Assembly: GCA_031546905.1 (NCBI GenBank)
Contig: JAVBJQ010000006.1
Span: 94,673-158,672, forward strand
Source of the DNA: Eubacteriales bacterium
GTDB lineage: Bacteria; Bacillota; Clostridia; Lachnospirales; JAVBJQ01
Direction of reading: 5' to 3'
DNA: 64,000 nt
The position numbers were made by a program, and so were the translations under genes. The notes beneath the pieces are model-generated. The model ran no database searches. It saw nothing but the letters and a program-made list of their open reading frames with translations, and was not told the DNA's origin. How positions within the stretch are numbered: the stretch's first letter is position 1; each line of letters starts with the position of its first letter. Below, piece after piece: positions 1 through 64,000 of this stretch.

Positions 1-1235
1 ACCAAGCACTTCTCAACATTACCTTACTGCAAAGTATGCTTCAAGATTACATTCATATTGTACAAAATATAAAAAAAATAGATACGGCATATGCACTGCA
101 AGACGCAGAAAATAAAATACAAAAAAATATAGATACACTAAAGGCATATAAGAACCACCTAATGGCTTTGAAATCAAAAATAATCCAAGGAAATGCAGAC
201 ATACAAAGTACCCTTAAAAATATAAATAATGATAATGTTAAGTTGCTTTCTGGGATGAAAAAAATAAAAGAAGATTATAATGATACCGTTTCGCCCTACT
301 TAAAAACAAATTTAGAAAGATTAGTTGTTGTCAATCATGATATTTCTTCCCTAATGCTAGATACAAAAGATGGACTTAATCATTTTAAAGATTTTTTAGA
401 GGTAGGAAATGAAAATACTAATTTTTTGTTTGAGAATGTAAATGAAGTAAATAAAAAATTACCAGAGATACAAGATTCAATTCACAAATTGGCACAGTTA
501 TTAAATCAATTTGATACTAAATATGATTTAAATGCTATTATTTCCATGTTAACTCAATCTTCTAATATAGAGGGAGATACAGCCAAGTTTGTAGACTTAA
601 AAAAAAATGCCGTATTCCCATTACCAAACTATGGCTCAGCAATGTCACCGTTTTTTACTACGCTGTCACTGTGGGTGGGGTCATTATTTTTGGTTTCCCT
701 CCTGAGTATAAAAGTCAAGGGAGAATATAAGACCTATGAAAAGTTTTTAGGAAAATATTTATTTTTTGGAACCGTCGCTGTTCTTCAAGGGCTTATGGTT
801 ACTTTGGGTGATGTTTATGTGCTAAAAACATTTGTAAGTAATATTCCTTTATTTGTCTTGGTGGGCGTCTTAGAAAGCATTGTGTTCTCCATGATGGTGT
901 ATACATTAGCTTCTTTGTTTGACAACGTGGGAAAAGCCATAGGGGTTGTGCTTCTTGTGTTACAACTTTCGGCATCAGGGGGTACTTTCCCCATTGAAGT
1001 AACGTCTCCTTTCTTTAAAAGTGTGAATCCGTTTTTACCTTTTACCTATGCCATTGGCGCAATGCGTGAAACGGTAGGCGGTATTGTGTGGGATAATTTT
1101 TATCGAAATGTTGCTATCTTGGCTTGTTATTTTATGGTGAGTTGTTTCATAGCATTAAAATTAAAAGAGCCAATTAATAAACTAGGCGCAGGATTTGCTA
1201 AAAAGTTTCAGGAAAGTCACTTGTCAGAACATTAA
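1..1235 (+). CDS. YhgE/Pip-domain membrane protein, C-terminal part (5' end lies outside the window)
   Basis: The frame of ORF 36..1235 stays open back to base 1. An Asn/Lys-rich coiled-coil-like region is followed by a block of TM helices and the SASGGTFPIE...FTYAIGAMRE signature typical of YhgE/Pip proteins. Confidence 0.7.
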   Translation, partial: QALLNITLLQSMLQDYIHIVQNIKKIDTAYALQDAENKIQKNIDTLKAYKNHLMALKSKIIQGNADIQSTLKNINNDNVKLLSGMKKIKEDYNDTVSPYLKTNLERLVVVNHDISSLMLDTKDGLNHFKDFLEVGNENTNFLFENVNEVNKKLPEIQDSIHKLAQLLNQFDTKYDLNAIISMLTQSSNIEGDTAKFVDLKKNAVFPLPNYGSAMSPFFTTLSLWVGSLFLVSLLSIKVKGEYKTYEKFLGKYLFFGTVAVLQGLMVTLGDVYVLKTFVSNIPLFVLVGVLESIVFSMMVYTLASLFDNVGKAIGVVLLVLQLSASGGTFPIEVTSPFFKSVNPFLPFTYAIGAMRETVGGIVWDNFYRNVAILACYFMVSCFIALKLKEPINKLGAGFAKKFQESHLSEH

Positions 1236-1300
1236 TTGAAAATATTTTTACATCGTCCTTCATCAGAAGACGTACCCAACAAGTTTTTATATAAGTTACA

Positions 1301-1350
1301 ATAACACACCCCTTTGCTATCGCATATTTTATAGCAAAGGGGTGTGTTAT
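1301..1350 (+). terminator. 20-bp perfect hairpin after the yhgE-like gene
   Basis: Arms 1301-1320 (ATAACACACCCCTTTGCTAT) and 1331-1350 are exact reverse complements with a 10-nt loop. The right arm contains the AAAGGGG Shine-Dalgarno and the first bases of the ATG at 1349. Confidence 0.55.
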
Positions 1351-2044
1351 GATGGCAATGAAGTATGAAATTAAAGTTGTTCAAAAGGAAATAAAAAAAG
1401 AAATGATGTATAAGGACAGTGTGGTGCTAACTTATAAGATTCAGTACCCACAGTTTGATTCCCGTTCATTTCAGCGAATGTTAGTGGCATTAAATTATTA
1501 CTATGAAGAAAAAGCAAAGGCATTTCAAACGTATTGCGAAAAAAATTTATTTTGGCAGGCCGTAGAAGATTATCAGTACGCCATAAAAAATCAATTTCCT
1601 GTCCATCAATATGAAGCTTTACTGGTTTACACCGTCACGTATCATCAAAACTGTGCATTAAGTTTATATTTTGATCAATATGAATATACGGGTGGTGCCC
1701 ATGGGAATACGGTAAGAAGTTCTGACACATGGAACCTGAACCAAGGGAGAAAATATGAACTGAGAGATTTCTTTCCGTATTATAAAGACTATAAAAAAAA
1801 TATATTAAAAAATATAAATGAACAAATAGGGAAACAAATTGCAGAGGAAACAAAGCCGTATTTTAATGAGTATAACAAACTTACAGCGGATCATTTCAAT
1901 GCCAGCAATTTTTATATCACAACGGAAGGCGTTGTTATTTATTATCAGCAATACGACGTGGCTCCTTATGTAAGTGGAATTGTAGAATTTATGTTTCCTT
2001 ATGAAAAAGGGAAAGTGGTGCCACCAGTATGTAGGTTGGTCTAA
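1349..2044 (+). CDS. DUF3298/DUF4163-type (RsiV/PdaC-like) protein
   Basis: 231 aa with the YTGGAHGN motif and the overall pattern of DUF3298 proteins. The start may be 1349, 1352 or 1358. Confidence 0.55.
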   Translation: MMAMKYEIKVVQKEIKKEMMYKDSVVLTYKIQYPQFDSRSFQRMLVALNYYYEEKAKAFQTYCEKNLFWQAVEDYQYAIKNQFPVHQYEALLVYTVTYHQNCALSLYFDQYEYTGGAHGNTVRSSDTWNLNQGRKYELRDFFPYYKDYKKNILKNINEQIGKQIAEETKPYFNEYNKLTADHFNASNFYITTEGVVIYYQQYDVAPYVSGIVEFMFPYEKGKVVPPVCRLV

Positions 2045-2125
2045 TTTTTACTATAAAAAAATAAATTTTTAATGTAAAGGGATAAGTTAATTATCAGCAA
2101 AATAGTTACACAACGCATATATAAA

Positions 2126-2143
2126 TTGTGAATACGTTGACAA
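2126..2143 (+). promoter_or_regulatory. Rex (redox-sensing repressor) operator candidate upstream of adhE
   Basis: TTGTGAATACGTTGACAA differs at one position from the TTGTGAA-N4-TTCACAA Rex consensus. It overlaps a TTGACA -35-like hexamer about 200 nt upstream of adhE. Confidence 0.5.
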
Positions 2144-2204
2144 TTATGTTAATTTTTTAATTATTAAATTTTAAATGAAGTAAAAAGAATTATAAAATTG
2201 TATA

Positions 2205-2263
2205 TTTTATTAGTTTAAATGCCTAAAAAAACGCTGTTTTTTTAGGCATTTAAACTAATAAAA
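2205..2263. terminator. 27-bp perfect AT-rich hairpin (bidirectional terminator-like) between the DUF3298 gene and adhE
   Basis: 2205-2231 pairs without mismatch with 2237-2263, and the loop is CGCTG. A-run and T-run are built into the stem. Confidence 0.55.
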
Positions 2264-2346
2264 ACCATGTTCTGTCATTGAATTTATCAAATAGTATGTT
2301 ATAATATTATCAATCAATACAATAATTGATTAAAGGAGAGATTCAC

Positions 2347-4950
2347 ATGAGTAACACAAATGAACTAATTGACAGCATGGAAAAACTTCGCGCAGGCTTT
2401 AATTGCTTACGGGAAGCACAAAAGATTTTTGCAACGTATACCCAAGAACAAGTAGATAAAATTTTCTTTGCAGCAGCCATGGCTGCCAACAAAGCTCGTA
2501 TCCCCCTTGCAAAACAAGCTGTTGCTGAAACAGGCATGGGCATAGTAGAAGATAAAGTAATAAAAAATCATTATGCTTCAGAATATATTTATCACGCATA
2601 TAAAAATACAAAGACCTGTGGTGTAATTGAAGAAGACAAGGCTTCTGGCATCATGAAAATAGCAGAGCCAATTGGTGTGATTTCAGCTGTTATTCCCACT
2701 ACAAATCCTACTTCTACAGCAATTTTTAAATGTCTTTTGGCACTAAAAACACGAAATGCCATTATCATCAGCCCTCACCCAAGAGCAAAGCAAAGTACCA
2801 TTGCAGCTGCAAAAATTGTATTGGACGCTGCCGTAACAGCTGGTGCTCCAGAAGGTATTATTGGTTGGATTGATGTGCCTACTTTAGAGTTAAGCAATTA
2901 TGCCATGACAGAAGCGGACATCATACTGGCTACTGGTGGTCCAAACATGGTGCGTGCTGCTTATTCTTCTGGCAAGCCAGCTATTGGGGTAGGTGCAGGC
3001 AACACACCTGTGATTATTGATGAATCGGCTCATGTAAAAATGACCGTAAGCTCTATTATTCATTCTAAAACATTTGACAATGGTATGATTTGTGCTTCTG
3101 AGCAGTCAGTTATTGTGCTAGATAAAATTTATGATGATGTACGGAAAGAATTTATAGAAAAAAATTGTTATGTATTAAATAAAGAAGAAACAGAAAAAGT
3201 TAGAAAGACCATTCTTATCAATGGTGTTCTCAATGCAAAAATTGTAGGACAATCTGCTTATACAATTGCTGCTTTAGCAGGTGTTGTAGTGCCAAAAGAA
3301 ACAAAAATTATTATTGGGGAAGTAGAAAGTGTAGAACTCACAGAAGAATTTGCCCACGAAAAATTATCTCCTGTTTTGGCCATGTATCGTGCCAAAACTT
3401 TTGAAGAAGCACTAGACAAAGCCGACCGTCTTGTATCCGATGGGGGAATTGGGCATACAGCGGCTATTTATATAGATGAAAATTTACAACGTGAAAAAAT
3501 AAATGCCTTTTCAGCTAGGATGAAGGCTTGTAGAATTTTAGTAAACACGCCGTCAGCACACGGGGGCATTGGTGATTTATATAACTTTAAATTGGCACCT
3601 TCTTTAACGCTAGGTTGTGGAAGTTGGGGCGGTAACTCAGTATCTGACAATGTGGGGGTAAAGCACTTGATAAATGTAAAAACAGTAGCCGAACGCCGTG
3701 AAAATATGCTTTGGTTTCGCACACCACAAAAAATATACTTTAAAAAGGGCTGTATGGAACTTGCACTTGATGAACTTGGCACTGTGATGAAAAAACAAAA
3801 AGCATTTATCGTTACAGATACTTTTCTTTATCAAAGTGGTAGCACAAAGGGCATTGAAAAGAAATTAGATGAAATGGGAATTACCCACACTTGTTTTTAT
3901 AACGTAGAGCCAGATCCTACCATTGCTTGTGCAAAAGAGGGTGCAGCCGCCATGGCTTCATTTAATCCTGATGTTATTATTGCTTTTGGCGGTGGTTCTG
4001 CTATGGATGCTGCTAAAATTATGTGGGTATTGTACGAACACCCAGAAGTAAACTTCCTTGATATGGCAATGCGTTTTATGGATATTCGAAAGCGAGTTTA
4101 TCCTTTCCCTAAGATGGGGGAAAAAGCATATTTTATTGCCATACCAACAACAGCAGGTACAGGCTCAGAAGTAACACCATTTGCCGTAATAACCGATGGA
4201 GAAACAGGTGTTAAATATCCTTTGGCTGATTATGAATTATTACCCAATATGGCAATTGTTGATACAGATAATATGATGAAACAACCAAAAGGCTTAACCA
4301 GTGCTTCTGGTATTGATGCACTAACCCATGCTTTGGAGGCATATGCTTCTGTTTTGGCTTCTAGTTATACAGACGGGCTTGCATTAAAAGCAATGAAGTT
4401 AATATTTAACTACCTTCCAGATGCGTATGAAAAAGGGGAACATGACCTTATTGCAAGAGAAAAAATGGCGGATGCTGCTACTATGGCAGGCATGGCTTTT
4501 GCCAATGCGTTTTTAGGAATTTGTCACTCTATGGCACACAAACTAGGTGCGTTTCATCATTTGCCACATGGAGTTGCCAATGCGTTGCTTATTGGGCACG
4601 TCATTCGTTTTAATGCTACTGATGTACCAACCAAAATGGGTAGTTTTTCTCAATATCAATATCCTCATGCAATAGAGCGATATGTAGAATGTGCTAACTT
4701 TTGTGGTATCGTTGGAAAAAATGATATGGATACAGTGGAAAAATTTATTCAAGCCATTGATGAATTAAAAGCAAAAGTAGGAATTAAAAGTACCATTAAA
4801 GAATATGGCATAACAGAGGAAGCATTTTATGCTACATTGGATGAAATGGTAGAACAAGCTTTTGATGACCAATGCACAGGTGCAAATCCTCGATATCCAT
4901 TGATGAGTGAAATAAAGGAGTTATATCAGTTAGCTTATAATGGTATGTAA
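2347..4950 (+). CDS. adhE: bifunctional acetaldehyde-CoA / alcohol dehydrogenase
   Basis: About 867 aa, with an N-terminal aldehyde dehydrogenase and a C-terminal iron-type alcohol dehydrogenase (GGGSAMDAAK...). The AAAGGAGAG RBS sits 7 nt before the ATG at 2347, so the TTG at 2326 in the ORF track is unlikely. Confidence 0.95.
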   Translation: MSNTNELIDSMEKLRAGFNCLREAQKIFATYTQEQVDKIFFAAAMAANKARIPLAKQAVAETGMGIVEDKVIKNHYASEYIYHAYKNTKTCGVIEEDKASGIMKIAEPIGVISAVIPTTNPTSTAIFKCLLALKTRNAIIISPHPRAKQSTIAAAKIVLDAAVTAGAPEGIIGWIDVPTLELSNYAMTEADIILATGGPNMVRAAYSSGKPAIGVGAGNTPVIIDESAHVKMTVSSIIHSKTFDNGMICASEQSVIVLDKIYDDVRKEFIEKNCYVLNKEETEKVRKTILINGVLNAKIVGQSAYTIAALAGVVVPKETKIIIGEVESVELTEEFAHEKLSPVLAMYRAKTFEEALDKADRLVSDGGIGHTAAIYIDENLQREKINAFSARMKACRILVNTPSAHGGIGDLYNFKLAPSLTLGCGSWGGNSVSDNVGVKHLINVKTVAERRENMLWFRTPQKIYFKKGCMELALDELGTVMKKQKAFIVTDTFLYQSGSTKGIEKKLDEMGITHTCFYNVEPDPTIACAKEGAAAMASFNPDVIIAFGGGSAMDAAKIMWVLYEHPEVNFLDMAMRFMDIRKRVYPFPKMGEKAYFIAIPTTAGTGSEVTPFAVITDGETGVKYPLADYELLPNMAIVDTDNMMKQPKGLTSASGIDALTHALEAYASVLASSYTDGLALKAMKLIFNYLPDAYEKGEHDLIAREKMADAATMAGMAFANAFLGICHSMAHKLGAFHHLPHGVANALLIGHVIRFNATDVPTKMGSFSQYQYPHAIERYVECANFCGIVGKNDMDTVEKFIQAIDELKAKVGIKSTIKEYGITEEAFYATLDEMVEQAFDDQCTGANPRYPLMSEIKELYQLAYNGM

Positions 4951-4965
4951 AGGGAGGGTATGTGT

Positions 4966-5715
4966 ATGAATTTAGAAAATAAAATTGCCAAACGGATTAA
5001 TAAAGATATTTATAGGGACGGAAACAATGTTATTAAATTATTTAGCGAAACATATGCAAAGAGCGATGTGCTAAATGAAGCACTAAACCAAGCAAGAGCA
5101 GAAGAAGCTGGTATTGCGGTTCCTCAGTTACTGGAAGTGGCAAAAATAAATAACAGATGGGCCATTGTAAGCAAATATGTAGAGGGGGAAACCTTAGCTC
5201 ATTTTATAAAGCAAGACCCTGAAAAAACAAAACAATATCTGGAACGATTTGTGGATATTCAACTGGATATGCACAGCAAAAAAGCACCCATGCTCTGCAA
5301 TCATACGGATAAAATGAAAAGAAAAATAGAGCAAACAGATTTGGATGCCGCTACCCGATATGACCTACACTCTAGATTAAGGGCAATGCCAAAGCATAAC
5401 AAAGTTTGCCATGGAGATTTTAACCCCAGTAATATTGTCATTACACCAGAGGATAAAGCTTATATTTTAGATTGGTCACATGCCACCCAAGGAAATGCTT
5501 CTGCTGATGCCGCACGGACGTATCTTTTGCTTACATTAGAAGGCAATACAGAATTGGCAGATCAATACCTACATTTATTTTGTAAAAAAAGTCGCACTGC
5601 TATTCCTTACGTACAAAGTTGGTTACCCATTGTAGCTGCTTCTCAATCCGTAAAATGTAAACCAGAAGAAAAAGAAATTCTTTCTCATTGGATTGATGTT
5701 GCGGATTACGAATAA
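4966..5715 (+). CDS. APH / choline-kinase-fold putative protein kinase
   Basis: Brenner-type motif HGDFNPSNIVI followed by ILDWSHA. About 250 aa, immediately after adhE. The GGGAGGG RBS favours the ATG at 4966. Confidence 0.65.
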   Translation: MNLENKIAKRINKDIYRDGNNVIKLFSETYAKSDVLNEALNQARAEEAGIAVPQLLEVAKINNRWAIVSKYVEGETLAHFIKQDPEKTKQYLERFVDIQLDMHSKKAPMLCNHTDKMKRKIEQTDLDAATRYDLHSRLRAMPKHNKVCHGDFNPSNIVITPEDKAYILDWSHATQGNASADAARTYLLLTLEGNTELADQYLHLFCKKSRTAIPYVQSWLPIVAASQSVKCKPEEKEILSHWIDVADYE

Positions 5716-5742
5716 TCATAAAAAATAAGGTGGGTAAACATC

Positions 5743-7428
5743 GTGAAAGAATATATTATATCTCACAAGTCAAACTGTAAAAATTGCTATAAATGTATTC
5801 GAAATTGTCCTGTCAAATCCATACGATTTTCAGGAAATCAAGCCAATATTATTGAATCTGAATGTATTTTTTGCGGACAGTGCTACACTGTCTGTCCGCA
5901 AAATGCAAAAGAGATTCATACAGAACTGGAAAACGTAAAAATAGCACTGGCAGAAAACGAAATGGTAATTGCTAGTATTGCTCCTTCTTTTGCGGCTTAT
6001 TATCCTACGGTAACAATGGCTTCTATGAATCAGGTTTTAAAAAAGCTAGGATTTTCTTTTGGGGAAGAAACAGCCTTAGGGGCTACGCTGGTAAAAAAAG
6101 AATATGAGGAGTTAGTAGCAGAGGGAAAACAAAATATAATAATATCTTCTTGTTGTCACTCCATTAATTTATTGTTACAGAAATATTATCCACATATTTT
6201 GCCGTATCTGGCAAAAGTAGTATCCCCTATGCAAGCCCATTGTACCAGTATTAAAAATACATATCCAAATGCCAAGACTGTGTTTATCGGTCCTTGTATT
6301 TCAAAAAAAGGGGAAGCGGATGCTGAGGAAGGTATTACAGATTTTGTTTTGCTTTTTAATGAACTAGACCAATGGATGGCGGAAGAAAATATAATTTTTG
6401 AACCAATGGATGACCTTCCAGAAACAAAGGACAATAGCCGTGCAAGATTTTTCCCTAGTAGCGGTGGTATTCTGAAAACAATGGAGAAGGAAAATAGTGA
6501 TTATACTTATTTAAGTGTAGATGGAATGGATAATTGTATAAATGCCATCCATGATATAGAAACTGGAAATTTGTCAAACTGCTTTATTGAAATGTCAGCA
6601 TGTGCAGGAAGTTGTGCAGGCGGGCCTTTAATGCTTGCAAAGAAAAATACAAGCATCCATAATTATATTGCTATTCATCAATATGCTGGCAAAAAAGATT
6701 TTATAGTTGATAGGTTAGACAAACAATTAATGACAAAAGAACATCATTTTTTGGGTACACGAAAAGAAAAACCCGGTAGCACAAAAATTACTCAAATTTT
6801 AGAAATGATGGGTAAAATCCGTCCTGAAGATGAGTTGAACTGTGGTAGTTGTGGATATAGTACGTGCAGAGATAAAGCGATGGCTGTGTATAATGGAAAT
6901 GCCAACTATGCCATGTGTTTGCCATTTTTAAAAGACAAAGCAGAATCTTTTTCTGACAATATTATTCGCAATACACCCAATGGAATTATGGTGCTTAATA
7001 AGTCGCTGGAAGTAGAACAAATTAATGAGGCGGCTTTAAGAATTATGAATATTCAAAAGGAAAGCTATGTTTTGGGTGAATCGGTGGTACGTATATTGGA
7101 TCCAAGTATTTTTTTTGATGTACTGGAAACAGGGATGGATGTTCATAATAAATTAGTGTATTTAACGGAGTATGAAAAATATGTAGAGCAAACGGTGGTG
7201 TATGACAAAAGTTATCACTTACTTATTTGCATTATGCGAGATGTAACAAAAGAGGAAAAAGCCCGAGAAAAAAAAGAAATATTAAGTCGAAAAACAATTG
7301 AAACTGCCAATCAAGTAGTAGAAAAACAAATGAGGGTGGTACAAGAAATAGCTTCTTTATTAGGGGAAACAACGGCCGATACAAGTATTGCTTTGACAAG
7401 ACTAAAGGAGTTGTTTCGAGATGAATAA
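5743..7428 (+). CDS. sensory-type [FeFe]-hydrogenase-like protein with C-terminal PAS region (HydS/HfsB-like)
   Basis: Two CxxCxxCxxxCP ferredoxin motifs. H-cluster motifs are present in variant form: SSCCHS (C137/C138), GPCISKKGE (C185) and EMSACAGSCAGGP (C287/C291). There is also a Cx2Cx4Cx16C motif (CGSCGYSTC...C) and a PAS-like C-terminus. GTG start with an AAGGTGGG RBS. Confidence 0.8.
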   Translation: MKEYIISHKSNCKNCYKCIRNCPVKSIRFSGNQANIIESECIFCGQCYTVCPQNAKEIHTELENVKIALAENEMVIASIAPSFAAYYPTVTMASMNQVLKKLGFSFGEETALGATLVKKEYEELVAEGKQNIIISSCCHSINLLLQKYYPHILPYLAKVVSPMQAHCTSIKNTYPNAKTVFIGPCISKKGEADAEEGITDFVLLFNELDQWMAEENIIFEPMDDLPETKDNSRARFFPSSGGILKTMEKENSDYTYLSVDGMDNCINAIHDIETGNLSNCFIEMSACAGSCAGGPLMLAKKNTSIHNYIAIHQYAGKKDFIVDRLDKQLMTKEHHFLGTRKEKPGSTKITQILEMMGKIRPEDELNCGSCGYSTCRDKAMAVYNGNANYAMCLPFLKDKAESFSDNIIRNTPNGIMVLNKSLEVEQINEAALRIMNIQKESYVLGESVVRILDPSIFFDVLETGMDVHNKLVYLTEYEKYVEQTVVYDKSYHLLICIMRDVTKEEKAREKKEILSRKTIETANQVVEKQMRVVQEIASLLGETTADTSIALTRLKELFRDE

Positions 7429-8596
7429 TCTTTGTTTAGAAATTGGTTACAATAGCTTAAATAAATTTGGGGAAAAAATTTGTGGAGACCAAGTGTCGAT
7501 TGTAGAAAAGGACGCTAGTGATTTTGTAATGGTTTTAGCAGATGGCTTAGGCAGTGGGGTAAAAGCAGGAATCTTGTCTACCCTTACTTCTAAAATTATA
7601 TCTACCATGATTGCTCAGTCCATGAGCATCGAGGAGTGCGCATCTACCATTGCAGCAACGTTGCCAGTATGTTCTGTGCGTAAAATTGCCTATTCTACCT
7701 TTACCATTATTCATATTATCAACAATGAAGAAGCAGAGATTATACAGTACGACAATCCCCATGTAATACTGCTACGAAATGGAAAAAGTATTCACTATGC
7801 CAAAACAGTCATGAAAATAGAAGAAAAAGATATTTATATTTCTCGGATGCGCCTACAAGAACATGATATTTTTGTGGCCATGAGTGATGGCGTTCCCCAT
7901 GCTGGTGTGGGCGGAATTTATAATTTTGGATGGCAACGAGAAGATATAGCCAAGTATTTAGAAAAAATACATACATTAGGTTTTACGGATGCGAAAATAA
8001 TGACCACCATGTTATTGGAAGAATGTAATAAGCTATACAAAGAACAGCCCGGGGACGATGCCACTGTTTGTACCATGCGTATCCGTAAGCGGGAGCCTGT
8101 CAATTTACTTATTGGACCATCGGGAAGTGGTCAGGATATTACAAAAATGATGTCCTTATTTTTTTCAAAACCAGGGAAACATATTATTTGTGGTGGTACA
8201 ACATCTAGGTTAGCAGCAGAATTTTTAGGAAAAGAACTAATGACTACTTCGGAATTTCTTGATCCAGATGTGCCACCTATTGCTACCATAGAAGGGGTTG
8301 ACTTAGTTACAGAAGGGGTCATTACCATGAATAAGGTACTTCAATATGCACAAAATTATTTGGATGACAACAGTATGTATATTGATTGGAAGTTTCAAGA
8401 TGATGGTGCTTCTCGTATTGCCAGACTATTATTTGAAGAGGCAACGGACATTAATTTTTATGTAGGGCGAGCTGTAAATCCCGCCCACCAAAATTCCAAT
8501 ATGGCCATTAGTTTTACTATTAAAATGAATTTAGTGGAGCAACTATCCTTATGTTTGGAGAAAATGCGTAAACGGATTAAGGTGAGTTATTTTTAA
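7421..8596 (+). CDS. PP2C/SpoIIE-family Ser/Thr phosphatase with an unassigned ~170-aa C-terminal domain
   Basis: Motifs VLADGLGSGVKAG, AMSDGV and GDDATV. The start overlaps the hydS-like stop by 8 nt. Confidence 0.75.
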   Translation: MNNLCLEIGYNSLNKFGEKICGDQVSIVEKDASDFVMVLADGLGSGVKAGILSTLTSKIISTMIAQSMSIEECASTIAATLPVCSVRKIAYSTFTIIHIINNEEAEIIQYDNPHVILLRNGKSIHYAKTVMKIEEKDIYISRMRLQEHDIFVAMSDGVPHAGVGGIYNFGWQREDIAKYLEKIHTLGFTDAKIMTTMLLEECNKLYKEQPGDDATVCTMRIRKREPVNLLIGPSGSGQDITKMMSLFFSKPGKHIICGGTTSRLAAEFLGKELMTTSEFLDPDVPPIATIEGVDLVTEGVITMNKVLQYAQNYLDDNSMYIDWKFQDDGASRIARLLFEEATDINFYVGRAVNPAHQNSNMAISFTIKMNLVEQLSLCLEKMRKRIKVSYF

Positions 8597-8610
8597 GAAG
8601 CGTATTTAAA

Positions 8611-8661
8611 TCATAAAAAAAGTTATGCAGATAATGGTGATCTGCATAACTTTTTTTATGA
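8611..8661. terminator. bidirectional intrinsic terminator between convergent operons
   Basis: 21-nt arms (TCATAAAAAAAGTTATGCAGA and its exact reverse complement) with a 9-nt loop. An A-run precedes and a T-run follows. Confidence 0.75.
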
Positions 8662-9447
8662 TTTAAAATTTTCATAAGACAAATACATGGGCTTATTGGT
8701 TTTTTTATCTTCCACAATTTCCGCATCAATATTATAAATTAGTTTCATATTTTCTTTTGTAATTACTTTTTCCGGGGAGCCTTGGGCTACCACTTGTCCA
8801 TTTTTCATGCCAATCATACAATCTGCAAACCGAGAAGCATTGTTTAACTCGTGTAACACCATTACAATTGTTCTGCCTTGTTTTTTATTTAAGTCTGATA
8901 ACAAGGAAAGTACATCTAATTGATGTGACAAGTCTAAGTATGTGGTTGGCTCATCCAATAACATTAGTTCTGTTTTCTGGCAAAGTGCCATAGAAATCCA
9001 AGCTCGTTGCCTTTGACCGCCAGAAAGTTCTTCTAATAGCTTATCTTTATAATCGTAAATTCCTGCAATATGCAAGGACTCTTCAATAATTTCAAAATCT
9101 TGTTTATTTAAAGCACCAAATCCACGTTTGTGGGGAAACCGACCATAGGCAACCAACTCTGAAACTTTAAGACCAGTAGGAGCTTTTGGAGTTTGTGGCA
9201 GTACAGACATTTGTTTTGCTAGTTCAGCAGAACTAACGGAATAAATATTTTGTTGGTTTACCAATATTTGCCCACTTTGTGGCTTTAAAATACGGGCAAT
9301 GCTTTTTAATAAAGTAGATTTACCACAGCCATTGGCTCCAATAATTACCGTAACTTTTCCTTTGGGAATGGATATGTTCATGTTTTCAATAATGGTTCTA
9401 TCGGAATAACGGACTGTTAGATTTTTTGTAACAATACTATCCATCAA
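8656..9447 (-). CDS. iron-siderophore ABC transporter ATP-binding protein (FepC/FhuC type)
   Basis: Walker A GANGCGKST, signature LSGGQRQR and Walker B LLLDEPT. It is the last gene of the SBP-permease-permease-ATPase operon. Confidence 0.9.
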   Translation of the reverse strand: MMDSIVTKNLTVRYSDRTIIENMNISIPKGKVTVIIGANGCGKSTLLKSIARILKPQSGQILVNQQNIYSVSSAELAKQMSVLPQTPKAPTGLKVSELVAYGRFPHKRGFGALNKQDFEIIEESLHIAGIYDYKDKLLEELSGGQRQRAWISMALCQKTELMLLDEPTTYLDLSHQLDVLSLLSDLNKKQGRTIVMVLHELNNASRFADCMIGMKNGQVVAQGSPEKVITKENMKLIYNIDAEIVEDKKTNKPMYLSYENFKS

Positions 9448-9469
9448 AAATCAACCTCCTGCCAGCGTG

Positions 9470-10459
9470 CTATTGTTTTAAAATTAAATAAATAAAGTAT
9501 GGTACACCAATAATGGAAACAACAATGCCCAAATATAATTCAATGGGAGCAAAAAGATTTCTTGCAATCATATCGGCTACCACCACTAAAATCATGCCCA
9601 CCAACATGGCAATGATTAGTAACGATTTGTGCTTTGGTCCAACGAGGCGTCTTGCAATGTGGGGAGCAATTAGCCCTACAAAAGAAATACTACCAGCCAC
9701 AGAAGTTGCCGCACCAGCCAAAGCAACAGATAAAATAATAAGAGATAACCGCTGCTTTTCTACATGAATACCAAGTCCTAAGCAGGTTTCATCTCCTAAA
9801 TTAAAAGCATCTAAATACCGTGACTTGTACAAAGTAATGCCAGCTACAATTAAAATAATAGGGCAAACGGCAATAACATAATTCCAACTGCTTCCCCAAA
9901 TACTGCCAGAAGTCCACATTAGAATCCGGTTAAAATCTTTTATATTAAACTTGAGTTGCATTACAATAACCAAAGCAGAAAAAGCGGCGTTCACAGAAAT
10001 ACCCATTAACAAAATTCTGGTAGGGCTTACGCCTTTTTTCCAAGCCAATAAATAAACCAACATGGCGGCAAATACACCACCGCACATTGCAATAAATGGC
10101 ATGGTAAAAATGGACAACAAAGGCATACTATAATAGTTGTTGCCATTGGTCATGTAAATATAAACCACAACAAATAATGTTGCCCCTGCACTAATTCCTA
10201 AAATACCAGGCTCTGCTAAGTCATTGTGGGTTACACTTTGTAAAATAGTTCCCGAAAGGGCAAGTGCGCCACCAACAAGCATGGCAATAACAAGTCGTGG
10301 TAACCGTAAAGTAAACACGGCAATATTACTTTGGGCAGTGCCGTTCCCCATTAAAGTAGAAATAAATTCCAATGGGCTAATTGCCAATGTGCCCAAGTTC
10401 ATGCTTAAAAAAATGGCAGCTAATAAAATAATCATTAAAATACAAGCAACTTTTTTCAT
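9470..10459 (-). CDS. FecCD-family iron-siderophore ABC permease
   Basis: 329 aa, polytopic, with a typical FecCD pattern (LRLPR..., GIGLIAPHIAR-like segment). Confidence 0.9.
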   Translation of the reverse strand: MKKVACILMIILLAAIFLSMNLGTLAISPLEFISTLMGNGTAQSNIAVFTLRLPRLVIAMLVGGALALSGTILQSVTHNDLAEPGILGISAGATLFVVVYIYMTNGNNYYSMPLLSIFTMPFIAMCGGVFAAMLVYLLAWKKGVSPTRILLMGISVNAAFSALVIVMQLKFNIKDFNRILMWTSGSIWGSSWNYVIAVCPIILIVAGITLYKSRYLDAFNLGDETCLGLGIHVEKQRLSLIILSVALAGAATSVAGSISFVGLIAPHIARRLVGPKHKSLLIIAMLVGMILVVVADMIARNLFAPIELYLGIVVSIIGVPYFIYLILKQ

Positions 10460-11451
10460 GCTCTGCCACCTCTTCTCACTAAATAAACCAAAACAGGAAC
10501 GCCGATTAAAGAAGTGATAGAACCAACAGGAACTTCAAAAGGACTTGCTAAAACCCGAGCTAAAATATCACTGTACAAAAGCAAAACGCCGCCAAAAATC
10601 ATACAGACAGGAATAATTCGTTTATAATCAGTTCCCACGCAAAGTCTTACAATGTGGGGAACAATTAAACAAACAAAGCCAATATTGCCACCAACAGCGG
10701 CAGACGTTCCACTTAATACCACCACCACCATAAGGCTAAGCAGTCGTATTTTGTTTGGATTTTGACCTAGTCCAACGGCAGTTTCATCTCCTAGGCTTAA
10801 AATCATAATGTTGGGGGACAATCTAATAACAAAAAAAAGAATGAAAACAGAAACAATGGCTAACACAATAACAGAAGTCCAATTAGTAGCACTTAAACTG
10901 CCTGCAATCCAAAATCCTAAGTTTTTTGTGTTGTTGGTTAACAACGCAATCATAGAGGCAAGGGAAATAAAAAGAGTTCCCAAAGATGCCCCTGCTAAAA
11001 TCATGCGGTTTACATTCATACTGGATTTTTTCATGCTTAAAATAAAAATAAAAATAGCACTAATAGAAGCTCCGATAAATCCACAAAAAACTTTTCCCAT
11101 TGGCCCCGGAACAGGTTGAAACGCCATAAAAATAGAAACAGCCAAAGCCGCCCCTTGGGTAACACCCATAATAGACGGTGAGGCAATGGGGTTTGCTGTA
11201 ATTCCTTGTATAACAGCGCCAGAGGTTGCCAAAAAACAACCAATTAAAATAGCACAAATTGCCCGTGGCAACCGAATATCTTTTATAATTTGAGCATTTA
11301 CATTATTTGGGTCTTGGTGAAAAAAAGCATTGATAATATCCGTCAGTGGTATTTGATTTGCTCCAAAACTAATGGAGAGACATAGCCCAATTAAAATAAA
11401 AACAAGCCCCAATGCAATAAAATAAAATATTGAAATTCTTTTATAAGCCAT
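10456..11451 (-). CDS. FecCD-family iron-siderophore ABC permease
   Basis: 331 aa, paralogous to the neighbouring permease, with a 4-nt overlap with the downstream gene. Confidence 0.9.
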   Translation of the reverse strand: MAYKRISIFYFIALGLVFILIGLCLSISFGANQIPLTDIINAFFHQDPNNVNAQIIKDIRLPRAICAILIGCFLATSGAVIQGITANPIASPSIMGVTQGAALAVSIFMAFQPVPGPMGKVFCGFIGASISAIFIFILSMKKSSMNVNRMILAGASLGTLFISLASMIALLTNNTKNLGFWIAGSLSATNWTSVIVLAIVSVFILFFVIRLSPNIMILSLGDETAVGLGQNPNKIRLLSLMVVVVLSGTSAAVGGNIGFVCLIVPHIVRLCVGTDYKRIIPVCMIFGGVLLLYSDILARVLASPFEVPVGSITSLIGVPVLVYLVRRGGRA

Positions 11452-11527
11452 CTTCTTTCACTCCATATGCAGGGAGCGGTTTAATGCCGTTTAACAAAGG
11501 GTAAAAAAGGGAAGTAAACCGCTACAA

Positions 11528-12481
11528 TTATTTTTGAATCAGCAATTCTTTTATTTTGTCTACTAGGCTTAGTTTTCCATAAACACTGTAGGCTTGATTA
11601 AAATAAGGTGACTGTGGTAGCCAGATAACATGAGAATTTTTAACAGCTGTCATGTTTTTCCAAACAGAACTTGCTTCTAAAGTTGCTTTGTCCTCATCAG
11701 ATGCCAATACAATCATATAATCTGCATCAATTTTGGTTAAGCCTTCTAAAGAAGAAACAGGCAACGAAATATTATCTTGTTGTGGCAACGATGCTGGAGC
11801 GGCAAGCTTCATATCGTTGTATAAAATATCCCCATAGGCTGCACCAGTAAAAAGGTAGTAGTCACTTCCTGCGGTTAAAAATGCAAAATAAGTGGCATTT
11901 TCTCCGTTTGCTTTTTTGATGGTATCACCAATTTCTTTTGTTTTGGTGTCGTAGTCTTGAATATAAGATTCTGCTGCGGCTTCTTTGTCAAATAATTTTC
12001 CTACCATTTTAAAATCATTCCGCCAATTGTTTACATCAGGGCTAATCATAATGGTCGGTGCAATTTTACTAAATTGGTCATAGGCTTTTTCTTGGCGTGG
12101 GTTCATAATAATTAAATCAGGTTGAGATGCCAAAACTCCTTCTACATCTACGGTGTCTGTCATGGGGTACCCAACAATTTTTGCCCCTTCAAGTTCCTTT
12201 TCTAAATACACTGGAAATTTTGTGTGGTCATAGGCATCTGAATCAGATGTAGCCACAGGTTTGTTCCCTAGTATGTAGAGCATATCACTAATGCCTGAAA
12301 CGTCCGCAATTCTTTTTGGATCAGCGGGTATGGTTACATCTCCTTTTACTGTGGAGACTGTTCTTGTTTCAGTAGTTTGACTTGTTTGTGGTGTTTCACT
12401 GGCTGCTTTACAACCAACTGTTGCAATAGACAATGTAAATATTGTCATAGACATTATAATAGTAGTAAAAAATTTTTTCAT
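11528..12481 (-). CDS. siderophore/iron-complex substrate-binding lipoprotein
   Basis: Signal peptide with a lipobox (SIATVGC) and a periplasmic-binding-protein fold pattern. It is the first gene of the ABC operon. Confidence 0.85.
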   Translation of the reverse strand: MKKFFTTIIMSMTIFTLSIATVGCKAASETPQTSQTTETRTVSTVKGDVTIPADPKRIADVSGISDMLYILGNKPVATSDSDAYDHTKFPVYLEKELEGAKIVGYPMTDTVDVEGVLASQPDLIIMNPRQEKAYDQFSKIAPTIMISPDVNNWRNDFKMVGKLFDKEAAAESYIQDYDTKTKEIGDTIKKANGENATYFAFLTAGSDYYLFTGAAYGDILYNDMKLAAPASLPQQDNISLPVSSLEGLTKIDADYMIVLASDEDKATLEASSVWKNMTAVKNSHVIWLPQSPYFNQAYSVYGKLSLVDKIKELLIQK

Positions 12482-12530
12482 TTTAGAGTCTCCTTCTCAA
12501 GCTTTGTTACGCCTGTCTAACATTTTCTAA

Positions 12531-12559
12531 ATTATACATTATTTTTTTAAGATGTCAAT
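12531..12559 (-). promoter_or_regulatory. sigma-A type promoter for the iron ABC operon
   Basis: On the minus strand: TTGACA (12559-12554), a 17-nt spacer ending in TG, then TATAAT (12536-12531). Confidence 0.55.
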
Positions 12560-12801
12560 GTATAGCTGTTTAGAATTGTAAGCGGGTTCCCTAGAAATAT
12601 ATAAAATTATTTTTAACTTGTACGAAATTTCATTATATTTAAAAGGAAAATAAAAAAATTTATGGTATACTAATGATTATTAGAAACAGCTATATACTGC
12701 TGATAGGGACGTTGTTATGAGGATTTAAAATAATACAAGTACAGTATGCACAAAAAACACAAAGCAAGAAAAAATATGAACTGGGAGGTCGTTTTTAAGT
12801 A

Positions 12802-13089
12802 ATGTATAAGATGGAAGAATTAAAGACTATAATTCAAGATATAGCAAAACCCCTTCCTATTGCAACTGTTATACTGGTTGGGTCATATGCAACAAATAAT
12901 GCAACTGATAAAAGTGACATCGATTTAGTAGTAGACGGAGAAGATTTATCAGATGCTTATTGGGATTTTCTTTTTCAACTAGAGGATACATTAAAGATAA
13001 AAGTTGATTTAATGACAGCTAGAGGATTAAAAAATTCTTGTTTAAAAGATAATATTTTAGAAGATGGGGTTTTGATATATGAAGCATGA
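12802..13089 (+). CDS. mntA: MntA-type minimal nucleotidyltransferase (type VII antitoxin)
   Basis: GSYATNN...DSDIDLVV (GS-X10-DxD) motif, 95 aa. It overlaps the downstream HEPN gene by 11 nt. Confidence 0.8.
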   Translation: MYKMEELKTIIQDIAKPLPIATVILVGSYATNNATDKSDIDLVVDGEDLSDAYWDFLFQLEDTLKIKVDLMTARGLKNSCLKDNILEDGVLIYEA

Positions 13090-13408
13090 GATAAATCGTG
13101 TTTTGAAAAAACATATAAATGAACTTTATGACATTTTAGAGAAATATAATGCAAAAGATAAAAACACTTTAATTGTAAAAGCGGAGTCAGATATTGTTTT
13201 TCAAAGAGCGGTCTTAATGAGTGTAGGATACATTGGAGAGCTTTCTAAAAAACTAGATGAGAAAATAAAGGACTCCAATCCTAGTATTAATTGGCGCAGG
13301 CTGAGCAACACAAGAAATATTATATTTCACGATTATGACATTGTTGACATTGAAATTATATCCAATGTAGTTTTTAAGGATATACAATTTTTAAGTAAAA
13401 TACTATAA
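13079..13408 (+). CDS. hepT: HepT (DUF86/HEPN) RNase toxin
   Basis: Rx4HxY motif present as RNIIFHDY, 109 aa, translationally coupled to mntA. Confidence 0.8.
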   Translation: MKHEINRVLKKHINELYDILEKYNAKDKNTLIVKAESDIVFQRAVLMSVGYIGELSKKLDEKIKDSNPSINWRRLSNTRNIIFHDYDIVDIEIISNVVFKDIQFLSKIL

Positions 13409-13458
13409 CTGTTCAGGATAATAATTAGTACAGTAAAAAAAATAGACCGTCGTATGAA

Positions 13459-13797
13459 ATGGATTTTTCAAACGTATCGGCGTTAAACAAAAAATTTGAT
13501 GCCATATGGGCCATGAATAGTTTATTACATATTGAGAAATCTAAATTAGGTTTTGTTTTAGAGGAAATCAATAAAGTGTTACATCCCGCAGGATTGTTTT
13601 ATATGGGCGTTTATGGCGGAGAGGATTGGGAAGGTCTTAAAAAAGAAACAGAATATCCAACACCACGATTTTTTTCATTCTTTTCTGATGAAAAAATAAA
13701 AGAGGTAGTGTCCGTTTATTTTGATATTGTGCAATTTGAAACATTGGATTTTGATGGACAATATTGTCACCAGTCTATTGTGATGAGAAAAAAATAA
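13459..13797 (+). pseudogene. 5'-truncated class I SAM-dependent methyltransferase fragment
   Basis: Only the post-motif-I part is present (FDAIWAMNSLLHI...VLHPAGLFY). The glycine-rich SAM motif I is missing, and only 50 nt separate it from the hepT stop. Confidence 0.55.
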
Positions 13798-13834
13798 ATA
13801 AGGCATTTTAAAAATAAATAGGAGATGATAAGAC

Positions 13835-14233
13835 ATGAGTTTTACAATAGAGATGGTTGACGATATACGGTCAAAAGCAAAAACGGGTGCTGATTATCCT
13901 AGTGAGGTTCAAGCATTAAAGTCAATTGGTGTGGTTGCATATGACTATCATGTAGAGACTGGCATAACCCACTATTTTTCCAAAGAAAGGAAGCCCATTC
14001 AATCAAAATCAAATGGACTAAGTGCTTTTGTAAGTGAAATGGCTTCTCGGGAAAAATTACAACACATATTAAAAATTCACCAAGCAGGGCAAACAGACTT
14101 TCCTACTTTTTGTAAGCAAGCTGGGGAAGCTGGAGTTTACAAATGGGTAGCAGACCTAACGCAAATGAACGTTAAATATGTAGACAAAATGGAAAATATA
14201 ATAATAGAAGAAAGCATACCAGCACCAAAATAA
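13835..14233 (+). CDS. DUF1398-family protein
   Basis: 132 aa. The pattern YPSEVQALKSIGV...QAGQTDFPTFCKQAGEAGVYKW resembles DUF1398. Called from memory of the family, not from a search. Confidence 0.45.
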   Translation: MSFTIEMVDDIRSKAKTGADYPSEVQALKSIGVVAYDYHVETGITHYFSKERKPIQSKSNGLSAFVSEMASREKLQHILKIHQAGQTDFPTFCKQAGEAGVYKWVADLTQMNVKYVDKMENIIIEESIPAPK

Positions 14234-14245
14234 ACAAATTTTATG

Positions 14246-14290
14246 AAACCACTTATGAGGTCAATTTTTAGAAGCCTAAGTAAGTGGTTT
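14246..14290 (+). terminator. hairpin after the DUF1398 gene
   Basis: AAACCACTTA (14246-14255) pairs with TAAGTGGTTT (14281-14290). The loop is large and the T tail is short. Confidence 0.4.
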
Positions 14291-14394
14291 TGAAGTAAAT
14301 TTACGGTAAATGTTAATTATTACTTCTTTAAAAAACACCATTGGCATGGTATAATTGCGCAATCACAAAAGAGACACATAAGGGGGAATAGCAT

Positions 14395-14802
14395 ATGCAA
14401 TGGAATGATAAATTAGCCACCAATATTGAGCTGATGGACAGTCAGCACAAGGAAATTATAAGAAGAATAAATGACGTATTACTGGCGGGAAATGGCAAGC
14501 ACAAGCCTGAGCAATTAAAATTAGCTTTAAAATTACTAGGAGATTATTGTGCCACTCATTTTAGCCAAGAGGAAAATTTACAACTACGAAGTAAATATCC
14601 AAAATATGCAGAGCACAAAAAACTTCACACGGATTTTTTAAAAAAAGTAGCAGAGTTTCAAGATAGCGCGGAGACGTCACAGGATATGGTACAAATTGCA
14701 GCATCTATCGAAAAAGAAGTAAGTTACTGGCTTGTATATCATATTAATGGTGTAGATAAAGTGGTGGCAAGATATTTAATTGCAAACAACTTTTTAAAGT
14801 AA
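14395..14802 (+). CDS. hemerythrin-like metal-binding protein (bacteriohemerythrin)
   Basis: W-x-D-x-L...[12 protein letters not shown]-terminal signature and conserved His/Glu/Asp positions. 135 aa. Confidence 0.85.
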
Positions 14803-14818
14803 GAGAGGAGGTTTTTGC

Positions 14819-16603
14819 ATGAGATTAGTTAGTATTATGAAATATAGTGTTTTATTTTATGTTTTTAGTTTTATTGTTATTATTGGTGGGGGAATGTACC
14901 ACTATTTTGGACCTGTTAAGTATGATAATTTGATTACAGATACTTTTATGATTGTTACAATTTTGGTTTCCATAGTATCCATTATATTAATTTATTTTGT
15001 TTATAAAAGAATGAAATCATTAAACGAACTGGCAAAGGCAGCCAACAGTCTTTCAGAAGGTGAATTGGAAGTTTTTATTGATTACCGATTTGATAGCCAA
15101 GATGAAGTTGGTGAATTGGCAGTCAGCCTTACCTTATTAAGAGACACCTTGAAAAGAACGTTAACAGATATGGACAATTTATCCATACTGCACAATGATG
15201 GTTATATTTATCAAACCATTGATTCTTCTACTTATCGGGGTGTTTATCGTAAAGTAGCGGAAAGTACATCTGCCATGGTTGGTTCTTACGCACAAATGAT
15301 TGCAGAATTAACGGCTTGTTTAAGTGGATTTGCAGAAGGAAATTTTGATGTGAAACTGCAAGAGTACCCAGAAGAAAAAAATAAAATTAACCAGTCTGTG
15401 AAAGTGCTAGGGGACAACTTATCTAACATTAGCATAGAAATCAATAAACTTGTTGGCGCTGCCATTGCAGGCAATTTATCCGACAGAGCCAATGTAGCGG
15501 ATTTTAAAGGAGATTGGTCTAGCATCATACACCAACTAAACAATTTGTTGGAGACGGTCATTGAACCAATACAAGAATCTTCTTTGGTACTACAAGAAAT
15601 AGCAAAAGGGAATTTTAACATAGAAGTAAAAGGCAATTACCAAGGGGATTTTCTTCTTATTAAGGAAGCGCTAAATCATACCGTAAGAGAGATTTCAACT
15701 TATATTAAAGAAATTAGCAATGTGCTGATGGAACTTTCTCAGGATAATTTGGATCAACAAATAAAAAGAGAATACATTGGACAATTTGGTCAAATTAAGG
15801 AATCCTTAAATACGATTATTTTAAAACTAAATACGGTAATGAAAAAAATAAATAAGTCAGCGGATAAAGTTTCGTTAGATGCAAAACAAATATCAGAGCA
15901 AAGTAGTTTATTGGCGGGAGGGGTGGCAGAGCAAGAAAATGCCATTGAAAACCTTACAGTAGGAATTAATCATATTAACCAACAAGCCCATGACAATGCC
16001 ACTAGTGCAAAAAATGCAGAAGAGTTAGCCACTATTTTAAAAGTAAGCGCAGTAGAAGGCACAAAACAAATGAATGATATGGTGACTTCTATGGAAGCCA
16101 TTAGCACATCATCAGCCAATATTGCTGATATTATAAAAGTAATTGAAGATATTGCATTTCAAACAAATTTGCTTGCCTTAAACGCTTCGGTAGAAGCAGC
16201 AAGAGCAGGTCAACATGGAAAAGGGTTTGCTGTTGTAGCGGAAGAAGTTAAAAATCTTGCCACAAGAAGCCAAGAGGCAGTGAAAGCGTCCAGAAGTCTT
16301 ATTGAAAATTCTACAGTAAGGGTGAAGGAGGGTTCTGATACAGCTCATATTACAAACCGTGCACTGCAAGATATTGTAGCAAAAATAACCCAAGTATCAT
16401 CTATTATTGGTACCATCAATATTGCTTCTCTGAGCCAAACAGAATCCATATCCAACACAAGTTCTATTATAGGGAAAATTAATGATGTAGTAAAAAATAA
16501 TGCTACCATGTCCCAATCATCAGCAGGCGCATCACAGGAATTAGCCATTGAATCTGAAATGCTAAAAAACATGGTTGGTGTATTTACATTGAAAAAGGGA
16601 TAA
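14819..16603 (+). CDS. methyl-accepting chemotaxis protein with tandem HAMP-like repeats and no sizeable extracytoplasmic domain
   Basis: Two N-terminal TM helices separated by a few residues, repeated HAMP-like units ([16 protein letters not shown]) and a conserved MCP signalling hairpin ([32 protein letters not shown]). Confidence 0.9.
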
Positions 16604-16636
16604 ATAGAAATTTGAAGCTTAACTTTTAAAAAATCA

Positions 16637-16667
16637 TTGACATTCCACCTTGTAGATAGTGTATTGT
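16637..16667 (+). promoter_or_regulatory. candidate MerR-type promoter (19-nt spacer)
   Basis: TTGACA (16637-16642), a 19-nt spacer, then TATTGT (16662-16667), directly upstream of the MerR gene. Confidence 0.35.
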
Positions 16668-16722
16668 TATTATTAAGATTTAACAATAGAGACAAGGAAA
16701 AAGTAAGACAGGGGTGTGTCAT

Positions 16723-17430
16723 ATGTTCATAAAAGAAGTAGAAGAAATAACAGGCATTACGGCTAAAAATATTCGATTTTATGAAAAAGAAGGACTGCTA
16801 ACACCAGAACGCAATGAACAAAATCAGTATCGAAATTATTCTGAAGAAGATATTCGAATATTGAAAGAAATTAAGCTACTGCGAAAATTTGATATTTCCC
16901 TACAAGATATAAAAAATATTCAAAGTGGAACTTTACCCCTTGGGGACTGTATGGAAAAATATATTTTGTTTTTATGTGAACGGAAAAATGAATTAGCCAA
17001 GGCCATTGAGTTATGCAAAGAAATTAAAAAGAATGAGTCTCAACTATCCAACATAAACGTTGATTTTTATTTAAATAAAATCAACGTCATGGAAATAAAA
17101 GGAATGAAGTTTGCAGATATTGCAAAGGATTTTATTACAAATGCAAAGGCTTTTTTTCCACCTACTATTCAACTATTTTTTGAACCCGAAAACCCCATAA
17201 CCAACAAAAGAGAATTTACCGACGAAATTTTTAGGCATGCCAATAAAAATAATTTGTCTGTAACTATTTTACATGAAGGAATGGAACCAGTTATATGGTT
17301 AGAGGGAAAAAGATATTATTGTATGCTAGGAGTTCCAAGGATGATTAACGTGCCATTTCTCCCGTTTTTTATGGCAAGTCCATTTGCATTTAAATGGGTA
17401 TACTTTTATGAAGATAAGTACCCAGAATAA
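16723..17430 (+). CDS. MerR-family transcriptional regulator
   Basis: N-terminus MFIKEVEEITGITAKNIRFYEKEGLL is a canonical MerR HTH. The ATG at 16723 is better placed behind AGGGGTG than the one at 16714. Confidence 0.8.
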   Translation: MFIKEVEEITGITAKNIRFYEKEGLLTPERNEQNQYRNYSEEDIRILKEIKLLRKFDISLQDIKNIQSGTLPLGDCMEKYILFLCERKNELAKAIELCKEIKKNESQLSNINVDFYLNKINVMEIKGMKFADIAKDFITNAKAFFPPTIQLFFEPENPITNKREFTDEIFRHANKNNLSVTILHEGMEPVIWLEGKRYYCMLGVPRMINVPFLPFFMASPFAFKWVYFYEDKYPE

Positions 17431-17489
17431 AAAAATATGAATAATACTTTATCAATGGGGAGAAAATGGAGATGATACCATAGAAAACA

Positions 17490-18857
17490 TTGAAAAGGAA
17501 AAATAATGAAAGAGGTGTTACTATTAGTAAAATTGTTGTAGTTGGGTCAAATCATGCAGGTACAGCGGCAATTAATACATTAAGAAGTACTTGTCCTGAA
17601 AATGAAGTGGTGGTTTTTGACAAAAACTCTAATATTAGTTTTTTAGGGTGTGGCATGGCACTTTGGATTGGGGAACAAATTAGTTCTGGCGAGGGGCTTT
17701 TTTATTCAGACAAACAAAAACTAGAAGCAGCAGGTGCAAAAGTAAACATTGAAGCAGAAGTAAAAAAAGTAGATTTTAAAGGAAAAAAATTATATGCTAC
17801 GTTAAAAGATGGTAGTGAAGTAGTGGAAAGTTATGATAAATTAATTTTAGCCACAGGCTCATTGCCAATTGTTCCTGATGTTCCTGGGAAAGAACTAGAA
17901 AATGTGCAACTGGTAAAATTATATCAAAATGCACAAGATGTCATTGAAAAACTAAAAGATACCAGCCTAAAGAATATTACAATAGTTGGTGCTGGGTACA
18001 TTGGTGTAGAACTTGCAGAAGCATTTCAAAGAAAAGGCAAGTCTGTTACTGTAATTGATTTGGTGGATACTTGCCTTGCAAATTATTATGATAAACCGTT
18101 TACCGACAACATGAATGAGAATTTAAAAAATCATGGCATAAAACTTTGTTATGGAGAACGTTTGTTAGAAATCAAAGGAAATAAAAAAGTGGAAGCTGTC
18201 ATAACAGATAAAGGGGAACATCCTTCTGACATGGTTATTTTATGTATTGGCTTTCGACCAAATAACCTGCTTGGAAAAGAGGACATTTCTTTATTTAAAA
18301 ATGGCGCATACCTTGTTAACAAGCGACAAGAAACCAGTATAAAAGATGTGTATGCCATTGGAGATTGTGCAACAGTATATGACAATACCATTGAAGATAC
18401 CAATTATATCGCACTGGCGACCAATGCGGTTCGTAGTGGACTGGTAGCAGCTTATAACGCTTCTGGTGTAGATGTAGAAAGCATAGGTGTTCAAGGCTCT
18501 AATGGAATTTGTATTTATGATTATAAAATGGTTTCTACAGGCATCACCATGGAAAAAGCAAAAGCGTTGGGTATGGATGTAGACTGCGTTGATTATGAAG
18601 ATTATCAAAAACCACAATTTATAGAAGCTGAAAACCAAAAAGTAAAAATTAGAATTGTGTACGACAAAAAATCAAGGCGAATAGTAGGAACTCAAATAGC
18701 ATCTGTACATGACATTTCCATGGGAATCCATCTGTTTTCTCTGGCAATTCAAGAAAAAGTGACAATTGATCGATTAAAATTGTTGGATATCTTTTTCTTG
18801 CCACATTTTAACCAACCTTATAATTATATTACCATGGCGGCATTAAGTGCAAAATAA
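17490..18857 (+). CDS. FAD-dependent pyridine-nucleotide-disulfide oxidoreductase (NADH oxidase / CoA-disulfide reductase family)
   Basis: [12 protein letters not shown] motif, redox-active Cys in [10 protein letters not shown], and a second dinucleotide fold [10 protein letters not shown]. The start codon is ambiguous (TTG 17490, or ATT 17523 behind AGAGGTG). Confidence 0.85.
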
Positions 18858-18900
18858 AGTTGCGTTGAGGTTTAAGAATAAAAAAAGAGAGTTAAACAGC

Positions 18901-18938
18901 AAGAAGCTGATTTCTGAATTAACAGGAGTCAGCTTCTT
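18901..18938 (+). terminator. hairpin after the oxidoreductase gene
   Basis: AAGAAGCTGA (18901-18910) pairs with TCAGCTTCTT (18929-18938) and is followed by TTAAATTT. Confidence 0.45.
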
Positions 18939-19086
18939 TAAATTTGCCCTACTCGATTTTCCTTACTATCTTTATGTTCTAGATTGACCATGGTATAATA
19001 TAGTTAGATAAGATTATTACAAACAATTATAAGACAGAATCACGATATTATATAAATAGGTTATATATTTGGAAGGATGACGTGTT

Positions 19087-20076
19087 ATGAGACTTTCTAT
19101 TAAAGACCTGTATAAACAAAAAGGAAAAGATATTCTCATTAGGGATATGAACTTAGAAATTAATGCTGGCGAAGGAATTAGTCTACATTCTGATATGGCC
19201 CATATAGAAGCTCTGTTCAGTTTACTTTCTAAGGTAGACATCCCATCTAACGGTACAATAGAAGGTGACTACATTGATGGACTACATTGGATTAGGTTAG
19301 ATGACGGAATATTTGATTTTATGACGGTAAAGCAATATTTAAAATTTTTTACAAAGCTTACGTTGAGTCAGGTGTCTGTTAACGATACTTGTTTAAATAT
19401 GTCGTTAAATGATGTGTCTTCAAGAAAAATCAAATTATTGTCCATTACACAAAAAATTCGTGTGCAGTTGGCAAGGGTTTTTTTATTAAGCCCTAAGTTA
19501 ATACTATTTGAAATCCCTCTTAACACGGAGGATTATATTCTAGATAAACTACTGCAAGTAAGCTTTGAATATCTTTATCAAAATGGTGTATCAATCATTT
19601 TTCATTCACAGCACATGGACAATCTAAAAACCATGGTTTACGATATTTATAAGTTAAACGGAGACGGATTTGTAAAGTATGCTCCTGAAATAGTTGAGCA
19701 TATTGTTTATATTGAGCAACCACAAGATGTTTTACCCAAAATAAATGTTTACAAAATACCTTGTAAAGCCGAGGGTAAAGTTATTTTATTTAATCCTTTT
19801 GAAATAGATTACATAGAAAGTATTGAGTCTACGTGTCACCTTCATGTACTTAGCAAAATATACCCATCCCATCTTACAATATCTGAATTGGAAACAAGAC
19901 TCACACCTTATGGATTTTTTCGTTGCCATAGATCATATATAGTCAACCTCCAAAGCGTTCAGGAAGTGATAACCTATTCAAAAAGTAGTGTTGTCCTTGC
20001 TATAAAAAACAATACGGATCAAGTCCCTCTTTCCCGTTCTAAAATGGATGAGTTTAAAAAAATAATGGATATATAA
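19087..20076 (+). CDS. degenerate ABC-ATPase-like domain fused to a LytTR DNA-binding domain
   Basis: The C-terminus is LytTR (FFRCHRSYIVNLQSV...VPLSRSK). The N-terminal ~200 aa keep ABC NBD order but with degraded motifs: Walker A GEGISLHSDMAH, signature LSITQKIRVQLAR, Walker B LILFEIP, H-loop FHSQH. Confidence 0.75.
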   Translation: MRLSIKDLYKQKGKDILIRDMNLEINAGEGISLHSDMAHIEALFSLLSKVDIPSNGTIEGDYIDGLHWIRLDDGIFDFMTVKQYLKFFTKLTLSQVSVNDTCLNMSLNDVSSRKIKLLSITQKIRVQLARVFLLSPKLILFEIPLNTEDYILDKLLQVSFEYLYQNGVSIIFHSQHMDNLKTMVYDIYKLNGDGFVKYAPEIVEHIVYIEQPQDVLPKINVYKIPCKAEGKVILFNPFEIDYIESIESTCHLHVLSKIYPSHLTISELETRLTPYGFFRCHRSYIVNLQSVQEVITYSKSSVVLAIKNNTDQVPLSRSKMDEFKKIMDI

Positions 20077-20121
20077 GTACTTCCTTAAATTTGAAAAGGA
20101 GCAACTTAGGTTTTATTTGGA

Positions 20122-20151
20122 ACACCTCAGTTCAAATCTGGAACAACTCAG
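20122..20151 (+). promoter_or_regulatory. LytTR-type operator: two 9-bp direct repeats with a 12-bp spacer
   Basis: ACACCTCAG (20122-20130) and ACAACTCAG (20143-20151), giving a 21-bp period. The extended repeat TGGAACAnCTCAG matches 12/13. It resembles the ComE box aCAnTTcaG. Confidence 0.5.
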
Positions 20152-20327
20152 CCCAACCTTGAAGCAAATTAAATGATTAGCTCACAGAGTACTCTGCTTT
20201 TACGTAGACACTGGGGTAAATATACCCGCAAAAAAACAGGACTGAGTCGCAACTGGGTATGGAAAAGGTTCATTTCGGCCCTTTTTTGTTGTATTCCGCA
20301 TACGCCGTAGTTATACTGTGATTATAA

Positions 20328-20477
20328 GTTTTGAAGAACGGTGGGAGGTGTCATATTCCTGAAAGTGCTGATATGGTGGCAGACTTAATTAGAAATGAAA
20401 ATTTGGCTTCTATTCACTCAACGGAGCCGAGTCTCGAAGAGGTGTTCCTATCGATAACGGGGAGGTCCTTAGAATGA
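20328..20477 (+). pseudogene. 3' remnant of an ABC transporter ATP-binding protein gene
   Basis: The frame is open only from 20328 and encodes ...ADLIRNENLASIHSTEPSLEEVFLSITGRSLE*, the typical C-terminus of ABC-2 type ATPases. The TGA overlaps the permease ATG (ATGA). No Walker or signature region lies upstream. Confidence 0.6.
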
Positions 20478-21181
20478 AAGTTTCTTTACGAAAAGTAAAA
20501 GCAATAGTTTTTAAGCAGCTTCAAGTTAGCATTAAAAATCTTAATATTTTATCATTAATACTATTTACTCCGTTGTTTTGCCTTCTTATGGTTTTGTTTC
20601 TTCCTTTTAAGGTTGAATCACCAAAGATATTTGTTTTGGCTTTAGGTTCGATTATGAATATTATGATGGCAGGTAGTATGATGGTGTGTTATGTAATGGC
20701 CGAAGATAAGGAAAAAAATACACTTAGGTTGCTAATGACCTCTACTGTGACACCAATGGAATACTTGCTGGGAACCGGGTTTGCATCATTTATTGCCACA
20801 ATGCTGATTAGTCTCTTGCTTATAGTTATTACGGGAGCTAAGGTGGGTATCTTGGGTTATATAGCTATTACTGCCTTTACTGGTATCATAGGAATTGTTG
20901 TAGGCGCAGTCATAGGTATCTTGAGTAAAGATCAGTTGAGTGCTTCGATGATAGGTGTACCATTTTTAATGTTATTCCTCCTACTACCTATTCTTGCTTC
21001 ATTTAATAAAGGGGTAATGGCCATCTCTAACTTTGTTTTTTCACAGCAACTTTATAGTAATGTGACTATGAGTCCAGATAATTCAATAACATTAACAAGT
21101 GCAATTATATTAACGTTAAACTTAGTTGTTGCTATAGGGTTGTTCGTGTTTATTTACCAAAAAAGAAAATTAGATAAGTAA
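20474..21181 (+). CDS. ABC-2 type transporter permease (6 TM)
   Basis: 235 aa with six hydrophobic segments, translationally coupled to the ATPase remnant. Confidence 0.75.
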   Translation: MKVSLRKVKAIVFKQLQVSIKNLNILSLILFTPLFCLLMVLFLPFKVESPKIFVLALGSIMNIMMAGSMMVCYVMAEDKEKNTLRLLMTSTVTPMEYLLGTGFASFIATMLISLLLIVITGAKVGILGYIAITAFTGIIGIVVGAVIGILSKDQLSASMIGVPFLMLFLLLPILASFNKGVMAISNFVFSQQLYSNVTMSPDNSITLTSAIILTLNLVVAIGLFVFIYQKRKLDK

Positions 21182-21211
21182 TTTGTTCATTTAAAGCTGG
21201 AGTTGATTACT

Positions 21212-21577
21212 ATGTTTCAAAATGACTATTTGTTACGCCAAATTGAGACAATGGCGAAAGCTTTGGCGTCAACACTATTAAATAAAAGTTTTATCAACGA
21301 AGATGGACAAGAAAATGATAATATTATCATTAATGAGGAAGATTTCATTGAGTATATATTTAATAAATTGATTGCAGAAGAAAAGATCAATGAGGCTGAA
21401 AATATGCTCTATGATAAAATACTTACTGTCAAGAGTGAAAAGAATCTTAACCTAGCTTTATTGTTTTATAGTAACCTAAGTAGGCAAGATGATGAAAGAT
21501 TAATAAAACTTAATTTCACACGAGAAGAAATAGCCCAAGGTTTACAGGAAATAGAAGAAATGATAAGAACGCTATGA
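21212..21577 (+). CDS. small soluble protein of unknown function (DUF6483-like)
   Basis: MFQNDYLLRQIETMAKAL...INEAENML...FYSNL...REEIAQGL resembles a family I recall as DUF6483. The ATG at 21212 lies behind GGAG. Confidence 0.4.
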   Translation: MFQNDYLLRQIETMAKALASTLLNKSFINEDGQENDNIIINEEDFIEYIFNKLIAEEKINEAENMLYDKILTVKSEKNLNLALLFYSNLSRQDDERLIKLNFTREEIAQGLQEIEEMIRTL

Positions 21578-21723
21578 TTTTGTTCAAAACCATTGAATAC
21601 TTAAATTATTCAACAAGATATGTAGGATATTAACTAACACTAAAGTAAAGGGGGGTCGCCACTCAGATTTAAAGTGGGGGTAAAGGTGTTGCAGTTCTTT
21701 GCTGTTTTTACCAAGAAGGCCAA

Positions 21724-21782
21724 AAAATAGTGCCTATAGAATAAACACTTTTTTCTTGTGTTTATTCTATAGGCACTATTTT
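21724..21782. terminator. 25-bp perfect hairpin between convergent genes
   Basis: 21724-21748 (AAAATAGTGCCTATAGAATAAACAC) is the exact reverse complement of 21758-21782, with a 9-nt T-rich loop. Confidence 0.7.
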
Positions 21783-21833
21783 AGCCGACAAGTTGCTCTT
21801 TTATGAATTAACAATAGAATCCAAAGGGAATAA

Positions 21834-22922
21834 TCATGGGTGTTTATCCTTGGGTGGTAAAGAATCAACTCCCATGACTTTTATACTACTAATACCACTT
21901 TTCATAATACATTTTCTTAAAAAAGGATTATACATAAATGGGGTTTTTAAAAATTTAAGCATAAGCTTTATGCTAGTGGGCAAAGATTTTATGCTATATT
22001 TGGATGCAGGCTTTTTTTCACAGGTATTTAATATGGTGGCCAATTCATATGCGCTGTTTAGTGCATAACTAATTCCTTCCAGTGAAGAGGGGCTAATATA
22101 TCCCCCTGCTTCCCCTACCAAAAAGGCGTTATCTTTGCCGGCACAAAAGTCACTTATTTTTTTGGGCATAGAAACCAAGCAAGCTTCTGTCTTGATAGGC
22201 TGGTCAAAAGAATAACCGCATTTGCTTAACTTTTTTTTCAGCAGTTCAAATTTTTCTTTTCCGTGCTTTCGGGGGAAGGCACCACCCAATATAAAAAAAC
22301 CGTCTTTGGAGATGCTCCAGCAATAGGAGTCTGTAATATCACTATCAAAAATACAGGAATAAAAGGGTGTTGGATGGAGTTCCGAAAACCACTGCTGTAT
22401 GCTAATGTATTGTTGAATTTTTTTATTGGGAAATAGAAGCTTCCTTACGATGGAGTTTGACCCATCTGCGCCTACTACCCGCTTTGCTTTTATAATATGT
22501 TCCACTTGATTGGCAACATAAGTAATTTCATAGATGTCCGCCACCTTACGAATATTGGTGCATACCCCATTATCGATTATTTCAACCCCTTTGGGAATAA
22601 GGGATTTAAGCCACAAATCGAACTTATGGCGGTCAAGATTAACGTAATGTCTTTGATAAAATCGCAAAAGGTTTTGTTTCGTATCAATGGTTTTAACAGC
22701 AAAAATTTGGGGATCTGCCAGCACCTGCTTTGGTAGCGTTAAGTTGAACTTTGACAATGCCTTTTGTGCATCGGAAGCAAGCAGTCCACCGCAAGGTTTT
22801 TGAAATCCGTTGCTGTCAGCGGTGCTTTTTTTATCAATAGCGATAATACTAAATTTCTCGCTTAGCATCCGAGCAATTGTTGACCCAGCAGGGCCAAGTC
22901 CAATGATTGCAATGTCATACAA
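21834..22922 (-). CDS. FAD-dependent oxidoreductase (geranylgeranyl-reductase-like family)
   Basis: N-terminal MYDIAIIGLGPAGSTIA dinucleotide fold, GADGSNS and GEAGG motifs. RBS AAGGAGGTG. Confidence 0.8.
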   Translation of the reverse strand: MYDIAIIGLGPAGSTIARMLSEKFSIIAIDKKSTADSNGFQKPCGGLLASDAQKALSKFNLTLPKQVLADPQIFAVKTIDTKQNLLRFYQRHYVNLDRHKFDLWLKSLIPKGVEIIDNGVCTNIRKVADIYEITYVANQVEHIIKAKRVVGADGSNSIVRKLLFPNKKIQQYISIQQWFSELHPTPFYSCIFDSDITDSYCWSISKDGFFILGGAFPRKHGKEKFELLKKKLSKCGYSFDQPIKTEACLVSMPKKISDFCAGKDNAFLVGEAGGYISPSSLEGISYALNSAYELATILNTCEKKPASKYSIKSLPTSIKLMLKFLKTPFMYNPFLRKCIMKSGISSIKVMGVDSLPPKDKHP

Positions 22923-22951
22923 AATATCACCTCCTTATAACAGTAAAAAAA

Positions 22952-23173
22952 TTAGTCTTGCTTCTCGATTACAATGTAGGCTTGCCCAGTAGAGATATTA
23001 TCGCCCATGGGGCAAGCTGAAATGTGTTTGACGGTCCAGCCATTTTCTAAATATTCATTTACAGTTTGTAACCCATTGTTTTCTTTTGCGCCAATGGAGG
23101 CTCTATTACTTTGAACCCATAATACTTTTTCCATAAACCTATCCCTGCTTTCGTGTAATATTCTATTCCTCAA
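22952..23173 (-). CDS. small hypothetical protein (DUF4177-like?)
   Basis: 60-73 aa depending on the start (TTG 23173 or ATG 23134). It sits in an operon position between two genes with gaps of 29 and 36 nt. Confidence 0.35.
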   Translation of the reverse strand: MRNRILHESRDRFMEKVLWVQSNRASIGAKENNGLQTVNEYLENGWTVKHISACPMGDNISTGQAYIVIEKQD

Positions 23174-23209
23174 ACTCCAAATAAATAAGTAGCTTTGTTT
23201 GGAATGTTA

Positions 23210-24496
23210 CTAGATTTCTAATTTTAATTGATTCCATGGGCTATACGGATTTTGATAGACATAGCAACAAGCTTTTAGGGCGTCCGTATAAGCTGATTTA
23301 TTCCAGTTGTAAACACCTACTAAATAGCTTTCTACAAAATCATCATAATTTTTAAAGCAAGTTATAAAATAATCATAGGACTTATCTAACAGTTGGTGTA
23401 CCTCATCTATGTTTGTTATATAATCACTGGCAAAGCCATTCTTCACTAGATTTACATATCTTGCAATATTGAAGCCAACCAATGTCTTGACATTTGGATA
23501 TAAATGTTTTAAATCATTTAGTTGATTCATATTAAAATGATGATTCCTTGTATGTAAAAGGGATTCTAAATGGTAAATTAAATCTCTTTTCGATTGTATG
23601 CCCCAATCGTTTAAAAGCATATCCTTTGCAGCTTTTTTTAATTCATTGCGGACTAATTTGGGACTACGACTTGCTAAATCATCTAAACTATAAAAAATTT
23701 CAGTTTGAAAAGAGCGCATATTGTGTTGATACGGTAGTAAATCTTTGGTACGACAGTAAATATCATAAGCACTTTCAGAAAAAACATATCTAGCACCACA
23801 GCCCAGCATAAAAATATATTTTTTATCAGCGGGAGTACATTCTAACTGAAGGCGATGATACTCCTGTATATCAAATTTCAAAGTAGACTTACCCCCGCTT
23901 GCTCTAGCTTCTGCTAAGGTTATTTCTGGAAGTTGATGAAGGGGCATGGTCAAATACTTTGCATATAAGTAAAAAGTTTCTGGATTTTTTTTATAAAGCA
24001 AATCTAATTTTTCACCTAAATAGTGCTTGAAAATACAAGTTTCAAAAACAGCATAGCTAAAATCGTATATTTTTTCTCTTTCTGCTTCATTTTTCCCAAA
24101 GTTAATTGAATAGTAATGTCCTTCATAGTCACAGTACACAAGTTTGTTTTTTATACCCATCATACTATAGGTAGTCGTTTTATAAACCCAAACTATTTTC
24201 CATGTATCGTCCATGATATTTAATATTTTTTTAAAATTGTAAAATTCTCTAACGTCACCTAGTCCTCCGCTTTTGACAAAAAAACCTAAAAATAAAGCAA
24301 TGGAAAATCCTCCAATTTTTAAATATAAATCAACCAGTGTTCCACCAACCATTGCAACGTAAATAAATAAACTTAGAAAGATAACACCTACTATAAACAA
24401 AATCGTAGATATACCTAACACAATGATAAAAAACTTATTTTTCTTTGAGACATAATGATTAAATTCCATTTTCAAATAATTTAACTCTGGATTCAT
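23210..24496 (-). CDS. membrane protein with C-terminal DUF1266-like domain
   Basis: Two to three N-terminal TM helices. The C-terminal pattern WGIQSKRDLIYHLESLL...ARYVNLVKNGFASDYI...ESYLVGVYNW resembles DUF1266. RBS AAGAGG. Confidence 0.45.
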   Translation of the reverse strand: MNPELNYLKMEFNHYVSKKNKFFIIVLGISTILFIVGVIFLSLFIYVAMVGGTLVDLYLKIGGFSIALFLGFFVKSGGLGDVREFYNFKKILNIMDDTWKIVWVYKTTTYSMMGIKNKLVYCDYEGHYYSINFGKNEAEREKIYDFSYAVFETCIFKHYLGEKLDLLYKKNPETFYLYAKYLTMPLHQLPEITLAEARASGGKSTLKFDIQEYHRLQLECTPADKKYIFMLGCGARYVFSESAYDIYCRTKDLLPYQHNMRSFQTEIFYSLDDLASRSPKLVRNELKKAAKDMLLNDWGIQSKRDLIYHLESLLHTRNHHFNMNQLNDLKHLYPNVKTLVGFNIARYVNLVKNGFASDYITNIDEVHQLLDKSYDYFITCFKNYDDFVESYLVGVYNWNKSAYTDALKACCYVYQNPYSPWNQLKLEI

Positions 24497-24642
24497 TTTT
24501 ACCTCTTTTCTTTGATGATTAATAGTGTAATAATTGGGTTTTGGGAAACATTTTTCTTAGGGTATTCTTGATATCAAATAATGTAGTATACGATGCGAAG
24601 CTCCTTAATAAGTATTATATAAAATTTCTACTATACTTCATC

Positions 24643-24745
24643 AATAAATTATATCACGGAGAGCTTTTGTTTTCTATCATAAAAATGACAATAAAACAAC
24701 ATAGCTAAATTACATAACTACGTCGTCTTGGTGAAATATTAATGA
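24643..24745. repeat. intergenic repeat family A, copy 1
   Basis: 24664-24745 aligns without gaps to 27336-27417 (70/82 identical). 24643-24684 aligns to 36512-36553 (36/42 identical). It carries TGATATAAT on the minus strand (24656-24648). Confidence 0.8.
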
Positions 24746-24807
24746 TGACATCTAAACTCCAGCTTTTTGCTTTTTTGTAGTTAGCCTGTAAACCGCCAGC
24801 AAAAAAG

Positions 24808-25563
24808 TTACTGATACACATGTAAAATGGCGGCGCTTACAAACTCTGCAAGCCCGGGTGTTTTTTTGTCCAATTCTTTTTTATAATTCAAGTACACCTG
24901 TCCGATTTCACGAAAATCTGTATCATCCTTGGGAATAACGATGTTTATTAATTCACGATAAACAGCAACCGACTCTTTTGCTGCTAAACTTTTTGGGCCG
25001 TCCTTCATGGCTTCACGAAACTTTTGTATGACCTCCGAACAAAGCGTAATGAGATTACCCAAATCTACGTTCATTATATTGGAGGCCTTTCCAACAACCG
25101 AGGAATTGTCTGGGAATATGCCACTTTTCACCAAGGGAAGAAAAAAACTGCTTTCAAATAACTCACGGATTTCATTTGCATATGTTTTCATTGCTACTTC
25201 AATTCTATTTCTATCAAAATCCCTAAGCATAGAAATATCAAACTCATCATTCAATATACGGTCAACAGACAGTATCATCTTTTGTAGTTGGGATTGTTTT
25301 TCCAAAAGCATTTGTTTATGCTGACGCATTACTTCTTTTTCCATTTCTTTTGAATTATCAAGCAACAACCGAATATCGTCTAAGGAAATGCCAAGCTCTT
25401 TATAAAATAAAATGCTCCATAATCGGCGCAAGCTCTCGTCATTATACTGGCGGTAGCCCGATTCTTTCACTAAGCTGGGGGGCAATAATCCGATTTGATC
25501 ATAATATTGTAAGGTGCGGCGACTTACGCCGGAGAGCTTACTTACTTCATTTACACTTTTCAT
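24808..25563 (-). CDS. MerR-family regulator with a long C-terminal effector domain (TipA-like)
   Basis: MKSVNEVSKLSGVSRRTLQYYDQIGLL HTH, 251 aa, divergent from an MFS efflux gene. Confidence 0.85.
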   Translation of the reverse strand: MKSVNEVSKLSGVSRRTLQYYDQIGLLPPSLVKESGYRQYNDESLRRLWSILFYKELGISLDDIRLLLDNSKEMEKEVMRQHKQMLLEKQSQLQKMILSVDRILNDEFDISMLRDFDRNRIEVAMKTYANEIRELFESSFFLPLVKSGIFPDNSSVVGKASNIMNVDLGNLITLCSEVIQKFREAMKDGPKSLAAKESVAVYRELINIVIPKDDTDFREIGQVYLNYKKELDKKTPGLAEFVSAAILHVYQ

Positions 25564-25615
25564 TTTCTCGACCTCTTTTCATATTAGTAAGCTAAAAATA
25601 TTTTTTAAAAGGTGG

Positions 25616-25646
25616 TTGACTCGAACGTAACGTAATAGTCTATGCT
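25616..25646 (+). promoter_or_regulatory. MerR-type promoter of the MFS gene (19-nt spacer with internal dyad)
   Basis: TTGACT (25616-25621), the 19-nt spacer CGAACGTAACGTAATAGTC containing ACGT-A-ACGT, then TATGCT (25641-25646). Confidence 0.6.
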
Positions 25647-25727
25647 TTTATTATAAACAAAGGGTGACGTTTTGTAAAGCAAAAAACAATGAACAAAGAC
25701 GCCACATCTTATGAGGAGGATTTATTT

Positions 25728-27149
25728 ATGATAAATAAGAATGAAAAAACTCCAGAAATTGAGCCAATTCCAAAGAGCATCATGAACATTGCTTGGATTT
25801 TAGTGCTTGGAGCAATTATGCCACTACTTGATTCAACCATGGTCAACATTGCCATCAAGCATTTAAGCAATGATTTTAGTATCGGACTTGATTTAATTCA
25901 ATGGGTAATTACGGGTTACGTGTTATCCATGGCAATTACAGTGCCACTTGTTGGTTGGGCGGTTCAACGGTTCAATGGTAAATGGTTAATGATTGGTGCA
26001 AACGTATTATTTTTAGCTGCCTCCATTACTTTGGGATTTAGCTGGAGTATTACTTCATTAATTTTTTTCCGCATTGTTCAAGGCTTCGGTGCCGGATTTA
26101 TTATGACATTGGTGACTACTTTGAGTATTGAAATTGCTGGAAGAGATAGAATGGGACGTATGATGTCCACCGTTGGTATCCCAATGATTCTTGGCCCAAT
26201 CCTTGGTCCAGTTATTGGGGCTGTAATTGTTCAATTCTTGTCATGGCGTTACATCTTTTTTGTCAACATTCCAATTGGTATTATTGCCATCACTTTGATG
26301 ATTTTGAAGTTGCCTAACTTTACGCCATCTAACAGTAAAGCTAAATTTGACTTTATCGGTATCATTTTATTGGGTGCTAGTTCAGCTACCTTGATTTATG
26401 GGATTACGAAAGCAGTGAAGCGTGCTACATTTAACAACGGCACGACTATTGGTTATGTTGTGGCTGGGATTACAATTTTAGCTATCTACATCATTTATGC
26501 AGCTATCAAAAAGGAACAAGCAATTCTCCCATTACATTTGTTTAAGTCGAAAAATTTCAGCGCTGCCATAGTGGGCTTGCTTCTTGCAGGGATTGCCACC
26601 AACGGTCCAATGTTGTTATTGCCTTTGTTTTTCCAAAACATTAAGGGATTCTCCGTTTTGAACACTGGCTTAATCTTGATTCCACAAGGTATTGGTATGT
26701 TGGTTGCTCGCCCCTTGATTGGTAAGCTAACTGATAAATTGGGTGCACGTAATGTTGTCTTAGTAAGTTTGACAGTAGCCGTCGTTGGAACGATTCCATT
26801 TGTATTCTTCAATGAGGCATCTTCCCTTATTATTGTAAGTGTTGTCTTGTTTATTCGTGGTATGGGGATAGGTGGTGTCACCATTCCAATGATGACGGAT
26901 GCGTACACGGGCATGGTCAAACAAGAAATTGCGCAAGCGAGTGTGGGAACTCGGCTGGTACAAAATATTGGTGGTGCGTTTGGTTCAGCAGTACTGGCAA
27001 CGGTTGTTAGCCTTTCCATCCAAGGTAAAACACCAACAATTCCCCTCATGACCACGGCTTACCACGCTGGTTTCATGTTAGCCTTAATTCTTAGCTTGGT
27101 ATTGATTATTCCAACTTTGTTTTTAACGAACAAGAAATTTAAAAAATAA
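25728..27149 (+). CDS. MFS drug:H+ antiporter, DHA2 (EmrB/QacA, 14-TMS) family
   Basis: About 473 aa with motif-rich N-terminus LDSTMVNIAI...GWAVQRFNGK. GAGGAGG RBS before the ATG at 25728. Visibly higher G+C than its flanks. Confidence 0.9.
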   Translation: MINKNEKTPEIEPIPKSIMNIAWILVLGAIMPLLDSTMVNIAIKHLSNDFSIGLDLIQWVITGYVLSMAITVPLVGWAVQRFNGKWLMIGANVLFLAASITLGFSWSITSLIFFRIVQGFGAGFIMTLVTTLSIEIAGRDRMGRMMSTVGIPMILGPILGPVIGAVIVQFLSWRYIFFVNIPIGIIAITLMILKLPNFTPSNSKAKFDFIGIILLGASSATLIYGITKAVKRATFNNGTTIGYVVAGITILAIYIIYAAIKKEQAILPLHLFKSKNFSAAIVGLLLAGIATNGPMLLLPLFFQNIKGFSVLNTGLILIPQGIGMLVARPLIGKLTDKLGARNVVLVSLTVAVVGTIPFVFFNEASSLIIVSVVLFIRGMGIGGVTIPMMTDAYTGMVKQEIAQASVGTRLVQNIGGAFGSAVLATVVSLSIQGKTPTIPLMTTAYHAGFMLALILSLVLIIPTLFLTNKKFKK

Positions 27150-27212
27150 TATATTTAAATGGTGGGCTTACTTTTTTTGAAGCTCATTCTCAAAAAAATA
27201 TTTTAAAAAAAT

Positions 27213-27255
27213 AAAGAGCATCTTGTTTAACATATAAGTTAACAAGGTGCTCTTT
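27213..27255. terminator. hairpin downstream of the MFS gene
   Basis: AAAGAGCATCTTGTTTAAC pairs with GTTAACAAGGTGCTCTTT (one wobble, one bulge). The T-run is better on the minus strand than on the plus strand. Confidence 0.45.
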
Positions 27256-27335
27256 CATTATAATATTAAATTTTATCGTATAACTTTTTTTATTTTTTTT
27301 ATTTTTTGTAAATCGTACAATATCTGCACCAAGAA

Positions 27336-27417
27336 CTTTTATTTTCTATAATAAGAAGGACAATAAAACAAGGTAGCTATTCTACATAACAACGTCGTCT
27401 TGGTGAAATAGGAATGA
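27336..27417. repeat. intergenic repeat family A, copy 2
   Basis: A direct repeat of 24664-24745, offset by exactly 2672 bp, 70/82 identical, no indels. Confidence 0.8.
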
Positions 27418-27511
27418 ATTAAAAAAAGTGTTTTTATGTTGACAAAATGTAATGGGAACATTACAGTATGAATGTAATTAACTAATTACATTTTAAAAAG
27501 GAGGTAATGCC

Positions 27512-27724
27512 TTGATTCAGAATCGAATAAAGATTTTGAGAGCTGAACGTGATTGGACCCAAGCTGATTTGGCGCAAAAGGCAGGTATTTCCCGCCAAGC
27601 AGTTATATCAATTGAAAAGTATAAATATACTCCATCATTGGAATTAGCTTTCAAAATTGCAGAAGTTTTTAATGTTTCAATTAATGAAGTTTTTGAACAC
27701 AAGGAGGGTCAAAACGATGAATGA
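27512..27724 (+). CDS. XRE-family (HTH_3) small transcriptional regulator
   Basis: RAERDWTQADLAQKAGISRQAVISIEKYKYTPSLELAFKIAEVF. TTG start 6 nt after AAAGGAGG. Confidence 0.85.
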   Translation: MIQNRIKILRAERDWTQADLAQKAGISRQAVISIEKYKYTPSLELAFKIAEVFNVSINEVFEHKEGQNDE

Positions 27725-28040
27725 ACAGATTATTATTTTATTTTTCCTTATTGTTTTTTTGGGAAGTACTCTTTTTCTTTATATATGGAAAGCTAAAAAG
27801 GAGATTGAATACAAAAAAGATGAACGCTGGCAGATGATTCAAATTAAAGCCAATAAAGTAGCAAGTTATTCTAATAATATTTTAGTTATCATTTTAGCTG
27901 TAGTAGCTATGGCATCTGTACATTATGGTATTCAAATAACCTTTGCCCTTAATCGTGTTTTAATGTTTGGTATATTTTTTATTGGTTTTTACAATGTAAT
28001 AGAGTTGTGCGCATTATTATTTTTGGATAAACGAATGTAA
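27717..28040 (+). CDS. small three-TM membrane protein coupled to the XRE regulator
   Basis: The ATG at 27717 overlaps the XRE stop (ATGAATGA). Hydrophobic segments are present. The ORF-track start at 27657 lies inside the XRE gene. Confidence 0.6.
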   Translation: MNEQIIILFFLIVFLGSTLFLYIWKAKKEIEYKKDERWQMIQIKANKVASYSNNILVIILAVVAMASVHYGIQITFALNRVLMFGIFFIGFYNVIELCALLFLDKRM

Positions 28041-28156
28041 TTGCAAGAGACAAATAGAATGTAGCTGATATGTATTGCTCAAAGATGCACAAAATATAAG
28101 AACGTGTGTTCATCCATTGGTAGTTGTCAAGCAAAAAATATTTATGGAGGAAATTT

Positions 28157-29878
28157 ATGAAAAAAGTTTTAATCGCACTAACGTTTCTTGTTACATTATT
28201 CTCACCGTCAATAGTGTCATTTGCTGCAGACACAACCTCAACAGCAGCTCCTGTGGCGACAGTCAATAAGCTTATGCTCTCCAGATTCCTAGGCGATGAT
28301 TTTGCAGTCAGTACACAGTTAAAAGCTTTGGTATTCACTAATATGGAGACAGGTAAGGATTTTGATAGTATTATTGTGGATTTAATAGATACCAAAAATG
28401 ACAGTAAGATTGCCTATACCGCAAATTATAAGGTAGGAAGCAACAGAATGGTTACTTATGATTTAAAAGGTGTTCCAGATGGTACTTATGTGGTGGCATG
28501 CAGACTGGCAAAGGGTACTTCTTCATCTCTAAACGTGAGCAGTTTTTATATGATATTGAAAGACAGTACAGTGGGATTAAAAGAAGGTGACTATTATTCC
28601 AGCAATGTATATTTAGAATTAACTGCGAGAACTGACATCTACGCACTAGATGCCTACAAGAATAAGGGTATATTTACAGAGGCAAGATGTGTCAGTCTGG
28701 TTAATCAAGCCCAAAGCATTGTAGCTGGCATCACAGATGACTATGCTAAAGTGAAGGCTATACATGATTGGGTGGCTAATAACACGTGGTATGATTATGA
28801 TGCGTACTACGGTAAAGCTGGGAGGACAATAGTGGCGGCAGGTGAAAAAAGCAGAGGAATTTGTGATGATTACGAACGTTGGACTACGGAACTTATGATA
28901 GCTGCTGGGTTTCCTGCTAAGAGAGTTGGTGGGTGGGTACCTAGTCCTAAGTTGGCTGAGGAGGGTCATGTTTGGACAGAAGTATATGTGAATAACAGAT
29001 GGGTTTTTATGGATACCACGTGGGATAGTAACAATGGTTATCATGATGGAGTTTATTCTGACCAAAGGCAGTGTGACCATAAATATTTTGACACTACAAT
29101 AGCTCAATTTTCGGTTCACCACAAAATGGATGATCAGTCTTTTTACAAACAAGACAGTGAGAAATGGGATGGTTCATTATGTTTTTATGATTACACCAAT
29201 GACAAAGCTCTTAAGACGGTACCGAACATACAAATGGGGTTATTAACATCCACCTATGGATTTGACCTTAATGATATGTATATCGACAATGGTAAAACAC
29301 ATTGGAACATGGCTGCGGAGAAAATCAATTCAACACATTGGGCTGTTTTTGTTAAGAGGCCATATATCGTCAAATATGGTGTACAGTTTGACCCTGGATA
29401 TGGTGGCACCTTTGGAGGTGTTTCAACTTATCTTTATGATATACCAGAGGGGAGTAAAATCAACCCGCCAACAGTAACACCAACGAAGGATGGCTATACG
29501 TTTGGTGGTTGGTATAAAGATGAAGCCTGTACGAAGGTATGGAATTTTGTAACGGATGTAGTTCCATTACACACAGGAGAGCTATACAGGACTTATCAAC
29601 TAGACCTTTATGCGAAGTGGGTAAAGAACGGAACTACGGCTACTAAACCTAGTGAAGCTAAGTACACAGTGACTTTTAACTCACAAGATGGCACAAAAGT
29701 AAGTGCCATAACCAATATCACAAAGGACGCTAAAGTAAGTGCACCAAAGGTACCGACTAAGAAAGGATATACATTCATAGCTTGGTATAAAGACGGGAAG
29801 TTTACAGAAGTGTGGAATTTTAAGACTGATACAGTTTCCAGTAACACGCTTTTATATGCTAAGTGGAAAAAGAAATAG
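28157..29878 (+). CDS. secreted transglutaminase-like cysteine protease-fold protein with C-terminal Listeria/Bacteroides (InlB B-type) repeats
   Basis: Signal peptide MKKVLIALTFLVTLFSPSIVSFA. Cys-His-Asp core (GICDDYERW...GHVWTEVY...FMDTTWD). Two GYTFxGWYKD...WNF repeats. Confidence 0.8.
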   Translation: MKKVLIALTFLVTLFSPSIVSFAADTTSTAAPVATVNKLMLSRFLGDDFAVSTQLKALVFTNMETGKDFDSIIVDLIDTKNDSKIAYTANYKVGSNRMVTYDLKGVPDGTYVVACRLAKGTSSSLNVSSFYMILKDSTVGLKEGDYYSSNVYLELTARTDIYALDAYKNKGIFTEARCVSLVNQAQSIVAGITDDYAKVKAIHDWVANNTWYDYDAYYGKAGRTIVAAGEKSRGICDDYERWTTELMIAAGFPAKRVGGWVPSPKLAEEGHVWTEVYVNNRWVFMDTTWDSNNGYHDGVYSDQRQCDHKYFDTTIAQFSVHHKMDDQSFYKQDSEKWDGSLCFYDYTNDKALKTVPNIQMGLLTSTYGFDLNDMYIDNGKTHWNMAAEKINSTHWAVFVKRPYIVKYGVQFDPGYGGTFGGVSTYLYDIPEGSKINPPTVTPTKDGYTFGGWYKDEACTKVWNFVTDVVPLHTGELYRTYQLDLYAKWVKNGTTATKPSEAKYTVTFNSQDGTKVSAITNITKDAKVSAPKVPTKKGYTFIAWYKDGKFTEVWNFKTDTVSSNTLLYAKWKKK

Positions 29879-30040
29879 ACATCTGTGTCTAAGAGAATAT
29901 GTGAACATAGCTATAAATATGTGACTACTATCAAGCTAAAGTGTCATCCATCGATTACGGTTTTATCAGCAAATCACCTATTCCAAAATCTGCAACAAAA
30001 GATAGGAATGTAGGTATTCTTTTTAAAGAATTTTTATTCT

Positions 30041-30095
30041 CCACTTTTAAAAAAATCTATAAATGTTTTTTCGTTTTTACACAGTCTGGCTTATA
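30041..30095. repeat. intergenic repeat family B, copy 1
   Basis: 30067-30095 (TTTTTCGTTTTTACACAGTCTGGCTTATA) is identical to 34840-34868. Weaker similarity extends about 25 nt further left. Confidence 0.8.
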
Positions 30096-30135
30096 ATATA
30101 CTCTCTAATTTAACAAAATTTTTGCTTGATATATT

Positions 30136-31413
30136 TCAATTGGATTCAAAAAATTTAATAGTTTTAAACCATGAATCGGATTGCCCTTGAGAATTACCCT
30201 TGATTGTGCCACCGCAAGTAAATATTCCATCACCAAATTTAATACTAAGCACTTCACTCAATGGCAAAATGTAAGGAATCGGTAATACGTGCCCCATTTC
30301 TTCAAAACCTAAAAATTCATATTTGTGAGCATAGTCACATTTTCTCAATGTATCTATAATTTCATTGCAACCGTCGTAAGAGTTCCATATTGAATCTTTT
30401 TTTCCAGCAATAAGCAACAAATCAACATGGGCATTTTCAATTTTTATGCGTGCTTCTTCTTTCCTATCTGCTCTTTCTAAACCCTTTATATAGCAGCAAG
30501 CTATTCCAAAAGGCTTGTTTTCTTTGATACAGCTTTTTTGTTCTTCAAGGAAAATGTTGTTGTCAAGTTTTATGAAAGGTAGAGGTTTTCCGTCAAAAGT
30601 CCATGAAGACACATTGTCCGCAGCTAACATACCATCTAAACCTTCAAAGCAATAGGAATGGGGCTGGCAAGCAACCACCTTTGAAAAGCAATTGTACTTT
30701 GAAGCGATCAATAAGGCTAACTCACCACCTTTTGAAGTTCCATGGAGATATAACTGAGAAGTCTTAATAATAGAATTTTTATTAATCCATAAAAATACAT
30801 TTTCAAAGTATTCTAGCGGTATTTCTTGAAGGTTTTGAGGTAATCCCTTTTCTCCAAAGTAGCCAACAGATAAAACGTTGAATCCACGAGAAGCCAGTGG
30901 ACCAGCCATAAGAGAAAGGGCGGTAATGTTACCGTCAGACCCACCAAACAAGATAATTGTCTTTTTGTTTGATTGTTCGCTGTAAAATAACTCCCCTATA
31001 AAACCTTCTTCTATTATCTGCCTTTTTACACTAGGCGATTTAAACATACGCTCTATAGTTATAGCTTCACGACTATGACTGGATTCAAAAGTTAAATTAA
31101 GAAACATGCTGTTTTCAATATCGAGGTTAAGTCCGATATTTATATTTTTACTGCTTACTTTTTGTAATGATGCAATTAGTCCCATGCTGTCAACCCAGTC
31201 ATAAGTACCTGATTCAGGCTTTTGTTTAGATAAATCAACACAGCCATTTTCATCAGCTATAAATATACCAAAAGATTCGTATTTTTCACTTTTCACCCAA
31301 GGCAAGTCCATGCAAGCAGTTATTCTAACTTTTTCTTTTGGCATTAAATCATGTACACAGATAGTTATTATTTCATCCACCAGTGCAACTTTGGGTGCCA
31401 CATTTATAATCAT
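30136..31413 (-). CDS. BAAT / acyl-CoA thioester hydrolase family protein
   Basis: 425 aa, with an N-terminal Bile_Hydr_Trans-like part and a C-terminal alpha/beta hydrolase with nucleophile elbow GTSKGG. RBS AGGAGG. Confidence 0.75.
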   Translation of the reverse strand: MIINVAPKVALVDEIITICVHDLMPKEKVRITACMDLPWVKSEKYESFGIFIADENGCVDLSKQKPESGTYDWVDSMGLIASLQKVSSKNINIGLNLDIENSMFLNLTFESSHSREAITIERMFKSPSVKRQIIEEGFIGELFYSEQSNKKTIILFGGSDGNITALSLMAGPLASRGFNVLSVGYFGEKGLPQNLQEIPLEYFENVFLWINKNSIIKTSQLYLHGTSKGGELALLIASKYNCFSKVVACQPHSYCFEGLDGMLAADNVSSWTFDGKPLPFIKLDNNIFLEEQKSCIKENKPFGIACCYIKGLERADRKEEARIKIENAHVDLLLIAGKKDSIWNSYDGCNEIIDTLRKCDYAHKYEFLGFEEMGHVLPIPYILPLSEVLSIKFGDGIFTCGGTIKGNSQGQSDSWFKTIKFFESN

Positions 31414-31425
31414 AATTTTGTCCTC

Positions 31426-31992
31426 CTATACTTCAAAGTGATTATTTTTGTTTCTTCTCTCCGAGAACTTTTGCAGAACTCTTAATTTTTCTTCATCAAG
31501 AACCTCACTGTTTCTATCTGCTTCCTCTTTAAAGCCATCATGCGCTACGCCATCAAAATGATATAACTTTTGTAATAGACTCCATAGGCATACTAACTCT
31601 TGTTCCGAAAAATCGTTAAAAACATCAGCCATAAATATGGCGGAAGATTCGCCACAAGTAACCATTTCATAAAAGCCAGTTTCAGTCACTGTTACACTGA
31701 GAGCCCGTTTGTCTTTCGTATCAATTTTAGATACTAAATATCCCTTTCGTTCCAGAATACTTACTAGTTGCTTAGCATTTTGTTTGGAAGTTCCAAGTTT
31801 TTTAGCAATCCCATTCAAAGTTGCTTCGTTCTCAGGTAGGTGTAGAATTGCCAATATTGTCATATACTGTCTTGATGATAAATTACCAAAATACTGGTCA
31901 CCTTTAATTTGCAGTTTATTTGAGACCGAAAAAAGCGAAGCATACACTTGTTGCATTAAAAATAATTCCTTTAATTCCTTTTCAAATTTCAT
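31426..31992 (-). CDS. MarR-family transcriptional regulator
   Basis: Winged-helix core LSSRQYMTILAILHL...GIAKKLGTSKQNAKQLVSILERKGYL. The second ATG (31992) follows AGGAAG. Confidence 0.85.
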   Translation of the reverse strand: MKFEKELKELFLMQQVYASLFSVSNKLQIKGDQYFGNLSSRQYMTILAILHLPENEATLNGIAKKLGTSKQNAKQLVSILERKGYLVSKIDTKDKRALSVTVTETGFYEMVTCGESSAIFMADVFNDFSEQELVCLWSLLQKLYHFDGVAHDGFKEEADRNSEVLDEEKLRVLQKFSERRNKNNHFEV

Positions 31993-32013
31993 TTTTATCT
32001 TCCTCATTAGATT

Positions 32014-32066
32014 GACAATATATTGTCTAAATTAACACATCAATTTCATTTTGTCAATATATTGTC
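32014..32066. promoter_or_regulatory. two copies of a palindromic MarR-type operator in the marR promoter
   Basis: GACAATATATTGTC (32014-32027, perfect 14-bp palindrome) and GTCAATATATTGTC (32053-32066). Both are followed by TAAAT. The minus-strand TTGACA of box 2 can serve as the -35. Confidence 0.55.
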
Positions 32067-32078
32067 TAAATGATTTTT

Positions 32079-32114
32079 GCAAATAAAATAGGGAGTAACT
32101 TTTTAAGTTCTCCC
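32079..32114 (-). terminator. intrinsic terminator of the DJ-1/PfpI gene
   Basis: GGGAGAACTT pairs with AAGTTACTCCC, followed on the minus strand by TATTTTATTT. Confidence 0.55.
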
Positions 32115-32209
32115 TGAACAAAATATAAATTCGCTACAATGCTTGACTTTTTGGCATATGTTCTATTACTGCTTATACTCCGCATTATTTTGTAATATTA
32201 AGCAGAATA

Positions 32210-32818
32210 TCAATTCATACTTTTTAGAAATTCAATATATCCTTGCTTGAAAAACTGATAGTTATTTTCAATGTAATCGGCGGGATAAGCATCTAATGCA
32301 GTAAGGACTTCTTTAGTAAATTCTAAATATGCTGTTCCATTAGCAGTTATTAGGTTGCCATCTCGTATCGCTTGTTCGTTTTTGTAGCTTTCTTTGCCTG
32401 TATAATTGTCGTTAGCTGATTTTATTAAATCTTCAAGCGTATTGCTTGTATGGCTTTTATTATTTAATAAGCCAATCATTCCAAGAAAAACAGTGGCATC
32501 ACAAATTGCACCTATTACTTTTCCATCTGTATTTGCCTGTTTAATTATGTTTGCTACCTTCTTTGTTTCTTCTGTCCTCCACGACATTCCTCCAATAAGA
32601 ATAAGTCCAGCAAAATCAGCGGGGTAATTTTCTATGCTATAATCGGAAATGGTAGTAAAACCACCAATAGATTTAATAGGATTTTTACTTAATGATATTG
32701 TTTTCACCTCATAAGGAGATGTTTTATCCTGTATTCTATCCTGCAATGCACTAGCCAAAAAAGCATATTCCCAGTCTGCATATTGTTCTAAAATAATAAA
32801 AAGTACAATTTTTTTCAT
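32210..32818 (-). CDS. DJ-1/PfpI (type 1 glutamine amidotransferase-like) family protein
   Basis: 202 aa, with nucleophile-elbow Cys in VIGAICDATVFLG and a typical N-terminal beta strand KIVLFIIL. Confidence 0.75.
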   Translation of the reverse strand: MKKIVLFIILEQYADWEYAFLASALQDRIQDKTSPYEVKTISLSKNPIKSIGGFTTISDYSIENYPADFAGLILIGGMSWRTEETKKVANIIKQANTDGKVIGAICDATVFLGMIGLLNNKSHTSNTLEDLIKSANDNYTGKESYKNEQAIRDGNLITANGTAYLEFTKEVLTALDAYPADYIENNYQFFKQGYIEFLKSMN

Positions 32819-33015
32819 TTTATCACTCCATTCTTTTTATTGTATTTACAACATAAACAGAAATTTCTTTTTTCATATAATCACTACATAGCTAAAGTGA
32901 TTATATGCTATGAAAGATGACAACAGTGTGTCATCTTTCATATAGATTATTTATTTTTTCTATTCACTTTGATGAACAATTCGTACAACTTAAAATGCGT
33001 TTCTGTGGAAAATGC

Positions 33016-33420
33016 TTATACTATTCCCAATACCTCTTTTACTTTGTTTATATGCTTAGGATGGAAGAGGGGGAATGAAAGCTCATCAGGAATTTGTTGA
33101 AAAAAATCTATTTTTTCAATTTCCGACTCCGGTAAATTGCCGAGTTCCAATATATCGGCATAAAAGAGTAAACCAAAACTATCTATGAAGTATACGCATA
33201 TTGGCTTAAGCTCAAATTTTATTGCCCCCGTTTCCTCAAATAATTCTCTTTTTGCAGTATCCATAATGGTTTCGTTTTCTTCTCTGTGTCCGCCTGGGAC
33301 TTCCCATTTTCTGGTTTTATTCTTACAAAAAACCCATTTGCCCATATATCTTGAAACTATAACCGCATATTTCAATAACGAATCATCAATCTCATCGATT
33401 TTATAAAATTTAACATCCAA
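33016..33420 (-). CDS. NUDIX hydrolase
   Basis: Nudix box GGHREENETIMDTAKRELFEETG. Confidence 0.85.
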   Translation of the reverse strand: MDVKFYKIDEIDDSLLKYAVIVSRYMGKWVFCKNKTRKWEVPGGHREENETIMDTAKRELFEETGAIKFELKPICVYFIDSFGLLFYADILELGNLPESEIEKIDFFQQIPDELSFPLFHPKHINKVKEVLGIV

Positions 33421-33441
33421 AATAAAACACCTCCGCAGAAA

Positions 33442-33509
33442 ATATAAATTTTTTTTAATTCTTTATCACTTCAATTATACCATCCAGAAAATTTTTTTTG
33501 TATAGTAAG
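33442..33509. repeat. promoter/5'-UTR repeat family C, copy 1 (upstream of the NUDIX gene)
   Basis: Aligns with 35350-35415 (shared ATATAAATT, ATTATACCA, A/T runs, AGTAAG, in the same register except a 2-nt indel). The minus strand reads TGGTATAAT (33482-33474). Confidence 0.65.
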
Positions 33510-33654
33510 ATTCATTTGTATTTTAGAATTGCTTTTAAAATATTTGTAAAATTTTAAGGAATAAATATGCCTATAAATTGTCAAGTTACTCATAAAATTT
33601 TAGGCATAAAAAAGCGATTTATCATCAGCTAACATGACAAATCGCCTTCACTTC

Positions 33655-34146
33655 TTAAAAAATTCCTCCATTTTGCATATCTGTCTTATTCACAAAATCC
33701 ATGTGGTATAATTTTTCCCAATGGTTTATGTTTAACGTTCCCTTTGTGAGATGGATTGCTAAAATACAACAATTTTCATCCTTTTCATTGTTTGCCATGT
33801 CGTACCACTCGGCAAAAGCTGTGCGAAGTTTGGTTCTTATCTCCGCATTTTTTGGATCAAGCACCCAACCGAGGTTTTCACCAACTCCATTAGCGGTAAA
33901 CATCTCCAAACAACCTGCAATCGAAACCTCAGAATTTTGTGCGATTTGTTGCATTTTGTTTGATTTTCCATATGTAACAACATAAAATGTGCCGTCTTCA
34001 TAATATGCGTTCACACTACGGACAACAGGGCGAGGTATTCCGTCACAGTTCGCCTCCCGTGCGATAGTCGCAAGGGAAATCGCATTGTCTTTGCCGTTGC
34101 CGAACTTCTCTTCAATTAATTTTAATCCTTCTTCGTATACACTCAT
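33655..34146 (-). CDS. pyridoxamine 5'-phosphate oxidase-family (split-barrel flavin-binding) protein
   Basis: 163 aa with the pattern AISLATIA...VRSVNAYYEDGTFYVVT...SIAG typical of Pyridox_ox_2 proteins. RBS AAAGGAG. Confidence 0.65.
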   Translation of the reverse strand: MSVYEEGLKLIEEKFGNGKDNAISLATIAREANCDGIPRPVVRSVNAYYEDGTFYVVTYGKSNKMQQIAQNSEVSIAGCLEMFTANGVGENLGWVLDPKNAEIRTKLRTAFAEWYDMANNEKDENCCILAIHLTKGTLNINHWEKLYHMDFVNKTDMQNGGIF

Positions 34147-34312
34147 TTTAATATCTCCTTTGTAAGATAATATAAATTAAGCCGTCTAGGGGACTCTACG
34201 CCTAAAACGTTGATAATAGTTCTTAACGTAGGCAAATTTTGTTTCAAGTGTACTATAGCTGTTATTGGCATACAATCCTCAAGCTGGCTTATTTTCACAT
34301 TGTAGAAAAGAA

Positions 34313-34777
34313 TTACTTTGAAAGAACTGGAACCCATAATTCATGTTTAACTTTATGTCCGGGGCCTAAATAATGCTCAATGCAAGGTAGATTTACTAGT
34401 TCATAGCCTGATGTTGGTATCCATTCAGAATATAATCGCTTCCAAGCGTCTACAACATTTGGAAATACAGCGTATGTGCTTGGGGGAATAATTAAATTCT
34501 CCATTCCATCGGGAATATCACCATCATACCGAACGCCCATAAAATAATCAAATTCATCATCCATTATGGCTGCTTCTTTTCCACAAACGCCAACAAGGCT
34601 TTGTAGAGTACACTTGGGAGTTTCCCATGACATATCAATTAATTTCTGTTGAAAGCCATCCTTTTTCGCCTTTCCCCATAGAGCAGGTATTATTCTGAAT
34701 GCTTTGGCTGTTTTTACTGGTTCTTGTTTACCTACAAATCGAAGCTCAAAATCAATGTTTTCAATACGATAATCCAT
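34313..34777 (-). CDS. GyrI-like / AraC-effector-binding (Cass2-like) small-molecule-binding protein
   Basis: About 154 aa. MDYRIENIDFELRFVGK...YAVFP...WKRLYSEWIPTSGYEL...IEHY matches the GyrI-like fold pattern. Confidence 0.7.
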   Translation of the reverse strand: MDYRIENIDFELRFVGKQEPVKTAKAFRIIPALWGKAKKDGFQQKLIDMSWETPKCTLQSLVGVCGKEAAIMDDEFDYFMGVRYDGDIPDGMENLIIPPSTYAVFPNVVDAWKRLYSEWIPTSGYELVNLPCIEHYLGPGHKVKHELWVPVLSK

Positions 34778-34814
34778 TTCCATATCTCCTTTGATAGTTA
34801 TTTTTCATTGAACC

Positions 34815-34868
34815 ATCACTTTAAAAAAATGCAAATATATTTTTCGTTTTTACACAGTCTGGCTTATA
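34815..34868. repeat. intergenic repeat family B, copy 2
   Basis: The 29-nt exact match to 30067-30095 overlaps the stop and last codon of the GNAT gene. Confidence 0.8.
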
Positions 34869-35337
34869 CTGCGGTGTTGCACCATTTTTCATAAAATACA
34901 ATTTTTACAGTACCATCCATATATTCTTTTGTTATTTGATAACCATGTTTTTTGTAAAAGTAGTGATTTCGTTCTTTATCAGCCAGTGCTTCTAATGACC
35001 AGTGTTTTGCTTGCGGAAACTGCTTTTCCATAAAAGTCATTGCCATTTGTCCAATACCTTTATTCTCGTATTCGGGAATAACACATAAACAATTTAGGTA
35101 AAAATCATCATCGCTTTTTTTAGTTATACTGATATATCCAATCATATCTCTGTATGTCTGTATTTTATAAACGATATTCTCTTGCACTGTTTTTGTTATG
35201 CCTTCCACGGGATTGTTATAACCGCGACTTTCTCCATATTTAATATAGTCTTCATAAAAACTTTTATTTTTAACTTCAATAATGTCTTTTACATCATCAA
35301 GTGATGCTCTTTCAATTGTAATATTCAATATTCCCAC
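34864..35337 (-). CDS. GNAT-family N-acetyltransferase
   Basis: Acetyl-CoA motif LCVIPEYENKGIGQMAM...YKKHGY. The exact start is uncertain (GTG 35337 or TTG 35328). Confidence 0.85.
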   Translation of the reverse strand: MGILNITIERASLDDVKDIIEVKNKSFYEDYIKYGESRGYNNPVEGITKTVQENIVYKIQTYRDMIGYISITKKSDDDFYLNCLCVIPEYENKGIGQMAMTFMEKQFPQAKHWSLEALADKERNHYFYKKHGYQITKEYMDGTVKIVFYEKWCNTAV

Positions 35338-35349
35338 ACTCCAGATATT

Positions 35350-35415
35350 ATATAAATTCTCTTCAACTCTTTCTAATTCTTATTATACCACCAAAAATTT
35401 TTTTTTTCCAGTAAG
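35350..35415. repeat. promoter/5'-UTR repeat family C, copy 2 (upstream of the GNAT gene)
   Basis: See copy 1. The minus strand reads TGGTATAAT (35390-35382). Confidence 0.65.
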
Positions 35416-35463
35416 TTTAAATGGATAACGCCCCAAAATCTTTTAGAAGCATTTCTTCATACC

Positions 35464-36339
35464 CTAAACTGTTCTATCAACCGTAGCTCCTAGTGGAGGT
35501 ACTATTTTTTTATAACGATGTAATTTAACTTTGTTATTTTGTTCAGTTACTGTACCAATCAACTTGGTTTCGTTAACAGTAGTAGAAGCCATTTTTTCCT
35601 TGGTCTGACTTTCCTTGTCTACAGGCATATCCCTATTCCCATCGACAACGGGTGCCGTTTCATCAGTTACGGATGGAACACGGGCTTCATCATATGTAGA
35701 TGTATTATCACTTGCATTGTTTTCTTCTTCTTTTTCTTTCTTGTTTTCATTGGCAATCTGTGTTGCTGCTGCCATTTCTTCGTTGGATGTTTCAATATTT
35801 TCCTGGGCGGCTACAAATTGTTTTGCCAAAGAATCAACGGTTCTAGCTAAAGCCTGGTGAAGGCTATTACCTTTTTCTTTGCTATAGGAAGATATATCGC
35901 CACCTTTAACATCACCTTCTGCAATGCGAATATCTGCAATGATGCCAACTCTAATGGCATTGGTTTGGCGAATACTTTTTACTGCCTCTGACCCTGAGAC
36001 AAGGGCTTTCGTCATCACAGAGGTTAGACCGCCATCCTCTGAATCAGAATGATTTGAGGGGGAGTTATTTTCTGGTGGCTCTGCGGATTTTTTAATTTCT
36101 TCCAATTGTTCCTTCCGTTTTTGCTCTTCGATCTCTTTAATCTGATCTTCAAGTTCCTTAATCTTTAACTGCTTAGTATCATGATCCATAGCCTTGTTTT
36201 TATTCAGTTTGTCAATTTGCTCTTGCAAAGATGAAATCTGTTTGTCAAGGGGATTCACTTTGAGCGCCCTTGTTCCACTTGTCATGTTATTCGGATTGGT
36301 TAATCCAATGATATTACTTCCTTGATTCGTTATTGTCAT
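35464..36339 (-). CDS. FlxA-like coiled-coil, low-complexity protein
   Basis: N-terminal KQISSLQEQIDKLNKN...KIKELEDQIKEIEEQKRK resembles the FlxA-like family. The rest is acidic and low-complexity. Confidence 0.45.
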   Translation of the reverse strand: MTITNQGSNIIGLTNPNNMTSGTRALKVNPLDKQISSLQEQIDKLNKNKAMDHDTKQLKIKELEDQIKEIEEQKRKEQLEEIKKSAEPPENNSPSNHSDSEDGGLTSVMTKALVSGSEAVKSIRQTNAIRVGIIADIRIAEGDVKGGDISSYSKEKGNSLHQALARTVDSLAKQFVAAQENIETSNEEMAAATQIANENKKEKEEENNASDNTSTYDEARVPSVTDETAPVVDGNRDMPVDKESQTKEKMASTTVNETKLIGTVTEQNNKVKLHRYKKIVPPLGATVDRTV

Positions 36340-36511
36340 AATGCCACATCCTTATAATATTCTTAATTATATATCGGTGAATACCCTCAAAAATTTTACA
36401 CCATGGGAAACAAAACTGCTTGTAGTGGTTCAACGTGTCTGACAAAATAAAACTCAGCTCTCATGTTATTACGCCTGTGTACATTATTTTAAATTTTTAT
36501 TATACTGTGTA

Positions 36512-36553
36512 AATAAATTATATCACCCAGTACTTTTGTTTTCTACCGTAAAA
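36512..36553. repeat. intergenic repeat family A, copy 3 (partial)
   Basis: 36/42 identical to 24643-24684 in the same register, and carries TGATATAAT on the minus strand (36525-36517). Confidence 0.7.
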
Positions 36554-36564
36554 GGAGGATAAAA

Positions 36565-37182
36565 TTGACACTAATGATAAAACAAACAATAGAAAGCTTA
36601 CATAAAAATAATATGGCAGGATATTTTGTTTCAGACAAAAAAGAATTACTTCTCCTGTTGGCTGAACTTCTGACAAAGGGGGAAGTGGTGGGGTGTGGAG
36701 ATTCCGTTACATTGAAAGCGTGTGGTGTTTTTGATTTTTTACGAAAAGGAGACTACGTGTTTCATGACAAATATCGTGAGGGAATAACCAGCGAGGAGAA
36801 ACGACAACTTTATTTAAAAAATTTTTATGCAGATACTTTTGTTACAGGAACCAATGCCGTTACTATAGATGGAAAATTATTTAATATTGATGGAAACGGA
36901 AGTCGTGTGTCCCCCATGTTGTACGGCCCCAAGCAAGTAATTGTAGTAGTAGGAATGAATAAAATTGTAAAGGACACAGAAGAAGCCATTAGACGCACAA
37001 GACAAGTAGCTGCCCCCTTAGATGCAAAGCGACTTGGAAAAGATACGCCTTGTGCAAAGCTGGGAAAATGTATAGATTGTAAACATAAACAAAGAATTTG
37101 TAACGACTTTGTTTTGATAACTGGGCAGTTTAGCAAAGACAGAATAAAGGTAGTAATAATAAACGAAAGCTTGGGGTATTAA
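36565..37182 (+). CDS. LUD-domain (lactate-utilization/YkgG-like, DUF162) protein
   Basis: GCGDSVTL...GTNAVTIDGKLFNIDGNGSRV...VVVGMNKIV pattern. TTG 36565 or ATG 36574, behind AAAGGAGG. Confidence 0.65.
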   Translation: MTLMIKQTIESLHKNNMAGYFVSDKKELLLLLAELLTKGEVVGCGDSVTLKACGVFDFLRKGDYVFHDKYREGITSEEKRQLYLKNFYADTFVTGTNAVTIDGKLFNIDGNGSRVSPMLYGPKQVIVVVGMNKIVKDTEEAIRRTRQVAAPLDAKRLGKDTPCAKLGKCIDCKHKQRICNDFVLITGQFSKDRIKVVIINESLGY

Positions 37183-37353
37183 GGGAGGCAACTTCTTTGA
37201 CAGGAGGTTTCTAGCTAGAAAATTATTAAAAAACAATTTACGAGGTTTCGTATCTTTGATATTATATTTTAAACCATGGAATGTAGTCTTATTTTGTAAA
37301 AAAAATATATAATAAAGGTATATAATACTATTTGGAAGTGAGGAATAAAATAA

Positions 37354-38415
37354 ATGAGTAAAAAAACAGTGTTAGTATTATTTGGTGGCCAATCATCGGA
37401 GCATGAGGTTTCAAGGGTTTCTGCAGCAACGGTTATTTCAAATATGGATCTAGAAAAATATTATGTAATGCCAGTTTGTATTACACAAGAAGGAAAATGG
37501 CTGTTGTATGATGGTGCCATTGAAAACATAAAAGGAAGTCAGTGGGAAAAACATTCTACTCCTGTTATTTTAAGTCCAGATCCAACCCACAAAGGTCTCA
37601 TTAGATTGGTTGGTGACAAGTTTAAAACAATTCCTGTGGATATTATTTTTCCTGTGCTTCATGGGCTTTATGGAGAAGATGGAAGCGTACAAGGGCTTTT
37701 TGAACTTTCTGGAATCCCTTATGTTGGTTGTGGAATTTTGGCGTCTAGCGTTTCCATGGATAAGGTGTACACCAAAATTATTGCAAAACAGCTAGGTATT
37801 TTGCAAGCGGAGTATGTAGTGGTATTGGATTATGAGCTAGAAGATGAAAATTTTGATTTTGGACTAATTGAAAATAAAATTGGGTATCCCTGTTTTGTAA
37901 AACCTTCCAATGCGGGGTCTTCTGTTGGTATTTCAAAAGCAACTAATTTAGAAGAATTAATTTCTGGGGTAGAGCAAGCGTTAAGCCACGATCGAAAAGT
38001 TATTATTGAAAAAGCAGTAGTTGGTCGTGAAATTGAATGTGCAGTGCTTGGAAATGACCACGTAAAAGCATCTGTAGTAGGGGAAGTGGTGGCGGCTGCA
38101 GATTTTTATGATTATGATGCCAAGTATAATAATGCGGAATCAAAAACCATTATTCCAGCAGAGCTTCCAGAAAAAATTGCAGAAGCAGTAAAAGAACTTG
38201 CAGTTAAAATATTTAAGGGAGTAGATGGCGCGGGACTTTCTCGTGTTGATTTTTTCTTAGAAGAAGAAACCAATAAAATTATTTTTAATGAAATTAATAC
38301 ATTACCTGGTTTTACTTCTATTAGTATGTATCCAAGACTTTTTGAAGCCATTGGTATTCCTTTAGACGAATTAATTGACACCTTAATTGAATTGGGCTTT
38401 AACAGAAAGAGATGA
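37354..38415 (+). CDS. ddl: D-alanine--D-alanine ligase
   Basis: 353 aa with VLFGGQSSEHEVS, HGLYGEDGSVQGLFEL and the ATP-grasp core. Confidence 0.95.
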   Translation: MSKKTVLVLFGGQSSEHEVSRVSAATVISNMDLEKYYVMPVCITQEGKWLLYDGAIENIKGSQWEKHSTPVILSPDPTHKGLIRLVGDKFKTIPVDIIFPVLHGLYGEDGSVQGLFELSGIPYVGCGILASSVSMDKVYTKIIAKQLGILQAEYVVVLDYELEDENFDFGLIENKIGYPCFVKPSNAGSSVGISKATNLEELISGVEQALSHDRKVIIEKAVVGREIECAVLGNDHVKASVVGEVVAAADFYDYDAKYNNAESKTIIPAELPEKIAEAVKELAVKIFKGVDGAGLSRVDFFLEEETNKIIFNEINTLPGFTSISMYPRLFEAIGIPLDELIDTLIELGFNRKR

Positions 38416-38419
38416 TCCT

Positions 38420-39232
38420 ATGAATAGTGATAACAGACCAATTGGTATTTTTGACTCAGGGGTAGGCGGGTTAACTGTTGTAAGCGAAGTAATGAAAACC
38501 CTTCCCAATGAGGAAATTGTTTATTTTGGAGATACAGCAAGGGTTCCCTACGGAAGCAAGTCTAAAGAAACCGTAACAAAATTTTCGAGACAAATTATTC
38601 AGTTTTTAATTACTAAAAATGTAAAATTAATTATTATTGCGTGTAATACGGCAAGTTCTAACAGCCATTCCATTTTAACAAGGGAGTTTGAGTTGCCTAT
38701 TATTGAAGTGGTTTCCCCAGGGGTTACAGATGCGTTAAAATTGAATCCCAAAAAAGTAGGTATTATTGGAACAGAAGCGACGGTAAGAAGCAAGGCTCAT
38801 GAAAATATGTTGCTGGAACAAAATCCAAAATTAGAAGTTTTCTCTAAGGCGTGTCCTCTTTTTGTTCCCTTAGCGGAAGAAGGTTGGATTAACAATGAAG
38901 TAGCACAGCTAACGGCAAAGTTATATTTAGAAGAATTTATTCAAAAAGAAGTAGATACTATTTTGCTAGGTTGTACCCACTATCCATTGTTAAAAGATTG
39001 TATTAGGCAAACGGTAGGAGAAAAAGTAAATATTGTAAATCCTGCTGTGGCAACTGCCTATAAAACAAAAGAATTTTTAGAAGAAAATAATATGGTGAGA
39101 AAAAGCTATGATTTGCCACAACATAATTTTTATGTCAGCGACAATACGAAAAAGTTTGATGTTGTTTGTGGAATGGTGTTGGAAACTGGATATCAAGCAC
39201 AAGCTCAAAAGGTTGATATGAATTTTGAGTAA
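38420..39232 (+). CDS. murI: glutamate racemase
   Basis: IGIFDSGVGGLTV...IACNTAS...LGCTHYP catalytic Cys motifs. The start at ATG 38420 (MNSDNRP) is preferred over 38387. Confidence 0.95.
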   Translation: MNSDNRPIGIFDSGVGGLTVVSEVMKTLPNEEIVYFGDTARVPYGSKSKETVTKFSRQIIQFLITKNVKLIIIACNTASSNSHSILTREFELPIIEVVSPGVTDALKLNPKKVGIIGTEATVRSKAHENMLLEQNPKLEVFSKACPLFVPLAEEGWINNEVAQLTAKLYLEEFIQKEVDTILLGCTHYPLLKDCIRQTVGEKVNIVNPAVATAYKTKEFLEENNMVRKSYDLPQHNFYVSDNTKKFDVVCGMVLETGYQAQAQKVDMNFE

Positions 39233-39495
39233 AAAAATTACCTGCTTTCTCGGGAAAGCAGGTACAACAATAAGGGGAAGAAGTAGAATGTTATTATATG
39301 GGGGGGTAATAACATCCACAATATAAAGTATTAACACCAAAACTTTTTTTATACATTAACGATAAAAAAAATTAAAAAAAATAAAACTTTTTTTATAGTT
39401 GATTTATTTTATAAAACATTATATGATGGATTAGAATATTTTTTTAAAATAATAGTAAAATAATATTTGAATAAGTAATATGAAGGAGGTTCTTT

Positions 39496-39813
39496 ATGGC
39501 AAAGCAAATTACAAGCAGTGAATTTAAAAGTGAAGTTTTAGAAGCAAGTGTACCAGTTTTGGTTGATTTTTTTGCAGTTTGGTGTGGTCCATGTAAAATG
39601 GTTGCTCCTGTGTTAGAAACAATTTCAGAGGAACTTGCTGGAAAAGCTAAAATCGTAAAAGTTGACGTAGACGAATGTAACGACTTGTCTGTTCAATATA
39701 AAATTTTAAGTGTTCCAACGTTATTATTCTTTAAGGATGGACAAGTGGTTGACCAAATTATCGGTGCTGTTCCTAAAAATGTAATGACTGAAAAATTGGA
39801 AGCTTTGATGTAA
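39496..39813 (+). CDS. trxA: thioredoxin
   Basis: WCGPC active site, 105 aa, GGAGG RBS. Confidence 0.95.
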   Translation: MAKQITSSEFKSEVLEASVPVLVDFFAVWCGPCKMVAPVLETISEELAGKAKIVKVDVDECNDLSVQYKILSVPTLLFFKDGQVVDQIIGAVPKNVMTEKLEALM

Positions 39814-39833
39814 TTATTTTTAACGGGCCATAT

Positions 39834-39877
39834 AAAAAATCCCTGCCTTACACAATTTGTGAAGGCGGGGATTTTTT
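39834..39877. terminator. bidirectional intrinsic terminator between trxA and the convergent MFS gene
   Basis: 16-bp stem (AAAAAATCCCTGCCTT with AAGGCGGGGATTTTTT, one G-U pair), flanked by A-run and T-run. Confidence 0.8.
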
Positions 39878-39880
39878 TGT

Positions 39881-41041
39881 TTATTTTTTATTTTTGATTC
39901 CTATAAGTGCAACAGCTAACGTGAGAAAAGTCAAAAGCACGCTACTGCCAATAAATACATACTGTAACCCAAACCAATCACCTAGCAACCCCATAACAGG
40001 AAAAAGAACAATCATCGTCAAACTAAAAAACATACTGGCAAAACTAATGAGGGTTGCCCGTTCTTCTGATGGAATTCTTTTATGTAAAAAGTTGCTTTGT
40101 AGTGGGTAAAAAGTAGATGCTAAAATAAAGCAAAGCACTGAAAAAACAATAATAACAAAAATATTGGACATAATAGCGGCAATTAAAACAAAAAAGCTAC
40201 TTGCAATGGAAATGATATAAAAAATTCTTTTGCTCCCTAAATGTTTTTCCATAAAAGGAATAGCCATGGAGGTAATTGCTTGTAATAAACCAGAAACAAA
40301 TAACACAATGGAAATAGCAGCGTTTGTAAGTCCAAAGGTTTTGTAATAATTTTGAAAATAAAAACCAAAGCTAGTTTGAAATGCCAAGTAAACAGCAAAG
40401 CAAACCATGATAAAAAACAAGCTTTTATCTTTTCGCAAAAATAACAAAGCCGATTTTGTAGTAGCTAAAAGGCTAACTTTTTCCGTAGTTTCATGGATGG
40501 TTGGTTCTATGAATTTAGATGCAGTTGCAAGAGAAATAATAGCAAGTACAATGGCAACAACATACGTAAAAGCAAAATTTAGGTCAGATAAGAACCCAGC
40601 CAACAATATTCCAGAACAAGCTGCCACTTCTAAAAGAAAGTTGAGATGAGAAGAAATTTTTAAGTAGCGATGTTCTTCATCATTTTGCTTTAAGCTATCA
40701 TAAAGCAATGCTTCCCCAGAACCAGATTGTAAGTTATAAGAAAGTGCGCTAACCACAAATCCAAGGGCAAAAAGGGCGAAGGAATTGGCGAAAAGCATAA
40801 TCAGGGCACTAGCCAAAGAAGCAATTCTGCCAGCAATAATTGCTTTTTTTCGACCGTAGGTATCTGCCATAATCCCTGTAGGCGTTTCAAAAATAAAACT
40901 GGCTATATGAAATATAGATTCTAGCAAACCGATTTCTACTAATCCCATGCCTTTGTGGGCAAGGTATAAAACCCAAAGGGATGTAACACCGATATTTGAA
41001 AAAAATGTATAAAAGTAAGTTAATTTAATATTGTTTGTCAT
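39881..41041 (-). CDS. MFS transporter (12 TMS)
   Basis: 386 aa, polytopic, with the MFS motif MADTYGRKKAI between TM2 and TM3. Confidence 0.85.
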   Translation of the reverse strand: MTNNIKLTYFYTFFSNIGVTSLWVLYLAHKGMGLVEIGLLESIFHIASFIFETPTGIMADTYGRKKAIIAGRIASLASALIMLFANSFALFALGFVVSALSYNLQSGSGEALLYDSLKQNDEEHRYLKISSHLNFLLEVAACSGILLAGFLSDLNFAFTYVVAIVLAIISLATASKFIEPTIHETTEKVSLLATTKSALLFLRKDKSLFFIMVCFAVYLAFQTSFGFYFQNYYKTFGLTNAAISIVLFVSGLLQAITSMAIPFMEKHLGSKRIFYIISIASSFFVLIAAIMSNIFVIIVFSVLCFILASTFYPLQSNFLHKRIPSEERATLISFASMFFSLTMIVLFPVMGLLGDWFGLQYVFIGSSVLLTFLTLAVALIGIKNKK

Positions 41042-41156
41042 TGCAAGCTCTCCTTAAAAAATAGAATAGAATTCAAAATACTTTCTATTTAGAAGGGAGA
41101 TTCATACAATTTAACAGATTGAAAAGAACATGACTATAAAACTTCTAACAACACTA

Positions 41157-41234
41157 TTAAAAGTACACACCCCCTTCCGGAACTGTGTAGCCTCCTTTTG
41201 TTATTGAACTTGACCATAACATTCTGTCAATCAT
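41157..41234 (-). CDS. candidate 25-codon leader ORF upstream of the MFS gene
   Basis: TAGGAGGAATGAAA-ATG. It encodes MIDRMLWSSSITKGGYTVPEGGVYF and is followed by two hairpins before the MFS RBS. Too short to be in the ORF track. Confidence 0.3.
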   Translation of the reverse strand: MIDRMLWSSSITKGGYTVPEGGVYF

Positions 41235-41281
41235 TTTCATTCCTCCTAACATCATATGGGTTTACAAATCTATTAATGAGA

Positions 41282-42406
41282 CTAAGCAATTCTATCAATA
41301 TAAAGATTGCAGTCAGATTTGGAGAGGTCAATAAACTTTTCGTCCACTTTTACAATAGGCAGTGAAAGGGCGGTTTTATTAATAAAAACAACTTCACCCT
41401 GCCGATTGTCAGAAAGAACAACACGACTTCCTAAATAACTGTAGGCAATATTTTGTAAAAACGAAAGTAAAAAATGAGTATCCAGTTCCCCATACATTTG
41501 TTGCTCAAAAGTTTTAATTACGCGAAAAGGACAAAGTTTATCTCGATAAATTCTGTCGGAAGTCATGGCGTCATAAATGTCACAAACCGAAACAATTTTG
41601 GCAAACTTACTAATATCAGCACTTTTAGCATGGGTAGGATAGCCAGAACCATCCATTTTTTCATGGTGAAGAAGGACTGCTGTTTTAATATTTTCAGAAA
41701 GATTGCTATCCTTTAAAATATCATAGCCATACACCGTGTGCATTTTCATTATTTCAAATTCTTCCCTGGTCAGCCTTCCCACTTTGTTTAAAATATTATC
41801 GTCAATTTTTATTTTGCCAATATCATGGAGAAGCCCTGCAACAGTTAGTTCTTCTATCTCCAGAGGACTCATGTTGAGCCAACTTCCAAATATATTGCAA
41901 AGCAGAGAAACGTTAATACTGTGGCTATAGGTATGGTTGTCTTTTGATTTTACATGATATAAATAAGTAAAAACATCACTTCTACACTTCAATTCATTCA
42001 TCATGCTACCTGTTAAATTGTAAAGTTCCATTAGCTGAATGTGATCCCCATTGCCAATAGAAAGTAAGTGTTGCTTTACGATATCTTGGTCAAGGGTATA
42101 CAAAGAATTAAAAATTTGAAAGTCTTCTTTCTCGCTGACGGGCAAAAAATTATATTCTTCTGCATCAAAACTTTTATTTGCAACCAAAGGATTATCTGTT
42201 ACAATTGAGGGAAAGTCGTTGTCCACCCTAATATAAATTTTTCCCATATCCAAAAGTTGTAGACGTAAAAGGTTTGACGTATTTAAAATAGTATTTTTAG
42301 GCATTAAGAGAAATCCGTTCACTGAAATTAAGTCTCGGGACAACACCATATTGGGTTGTAGTTCGTGGACTGGTACTAGTTTTTCTTTACTGGAAACATT
42401 AGCCAT
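41282..42406 (-). CDS. HD-GYP domain c-di-GMP phosphodiesterase with N-terminal DUF3391-like domain
   Basis: HDIGK...HHEKMDGSGYP motifs. Confidence 0.85.
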   Translation of the reverse strand: MANVSSKEKLVPVHELQPNMVLSRDLISVNGFLLMPKNTILNTSNLLRLQLLDMGKIYIRVDNDFPSIVTDNPLVANKSFDAEEYNFLPVSEKEDFQIFNSLYTLDQDIVKQHLLSIGNGDHIQLMELYNLTGSMMNELKCRSDVFTYLYHVKSKDNHTYSHSINVSLLCNIFGSWLNMSPLEIEELTVAGLLHDIGKIKIDDNILNKVGRLTREEFEIMKMHTVYGYDILKDSNLSENIKTAVLLHHEKMDGSGYPTHAKSADISKFAKIVSVCDIYDAMTSDRIYRDKLCPFRVIKTFEQQMYGELDTHFLLSFLQNIAYSYLGSRVVLSDNRQGEVVFINKTALSLPIVKVDEKFIDLSKSDCNLYIDRIA

Positions 42407-42561
42407 ATCATCACGCCTTTAAATGGATTTTAAAGTTTATTTCGGTAAAAATATCTAATAATATTATAGCATTTTTAAAAACCCAGTCAACAAAGCGGGT
42501 AGATGTTTTTAAATTGTTATGGGCATATTTTTTGTAGAAAAATAAAAAAGAGGTAAAATAA

Positions 42562-43788
42562 ATGAAGAAAATTAAAATCGATAAGCAGTATATGAAAATT
42601 TGTATGTATGTTTTATTTGTAATTGTATCAGCCATTGTCATTGAGAAAATTCTAGGCAATCTACAAATCATTACCTTTAATGCAAAAAATGTGTTAGATG
42701 TGGTGGCTAAAATTTTATCCCCATTTCTGGTAGGGACGTTTATTGCCTACTTATTAAATTCCCCTGTAAAGTCCATTGAAGGGTTACTGGTGAAAAATCA
42801 ATTTTTCAAAAGTAAAAAATCAGTGGCAAGAACTATCTCCATCATTATTACATATATTTTATTAATTGGAATTATGATTTTTATTGGAGGTTATTTGATT
42901 CCCGAAGCAGTGGGGAGTACCAGCTTGATTTTTGTTACGTTGCCAGAAAGACTGTTGAGTCTTGAAATTTCTGCGGAGCAATTTTTAAGAGATTCCAATG
43001 TGTTTGAAGTTTTTAATACGTATTTTAGCAATTGGTCTAATCTTTTTGATTTTGTGAATGCGGCAGTTCAGCCTATTATAAAAAATTATTCATCGGTTCA
43101 AACTGTTTTAGCAAAAGTCATTCAAAGTACCGTAGGGCTTGCTTACGGCATTTTAAATTTTATTATAGCCCTTGTAATTGCCTTCTATATGCTTTCAGAC
43201 AAAGATATTTTTGTCAACATAGCCAAAAAAATTGTTTTTACTCTTTTCAAAAAAAGTACGGCAGAAAAAATTGTTTTTGTAGGGAAAAACTCCAATCATG
43301 TTTTTGAAAAGTTTTTTATCGGGAAAGCAATTGATTCTGCTATTATTAGTGTCATCTTTTTTATATTTGCCATTATTTTTAAATTTCCCTATGCTATTTT
43401 GCTTACTTTAATTATTGGGGTTACCAATATGATTCCTTATTTTGGACCTTTTGTAGGAACCATTATCGTTGTTTTAATTAGTATGCTAAGTAATCCAATT
43501 CAAGCACTTTGGATTTTACTTCTTCTTTTAATTTTGCATCAAATAGATGCTATTATTATTGGGCCAAAAGTATTAGGGGAATCCACAGGGCTCAGACCTA
43601 TTAGCGTTATTTTTGCCATTATTGTGGGTGGGGCTACCTTTGGTGTCATTGGAATGTTTTTAGGGGTTCCTGTTTTTGCTGTGTTAAGCTCCATGTTTAC
43701 CATCTTTTTAAATCGAAAATATGATGAGAAATATACCATTCATACACAGTCTCAGTCTCAGTTTCAAGAGGGTGAGGAAGAACACTAA
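42562..43788 (+). CDS. AI-2E family transporter (PerM/UPF0118)
   Basis: 408 aa, polytopic, with the conserved C-terminal segment GLRPISVIFAIIVGG..FGVIGMFLGVP. Confidence 0.85.
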   Translation: MKKIKIDKQYMKICMYVLFVIVSAIVIEKILGNLQIITFNAKNVLDVVAKILSPFLVGTFIAYLLNSPVKSIEGLLVKNQFFKSKKSVARTISIIITYILLIGIMIFIGGYLIPEAVGSTSLIFVTLPERLLSLEISAEQFLRDSNVFEVFNTYFSNWSNLFDFVNAAVQPIIKNYSSVQTVLAKVIQSTVGLAYGILNFIIALVIAFYMLSDKDIFVNIAKKIVFTLFKKSTAEKIVFVGKNSNHVFEKFFIGKAIDSAIISVIFFIFAIIFKFPYAILLTLIIGVTNMIPYFGPFVGTIIVVLISMLSNPIQALWILLLLLILHQIDAIIIGPKVLGESTGLRPISVIFAIIVGGATFGVIGMFLGVPVFAVLSSMFTIFLNRKYDEKYTIHTQSQSQFQEGEEEH

Positions 43789-43853
43789 TATTTTTTTCTA
43801 GTTATTTAACTGCAATAAAAGTAAAAGCCTATATAGTGAGGAGATTTTCGTGA

Positions 43854-44819
43854 ATGATAAAAGGCACAACGAGAAGTAATTTATTTTTCTTTTTGCTATT
43901 ACTGTATAATATTTGCGTTTCATTTTTTCTGTTTGGATTTACTCATTACGATACTTATTCTACCCCAGTGAAATTATTCATTAGCCAGTCTGTAACATTG
44001 GCGTTGCCGTTTTTGGCGTTTATGTTTATTAGTAAGCAGAAGTTTACAGATTTGGTTCCCTTGAAAAAAGTTAGTATTGAAAATATCGTGCTTATTGTAG
44101 TGATGTGTATTCTCATACAACCATTTATGTCCTTTTGCTCCGCCCTTAGCTCTGTTTTTTTTACAGACTCTATTGTGGAGATGGTGGGGGAATTGAATTC
44201 TATTCATATTTTAATTGCTATTTTTTGCGTAGGCGTCTTGCCTGCCATTTGCGAAGAATTTGTAATGCGAGGCGCAATTTTGTCGGGATACAAATATGTT
44301 TCTATTAAAAAGGCGGCCATTATCAATGGGCTTTTGTTCGGGATGCTTCATTTTAATGGGGGGCAATTTTTATACGCGGCATTTTTAGGGGCTATTTTTT
44401 GTTACTTTGTTTATTATACGGGTTCTATTTTTGCTTCTGTAATAGGTCATTTTGTGATTAATGCCTCTCAATTTATGTTGTTTAAGGCAACGATGAAGTT
44501 TGGCATGGATCTTGAAGTGGCAAAAGGCACCCTTTCAATGGCAGAAAAAATTTCGGCCATTGAGGCAACTGCTGTAATGGCGTTGATTTTTACCCCTATT
44601 TTTTTATTGGTATTTAATCAATTTAAAAACCTAAATAAAAAAAATATTTCTTCGGCGTATTATTCAAATTTAACCAACGCTAGTGTGAAAGAAATTTTTC
44701 AAAATAAGGGAATGATTTTTTTTAGGCAGGATGATGTAATAGACATTTTTTTATTGTTCTCCTCGGTTATTTATATTTTCTTTATTGTGATTTTGCCATT
44801 TCTTACATTTAAAAAATAA
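43854..44819 (+). CDS. CPBP-family intramembrane glutamic endopeptidase (CAAX protease-like)
   Basis: EEFVMRG, FGMLHF and HFVINA motifs. Confidence 0.8.
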   Translation: MIKGTTRSNLFFFLLLLYNICVSFFLFGFTHYDTYSTPVKLFISQSVTLALPFLAFMFISKQKFTDLVPLKKVSIENIVLIVVMCILIQPFMSFCSALSSVFFTDSIVEMVGELNSIHILIAIFCVGVLPAICEEFVMRGAILSGYKYVSIKKAAIINGLLFGMLHFNGGQFLYAAFLGAIFCYFVYYTGSIFASVIGHFVINASQFMLFKATMKFGMDLEVAKGTLSMAEKISAIEATAVMALIFTPIFLLVFNQFKNLNKKNISSAYYSNLTNASVKEIFQNKGMIFFRQDDVIDIFLLFSSVIYIFFIVILPFLTFKK

Positions 44820-44866
44820 AAACAAACAGCTTTATCGAATTTTCGACGAGGCTGTTTGTTTTTTTA
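44820..44866 (+). terminator. intrinsic terminator of the CPBP gene
   Basis: AAACAAACAGC pairs with GCTGTTTGTTT (11 bp), followed by TTTTT. Confidence 0.8.
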
Positions 44867-45345
44867 TGTTAAATTGATGATGGTGTTTAACATTTCTTAT
44901 CACATTTTTTTTTCTTTTTAAAATATTTTTTTCGATATTTAGAGCTGCAAAGGCAAAATATATTTTTTTTGACAAAAATGCAAATGTGGTCGTTAATATA
45001 TCGTTCCATTTTAATTAACAATAAACATAGGCGGCTTCGTCTTAAATGATAGCACCATTGAAACATATGATGGCGTGTTGAGCGACGCATAAAATTCCCC
45101 CTTAGGTGTGACATATATGGAGTAACTTTTTTTAAAAACTGCCACAAGGTTACACTTCTTTGTATAAGATATGATTGGTTTGGGCCACAGTTGCATGAAA
45201 AAGTATTACGAAATTATTAAAAAACTATAGACAAATTAATAAATTCGTAATAAAATGAAGTTATAAAAGTTTAAATCCATAATCAGTAAACGACTAAACA
45301 TACGTAAAACGAAAATAAGTTTTACATACATCAGGAGGAATTACT

Positions 45346-46137
45346 ATGTTAAAAAAATACTACAGAGGTATTGCATCTTGCTTTATTGCATACACTATTT
45401 TGATAGCACCAATTTCAACTTTTGGGGCTACACTTTCAAAAGGTTCACAAGGAGAAGAAGTGGTAGCTGTGCAAAATTCTCTTAAAAAAATGGGATATTT
45501 TAATTATAGTACGGCAACTGGTTTTTATGGAGACATAACCGTTTCTGCTGTAAAGCGTTTTCAAGAAAAAAATAAACTACCTGCCAACGGCATTGTAGAC
45601 CAAGGAACATATGACTTAATTCAAAAGACTGCCCCAGAAAAAAAGATGGTATTCAAACAAGGGGCGTTAGATTGGTTTAAAGAAGCTCAATATATATTGA
45701 AAAGAGGAACCAACGCAACAGTAACAGATGTTGAAACAGGAAAAGAGTTTCAGATTAAAAGAACTTTTGGGACAAACCATGCAGACGTGGAGCCATTGAC
45801 GAAAGCAGATGCTGAAATGATTAAAACCATTTGGGGTGGTTGGAGCTGGGATAGACGTGCGGTGGTTGTTACAGTTGGTGACACAGCAATGGCTGGCTCT
45901 ATGACAGCCATGCCTCATGCAGGGGTAGATAATAAGCCGGCAGTTGCCGTGGTGGAAAACAGAAGTGCAGGTTATGGCAAAGGTCAAAATTTGGACAGTG
46001 TTAAAAACAATGGAGTAGACGGGCATATGGACATTCATTTTTTAAACAGTAAGACACATGACACCAATACAGTTCAAAAAGTACATCAAGAGATGGTACA
46101 AGTGGCGGCCAAGTACATTGAAGAGAATTACAAATAG
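45346..46137 (+). CDS. secreted protein with PG_binding_1 peptidoglycan-binding domain and an unassigned C-terminal domain
   Basis: Signal peptide, then GSQGEEVVAVQNSLKKMGYF...VSAVKRFQEKNKLPANGIVD. Confidence 0.7.
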   Translation: MLKKYYRGIASCFIAYTILIAPISTFGATLSKGSQGEEVVAVQNSLKKMGYFNYSTATGFYGDITVSAVKRFQEKNKLPANGIVDQGTYDLIQKTAPEKKMVFKQGALDWFKEAQYILKRGTNATVTDVETGKEFQIKRTFGTNHADVEPLTKADAEMIKTIWGGWSWDRRAVVVTVGDTAMAGSMTAMPHAGVDNKPAVAVVENRSAGYGKGQNLDSVKNNGVDGHMDIHFLNSKTHDTNTVQKVHQEMVQVAAKYIEENYK

Positions 46138-46159
46138 TCAGTATCATAAAACACGCCAT

Positions 46160-46174
46160 TGATAATAATTTTAT
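46160..46174. promoter_or_regulatory. weak PerR/Fur-type box upstream of rubrerythrin
   Basis: TGATAATAATTTTAT compared with TGATAAT-N-ATTATCA. The left half is perfect, the right half 4/7. Confidence 0.3.
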
Positions 46175-46191
46175 TGAAGGAGGAAAATGAT

Positions 46192-46779
46192 ATGAGTAAT
46201 TTAAAAGGAACAAAGACAGCGGAAAACTTGATGAAGGCGTATGCTGGGGAGAGCCAAGCGAGAAATAATTATACGTACTATTCAGGTGTTGCAAAAAAAG
46301 AAGGATTTGTTCAAATTGCAAACTTATTTTTGGAAACAGCGGAAAATGAAAAAGAACACGCCAAAATATTTTAAAAATTTTTAAATAATGCAGATTTAAA
46401 AGATGAAAAAGTGGCGATTGCCGCCGAGTTTCATGTGGGATTAGGAACCACCAAGGAAAATCTTCAATATGCTGCCAATGGTGAAAATGATGAATGGTCA
46501 AATCTTTACCCTACATTTGCAAACGTTGCAGAAGAAGAAGGGTTTAAGGCCATTGCAGTTGCTTTTCGAAAAATTGCAGCGGTAGAAAAACACCATGAAG
46601 AACGGTATAAAAAATTATTAGCCAATATTGAAAATGATACAGTATTTCAAAAGGATGCTCCCACACAATGGAAGTGTAATAACTGTGGTCACATCCATGA
46701 AGGCGACCATGCTCCTGAATTTTGTCCTGTATGTAGCCACCCAAAAGCTTATTTTGAAGTTCTGGCTGAAAATTATTAA
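46192..46779 (+). pseudogene. rbr: rubrerythrin interrupted by one in-frame TAA (46372-46374)
   Basis: ORFs 46159..46374 and 46411..46779 are in the same frame. Joined, they read ...NEKEHAKIF*KFLNN...[12 protein letters not shown]...[17 protein letters not shown], a full-length rubrerythrin with a C-terminal rubredoxin domain. Confidence 0.85.
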
Positions 46780-46812
46780 TTTCTCATTCATGTTAACTTA
46801 GTTTGATAAAAT

Positions 46813-46852
46813 AAAAAACTTCTCCTATTTTTCCCAATAGAAGAAGTTTTTT
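46813..46852. terminator. bidirectional terminator between rbr and cheB
   Basis: AAAAAACTTCTCCTATT pairs with AATAGAAGAAGTTTTTT (one mismatch). Confidence 0.75.
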
Positions 46853-46878
46853 TATTTGTAAATGATAGCTGTTAACCC

Positions 46879-47868
46879 CTATATCATATTCATTATTATG
46901 TTCGGAATTTTATCAAGAGGCGCTTGAATGTCAATGGCACCAATGTCAAAGGCAACTTTAGGCATCCCATAAACAATACTGGTAGCTTTGTCTTGCCCGA
47001 TATTTCTTGCACCACGTCTTTTCATTTCAAGGAGTCCCGCAGCACCGTCATTTCCCATACCAGTTAAAATAACACCGATAACATTTTTTCCCATAATAGG
47101 AGCAATAGAATTAAATAAAATATCGGCAGCAGGGCGGACCCCGTGAAGTTTTGGTTGGGCTTGAGAACATTCCACAGCAAGTTTAGAATCACGCTTTACC
47201 AGTGACATATGAAAATCACCAGGGGCAATTAAGGCAGTGCCTTTTTTTAGGTAGTCACCATTTTTGGCTTCTAACACTTCAAGTTTACAAAGTTTATTAA
47301 TTCGCTCCGCATAAAGTCTTGTAAAAACAGCAGGCATATGTTGTACGATTACAATAGGGGGAACTTTTTCTGGAAGGGCAGATAAAACAACTTGAAGTGC
47401 TTCGGTGCCACCAGTGGAAGCCGCCATGGCAATAATGACAGAAGAGGAATCTACTGTATCATGGAGATCTCTAAAAGTTAAATTTCTACCGATGCTAGTA
47501 AATTGGGCAATTCTATTTTTAATATCTGTCATCCAAAAATTGGTGAGGCTGGCAGGTTTTAAAACCATATCTTTTACGCCACTTTTCAGTAGTTCAAAGT
47601 GCTGACTCATGGTTTTGACAGCCAAAATAATAAAGACATTATTGTTTTCTAATAGCATTTTTAAAAAATTTGCGGTTAAGGGTTGGCCCTCGGTATCAAT
47701 AATAAGTACATTTTTAACATTTTTAAGAATGGAGGTTTGGGCGGTTAATAAGTTGGAAGTAGAACTTACTAAAAATTTTGGGTCCATCGCAAGATTGTTT
47801 TGTACATAATTTGAAAAATTAATTGAATTTGAAACTACAATAACTCTGCATTTAGCTAGGTCTGCCAT
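46879..47868 (-). CDS. cheB: protein-glutamate methylesterase CheB with an atypical receiver domain
   Basis: The catalytic Ser/His/Asp context is intact (AASTGGTEAL, VQHMP, GMGNDGA). The N-terminal REC-like domain has SN in place of the DD acidic pair. AAAGGAGG RBS before the ATG at 47868. Confidence 0.85.
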   Translation of the reverse strand: MADLAKCRVIVVSNSINFSNYVQNNLAMDPKFLVSSTSNLLTAQTSILKNVKNVLIIDTEGQPLTANFLKMLLENNNVFIILAVKTMSQHFELLKSGVKDMVLKPASLTNFWMTDIKNRIAQFTSIGRNLTFRDLHDTVDSSSVIIAMAASTGGTEALQVVLSALPEKVPPIVIVQHMPAVFTRLYAERINKLCKLEVLEAKNGDYLKKGTALIAPGDFHMSLVKRDSKLAVECSQAQPKLHGVRPAADILFNSIAPIMGKNVIGVILTGMGNDGAAGLLEMKRRGARNIGQDKATSIVYGMPKVAFDIGAIDIQAPLDKIPNIIMNMI

Positions 47869-48047
47869 CTGTTCTCCTCCTTTATTCATTCCTACCATTT
47901 CTTAAACTATAATAAAATTGATAATAATTTTATTATAGCAAACAATTTATAAAAGTGAAAGCTTAAAATAAATAAAACCACGGAAGCAGTAGCCTCCGCA
48001 GTTTATTGTGTTAAGCATCACTTTAGTATATCCAGTCCAGTTTACAT

Positions 48048-48701
48048 CTAACCAAACAATTTTTCATCCCGTTTTACAACAAAGGAAAGTCCCACCAAAC
48101 AAATAAAATAAACAATCATATTAAGTGGCGTAATAAACTGGGATGGAAGAGAACTATGTAAGGATAACGTACCAAAAATTAAAAATACAATGCCAGCAAT
48201 CCATTTAATGAGGCTGGGGGAAACATTTTTGGCAAGCCATGCGCCACCTAAAATACCAATTCCGTCTGCAATCAGCATACCAACGGTGGTTCCCATTAAA
48301 ATAAAAAGAGGTTTTGAACTTTCCGCCGCAATGGCAATGGTCATTAGTTGTGTTTTGTCTCCCATTTCTGCAATAAAAAATGCAATGGCAACGGTTACAA
48401 TAGGACCAAATTTACTTTTTTTATTTTCTTCTTCGTCTAGGCTGTCACCTCGAATAGTCCACAATCCAAAAATTAAAAAAGAAATTCCCGCCACAATTTT
48501 AATAATATTAAAATCAATAAAGCGATTTAAATAATTTCCCACCATAACGGCTAACGCATGGTTTAAAACAGTTGCAATGAAAACACCAATCATTACTTTC
48601 GAAGCTTTGTATTTACTAGCCATGGCTATGGCCAATAGCTGTGTTTTGTCACCCATTTCAGCAACAACCACCAAAAGCATCGCCTTAATAAACAAAGACA
48701 T
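48048..48701 (-). CDS. UPF0016 / GDT1 (TMEM165) family cation transporter
   Basis: Two E-x-G-D-K-T motifs (EMGDKTQLL and EMGDKTQLM) in an internally duplicated membrane protein. Confidence 0.8.
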   Translation of the reverse strand: MSLFIKAMLLVVVAEMGDKTQLLAIAMASKYKASKVMIGVFIATVLNHALAVMVGNYLNRFIDFNIIKIVAGISFLIFGLWTIRGDSLDEEENKKSKFGPIVTVAIAFFIAEMGDKTQLMTIAIAAESSKPLFILMGTTVGMLIADGIGILGGAWLAKNVSPSLIKWIAGIVFLIFGTLSLHSSLPSQFITPLNMIVYFICLVGLSFVVKRDEKLFG

Positions 48702-48833
48702 AATTCCCCTCCAAAGTGGCACCTAACATTTAGTAGGCTTAAAAATTTCCCTACCAGTTGTTGTAGCACCATAAAATAAATTTTATAATAAATTTTTTTC
48801 GAAAACAAAGTTTTATTAAGCAGGTTGCCTATC

Positions 48834-50699
48834 CTAATAGGAAGTTCGGTTTTTGCCCATACGTTTTGCTAAATATAAGTTGTTGTCAGCTCGTTTAAGA
48901 AGCGTAGCTGTGGTGTCTGTTGGAAGCACTTGTGCAACACCAAGGGAAATGGTAATGCTTCTATATTGGGGAAAAGCAAGTTCCTCAACTGCTTTTCGAA
49001 ATTTTTCTGCATCAAAAACAGCATTTTGTAACGTACAAGTAGGCATTAAAATTAAAAATTCCTCGCCACCCCAACGACTGATAAGGTCTGATTTTCTTAA
49101 AAGTGGTGTAAGGGCAGTCGTAACACTAATGAGAATTGTATCCCCCACATCATGACCGAAGGAGTCATTTAAAAATTTAAAATCATCAATATCCAGCAAA
49201 ATAACAGAAAACAATTGGTTATATTTTTTATACATAGAAAAAAGTGTATTCAACGTGTTTTGACCAAGAAGTCTATTGGGAATAGACGTTAAATGGTCTG
49301 TAGTAGAAAGTAACAGTAAATTTTCTTCTGCTTCTTTTCGGGCAATTACTTCTTCTTGCAGATTTTCGTTTAAGATGGTGAGTTGCTCTGTACGACGGTT
49401 AATTTCAAACTCCAAACTTTCCTTTAAATTTTCAAGAGACAAATGGGTGTTAAAGTAGCCTACTAGAAAATCATATTGAACAATGAGGCAAAGGAGAATA
49501 AATCCAGAAGCCAAATAGTAATTTAACAGTAAGGAAGGACTGTGAAAGGAAGTAAAAAAACTGATAGAAAGCACCATAATCCCCGCAATATTGAGAACGT
49601 TTTTATTAATTCCCGTGATGTAGTCATTCAAAATAAAAGCAGTAACAATGGTTAAGGTAATAATATTGGCATAAGACAACAATAAACCCAAAAACCAAAT
49701 AAATTGTAGGGGTAACACCAAAACAAGAATGCCATAGAGGACATAGAATAATTTTATTCCATAGGAAGCATAAGATATGCTTCTTTTCCGCTGGGTATAG
49801 TTATAAAAAAATAAAAAAGTAAATAAAAATCCAAATCCCAAGAAAATGTAGTAGGCTTTCATCATAATGCTACTGGGGATTTGGGAAAAAGCCAAGTAAA
49901 ACGGACTGTCCGTACAAATCAAAAAATTAATAAAGAAAAAAACACCTGCTCCAAATAAATAAATAACACTTTTGTTAGACCTTTTTGAAAAATATAAAAC
50001 CAGTAGTAAAAAGGAAACTAGCAATATGGTTGTCAAAAGAAACATACGAAAACTAGTAGATATACGCTTTGTTAGTTTAATATTGGTTTGATGTCCAAGG
50101 GAAGGTGCCCCTGAAAAGCCACCGTCGATATACTCATAGTTTGCTACTTGAATGACCACATCAAGTTTTTCATAGTGATCTTCCACATTTAACAAGTCAA
50201 AATAAAAAATGTCAGGTGTGATGGTAAAAGTGGTTTCATAATCTTTGGTAGAGGGGTGACCACTATCAAACAGAAGATGGTTGTTGGTATAGATGCGGAA
50301 TGCACTATATATTTTAGGCAAAACAATGGCCAAGGAGGTGTCGTCAGAATCTTTTATAATATGTAGTCGGTAGGTAGCAACCCCTTTTGCAGGGTATCCC
50401 ATTTTTGTCCAGGAATCTGTAATGTTTTGAGATGTTATTTTTTCAGGTGGGAGTTTATCAAATTCATTGGGGGTAAGTAGTTCTCCCCAACAAAAATCCC
50501 ACTGGCCATTTAATGTAAGGGGCCCTTGTTTTTCAAAACTCCAATTGTAGGCGTTAAAAAAACCACGGTCAGCCACTAATGTGTCTTGAACACGAAACGC
50601 AGGAACTTCCAGTATAGAGAGTAGGAACAATATAAATCCTGCTAAACCTAATAAACATAAATTTAGCAGTGAAAATTTTGGTAGTCTTATTTGAGACAT
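48834..50699 (-). CDS. 7TMR-DISM-type sensor diguanylate cyclase (GGDEF)
   Basis: N-terminal extracellular domain, seven TM helices, a coiled coil, and a GGDEF domain with RWGGEEF. Confidence 0.85.
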   Translation of the reverse strand: MSQIRLPKFSLLNLCLLGLAGFILFLLSILEVPAFRVQDTLVADRGFFNAYNWSFEKQGPLTLNGQWDFCWGELLTPNEFDKLPPEKITSQNITDSWTKMGYPAKGVATYRLHIIKDSDDTSLAIVLPKIYSAFRIYTNNHLLFDSGHPSTKDYETTFTITPDIFYFDLLNVEDHYEKLDVVIQVANYEYIDGGFSGAPSLGHQTNIKLTKRISTSFRMFLLTTILLVSFLLLVLYFSKRSNKSVIYLFGAGVFFFINFLICTDSPFYLAFSQIPSSIMMKAYYIFLGFGFLFTFLFFYNYTQRKRSISYASYGIKLFYVLYGILVLVLPLQFIWFLGLLLSYANIITLTIVTAFILNDYITGINKNVLNIAGIMVLSISFFTSFHSPSLLLNYYLASGFILLCLIVQYDFLVGYFNTHLSLENLKESLEFEINRRTEQLTILNENLQEEVIARKEAEENLLLLSTTDHLTSIPNRLLGQNTLNTLFSMYKKYNQLFSVILLDIDDFKFLNDSFGHDVGDTILISVTTALTPLLRKSDLISRWGGEEFLILMPTCTLQNAVFDAEKFRKAVEELAFPQYRSITISLGVAQVLPTDTTATLLKRADNNLYLAKRMGKNRTSY

Positions 50700-50962
50700 T
50701 TATCAATCACCATCCATTGTTATTGGTTTTATAAAAGAAGTTCTGAAATTAGGGGGATACTTTTATGTTGTAAAAAAATGATTTTAGTTATCAAGTGTAA
50801 TAATTGTAGTAGTAAAGGGCAAAAGGCAACACAGTACCTTACTCAGTATATTATCATATTTACAAAATTTTTAAAAGCGGTTTGTATTTTAATCCTATGA
50901 TTATTTTTTTATAAAAGCAGTTTCGTATGATATAATAGACTTAACAAAAAGGAGGTTTTAAA

Positions 50963-52018
50963 ATGGGAAAAATAATTCAGGTTGGAATTGTTGGTTATGG
51001 TTTATCAGGAAGGGTTTTTCATGCACCATTTATTGTTTGTGACAATCGCTTTTTTCTCAAAAAAGTAGTAGAAAGAACAACCTCAAATGCCAAGGAAAGA
51101 TATCCCTTTGTGGAAGTGGTAAGAAGTTTTGACGAACTGCTTTTAGACAAGGAATTAGATTTAATTATTTTAGGAACTCCAACAGACACTCATTTTGAAA
51201 TGGCAAAAAAGGCAATGGAAGCAGGCAAAAATGTTATTATTGACAAACCGTTTACGTCAACATCGGAAGAAGCAGATGGATTAATTGAAATTTCAAAACA
51301 AACAGGAAAACTGTTAAGCGTATATCAAAACCGTAGATACGACGGGGATTTTAAAACCATACAAAAAATAATTGAAAATGGATATTTGGGAGAAGTTTTA
51401 GAATTTGAATCTCACTTTGACAGGTATGCGCTTTCAAAAAGTAAAAAGGAATGGAAGGAAGTAGACAAAAAAGGCAATGGGTTAATATATGATTTGGGAA
51501 CTCACTTGGTGGATCAAGCCGTAACACTGTTTGGGGTGCCAAATGAAATTTATGCAGATTTAAGATGTTTGCGAGATGGCTGCCAAATTAATGATGCCTT
51601 TGAAATTATTTTATATTATCAAAATAACCTAAAAGCAATTTTAAAAGCCAGCTTAGTGGTAAAGGAACACGACTTACGATTTGCTGTTCATGGAAGAAAT
51701 GGTTCTTACATAAAAAATGGTATTGATATTCAAGAAGATGTGTTGAATAGCGGTGCTATGCCAAATGAAGCATACTGGGGAGAAGAAGACCCAAAAAATT
51801 GGGGCGTTCTACAGGCAGAAATCAATGGCTTAGGCTTTTATGGAAAAATTAAAACCATGGCAGGAAATTATGCAGTATATTACGACAATATTTATAAAGT
51901 AATGACAGAAGATGCAGAACTTGATGTGAAACCATCCCAAGCACGAAATGTAATCAAACTAATAGAGTTAGCAGAAGAAAGTAATCAAGTAAAATCAAGG
52001 TTAAAAGTGGAATTATAA
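50963..52018 (+). CDS. Gfo/Idh/MocA-family oxidoreductase
   Basis: VGIVGYGLSGRVFHAPF Rossmann N-terminus, 351 aa. Confidence 0.85.
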   Translation: MGKIIQVGIVGYGLSGRVFHAPFIVCDNRFFLKKVVERTTSNAKERYPFVEVVRSFDELLLDKELDLIILGTPTDTHFEMAKKAMEAGKNVIIDKPFTSTSEEADGLIEISKQTGKLLSVYQNRRYDGDFKTIQKIIENGYLGEVLEFESHFDRYALSKSKKEWKEVDKKGNGLIYDLGTHLVDQAVTLFGVPNEIYADLRCLRDGCQINDAFEIILYYQNNLKAILKASLVVKEHDLRFAVHGRNGSYIKNGIDIQEDVLNSGAMPNEAYWGEEDPKNWGVLQAEINGLGFYGKIKTMAGNYAVYYDNIYKVMTEDAELDVKPSQARNVIKLIELAEESNQVKSRLKVEL

Positions 52019-52045
52019 AAAAATAAAGTAGGGTAATTTTATTTT

Positions 52046-52492
52046 TTGCAAGGGAGGATGAGTGGCATAGAAAAATATAGGATAGAAGAATGTAAACAGG
52101 AAGATGGAAACTATATAGTGAATAAATTGGTAGAGTACAATTTGTCACAAGTGCCAGCCATGCAGGAATATAACTTTAAGAATGTCAGCAGAAAAATTGT
52201 GAATGGTGATGGGGAAATTTTAGCAGGGGTTTTAGGGAAGATGAATGCTTGGAATTGCCTGCATATCGATATATTGTGGGTTGACAAAGCATTTCGAAAG
52301 CAAGGATTGGGTTCAAAAGTTTTAAATGAAGTGGAAAGAATATCAAAAGAGAGCGGATGCTATTTAGTACATTTAGATACGTTCGATTTTCAAGCAAAAG
52401 ATTTTTATGTAAAGCATGGATATGAGATATTTGGCATTTTAGATGACTGTCCAGTAGGACATAAAAAATATTTTTTAAAAAAATTTTTGTGA
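52046..52492 (+). CDS. GNAT-family N-acetyltransferase
   Basis: WVDKAFRKQGLGSKVL...YVKHGYE acetyl-CoA motif. The start codon is uncertain. Confidence 0.75.
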   Translation: MQGRMSGIEKYRIEECKQEDGNYIVNKLVEYNLSQVPAMQEYNFKNVSRKIVNGDGEILAGVLGKMNAWNCLHIDILWVDKAFRKQGLGSKVLNEVERISKESGCYLVHLDTFDFQAKDFYVKHGYEIFGILDDCPVGHKKYFLKKFL

Positions 52493-52613
52493 TGATGGTA
52501 AAAACATTTGTTACACTTATTAGACTGGAGTTGTAGAATGTAAAAGACTTCTTAATCAAAGTCAAACAAATACAGCCGTTATGCTTATTGTGTGACGGTA
52601 GAAAGGAGCATAC

Positions 52614-52694
52614 ATGAGCAATAAATCTAAAATTACAGCACTATATGAGCCTTTAAGTCGTAATGATGAACTGACAACGACTTGGGACAATTGA
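52614..52694 (+). pseudogene. N-terminal stub of a large serine recombinase
   Basis: MSNKSKITALYEPLSRNDELTTTWDN* resembles the ...ITALYxRLSRDDE... N-terminus of TnpX/TndX-type recombinases. GAAAGGAG RBS. It stops after 26 codons. Confidence 0.45.
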
Positions 52695-52991
52695 TGGAGG
52701 AAGAAATGCAAAAAAATTATAGGCTCAATGTACTATGCTTTTGACATGAAAACGCTAATGGATAAAATTATTAAAGCGTTTTATGCTTAGCGTATTCAAA
52801 GACGAATTAGAGCAAATAGATTAGAGGTACATACAGAGATTGAGAAGTTGCTGATTGCGACTTCTTTTTTCTTTAGGTCATAACTATATTGAAATTACGT
52901 AGTGCCATATGGTAGAATTGTTTTATACGTTGCAGAACTTTTTATGAAAAGCTGTTGCGAATTTATATAATCAGTACATTAGGAGGCTTGT

Positions 52992-53552
52992 ATGAGCAAG
53001 AAAGAGATTGATACAGAAAAACTATATTATGGCTTTCCAATTTTTATGATTGGATATAAAGACAAAACTTATGAATATAACTTTACAACCGTTAGCTCCT
53101 CATACTCCCTTGGCAATATGCTTGTCATTGGCATTTATAAATTTGGAAATGCCATCAAGCAAATAAAAGATGCTAATTGTTTTACGGTTAATGTTCCAAA
53201 TGAAAATTTGATGAAAGAAATTGAAATAGGCGGCATAAATTCAGGAGAAGATAAATTTAAGATTGCTTCAAAGCTGAGTTATTCTATTTCTAACAAGATA
53301 GACGCACCAATTATTAATAACTGTATCCTAAATATTGAATGTGAAGTAATTCAAATCGTTGAATCCGATGAATTTCAAAATTATAGCAATATTATTGCAA
53401 AAATTAAAGGCAGACTTATTGATGAGGAACTTCTGAAAGACGGAATCATTACCCGTGAATCATTGAATCCAGTATTATATTTAGGAGATGGTTACAAGCG
53501 GTCATATAGATATTTAAACAATAAAATACATGATTTTGGAAGCTTTAGTTGA
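52992..53552 (+). CDS. flavin reductase-like (FMN-binding split-barrel) protein
   Basis: 186 aa. The pattern FPIFMIGYKD...NCFTVNVP...GGINSGEDKF resembles the Flavin_Reduct domain. Moderate certainty. Confidence 0.55.
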   Translation: MSKKEIDTEKLYYGFPIFMIGYKDKTYEYNFTTVSSSYSLGNMLVIGIYKFGNAIKQIKDANCFTVNVPNENLMKEIEIGGINSGEDKFKIASKLSYSISNKIDAPIINNCILNIECEVIQIVESDEFQNYSNIIAKIKGRLIDEELLKDGIITRESLNPVLYLGDGYKRSYRYLNNKIHDFGSFS

Positions 53553-53610
53553 TATAAGCTAATAAGTATAACGAGTTTATATAATCAGAAGTGCCTATTT
53601 GAAGTAAAAA

Positions 53611-53931
53611 ATGGAAAATATATATAAGATAAAGCCTTGTCCAAAATGTCAGCAGGGTTGGTTAGAAATAGGGAAGGATACTATAACAAATAGACTTGTC
53701 TTTACTTGTAGCGAATGTTCTACAGAATATTTGACGATTGAAGATATGTTAGGTAATCAAAATGGTAGTATTATAATAATCAAGATTATCAACGAATCGT
53801 ATGGGCTGCAAACACCGCAGTCCTTTTTCTTTACTCAGCGAGTATCTTTTGTCTTTCTTTTTTCTCTAAAACACAATCCTCTAAACGGCAAGTTGACACC
53901 GTTTGGGGGATTTTTATATAAATTTAATTAA
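53611..53931 (+). CDS. small zinc-ribbon protein; the 3' half of the ORF is probably not genuine
   Basis: CPKC...CSEC pairs lie in the first 40 aa. Beyond about residue 60 the frame runs through T-rich non-coding-looking DNA. Confidence 0.3.
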   Translation: MENIYKIKPCPKCQQGWLEIGKDTITNRLVFTCSECSTEYLTIEDMLGNQNGSIIIIKIINESYGLQTPQSFFFTQRVSFVFLFSLKHNPLNGKLTPFGGFLYKFN

Positions 53932-53951
53932 AATTACAAGGAGTGATTGCT

Positions 53952-54236
53952 ATGCAAGGAATCAAAGAATTATTAGGCATAGATGGCAAAAGTCTTTTGG
54001 CTCTTGAAGTCGAGCCACCGAAATTTATTGTATCACGTTTCTTGCCTATTGGTCTGCATATTCTTTCAGGAAGTGCAAAAATAGGCAAGTCGTGGCTGTC
54101 TTTGTGGTTGTGCCAACAAATATCACACGGCGAAAAAGTGTGTTTAATGCCCAAATCGTTACATGAGGTTAAACAAAACAAAAAGAGATTGATGGATAGA
54201 TGGATAACATCAAAACAAATGGCACAAGTACTTTAG
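53952..54236 (+). pseudogene. truncated AAA_25/RepA-like ATPase of conjugative elements
   Basis: LPIGLHILSGSAKIGKSWLSLWLCQQISHGEKV matches the Walker-A N-terminus of ICE AAA_25 proteins, but similarity ends after about 65 aa. Confidence 0.45.
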
Positions 54237-54385
54237 AAACGCAAAAGATTCCAAAATTTACACATAAAATCGGTGGCACAACCTATGAGGTACACGTTCA
54301 CTTTAGCAAGACAAGTAATGAGAGTATAAACGATAAAATACTACGCTTAACACAGAGCAATTGTAGAAATTTGGGAAAAATATAA
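54200..54385 (+). CDS. TnpW-like small transposon protein
   Basis: KIGGTTYEVHVHFSKTSNESINDKILRL resembles TnpW of Tn4451-family elements (recalled from memory). Confidence 0.4.
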   Translation: MDNIKTNGTSTLETQKIPKFTHKIGGTTYEVHVHFSKTSNESINDKILRLTQSNCRNLGKI

Positions 54386-54531
54386 ATTTTGATTAAAAAA
54401 TCCTTGACAACTAGTTGTGGGGGCTTGTACCGAGTCTTTTTTTCTTTGGGCTTACAAAGAAGGAACATAAAAAAGCTTGTGATAAACAAGGCATATAAAG
54501 AATAAGTATAGTTATATTGTTTTGAGAAATT

Positions 54532-55485
54532 TTGTTTCCAAGGAGTTCAATGATGAAAAAAAAATTTGCGTACATTTTATTTGCAGAACATCCCAACGAC
54601 ATTATTATAAAACCAAAAATAATAAAAAAACTTCCCCAAAGCATAATCCAAGCCTACATCAAAAAAAATAATCCTTATATAATGGAAGAAATAATAATTT
54701 GTCAGGAGGAAGGTTATAAAATAACATTGCCGGTGCTAGCTACAGACCACAAAGATTTTGTAGAAGAAATATTGGAGAAAACATTAGACCAACTAGCGGA
54801 AGACGGCGTGGAGTTAGTGGTAAAACCAAAAGAATCAGAAATAGATTTTCCAGACATAATAAACATCGCCAGCGGGAAGTATCACATTCCATTTTTGATA
54901 AATAAGGTTATGTCAAAAACCATTAAAACTACACACAAAAATATAAAGGATATAGAAGTTGCCATTATACATGACGATGACTGCTTAACAGATTGTTTCA
55001 TCGACAACATTTCAACAGAAGTAAATCATTTAACTATTTTAACCGAAAGTCCGGAGAGTTTCGAAGATGTCCGAGAGGAGCTATTATATGATTTAGGGCT
55101 TGATTTACAGTTGTTATCAAAAAACAAAGCAAACATGAAAATGGCAGACGTCGTAATTAACACAGGTTTCCATGATGAAAAATGGGATTATAACTTTAAG
55201 AATAAGGCAATTTATTTTGATTTAGGCAACAACACAGAAAAAATCAAACAGCTCTTACGAAAAAGAGAAGATATTTTGGTAGTAGACGGATTTAACATAA
55301 AGATGGCACAGGAAACCGTAAGTGTAGCAGATTTTGAACCTGCACTTTTTATAAAAAGCCGAGAATACAGAAATATTTTAACCAAAGGATATCAGTATGA
55401 AACTTGTAAAGCTGTAATCGAGACAGTGAATAGCCTTGATATAAAGGTACATTCATTTTGTAGATTAGGAAAAGCTTATTATTAG
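54532..55485 (+). CDS. hypothetical protein (about 311-317 aa), no recognisable motif
   Basis: Long ORF with normal codon appearance. The likely start is MMKKKF at 54550. Confidence 0.4.
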   Translation: MFPRSSMMKKKFAYILFAEHPNDIIIKPKIIKKLPQSIIQAYIKKNNPYIMEEIIICQEEGYKITLPVLATDHKDFVEEILEKTLDQLAEDGVELVVKPKESEIDFPDIINIASGKYHIPFLINKVMSKTIKTTHKNIKDIEVAIIHDDDCLTDCFIDNISTEVNHLTILTESPESFEDVREELLYDLGLDLQLLSKNKANMKMADVVINTGFHDEKWDYNFKNKAIYFDLGNNTEKIKQLLRKREDILVVDGFNIKMAQETVSVADFEPALFIKSREYRNILTKGYQYETCKAVIETVNSLDIKVHSFCRLGKAYY

Positions 55486-55568
55486 AAGGAATACAAAAGT
55501 CAAAGAAGCGCTTGGGTAAAACAGCATTGTCAGTATGGTTTTAAAAAAATGGCTTTAAAAAGGGTGTA

Positions 55569-55597
55569 TTGACAATAAAAGTATGCTAATATATAAT
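55569..55597 (+). promoter_or_regulatory. consensus sigma-A promoter of greA
   Basis: TTGACA (55569-55574), a 17-nt spacer, then TATAAT (55592-55597). Confidence 0.65.
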
Positions 55598-55699
55598 TTG
55601 AGAATTGACAACTGGCGTTATTTTATAGCGATGGAATGACTAATCTTAACAGCGATAATATGTATTTTTCGTACTATTTAATTGATGGAGGGGCACAAA

Positions 55700-56180
55700 A
55701 TGTCTGAAAAAAAAAACGGTTTTAACATATGATGGATTAAAAAGAATAGAAGATGAACTACAAGAATTAAAAATCGTAAGACGTAAGGATGTAGCAGAAA
55801 AAATAAAAGAAGCAAGAGGTCAAGGGGACCTTTCAGAAAATGCCGAATACGATTCAGCAAAAGAAGAACAGGCAGAAATTGAAGCAAGAATTGTTCAACT
55901 TGAAAAAATGCTTCGTAACGTAGAAGTAATTGATGAAGATGAAGTAGATACCAATGTAATTAATGTTGGTTGTAGAGTAAAAGTATTACACTTAGATTTT
56001 AACGAAGAAGCAGAATATTCTATTGTAGGTTCAGCGGAAGCAGATCCAGCAGAACAAAAAATTTCCAACGAATCTCCACTAGGAAAAGCTCTGCTTGGTC
56101 ATAAAATAGAAGAAACAGTAGAATTTGAAGCACCAAATGGAATATTACAAGTTAAAATTTTAGATATAACCAAATTATAA
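55700..56180 (+). CDS. greA: transcription elongation factor GreA, reading frame broken by one extra A in an A10 run
   Basis: ATG at 55700 behind GGAGGGG. After MSEKK the frame hits a TGA at 55730. Shifting +1 within A10 (55707-55716) gives [15 protein letters not shown]...[16 protein letters not shown]..., continuous with ORF 55908..56180 (the GreA C-terminal domain). Confidence 0.85.
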
Positions 56181-56220
56181 TAGAAGTAATCCATATAAAA
56201 CCAACAGAGGAGGCATTGCA

Positions 56221-57723
56221 ATGTCTGAACATACAAATGACGTACCAGAAATAGTAGAAGAACAGGATTTAAATGAACTTTTAAAAATAAGGCGTGAAAA
56301 ACTTTCTCATTTACAAGAAAATGATAAAGACCCTTTTAAAATTGTAAAATATGAAGTAACCTGTCATACAAAAGAGGTTCATGATAACTTCGAAGCAATG
56401 GAAGGAAAACAATTTTCTATTGCAGGAAGAATGATGAGCAAACGTATTATGGGAAAAGCTTCTTTTTGTGATATTCAAGACCGCGACGGAAGATTACAAG
56501 CCTATGTGAGAAAAAATGAATTAGGCGACGAAGCTTACGAAGAATTTAAACATTTTGACATTGGGGATATTATCGGGGTAGTAGGAACTATTTTCAAAAC
56601 CCAAAAAGGCGAAATCTCCATTAAAGCAGAAAGTGTAACGTTACTTTCTAAAAGTTTGCAAATTCTTCCAGAGAAATTTCATGGCTTAAAAGACCAAGAA
56701 TTAAGATATCGTCAACGTTATGTGGATTTAATTGTGAACCCAGAAGTAAAAGACGTATTTTTTAAACGTACTGCTATTATCAAAAGCATTCGTCATTACT
56801 TAGACAATATTGGCTACCTAGAAGTGGAAACACCAGTGCTTCAAACTATCGCAGGGGGAGCATCTGCAAGACCTTTTATTACACATCATAATGCACTTGA
56901 CATTGATATGTATTTAAGAATTGCCCTTGAACTTCCGTTAAAAAGACTTATTGTAGGTGGATTTGAAAGGGTGTATGAAATTTCAAGGGTTTTCCGAAAT
57001 GAAGGAATTTCTATTAAACATAACCCAGAGTTTACAATGATTGAGCTTTATGAAGCGTATAACGATTACAACGGCATGATGGACTTATGTGAAAATCTAA
57101 TTAGAAATGCTTGTACAGAAGTTTTAAAAGAAACAGTTTTAACATACAACGATGTTGAAATTGATTTTGGCAAGCCTTTTGAAAGAATCACCATGGTAGA
57201 GGCGGTTAAAAAATACGCAGGAGTTGATTTTTCTCAAATTAATAACTTAGAAGAAGCTCGTGCGGTAGCAAAAGAACACCGTATTACCTATGAAGAACGC
57301 CATGGAAAAGGTGATATATTAAATTTATTCTTCGAAAGATTTGCAGAAGAAAAATTAATTCAACCAACCTTTTTAATGGATCATCCAGTGGAGATTTCTC
57401 ATCTTACCAAAAGAAAGCCCGATAATCCAGATTACACCGAGCGATTTGAGCTTTTCATATTAGGAAGAGAATATGCAAACGCTTATTCAGAACTAAATGA
57501 TCCAATCGACCAAAGAAAACGTTTTGAGCATCAAGAATCTTTACGTGCGTCAGGTGACGAAGAAGCCAACATGATTGATGAAGACTTTATTTTATCCCTT
57601 GAATACGGTATGCCACCAACAGGCGGTATGGGCATCGGAATTGATCGATTAGTAATGCTTTTAACTGGCGCTACTTCTATCAGAGATGTGTTGCTCTTTC
57701 CAACGATGAAGCCAATTCAATAA
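56221..57723 (+). CDS. lysS: lysine--tRNA ligase (class II)
   Basis: 500 aa with class II motifs (FRNEGIS..., [14 protein letters not shown]). Confidence 0.97.
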
Positions 57724-57741
57724 AAATAATTGTTTCAGTAT

Positions 57742-57779
57742 AAAAAAATAGCCATAGGAAAACCTAGGGCTATTTTTTT
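57742..57779. terminator. bidirectional terminator between lysS and the convergent ABC operon
   Basis: AAAAAAATAGCCATAGG pairs with CCTAGGGCTATTTTTTT (one mismatch), with a 4-nt loop. Confidence 0.8.
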
Positions 57780-57796
57780 TATGGGAAAACAGTTAT

Positions 57797-59656
57797 TTAA
57801 AATCCATTTTGAAGGAGCCAATTTTTTGTATTTTCACAGCTGTCTAAATTAAAGGAATTATAACCGCTGGTTGGTATGTCAGACTTTAGTTCCACATGAC
57901 CATAAAGCGCGTAACCTTCTTTGGTAACAGGTTCACCTTGGTTAATTTGACTTAAACGGTACTGTTCAGATTTTAAAATGTCTTTTTCCATTTCTGTTAT
58001 AATAGAACGAATTTGTTCGGGTTTTTCAATAAAAATGGGGCTTGCTTGACTATTATCCGCCTTTTGAGAATCAATTACGATTTTCCTAATGTTTTCAGGA
58101 GATTTAAAAGAATGATAAGGCGATAAAATGACTTGGTTTGTCAAAAGCAAGGTAGATAAACCAGATTCTTTTGATAAAGCAAGTGGTACAATATAACGCC
58201 TTAAAACAATTTTTTCGTTTTTCAACTTATACAAAAAGTATTGTCTGCTAACCGAACCATATTTTTCAGTATCAAGTCTACCGGATAAGTTTTGTAAAAA
58301 TACACGTCTTAAGGTAGCTTTGTTACCAATAATTTGTTTTTGAATGGCAATGGCATCAGCAATAATTTGTTTGTCTTCAATAAAAAAATTATCTTTAAAA
58401 GATTTGTTGTCTAAACCGCCAAAGTAGTCGTTGGGGTAGTTTAAATACACACCAGTAACATCATCTGGGTTTGGCGTATAGCGAGAATAACCAGTTAAAT
58501 CAAATTTGGTTACTAGAATAATAAGCAAAAATAAACCGATAGCTACGCCACCAAATCGAATTAAATCACGAGCCTTGCTAACAAACACATTGAAGGATTT
58601 TTCAGCTATCATTTGTGCAATAAAGTAGGCAACAATAAAGCCGATAACAAAACCAACGTACATAAATGTTATGCTATCGATTGTATCTAAGAAAAATAAT
58701 CCAAGCAAAATCATTCCCACTAAGGATATGGAAAAGGTCAACGCATTTTTTAATGGTGTAAATACAACCGAGTCCCCTGCTCGTTCTTGCTTTCTCTTAT
58801 GATTAAGGTAGAAGCACAACGCAAATAAAGCAATAATAATAAGCATATGAACCAGGATGTAGGGAATTAAATTGCTTGGCACTCTAGCCTGTGGCGTAAG
58901 ATGAAACAACAAGCCCAACAATATGGGGTTCGTATAAATGGCTAATTGACTTAACAAATTTGAGATATTATTAGGCTCAAAACCAAAGCAAAAATAAAAT
59001 CCAATCATTTGTGTAAGGAAAAGTAGCGCAGAAGGAATAAAAGGAAAAACAACACTAACCAATATATAGATAATGGCATTGCCTGAAACAATAGCAGCTA
59101 CCAAAAATATAGCATAGTAAAATACGAATACCAAAAGTGTTCGAAAGAAAAATCCAGCTACAATAGGAAGGCTATTGAGAATAGTACCTTCTTGTATGCC
59201 ATTGGGAAATAATTCAATAGGAGGAGAAATGGTTAACGCATAAGATGCGCCATTACTTATTTCACTCCTTATCCATTCTATGGGCATCAGTAAAAAACCG
59301 CAAAGAATAAGAAGAGGAATGACAATGAGAATAAACCCAGTAAACACATTGGTAAGCAATAACTGATTTTTACTAATGGGAAAAGCGTGTATAGCAGTAG
59401 TTGCTTTTGGTTGAAACAAATAAGAAAAAGTAACAAGCACCGTAACCAAAGGAACTAAAATACTTGCCCCAATCATAACGGGATGTTGCATGGAAAACAA
59501 GGTAGTCAATTCTTCTAATGAATGGTAGGTATTATAGTTCATTAAAAAAATAGGAAGGATAATTAATAAAATATATCCCAAAAGTGTGAGTACACCAAGT
59601 GACCAAAATCGTTTCAATTGTTCTTTTAATAAAGCAGAATTAATAAGGGATTTCAT
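57797..59656 (-). CDS. large polytopic membrane protein, putative permease of the YtrA-type ABC system
   Basis: 619 aa with about 10 TM segments plus a C-terminal soluble domain. Its start overlaps the ATPase stop by 17 nt. Confidence 0.6.
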   Translation of the reverse strand: MKSLINSALLKEQLKRFWSLGVLTLLGYILLIILPIFLMNYNTYHSLEELTTLFSMQHPVMIGASILVPLVTVLVTFSYLFQPKATTAIHAFPISKNQLLLTNVFTGFILIVIPLLILCGFLLMPIEWIRSEISNGASYALTISPPIELFPNGIQEGTILNSLPIVAGFFFRTLLVFVFYYAIFLVAAIVSGNAIIYILVSVVFPFIPSALLFLTQMIGFYFCFGFEPNNISNLLSQLAIYTNPILLGLLFHLTPQARVPSNLIPYILVHMLIIIALFALCFYLNHKRKQERAGDSVVFTPLKNALTFSISLVGMILLGLFFLDTIDSITFMYVGFVIGFIVAYFIAQMIAEKSFNVFVSKARDLIRFGGVAIGLFLLIILVTKFDLTGYSRYTPNPDDVTGVYLNYPNDYFGGLDNKSFKDNFFIEDKQIIADAIAIQKQIIGNKATLRRVFLQNLSGRLDTEKYGSVSRQYFLYKLKNEKIVLRRYIVPLALSKESGLSTLLLTNQVILSPYHSFKSPENIRKIVIDSQKADNSQASPIFIEKPEQIRSIITEMEKDILKSEQYRLSQINQGEPVTKEGYALYGHVELKSDIPTSGYNSFNLDSCENTKNWLLQNGF

Positions 59657-60536
59657 TCATTTCGCCCTCCGTTTCGTAGATAAAGATTTCTTCAAGGGTT
59701 AGTGGCAAAAGGTCGTAAACCAAAGGGCTCAAACTTTTTATTTGTGTTAAAATATCAGCTTCTTTGCCTCTAATAATTAACAATTCCACACTACCTCGTT
59801 TTTCCATGTGTAATATATTTAAGTTACCATATTTCTCAACTCCGAGGGGGTTATCCAAGGCAAAGGCAACTTGTACTTTATGCACATCAGATTTCAAATC
59901 ATCTAAATCACGTTCAATAATCATTTGTCCGTTTTTCATAATTCCAATAGAGTCGCAAATTCCTTCCATTTCCTTTAAATTATGAGAGGATACCAGTACG
60001 GTTAATTGACGGTTGGCAACATCGTCCACAATTTGTTGCATTACTAGTTTTCTAACAACAGGGTCAAGACCGTCTATTGGTTCATCTAGCAACAATACGT
60101 CAGGCATGATGGACATGGCAAAAATAAAAGCAGCTTGTTTTTGCATACCTTTTGAAAACTTACTTAATTTGCGACGTTCATCCAACTTAAATAACTTTAA
60201 TAGGGTATTAAATCGTTCATCGCTCCAATTTTTATACATACCTTTGTAAAAGCCTTTTAGAGACTTAATAGAATAATTTGGGAAGAAATACAAATCATCC
60301 GAAATATAACCTACTCTTTCTTTTATGGAAACATCATCATAAACAGGCTTATTGTCTATCAGAAGCATTCCCTCGTCTTGTCGATACACTCCTGCCAAAT
60401 GTTTAATAATAGTTGTCTTACCAGCGCCATTGATACCAACTAGCCCATAAATAGATCCTTTTTTAATGTTTAAATTCAGATTATGAAGGGCAACAAATCC
60501 ATCAAAGGTTTTGGACAACTTTTCAATTTTTATCAT
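59640..60536 (-). CDS. ABC transporter ATP-binding protein
   Basis: Walker A GINGAGKTT, signature FSKGMQKQ, Walker B LLLDEPIDGLD. Confidence 0.9.
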   Translation of the reverse strand: MIKIEKLSKTFDGFVALHNLNLNIKKGSIYGLVGINGAGKTTIIKHLAGVYRQDEGMLLIDNKPVYDDVSIKERVGYISDDLYFFPNYSIKSLKGFYKGMYKNWSDERFNTLLKLFKLDERRKLSKFSKGMQKQAAFIFAMSIMPDVLLLDEPIDGLDPVVRKLVMQQIVDDVANRQLTVLVSSHNLKEMEGICDSIGIMKNGQMIIERDLDDLKSDVHKVQVAFALDNPLGVEKYGNLNILHMEKRGSVELLIIRGKEADILTQIKSLSPLVYDLLPLTLEEIFIYETEGEMNEIPY

Positions 60537-60921
60537 CTATTTTTCCTCCTTCCGTGGGATTCACACATTCATTTGTCATAAAATCAATAATATTATTTTT
60601 GGATTCTCCCAAAAACATCAGTTCTTGGACAACCGTTTTTAAATTATTATAAATTAATTGTATTTCCTTTGCTGTTACATCAGTTGGTGGTGCAGAAATA
60701 AAATTGCCCTGACCAAGAACCGTATAAAAGTAACCTTGATTTTCTAATTCTCGATATGCTTTTTGAATCGTATTGGGATTTACGGTTAAGGTTTTAGCCA
60801 TATCCCGAATGGATGGAACTTTTTCATTTTCTTTTAATACACCCGTGGTAATTAAGCGTTTGAAATTATCCGTTACTTGCTCGTATATTGCTTTTCTACT
60901 TTTTAAATCAATCTGAAACAT
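60523..60921 (-). CDS. GntR-family (YtrA subfamily) transcriptional regulator
   Basis: KAIYEQVTDNFKRLITTGVLKENEKVPSIRDMAKTLTVNPNTIQKAYRELENQGY, with a short C-terminus typical of YtrA. Confidence 0.85.
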   Translation of the reverse strand: MFQIDLKSRKAIYEQVTDNFKRLITTGVLKENEKVPSIRDMAKTLTVNPNTIQKAYRELENQGYFYTVLGQGNFISAPPTDVTAKEIQLIYNNLKTVVQELMFLGESKNNIIDFMTNECVNPTEGGKIDDKN

Positions 60922-60950
60922 TATATCACCTCACATCTAAACTGAATTAA

Positions 60951-60973
60951 GTGTATTATATGTAATAATACAC
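60951..60973. promoter_or_regulatory. candidate YtrA/GntR operator
   Basis: Inverted repeat GTGTATTAT-N5-ATAATACAC, 30-50 nt upstream of the gntR start. Confidence 0.5.
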
Positions 60974-61091
60974 ACTGTGTCAAGGGGAGATTTGTTTTGT
61001 AGTCATGACACAAAAAAATACCACATGACAAAAGTGTAGAATAAACATACAACCCTTGTCATGTGGTACTTTTTCTTTATTACTTAAACAA

Positions 61092-61709
61092 TTATAATAT
61101 AGGACGAAGTACTTTATAAAGTAAGCATCCTAAAACCGACAGCATAATTCCTTTAATAATATTAAATGGTGCAATAGCAAAAATAACTAACGTTTTAAAA
61201 TCTTTTACAAATCCATTTAACTTTGCAGTCATATCAACAAAAGCGTCAATCGGCATATGAAATAGGGTTGCGTAAAATGGAATAAGGAAAAAATAATTTA
61301 GAAAAGAAGCAATAACTGTCATAGAAACTACCGCAATAATTGAAGCTATAATAAGTCCTGTTAAATTTTTCTTCTTAGAATAAATAAAACTAAGTGGGAG
61401 AATATAAGAAACACCAATAATAAAATTGGCAAGCTCTCCAACACCAGCTGTATCATTTTTTGTAATAAGATGAAGCAAATTTTTAATGAGTTCAATAAAA
61501 ATACCTGCAACAGGTCCCAACGAAAGGGTACCAATAAGAACAGGAACATCACTAACGTCAATTTTCAAAAAACTTGGAAATAACGGTAGAGGTAGATCAA
61601 ACAACATTAAAATAAAAGCGATGACTGCCAACACACTAATTTTAACAAGAACCAGTGTGCTAAAATAAGATTTTTTGCTTTCCGTACGAGATGAAACAAA
61701 GTTTTGCAT
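61092..61709 (-). CDS. ribU: ECF-transporter S component for riboflavin
   Basis: FPSFLKIDVSDVPVLIGTLSLGPVAGIFIELIKNLLH is typical of RibU/FmnP, and the gene is preceded by an FMN riboswitch. Confidence 0.8.
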   Translation of the reverse strand: MQNFVSSRTESKKSYFSTLVLVKISVLAVIAFILMLFDLPLPLFPSFLKIDVSDVPVLIGTLSLGPVAGIFIELIKNLLHLITKNDTAGVGELANFIIGVSYILPLSFIYSKKKNLTGLIIASIIAVVSMTVIASFLNYFFLIPFYATLFHMPIDAFVDMTAKLNGFVKDFKTLVIFAIAPFNIIKGIMLSVLGCLLYKVLRPIL

Positions 61710-61771
61710 AAGTATGCCCCCTTAGAATAATAAAGTAAATAATCTTCAGGAGAAAAGTGCGTTTGTGAAAA

Positions 61772-61806
61772 TAAAAAAACAGCCAAAATAAAAAACTTCA
61801 GGCTGT
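61772..61806 (-). terminator. expression-platform terminator of the FMN riboswitch
   Basis: On the minus strand, ACAGCC pairs with GGCTGT and is followed by TTTTTTT. Confidence 0.65.
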
Positions 61807-61827
61807 TTGTACATACACAAAGAAAAC

Positions 61828-61940
61828 GATCTTCTCTCATCCAGACTGTACTGTCGGTTTTGGAATTGCACCAAATCAATATCAAAAGATACTCGCGGAC
61901 TTTACCGCCGGTCGGGAATTTCACCCTGCCCTGAAGATTA
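61828..61940 (-). promoter_or_regulatory. FMN riboswitch (RFN element)
   Basis: The minus strand reads CTTCAGGGCAGGGTGAAATTCCCGACCGGCGGTAAAGTCCGCGA...GATTTGGTGCAATTCCAAAACCGACAGTACAGTCTGGATGAGAGAAG, matching the conserved RFN core. Confidence 0.9.
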
Positions 61941-62155
61941 CATATTTAATTAATTAAATTATAAAACCATTGAAGCTTTTTGTCAATGGAAAGACAAGCT
62001 GATTTTATACAAAATGTAAGAGGGGATATCCTAACGAAAATCGAGAATACTAATTTCTTTACAGTACCATAAGCAACGGAATATGTTAAAAAGTGGTGAA
62101 CTTTTTTGCTTTAAATTTTTAATCATGCATTTTTAATACAAAACTAGCTAACTTT

Positions 62156-63499
62156 TCAATGCCTTTTATATCTCTCTCTTCTATTTCTGCCCTTAGGCTT
62201 AATTTCCCCAATATATCTGGCAAAAGTAAAAATTGTTAGAGTCATACTTGTAATAACTTGCAATAATACAAATAAGCAAGCAGTTAACCCCTTTTGTCCA
62301 AAATCTATAGATTTATATGTTGTAATCCCAAAACTATAAAACAGTGAAATGATATTTTCCCTAAATTCTAATGCTGTATTATAGTCCGGATTAATAATAT
62401 GTAAAAGTAGATATACAGGTGCATATAAAAAGGTAATTTCGATCAGCGAAAATATGGCAAGTCCAACTCTTTCTTCTGGTTTTAAATCCGTATTTCTATC
62501 TTTTTCTTCTTTTCTGAACATTGCATCTTTATAAAAGGAATATATTATCTCAGTACTTCGTGATACTACCCTAGCAATTATTAAACAAATACTACTGAAA
62601 AAAAGCAGGAAATCTTTGCTATCTATATTTTTAATATTATTGGGTGCAGCTAAAATAAATGCTGTAGCTATACAACAAGAAACAACTAAATTAACATGAT
62701 TAATTTTTTTAACAATCAATCCAGTATTTTTTCTTTTACAGCTATCATTCTTTACATTATCTTTTATTCTCTTACTTAAAAAAGTGTCATAACTAGATAG
62801 AGGAATCCGATAAAACCAGTACTCTATTTTATCTTCTGCTTTTAACTTACTTGGAACAGTAATGCTAATAAACCAACTTGCCCCAAATAAAAATACAGCT
62901 AAAATAACTGGAATAGTATTTGTTTCGATTTCCAGAATATACTTTGGTATAAGCTTAGTGTATATTAAGAAGCAGACCGCAATAAGGAATAAAAAACATT
63001 CAATTAACAGTATTTCTGAATTATTGATTCTAGCTATATTTTTTTCTAATTTCTCCTTGAATTGATTTTTCACGAGCCAATGTACTGCAAAACTAATGAT
63101 ATAGCTCGGTATTATACCCACACCTAACATCACGACAATGAAAAGTGTTTTAGCCCAGTCTTTATAGATCGGCATTAATACACCTAATAATAGTGCAATA
63201 AAAAGCAAAAATTCAAGCGTTCCTCGTAGAATAGTGAATGAATTGTTACTTATCCATGAACTTAAAATTTTCTTAGCCCCATAAAATTTCTTTAAATAAA
63301 TACATAAATTATTCTTAGTCCATATCTTTGATTTTTCATTAGGTGCTTCTTTAAGTTGTCTATTAGATATCTTGCTGTCTACAGCCTCATCTTTGTTTAT
63401 CACCTCTATATCATATATTTTACCTTTTTTGGGATTACTCATAAAAAATTTTTTCTTTTTTTTCTTTTTTTTCTTTTTACCATAAGTTTTTCCAGGCAT
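62156..63499 (-). CDS. polytopic membrane protein of unknown function with an N-terminal poly-lysine tract
   Basis: 447 aa. AAGGGAG RBS 8 nt before the ATG at 63499. The N-terminus MPGKTYG-K10-FF is encoded by A5/A8/A8/A6 runs. There are about 8 TM segments, and the C-terminal TM-loop-TM is vaguely pore-like. Confidence 0.5.
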   Translation of the reverse strand: MPGKTYGKKKKKKKKKKFFMSNPKKGKIYDIEVINKDEAVDSKISNRQLKEAPNEKSKIWTKNNLCIYLKKFYGAKKILSSWISNNSFTILRGTLEFLLFIALLLGVLMPIYKDWAKTLFIVVMLGVGIIPSYIISFAVHWLVKNQFKEKLEKNIARINNSEILLIECFLFLIAVCFLIYTKLIPKYILEIETNTIPVILAVFLFGASWFISITVPSKLKAEDKIEYWFYRIPLSSYDTFLSKRIKDNVKNDSCKRKNTGLIVKKINHVNLVVSCCIATAFILAAPNNIKNIDSKDFLLFFSSICLIIARVVSRSTEIIYSFYKDAMFRKEEKDRNTDLKPEERVGLAIFSLIEITFLYAPVYLLLHIINPDYNTALEFRENIISLFYSFGITTYKSIDFGQKGLTACLFVLLQVITSMTLTIFTFARYIGEIKPKGRNRRERYKRH

Positions 63500-64000
63500 A
63501 CTGTTTACTCCCTTGTGATATTCAACTAAAAGTTGTTAATTTTTAAGAATATTATACCATAAATTTATCTGTCTCATATCACTAATGATAAAAAGCCTAC
63601 CCAATGCAAAAAGTACATCAAGCAGGCAACTTTATAAATATGACAAATTAATACAGCCTGAAATGTTAATACAGGGCGCTAAGGGTAATTTTATCACAAA
63701 GGACTTATTTTTTATTACACTGGTATGACTGGAATTAAATTTATAAAAGGCAGTATCGAAATCAAAATAAGCGTCTTATTAAATCCTGAAATAAGACACA
63801 AGCAAGCCGTTAGTTTGATAGCCCTACCACCAAAAGCCGTAGTGTCCTTGCTTTTAAATAGTTTTAGTATTAATTCTCCGATTACTGCTACTCTATAAAA
63901 ATAATACTCCTATAAATAAAAAACCTTTTATATGCTCCATTGCCGATTAAAAATTCTCTAAAAACAAAATATTGCTATGCGATAATCTACAACATCAGAT

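Follow-up and report, generated by a model that had tools for sequence, protein, structure and literature searches.

A LytTR regulator fused to an ATPase-like domain without catalytic motifs in a probably damaged copy of a three-gene ABC transporter module

The locus lies within a 64-kb stretch of DNA, hereafter the window, and carries a regulator gene, an array of direct repeats, the 3′ end of an ABC ATPase gene, an ABC-2 permease gene and a gene for a DUF6483 protein, all on the plus strand (Table 1). The upstream NADH-oxidase gene is followed by a terminator hairpin, so that the regulator gene forms a separate transcription unit, for which an extended −10-like element is a putative constitutive promoter. 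The NADH oxidase next door is at most 76% identical to any database entry, which points to an under-sampled lineage of Clostridia, and the window's proteins fall in singleton clusters.

Table 1 Features of the locus, in window coordinates
Feature	Coordinates	Strand	Basis
Terminator hairpin 3′ of the upstream NADH-oxidase gene	18901..18938	+	−23.2 kcal/mol, z −4.7, then U-rich tract
Putative constitutive promoter, extended −10-like TGgTATAAT	18991..18999	+	Sequence reading, 88 nt upstream of regulator start
Fusion regulator gene	19087-20076	+	ORF, 329 aa, pseudo-NBD + LytTR
Pseudo-NBD, residues 1-203	19087..19695	+	ABC ATPase fold, motifs lost
Flexible linker, residues 204-218	19696..19740	+	AF2 pLDDT below 50
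LytTR DNA-binding domain, residues ~219-329 and stop codon	19741..20076	+	Pfam PF04397
Predicted operator array, four direct-repeat units, 21-bp register	20098..20172	+	Autocorrelation, shuffles, family comparison
Putative regulated promoter: −35-like TTTACG 20199-20204, 16-nt spacer, −10-like TATACC 20221-20226	20199..20226	+	Analogy with homologues
Remnant of cognate DrrA-like ABC ATPase gene, last ~48-50 codons	20328..20477 (ORF 20331-20477)	+	tblastn
ABC-2 permease, 235 aa, intact, 6-TM	20474..21181	+	Pfam, phmmer
DUF6483 protein, 124 aa	21203..21577	+	Pfam PF20092, 5.9e-28
Bidirectional terminator, shared with convergent gene 21834-22922	21724..21782	.	25-bp stem, −41.4 kcal/mol, z −10.3

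The C-terminal part of the regulator is a LytTR DNA-binding domain (Pfam PF04397, 82.9 bits, cut-off 22.6, E = 2e-23, residues 231–327 over profile positions 2–97 of 98) with the invariant FFRCHRSY.VN motif; BtsR and LytR models cover the C-terminal 110 residues only. A first-pass annotation of this DNA had proposed that a domain resembling the nucleotide-binding domain (NBD) of ABC transporters is fused to it, and had suggested scoring that part against ABC_tran. The score is below the Pfam cut-off (PF00005, 8e-4, 20.4 bits, cut-off 25), yet the relationship emerges from an NCBIfam CcmA match (1.6e-11, residues 3–175) and from a profile of the regulator family, which recovers ABC NBDs from the PDB (ABCA3, 1.7e-38; MalK, 7e-22). 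The AF2 model, with a pLDDT of 86.8 and confident in both domains, aligns with the LptB and MalK NBDs in Foldseek (E of ~1e-15, rmsd of ~3 Å, 216–221 columns), and it predicts that the N-terminal domain retains the NBD fold, with a RecA-like core and a helical subdomain. The fusion proposed earlier thus stands. In homologues, the linker between the two domains is acidic and varies in length. Pfam and NCBIfam profile searches gave no Response_reg match in the protein, and no kinase gene adjoins the regulator gene among the ORFs of the window. The regulator has no membrane segment.

Degradation of the Walker A, signature and Walker B motifs, already noticed in the first reading, is clear. The Walker A P-loop GxxGxGK[ST] is missing, with GEGISLHSDMAH in its place; the signature is LSITQ, the family having LSxSEKRR; and in Walker B, here LILFE-I, E142 takes the place of the Asp and I143 that of the catalytic Glu, the family consensus being hhhEEP (that is, D → E). 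An H-loop thought to be retained as FHSQH does not hold up on alignment, as the His column falls on Q175 and H173 and H176 merely flank it; across the family, this position is S, G or N in a joint alignment with the cognate ATPases. In the joint alignment of regulators and cognate ATPases, the P-loop is replaced, with a one-residue deletion. A GLYERLTV block is common to the pseudo-NBD and the neighbouring ATPase, which indicates that the two are paralogues, and the family shows moderate conservation of a signature-like LSxSEKRR and a D-loop-like NxD. The catalytic-site remnants are more degraded in the window than in the family consensus (I143 for E, T147 for N).

This dead condition extends well beyond the window. 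A search for homologues gave 948 matches, and the best 120 are all full-length, with 29–35% identity, E values down to 3e-49 and the identical two-domain order. Had these homologues kept Walker A, the window's domain could have been taken for a mutated pseudogene; Walker A is present in the fused domain at 0 of 85 homologous loci and in 0 of these 120 proteins. Because it is missing from every homologue compared, the dead domain is not the outcome of pseudogene decay in the window's copy, and the sequences indicate that it is a selected state of the whole family.

The canonical gene order at the homologous loci is the regulator, a gap of 60–480 bp, a Walker-A ATPase of ~281–300 aa (TIGR01188 drrA, 5.8e-71, with a DrrA C-terminal domain) and the permease, the start of which usually overlaps the ATPase stop by 4 nt. 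Whether an intact ATPase usually sits between fusion and permease had been left as a check, and it does, at 80 of the 85 loci. The remaining five are accounted for by frameshifts, the end of a contig, a single rearrangement and a single locus where no permease was detected. An intact Walker-A ATPase likewise occupies the canonical place at the loci (L086 and L087) of two of the top-scoring homologues, P0006 and P0007.

In the window, the corresponding gene is reduced to its 3′ end, in agreement with the earlier description of the last ~50 codons of an ABC ATPase. By tblastn, the remnant corresponds to residues ~232–282 of 82 cognate ATPases, in the C-terminal domain (best E of 7.5e-12); it has weak DrrA1-3_C and TIGR01188 matches, and in-frame stops lie just 5′ of it. 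A tblastn search of 20077–20327 for other ATPase fragments (word size 2, E up to 100) gave nothing convincing 5′ of ~20328. The alignments indicate that the NBD core is deleted, with ~0.7 kb lost between a point near the start codon and roughly codon 231. The interval 20173–20330 is best read as native promoter and leader. We rejected the alternatives of a scar left by a mobile element and of an RNA, since the interval is not repeated in other parts of the window, has no Rfam match and does not fold unusually (z of 0.0), and likewise a gene in the small ORF at 20173–20310, which is similar to nothing and probably spurious. ATPase loss of this kind occurs in the window only, among the 85 homologous loci and L086/L087. 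For the remnant, the alternative of a decaying locus, named in the first-pass annotation, is therefore the better reading, with the deletion confined to the window.

That annotation had itself favoured another account, in which the pseudo-ATPase substitutes on the permease for the ATPase that was lost, so that the ATPase-less permease and the fusion protein form an evolved ligand or occupancy sensor. Its attractions are that neither the regulator ORF nor the permease ORF is disrupted or unduly divergent, that the operator is in exact register and that the permease retains its own Shine–Dalgarno sequence and the ATGA overlap. However, the domain is equally dead at 85 of 85 loci, 80 of which have a full Walker-A ATPase, as do L086 and L087; no other compared locus lacks the ATPase in such a manner; and a gene remnant behind in-frame stops is what a deletion leaves, not what a designed gene would look like. 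Since the real ATPase coexists with the pseudo-domain at those 80 loci, the latter did not evolve as an ATPase replacement, and we consider such a sensor very improbable.

The permease gene was correctly described as intact, overlapping the stop of the remnant and followed by a gene for a small protein. Its ATG overlaps the TGA of the remnant (ATGA), and it has its own GGGGAGG Shine–Dalgarno sequence. The Pfam matches, ABC2_membrane_3 (8.6e-7) and ABC2_membrane (6.3e-6), are each slightly under the cut-off, and no NCBIfam model matches the protein; phmmer, in turn, relates it to the permeases encoded at 84 homologous loci. The further statement that no intact NBD for this permease exists in the window is right as regards a cognate one, but two other intact ABC ATPases do occur, both on the minus strand, at 8656–9447 (FecCD importer) and 59640–60536 (GntR-ABC module). 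Each lies within its own operon, and we do not take them as substitutes, with cross-talk possible. An ATPase for the permease could lie outside the 64-kb window.

Between regulator and remnant lies the repeat array, first noticed as a pair of LytTR-style repeats and here extended to four units (GGAGCAACTTAG, GGAACACCTCAG, GGAACAACTCAG and GAAGCAAATTAA, starting at 20098, 20119, 20140 and 20161), with a possible weak fifth at 20182. At lags 21 and 42, the array has autocorrelations of 0.51 and 0.40; the paired repeat occurs once in the window, shuffles expecting 0, and two of its units mismatch at 1 of 12 positions, in exact 21-bp phase. As 21 bp makes two helical turns, the repeats lie on one face of the DNA. 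The pattern recurs across the family, where the region after the regulator stop has a mean autocorrelation of 0.37, 0.34 and 0.31 at lags 21, 42 and 63, compared with 0.28–0.30 in an upstream control. A position weight matrix (PWM) for the family has the consensus G[CT]TCCATTCA.C, with which the window repeats (GGAACAMCTCAG) agree at about 6 of 11 positions. It finds 200 sites downstream of the regulator, 2–5 per locus, with a phased pair at 59 of 80 loci, counts that are inflated because the matrix was trained on the same regions, a bias from which the autocorrelation is free. Neighbouring sites are 21 bp apart in 99 and 20–22 bp apart in 129 of ~160 cases. Five control regions gave 3–19 PWM sites each and no phased pairs, and in the 250 nt that precede the regulator gene, the scan found phased pairs at 0 of 80 loci. 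The regulator may still be autoregulated by read-through or through other sites.

The position of a promoter relative to these sites also recurs. In the family, counting from where the last strong repeat starts, a TTTACG or TTAATG hexamer comes after ~19 nt and a −10-like one at about +44. By analogy, we place a putative regulated promoter of the transporter genes in the window; its hexamers are weak, matching at 4 of 6 positions each, and a consensus scan did not report them. The comparison shows the 21-bp-spaced repeats directly 5′ of the predicted −35 element of the ATPase and permease genes, and a regulator gene without such sites. They are, as far as sequence conservation can tell, a LytTR-type operator preserved family-wide just 5′ of the ATPase promoter.

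Taken together, the locus is probably a copy, both divergent and damaged, of a three-gene module that is common among Bacillota and consists of the regulator, a DrrA-like ATPase and an ABC-2 permease. The deletion would have left the regulator, the operator, a probable promoter, the last 48 ATPase codons, the permease and the DUF6483 gene. The module is broken in that the pump is no longer energised by its own ATPase, while the regulator and the permease look intact. The N-terminal domain is 26.1% identical to the family (family pairs of equal LytTR divergence, 24.6 ± 3.7%) and the permease 26.9% (comparison pairs, 23.1 ± 3.0%). Accelerated decay of either protein was considered and rejected, as their divergence is not beyond lineage expectation. 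The permease departs at 6 of 31 conserved columns, inside the family range; the regulator departs at 10 of 57, the most of any member (runner-up, 8), and given these deviations some relaxation of the regulator is possible.

A harsher view takes the whole module as junk after the ATPase loss, the regulator and permease being relics that have yet to gain stop codons. It would accommodate the missing ATPase core, the family-topping 10 deviations in the regulator, the degradation at I143 and T147 beyond that of the family and the weak promoter hexamers. Full-length regulator and permease ORFs, a confident AF2 prediction for both domains, a divergence of each domain that fits lineage distance and two operator units with a single difference in 12 positions at the exact 21-bp phase all argue against it, and we hold it to be rather unlikely. 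It overlaps with the reading as a damaged module, the sole difference being whether the regulator still acts.

In its complete form, the module would start with a one-component factor, its input domain an ancient ATPase paralogue without ATP binding or hydrolysis, joined by the linker to LytTR. The second and third parts are the DrrA-like ABC ATPase and the six-helix ABC-2 permease translationally coupled to it. Going by the geometry of the sites relative to the −35 element, the regulator would activate the pump genes, activation over repression being judged here from position. The pseudo-NBD would retain the NBD fold because it retains the protein contacts of an NBD; its partner would be either the permease, docked at the coupling helix, or the real ATPase, with which it would form a pair, and pump state or occupancy would then set how much regulator is free for DNA. 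A role for this domain in communicating with the transporter is the most economical idea. Put more specifically, and tentatively, it may be a decoy of the pump's ATPase that competes or pairs on the permease, with transporter occupancy or turnover setting the regulator load on the operator.

The pseudo-NBD might instead never contact the transporter and serve as a cytoplasmic ligand-binding and/or dimerisation domain that switches LytTR binding, for example on binding the pump substrate or, in its remodelled pocket, a nucleotide. NBDs dimerise by nature, LSxSEKRR and NxD keep a moderate conservation, the protein is without a membrane segment, and co-variation with the cognate ATPase disappears after clade control. 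This last analysis, tried as a proxy for docking, had given a cluster at residues 90–92 and 101–104, in the helical subdomain, under global permutation; clade-restricted permutation removes it and leaves scattered columns, and we discarded it. Against a purely cytoplasmic switch, the P-loop, the main nucleotide contact, is missing in every member compared, and the domain is paralogous to the ATPase that it regulates and always encoded beside it, for which retained partner contacts are the simplest explanation. We judge this alternative unlikely.

The closest known arrangement is found in the LytTR Regulatory Systems (LRS) of Streptococcus mutans (HdrRM, BrsRM and the ABC-linked SMU_433/434 and SMU_1070c/1069c), the LytTR regulators of which act outside two-component signalling (PMC6193735). 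LRS regulators are small stand-alone LytTR proteins, autoregulatory and kept in check by a membrane protein of their own (DUF3021/DUF2154), the gene for which lies immediately downstream; some adjoin and are co-conserved with ABC transporter genes, and most occur in Firmicutes (PMC6193735). The fusion family shares a LytTR domain without a receiver domain, the predominance in Firmicutes and, as a proposal, control by a membrane partner. Unlike LRS, it has the ~200-aa pseudo-NBD and no dedicated inhibitor gene, and its predicted operator, scored as phased pairs, stands only before the transporter genes and not before the regulator gene. No DUF3021/DUF2154 protein is encoded downstream of the regulator, the next genes being those for the ATPase (in the window, what is left of it) and for the ABC-2 permease.

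Targets of the AgrA/ComE/PlnC type typically consist of ~9-bp direct repeats with a 12-bp spacer, next to the −35 element of the activated promoter. The fusion regulator has the same DNA-binding fold (Pfam, 2e-23) and direct repeats of 21-bp period by a −35 element, but lacks a receiver, a phospho-acceptor and a nearby kinase gene, and the operator of its family often has 3–5 units rather than 2. Reporting of transporter state to transcription has precedents in MalK, which sequesters MalT in E. coli, and in flux sensing by BceAB–BceS in Bacillus. There, as would be the case here, an ATPase or permease contact informs transcription, but an active subunit contacts a separate regulator or kinase, whereas the fusion regulator itself carries the dead ATPase copy. 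The transporter genes resemble DrrAB and NodIJ in the DrrA-like cognate ATPase and in a 6-TM ABC-2 permease whose start overlaps the ATPase stop, but in the window the ATPase is cut to 48 codons and the permease has no NCBIfam match. In the degenerate sites of heterodimeric ABC proteins (such as TM287/288, CFTR and TAP), ATP is still bound through an intact P-loop, within the transporter. These share with the fusion family an NBD fold that persists after loss of catalytic residues; the fusion family has no P-loop, and its domain is joined to a transcription factor.

The three-gene module is widespread in Gram-positive bacteria, and its PF00005+PF04397 architecture is uncharacterised; the family numbers about a thousand sequence clusters, from Bacillus relatives, clostridia, lactobacilli and enterococci. 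A full-text literature search, with the 2002 paper that defined LytTR outside its scope, turned up no publication that describes an ABC-ATPase/LytTR fusion. Bacteria must adjust how many export pumps they make to demand, and the ways of doing so that are understood, Bce-type flux sensing and MalK–MalT among them, are few. This family offers a simple, testable design, a regulator with a dead copy of the pump's ATPase on a defined operator before the pump genes, for which the comparison supplies a predicted consensus binding site, the phasing of sites and a conserved gene order. If the decoy reading were true, the family would represent one-component signalling of a transporter-coupled kind that has not been described before, and the window would show such a system with its ATPase knocked out by nature. 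We suggest annotating the locus as a disrupted module that has lost its pump motor and not as a new type of ATPase-less sensor.

Downstream of the permease, the DUF6483 gene is, going by position, probably co-transcribed with it. We do not count it as a component of the module, as DUF6483 was found at 1 of 85 homologous loci, ~2 kb off. Beyond it lies the bidirectional terminator.

The 329-residue regulator encoded in the window joins a C-terminal LytTR domain (residues 231–327; Pfam, E 2e-23) to an N-terminal region whose ABC_tran match is weak (Pfam, E 8e-4, under the curated cut-off). Residues 3–175 align to CcmA-type ATPases (NCBIfam, 1.6e-11), and a profile of the regulator and 34 homologues matches nucleotide-binding domains (NBDs) in the PDB, including those of ABCA3 (1.7e-38) and MalK (7e-22). 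In a confident AlphaFold2 model (mean pLDDT 86.8), the sole disordered stretch is residues 204–218, which link the two domains, and the N-terminal domain superposes on LptB and MalK (Foldseek, E about 1e-15, rmsd about 3 Å, ~220 columns). With the motif register set by aligning the regulator with the ATPases encoded beside its homologues, the P-loop is replaced (FGFLGPSGSGKTT against IS-LHSDMAHIEA), the signature motif reads LSITQ, and the positions of the Walker B aspartate and the catalytic glutamate are occupied by E142 and I143. The H-loop motif is lost as well: FHSQH, previously read as a retained H-loop-like element, is out of register, because the H-loop histidine aligns with Q175. The N-terminal region is a genuine ABC ATPase domain that has lost its catalytic motifs, which confirms the observation made in the first-pass annotation; the homologues extend it.

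A protein search returned 948 matches, the best 120 of which are all full-length, two-domain proteins of 29–35% identity, from Bacillus relatives, Sporosarcina, Exiguobacterium, Clostridium and other hosts. The fused domain carries Walker A in none of these best 120 of 948 and in 0/85 homologous loci fetched with DNA. The family consensus instead reads G..VAIHSS.NVR..L over the P-loop region, LSxSEKRR at the signature, hhhEEPDQNxD across Walker B and the D-loop, and TGNMES at the H-loop. A mutated pseudogene in the window would have homologues that always retain Walker A and B; the opposite was found, and the dead state is a property of the family, not of the window's copy.

Genomic context look-ups, together with a scan limited to a single genome for each species, yielded 88 homologous loci, of which L001–L085 were analysed. 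Eighty of the 85 share one gene order: regulator, a gap of 60–480 bp, an intact Walker-A ATPase (about 281–300 residues) and an ABC-2 permease, the start of which is usually in a 4-nt overlap with the end of the ATPase gene. The other five comprise two loci with a frameshifted ATPase, one cut by a contig end, one that is rearranged and one in which no permease was detected. Clostridium sp. C2-6-12 (L001) and Bacillus sp. UMB0899 (L003) carry canonical loci, and the module is also present in Priestia, Sporosarcina and Clostridium beijerinckii. These cognate ATPases are DrrA-like (TIGR01188, 5.8e-71). A GLYERLTV block after the Q-loop is common to them and the fused domain, suggesting that duplication of the pump's ATPase gave rise to the pseudo-domain. 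The first-pass annotation proposed that the pseudo-ATPase may dock on the permease in place of a lost NBD. Since a real ATPase coexists with it in other loci, the pseudo-domain cannot have arisen as an ATPase substitute. Loci L014 (Metabacillus niabensis) and L058 (Domibacillus epiphyticus) have their cognate ATPase divided between two ORFs, which may reflect frameshifts or sequencing errors and might be further independent ATPase inactivations.

The gene layout proposed for the window agrees with the ORF map and the sequence (see the table). The hairpin past the NADH-oxidase gene and the bidirectional terminator at 21724–21782 flank the regulator–permease–DUF6483 unit on its two sides. Its membrane protein matches ABC-2 permease Pfam models slightly under their cut-offs. 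When 82 cognate ATPases were mapped by tblastn, only residues ~232–282 aligned, onto 20328–20474 (best E 7.5e-12); two in-frame stops lie closely upstream of this remnant, and no further ATPase fragment is detectable between the regulator and the remnant (20077–20327). About 230 codons (0.7 kb), the whole catalytic core, are therefore missing. None of the other analysed loci has such a loss, and the ATPase-less state, seen in the window only, reads as damage and not as design. Taken alone, the window locus is a broken member of the pseudo-NBD–LytTR family. Within the remnant, at 20343–20357 (+), a strong Shine-Dalgarno-like GGGAGG precedes an in-frame ATT by 6 nt; it may be there by chance, or could allow translation of a short peptide and so maintain the coupling of translation to the permease.

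Features of the window, in window coordinates
Feature	Position	Strand	Details
ABC ATPase and two FecCD permeases	8656–11451	−	iron-siderophore-type importer; ATPase 8656–9447
Methyl-accepting chemotaxis protein	14819–16603	+	several HAMP and HAMP_2 units; unrelated to regulator locus
MerR-family regulator directly upstream of H2O-forming NADH oxidase-like flavoprotein	16714–18857	+	
Hairpin after upstream NADH-oxidase gene	18901–18938		-23.2 kcal/mol
Regulator ORF	19087–20076	+	329 aa, ORF map
Regulator–permease intergenic gap			397 bp, of which the final 147 bp are the remnant ORF
Operator unit 1	20098		GGAGCAACTTAG
Operator unit 2	20119		GGAACACCTCAG
Operator unit 3	20140		GGAACAACTCAG
Operator unit 4	20161		GAAGCAAATTAA
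Candidate regulated promoter	20199–20204; 20221–20226		-35-like TTTACG; -10-like TATACC; weak match, inferred
Remnant ORF	20331–20477		48 codons, 147 bp
Permease	20474–21181	+	235-aa membrane protein; ATG overlaps remnant's TGA
DUF6483 protein	21203–21577	+	124 aa, Pfam E 5.9e-28; 21 nt past permease, before terminator
Bidirectional terminator	21724–21782		perfect 25-bp inverted repeat (stem), -41.4 kcal/mol, z -10, flanking A and U runs; common to convergent FAD-dependent oxidoreductase gene 21834–22922
DUF1266 protein	23210–24496	−	428 aa, membrane-anchored; unrelated to regulator locus
GntR-family regulator (132 aa), ABC ATPase (298 aa) and 619-aa protein	57797–60921	−	overlapping gene string; ATPase 59640–60536; no Pfam match for 619-aa protein

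The surviving genes were compared with family pairs matched to the window for LytTR divergence (43–53% identity). N-domain identity averages 26.1% for the window and 24.6 ± 3.7% for the family pairs, and permease identity 26.9% and 23.1 ± 3.0%. The permease departs at 6 of 31 family-conserved columns, inside the family range. The regulator departs at 10 of 57, more than any other member, but others come close at 8. These identity and conserved-column comparisons give no clear sign of relaxed selection on regulator or permease. The deletion is recent, or else the remaining genes are still in use. Databases contain no close relatives: the protein clusters are singletons, and the best relatives of the neighbouring NADH oxidase-like flavoprotein are only 76% identical (Clostridiales and Oscillospiraceae MAGs; Peptostreptococcus about 71%), which indicates an under-sampled Clostridia lineage.

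Over the 125 nt past the regulator stop codon in 80 non-redundant loci, autocorrelation peaks at 21, 42 and 63 nt (0.37, 0.34 and 0.31), with values of 0.28–0.30 in control regions upstream of the regulator gene. The repeats reported beside the window's regulator are one instance of a conserved operator-like array. A position weight matrix refined on the downstream regions (consensus G[CT]TCCATTCA.C) locates 200 sites there, usually 2–5 per locus, and a phased pair in 59/80 loci; training on these regions somewhat inflates both counts, whereas the autocorrelation is independent of it. Controls (upstream of the regulator on both strands, inside the gene, and the opposite strand of the downstream region) contained 3–19 sites and no phased pair. 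Adjacent sites are 21 bp apart in 99 cases and 20–22 bp apart in 129 of about 160. Five-unit arrays in unbroken 21-bp register, running from the first base past the regulator stop, occur in several homologous loci, among them L045 (6083–6180), L010 (5990–6090) and many others, and are unusually long for a LytTR protein. Five-unit arrays suggest cooperative loading of four or more protomers.

In homologous loci, about 19 nt separate the start of the last strong site from a -35-like TTTACG/TTAATG, with a -10-like hexamer at about +44. An activator would be expected to bind at this position, and the placement is typical of LytTR activators. The window's four units are in exact register (autocorrelation 0.51 at lag 21), and the repeat pair is single-copy in the window, with a chance expectation of none. 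They match the family consensus partly, in keeping with the divergence of the regulator's own LytTR domain (~48% identical). If the candidate promoter is right, the deletion extends from near the ATPase start codon (expected about 20290–20310) to codon ~231, and the regulator would control a transcript, expected to start near 20233, that consists of the leader, the remnant and the permease and DUF6483 genes. The DUF6483 gene is probably co-transcribed with the permease, given the short gap and its position before the terminator. As a module member elsewhere it was ruled out, occurring in 1/85 homologous loci (Clostridium muellerianum, L079), ~2 kb off.

The receiver-less regulator with its dead NBD is encoded immediately upstream of the DrrA-like ATPase and ABC-2 permease genes in 80/85 analysed loci, and across the compared loci recognisable LytTR-type sites form a phased array before those two genes only. 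From these sequence comparisons, we regard the pseudo-ATPase as maintained by selection in an uncharacterised family of regulators that a well-defined operator connects to an ABC-2 pump; this part of the first-pass interpretation stands, and the part that treated the ATPase-less state as functional does not. The site geometry points to activation of the pump operon by the regulator, several protomers of which would load onto the same DNA face. By pseudo-enzyme logic, an NBD fold kept without any catalytic motif was probably retained for NBD-type protein contacts, candidates being the groove that takes up the permease coupling helix or the surface used for head-to-tail pairing with a second NBD; pump state would then set the amount of free regulator. 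A serious rival has the pseudo-NBD acting on its own as a sensor, through ligand binding or dimerisation. The signal for co-variation of the pseudo-NBD with the same-genome ATPase was lost under clade-restricted permutation.

Among described systems, the nearest in concept is the LytTR Regulatory System of Streptococcus mutans, in which receiver-less LytTR regulators are restrained by a membrane protein and which is in some cases linked to ABC transporter genes (PMC6193735). Two of that system's features are missing from the module: a distinct gene for a membrane inhibitor, and an operator before the regulator gene, where none was found. Nor is the regulator a two-component response regulator, because it has neither receiver domain nor kinase. 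MalK–MalT and Bce-type flux sensing resemble the module in idea only. The domain combination is already in precomputed Pfam annotations, and NCBI names homologues 'LytTR family transcriptional regulator DNA-binding domain-containing protein' or 'ABC transporter ATP-binding protein'. Functionally, the fusion protein is not an ABC ATPase. A full-text literature search, whose coverage excluded the LytTR-defining paper, found no study of an ABC-ATPase/LytTR fusion. The family would represent transporter-linked LytTR regulation in a new form and merits experiment.

The window's two other ABC ATPases, both intact, were assigned to the FecCD importer and the GntR–ABC module. The latter is a YtrA-like regulator-plus-ABC module, a second regulator-beside-pump arrangement in the window.
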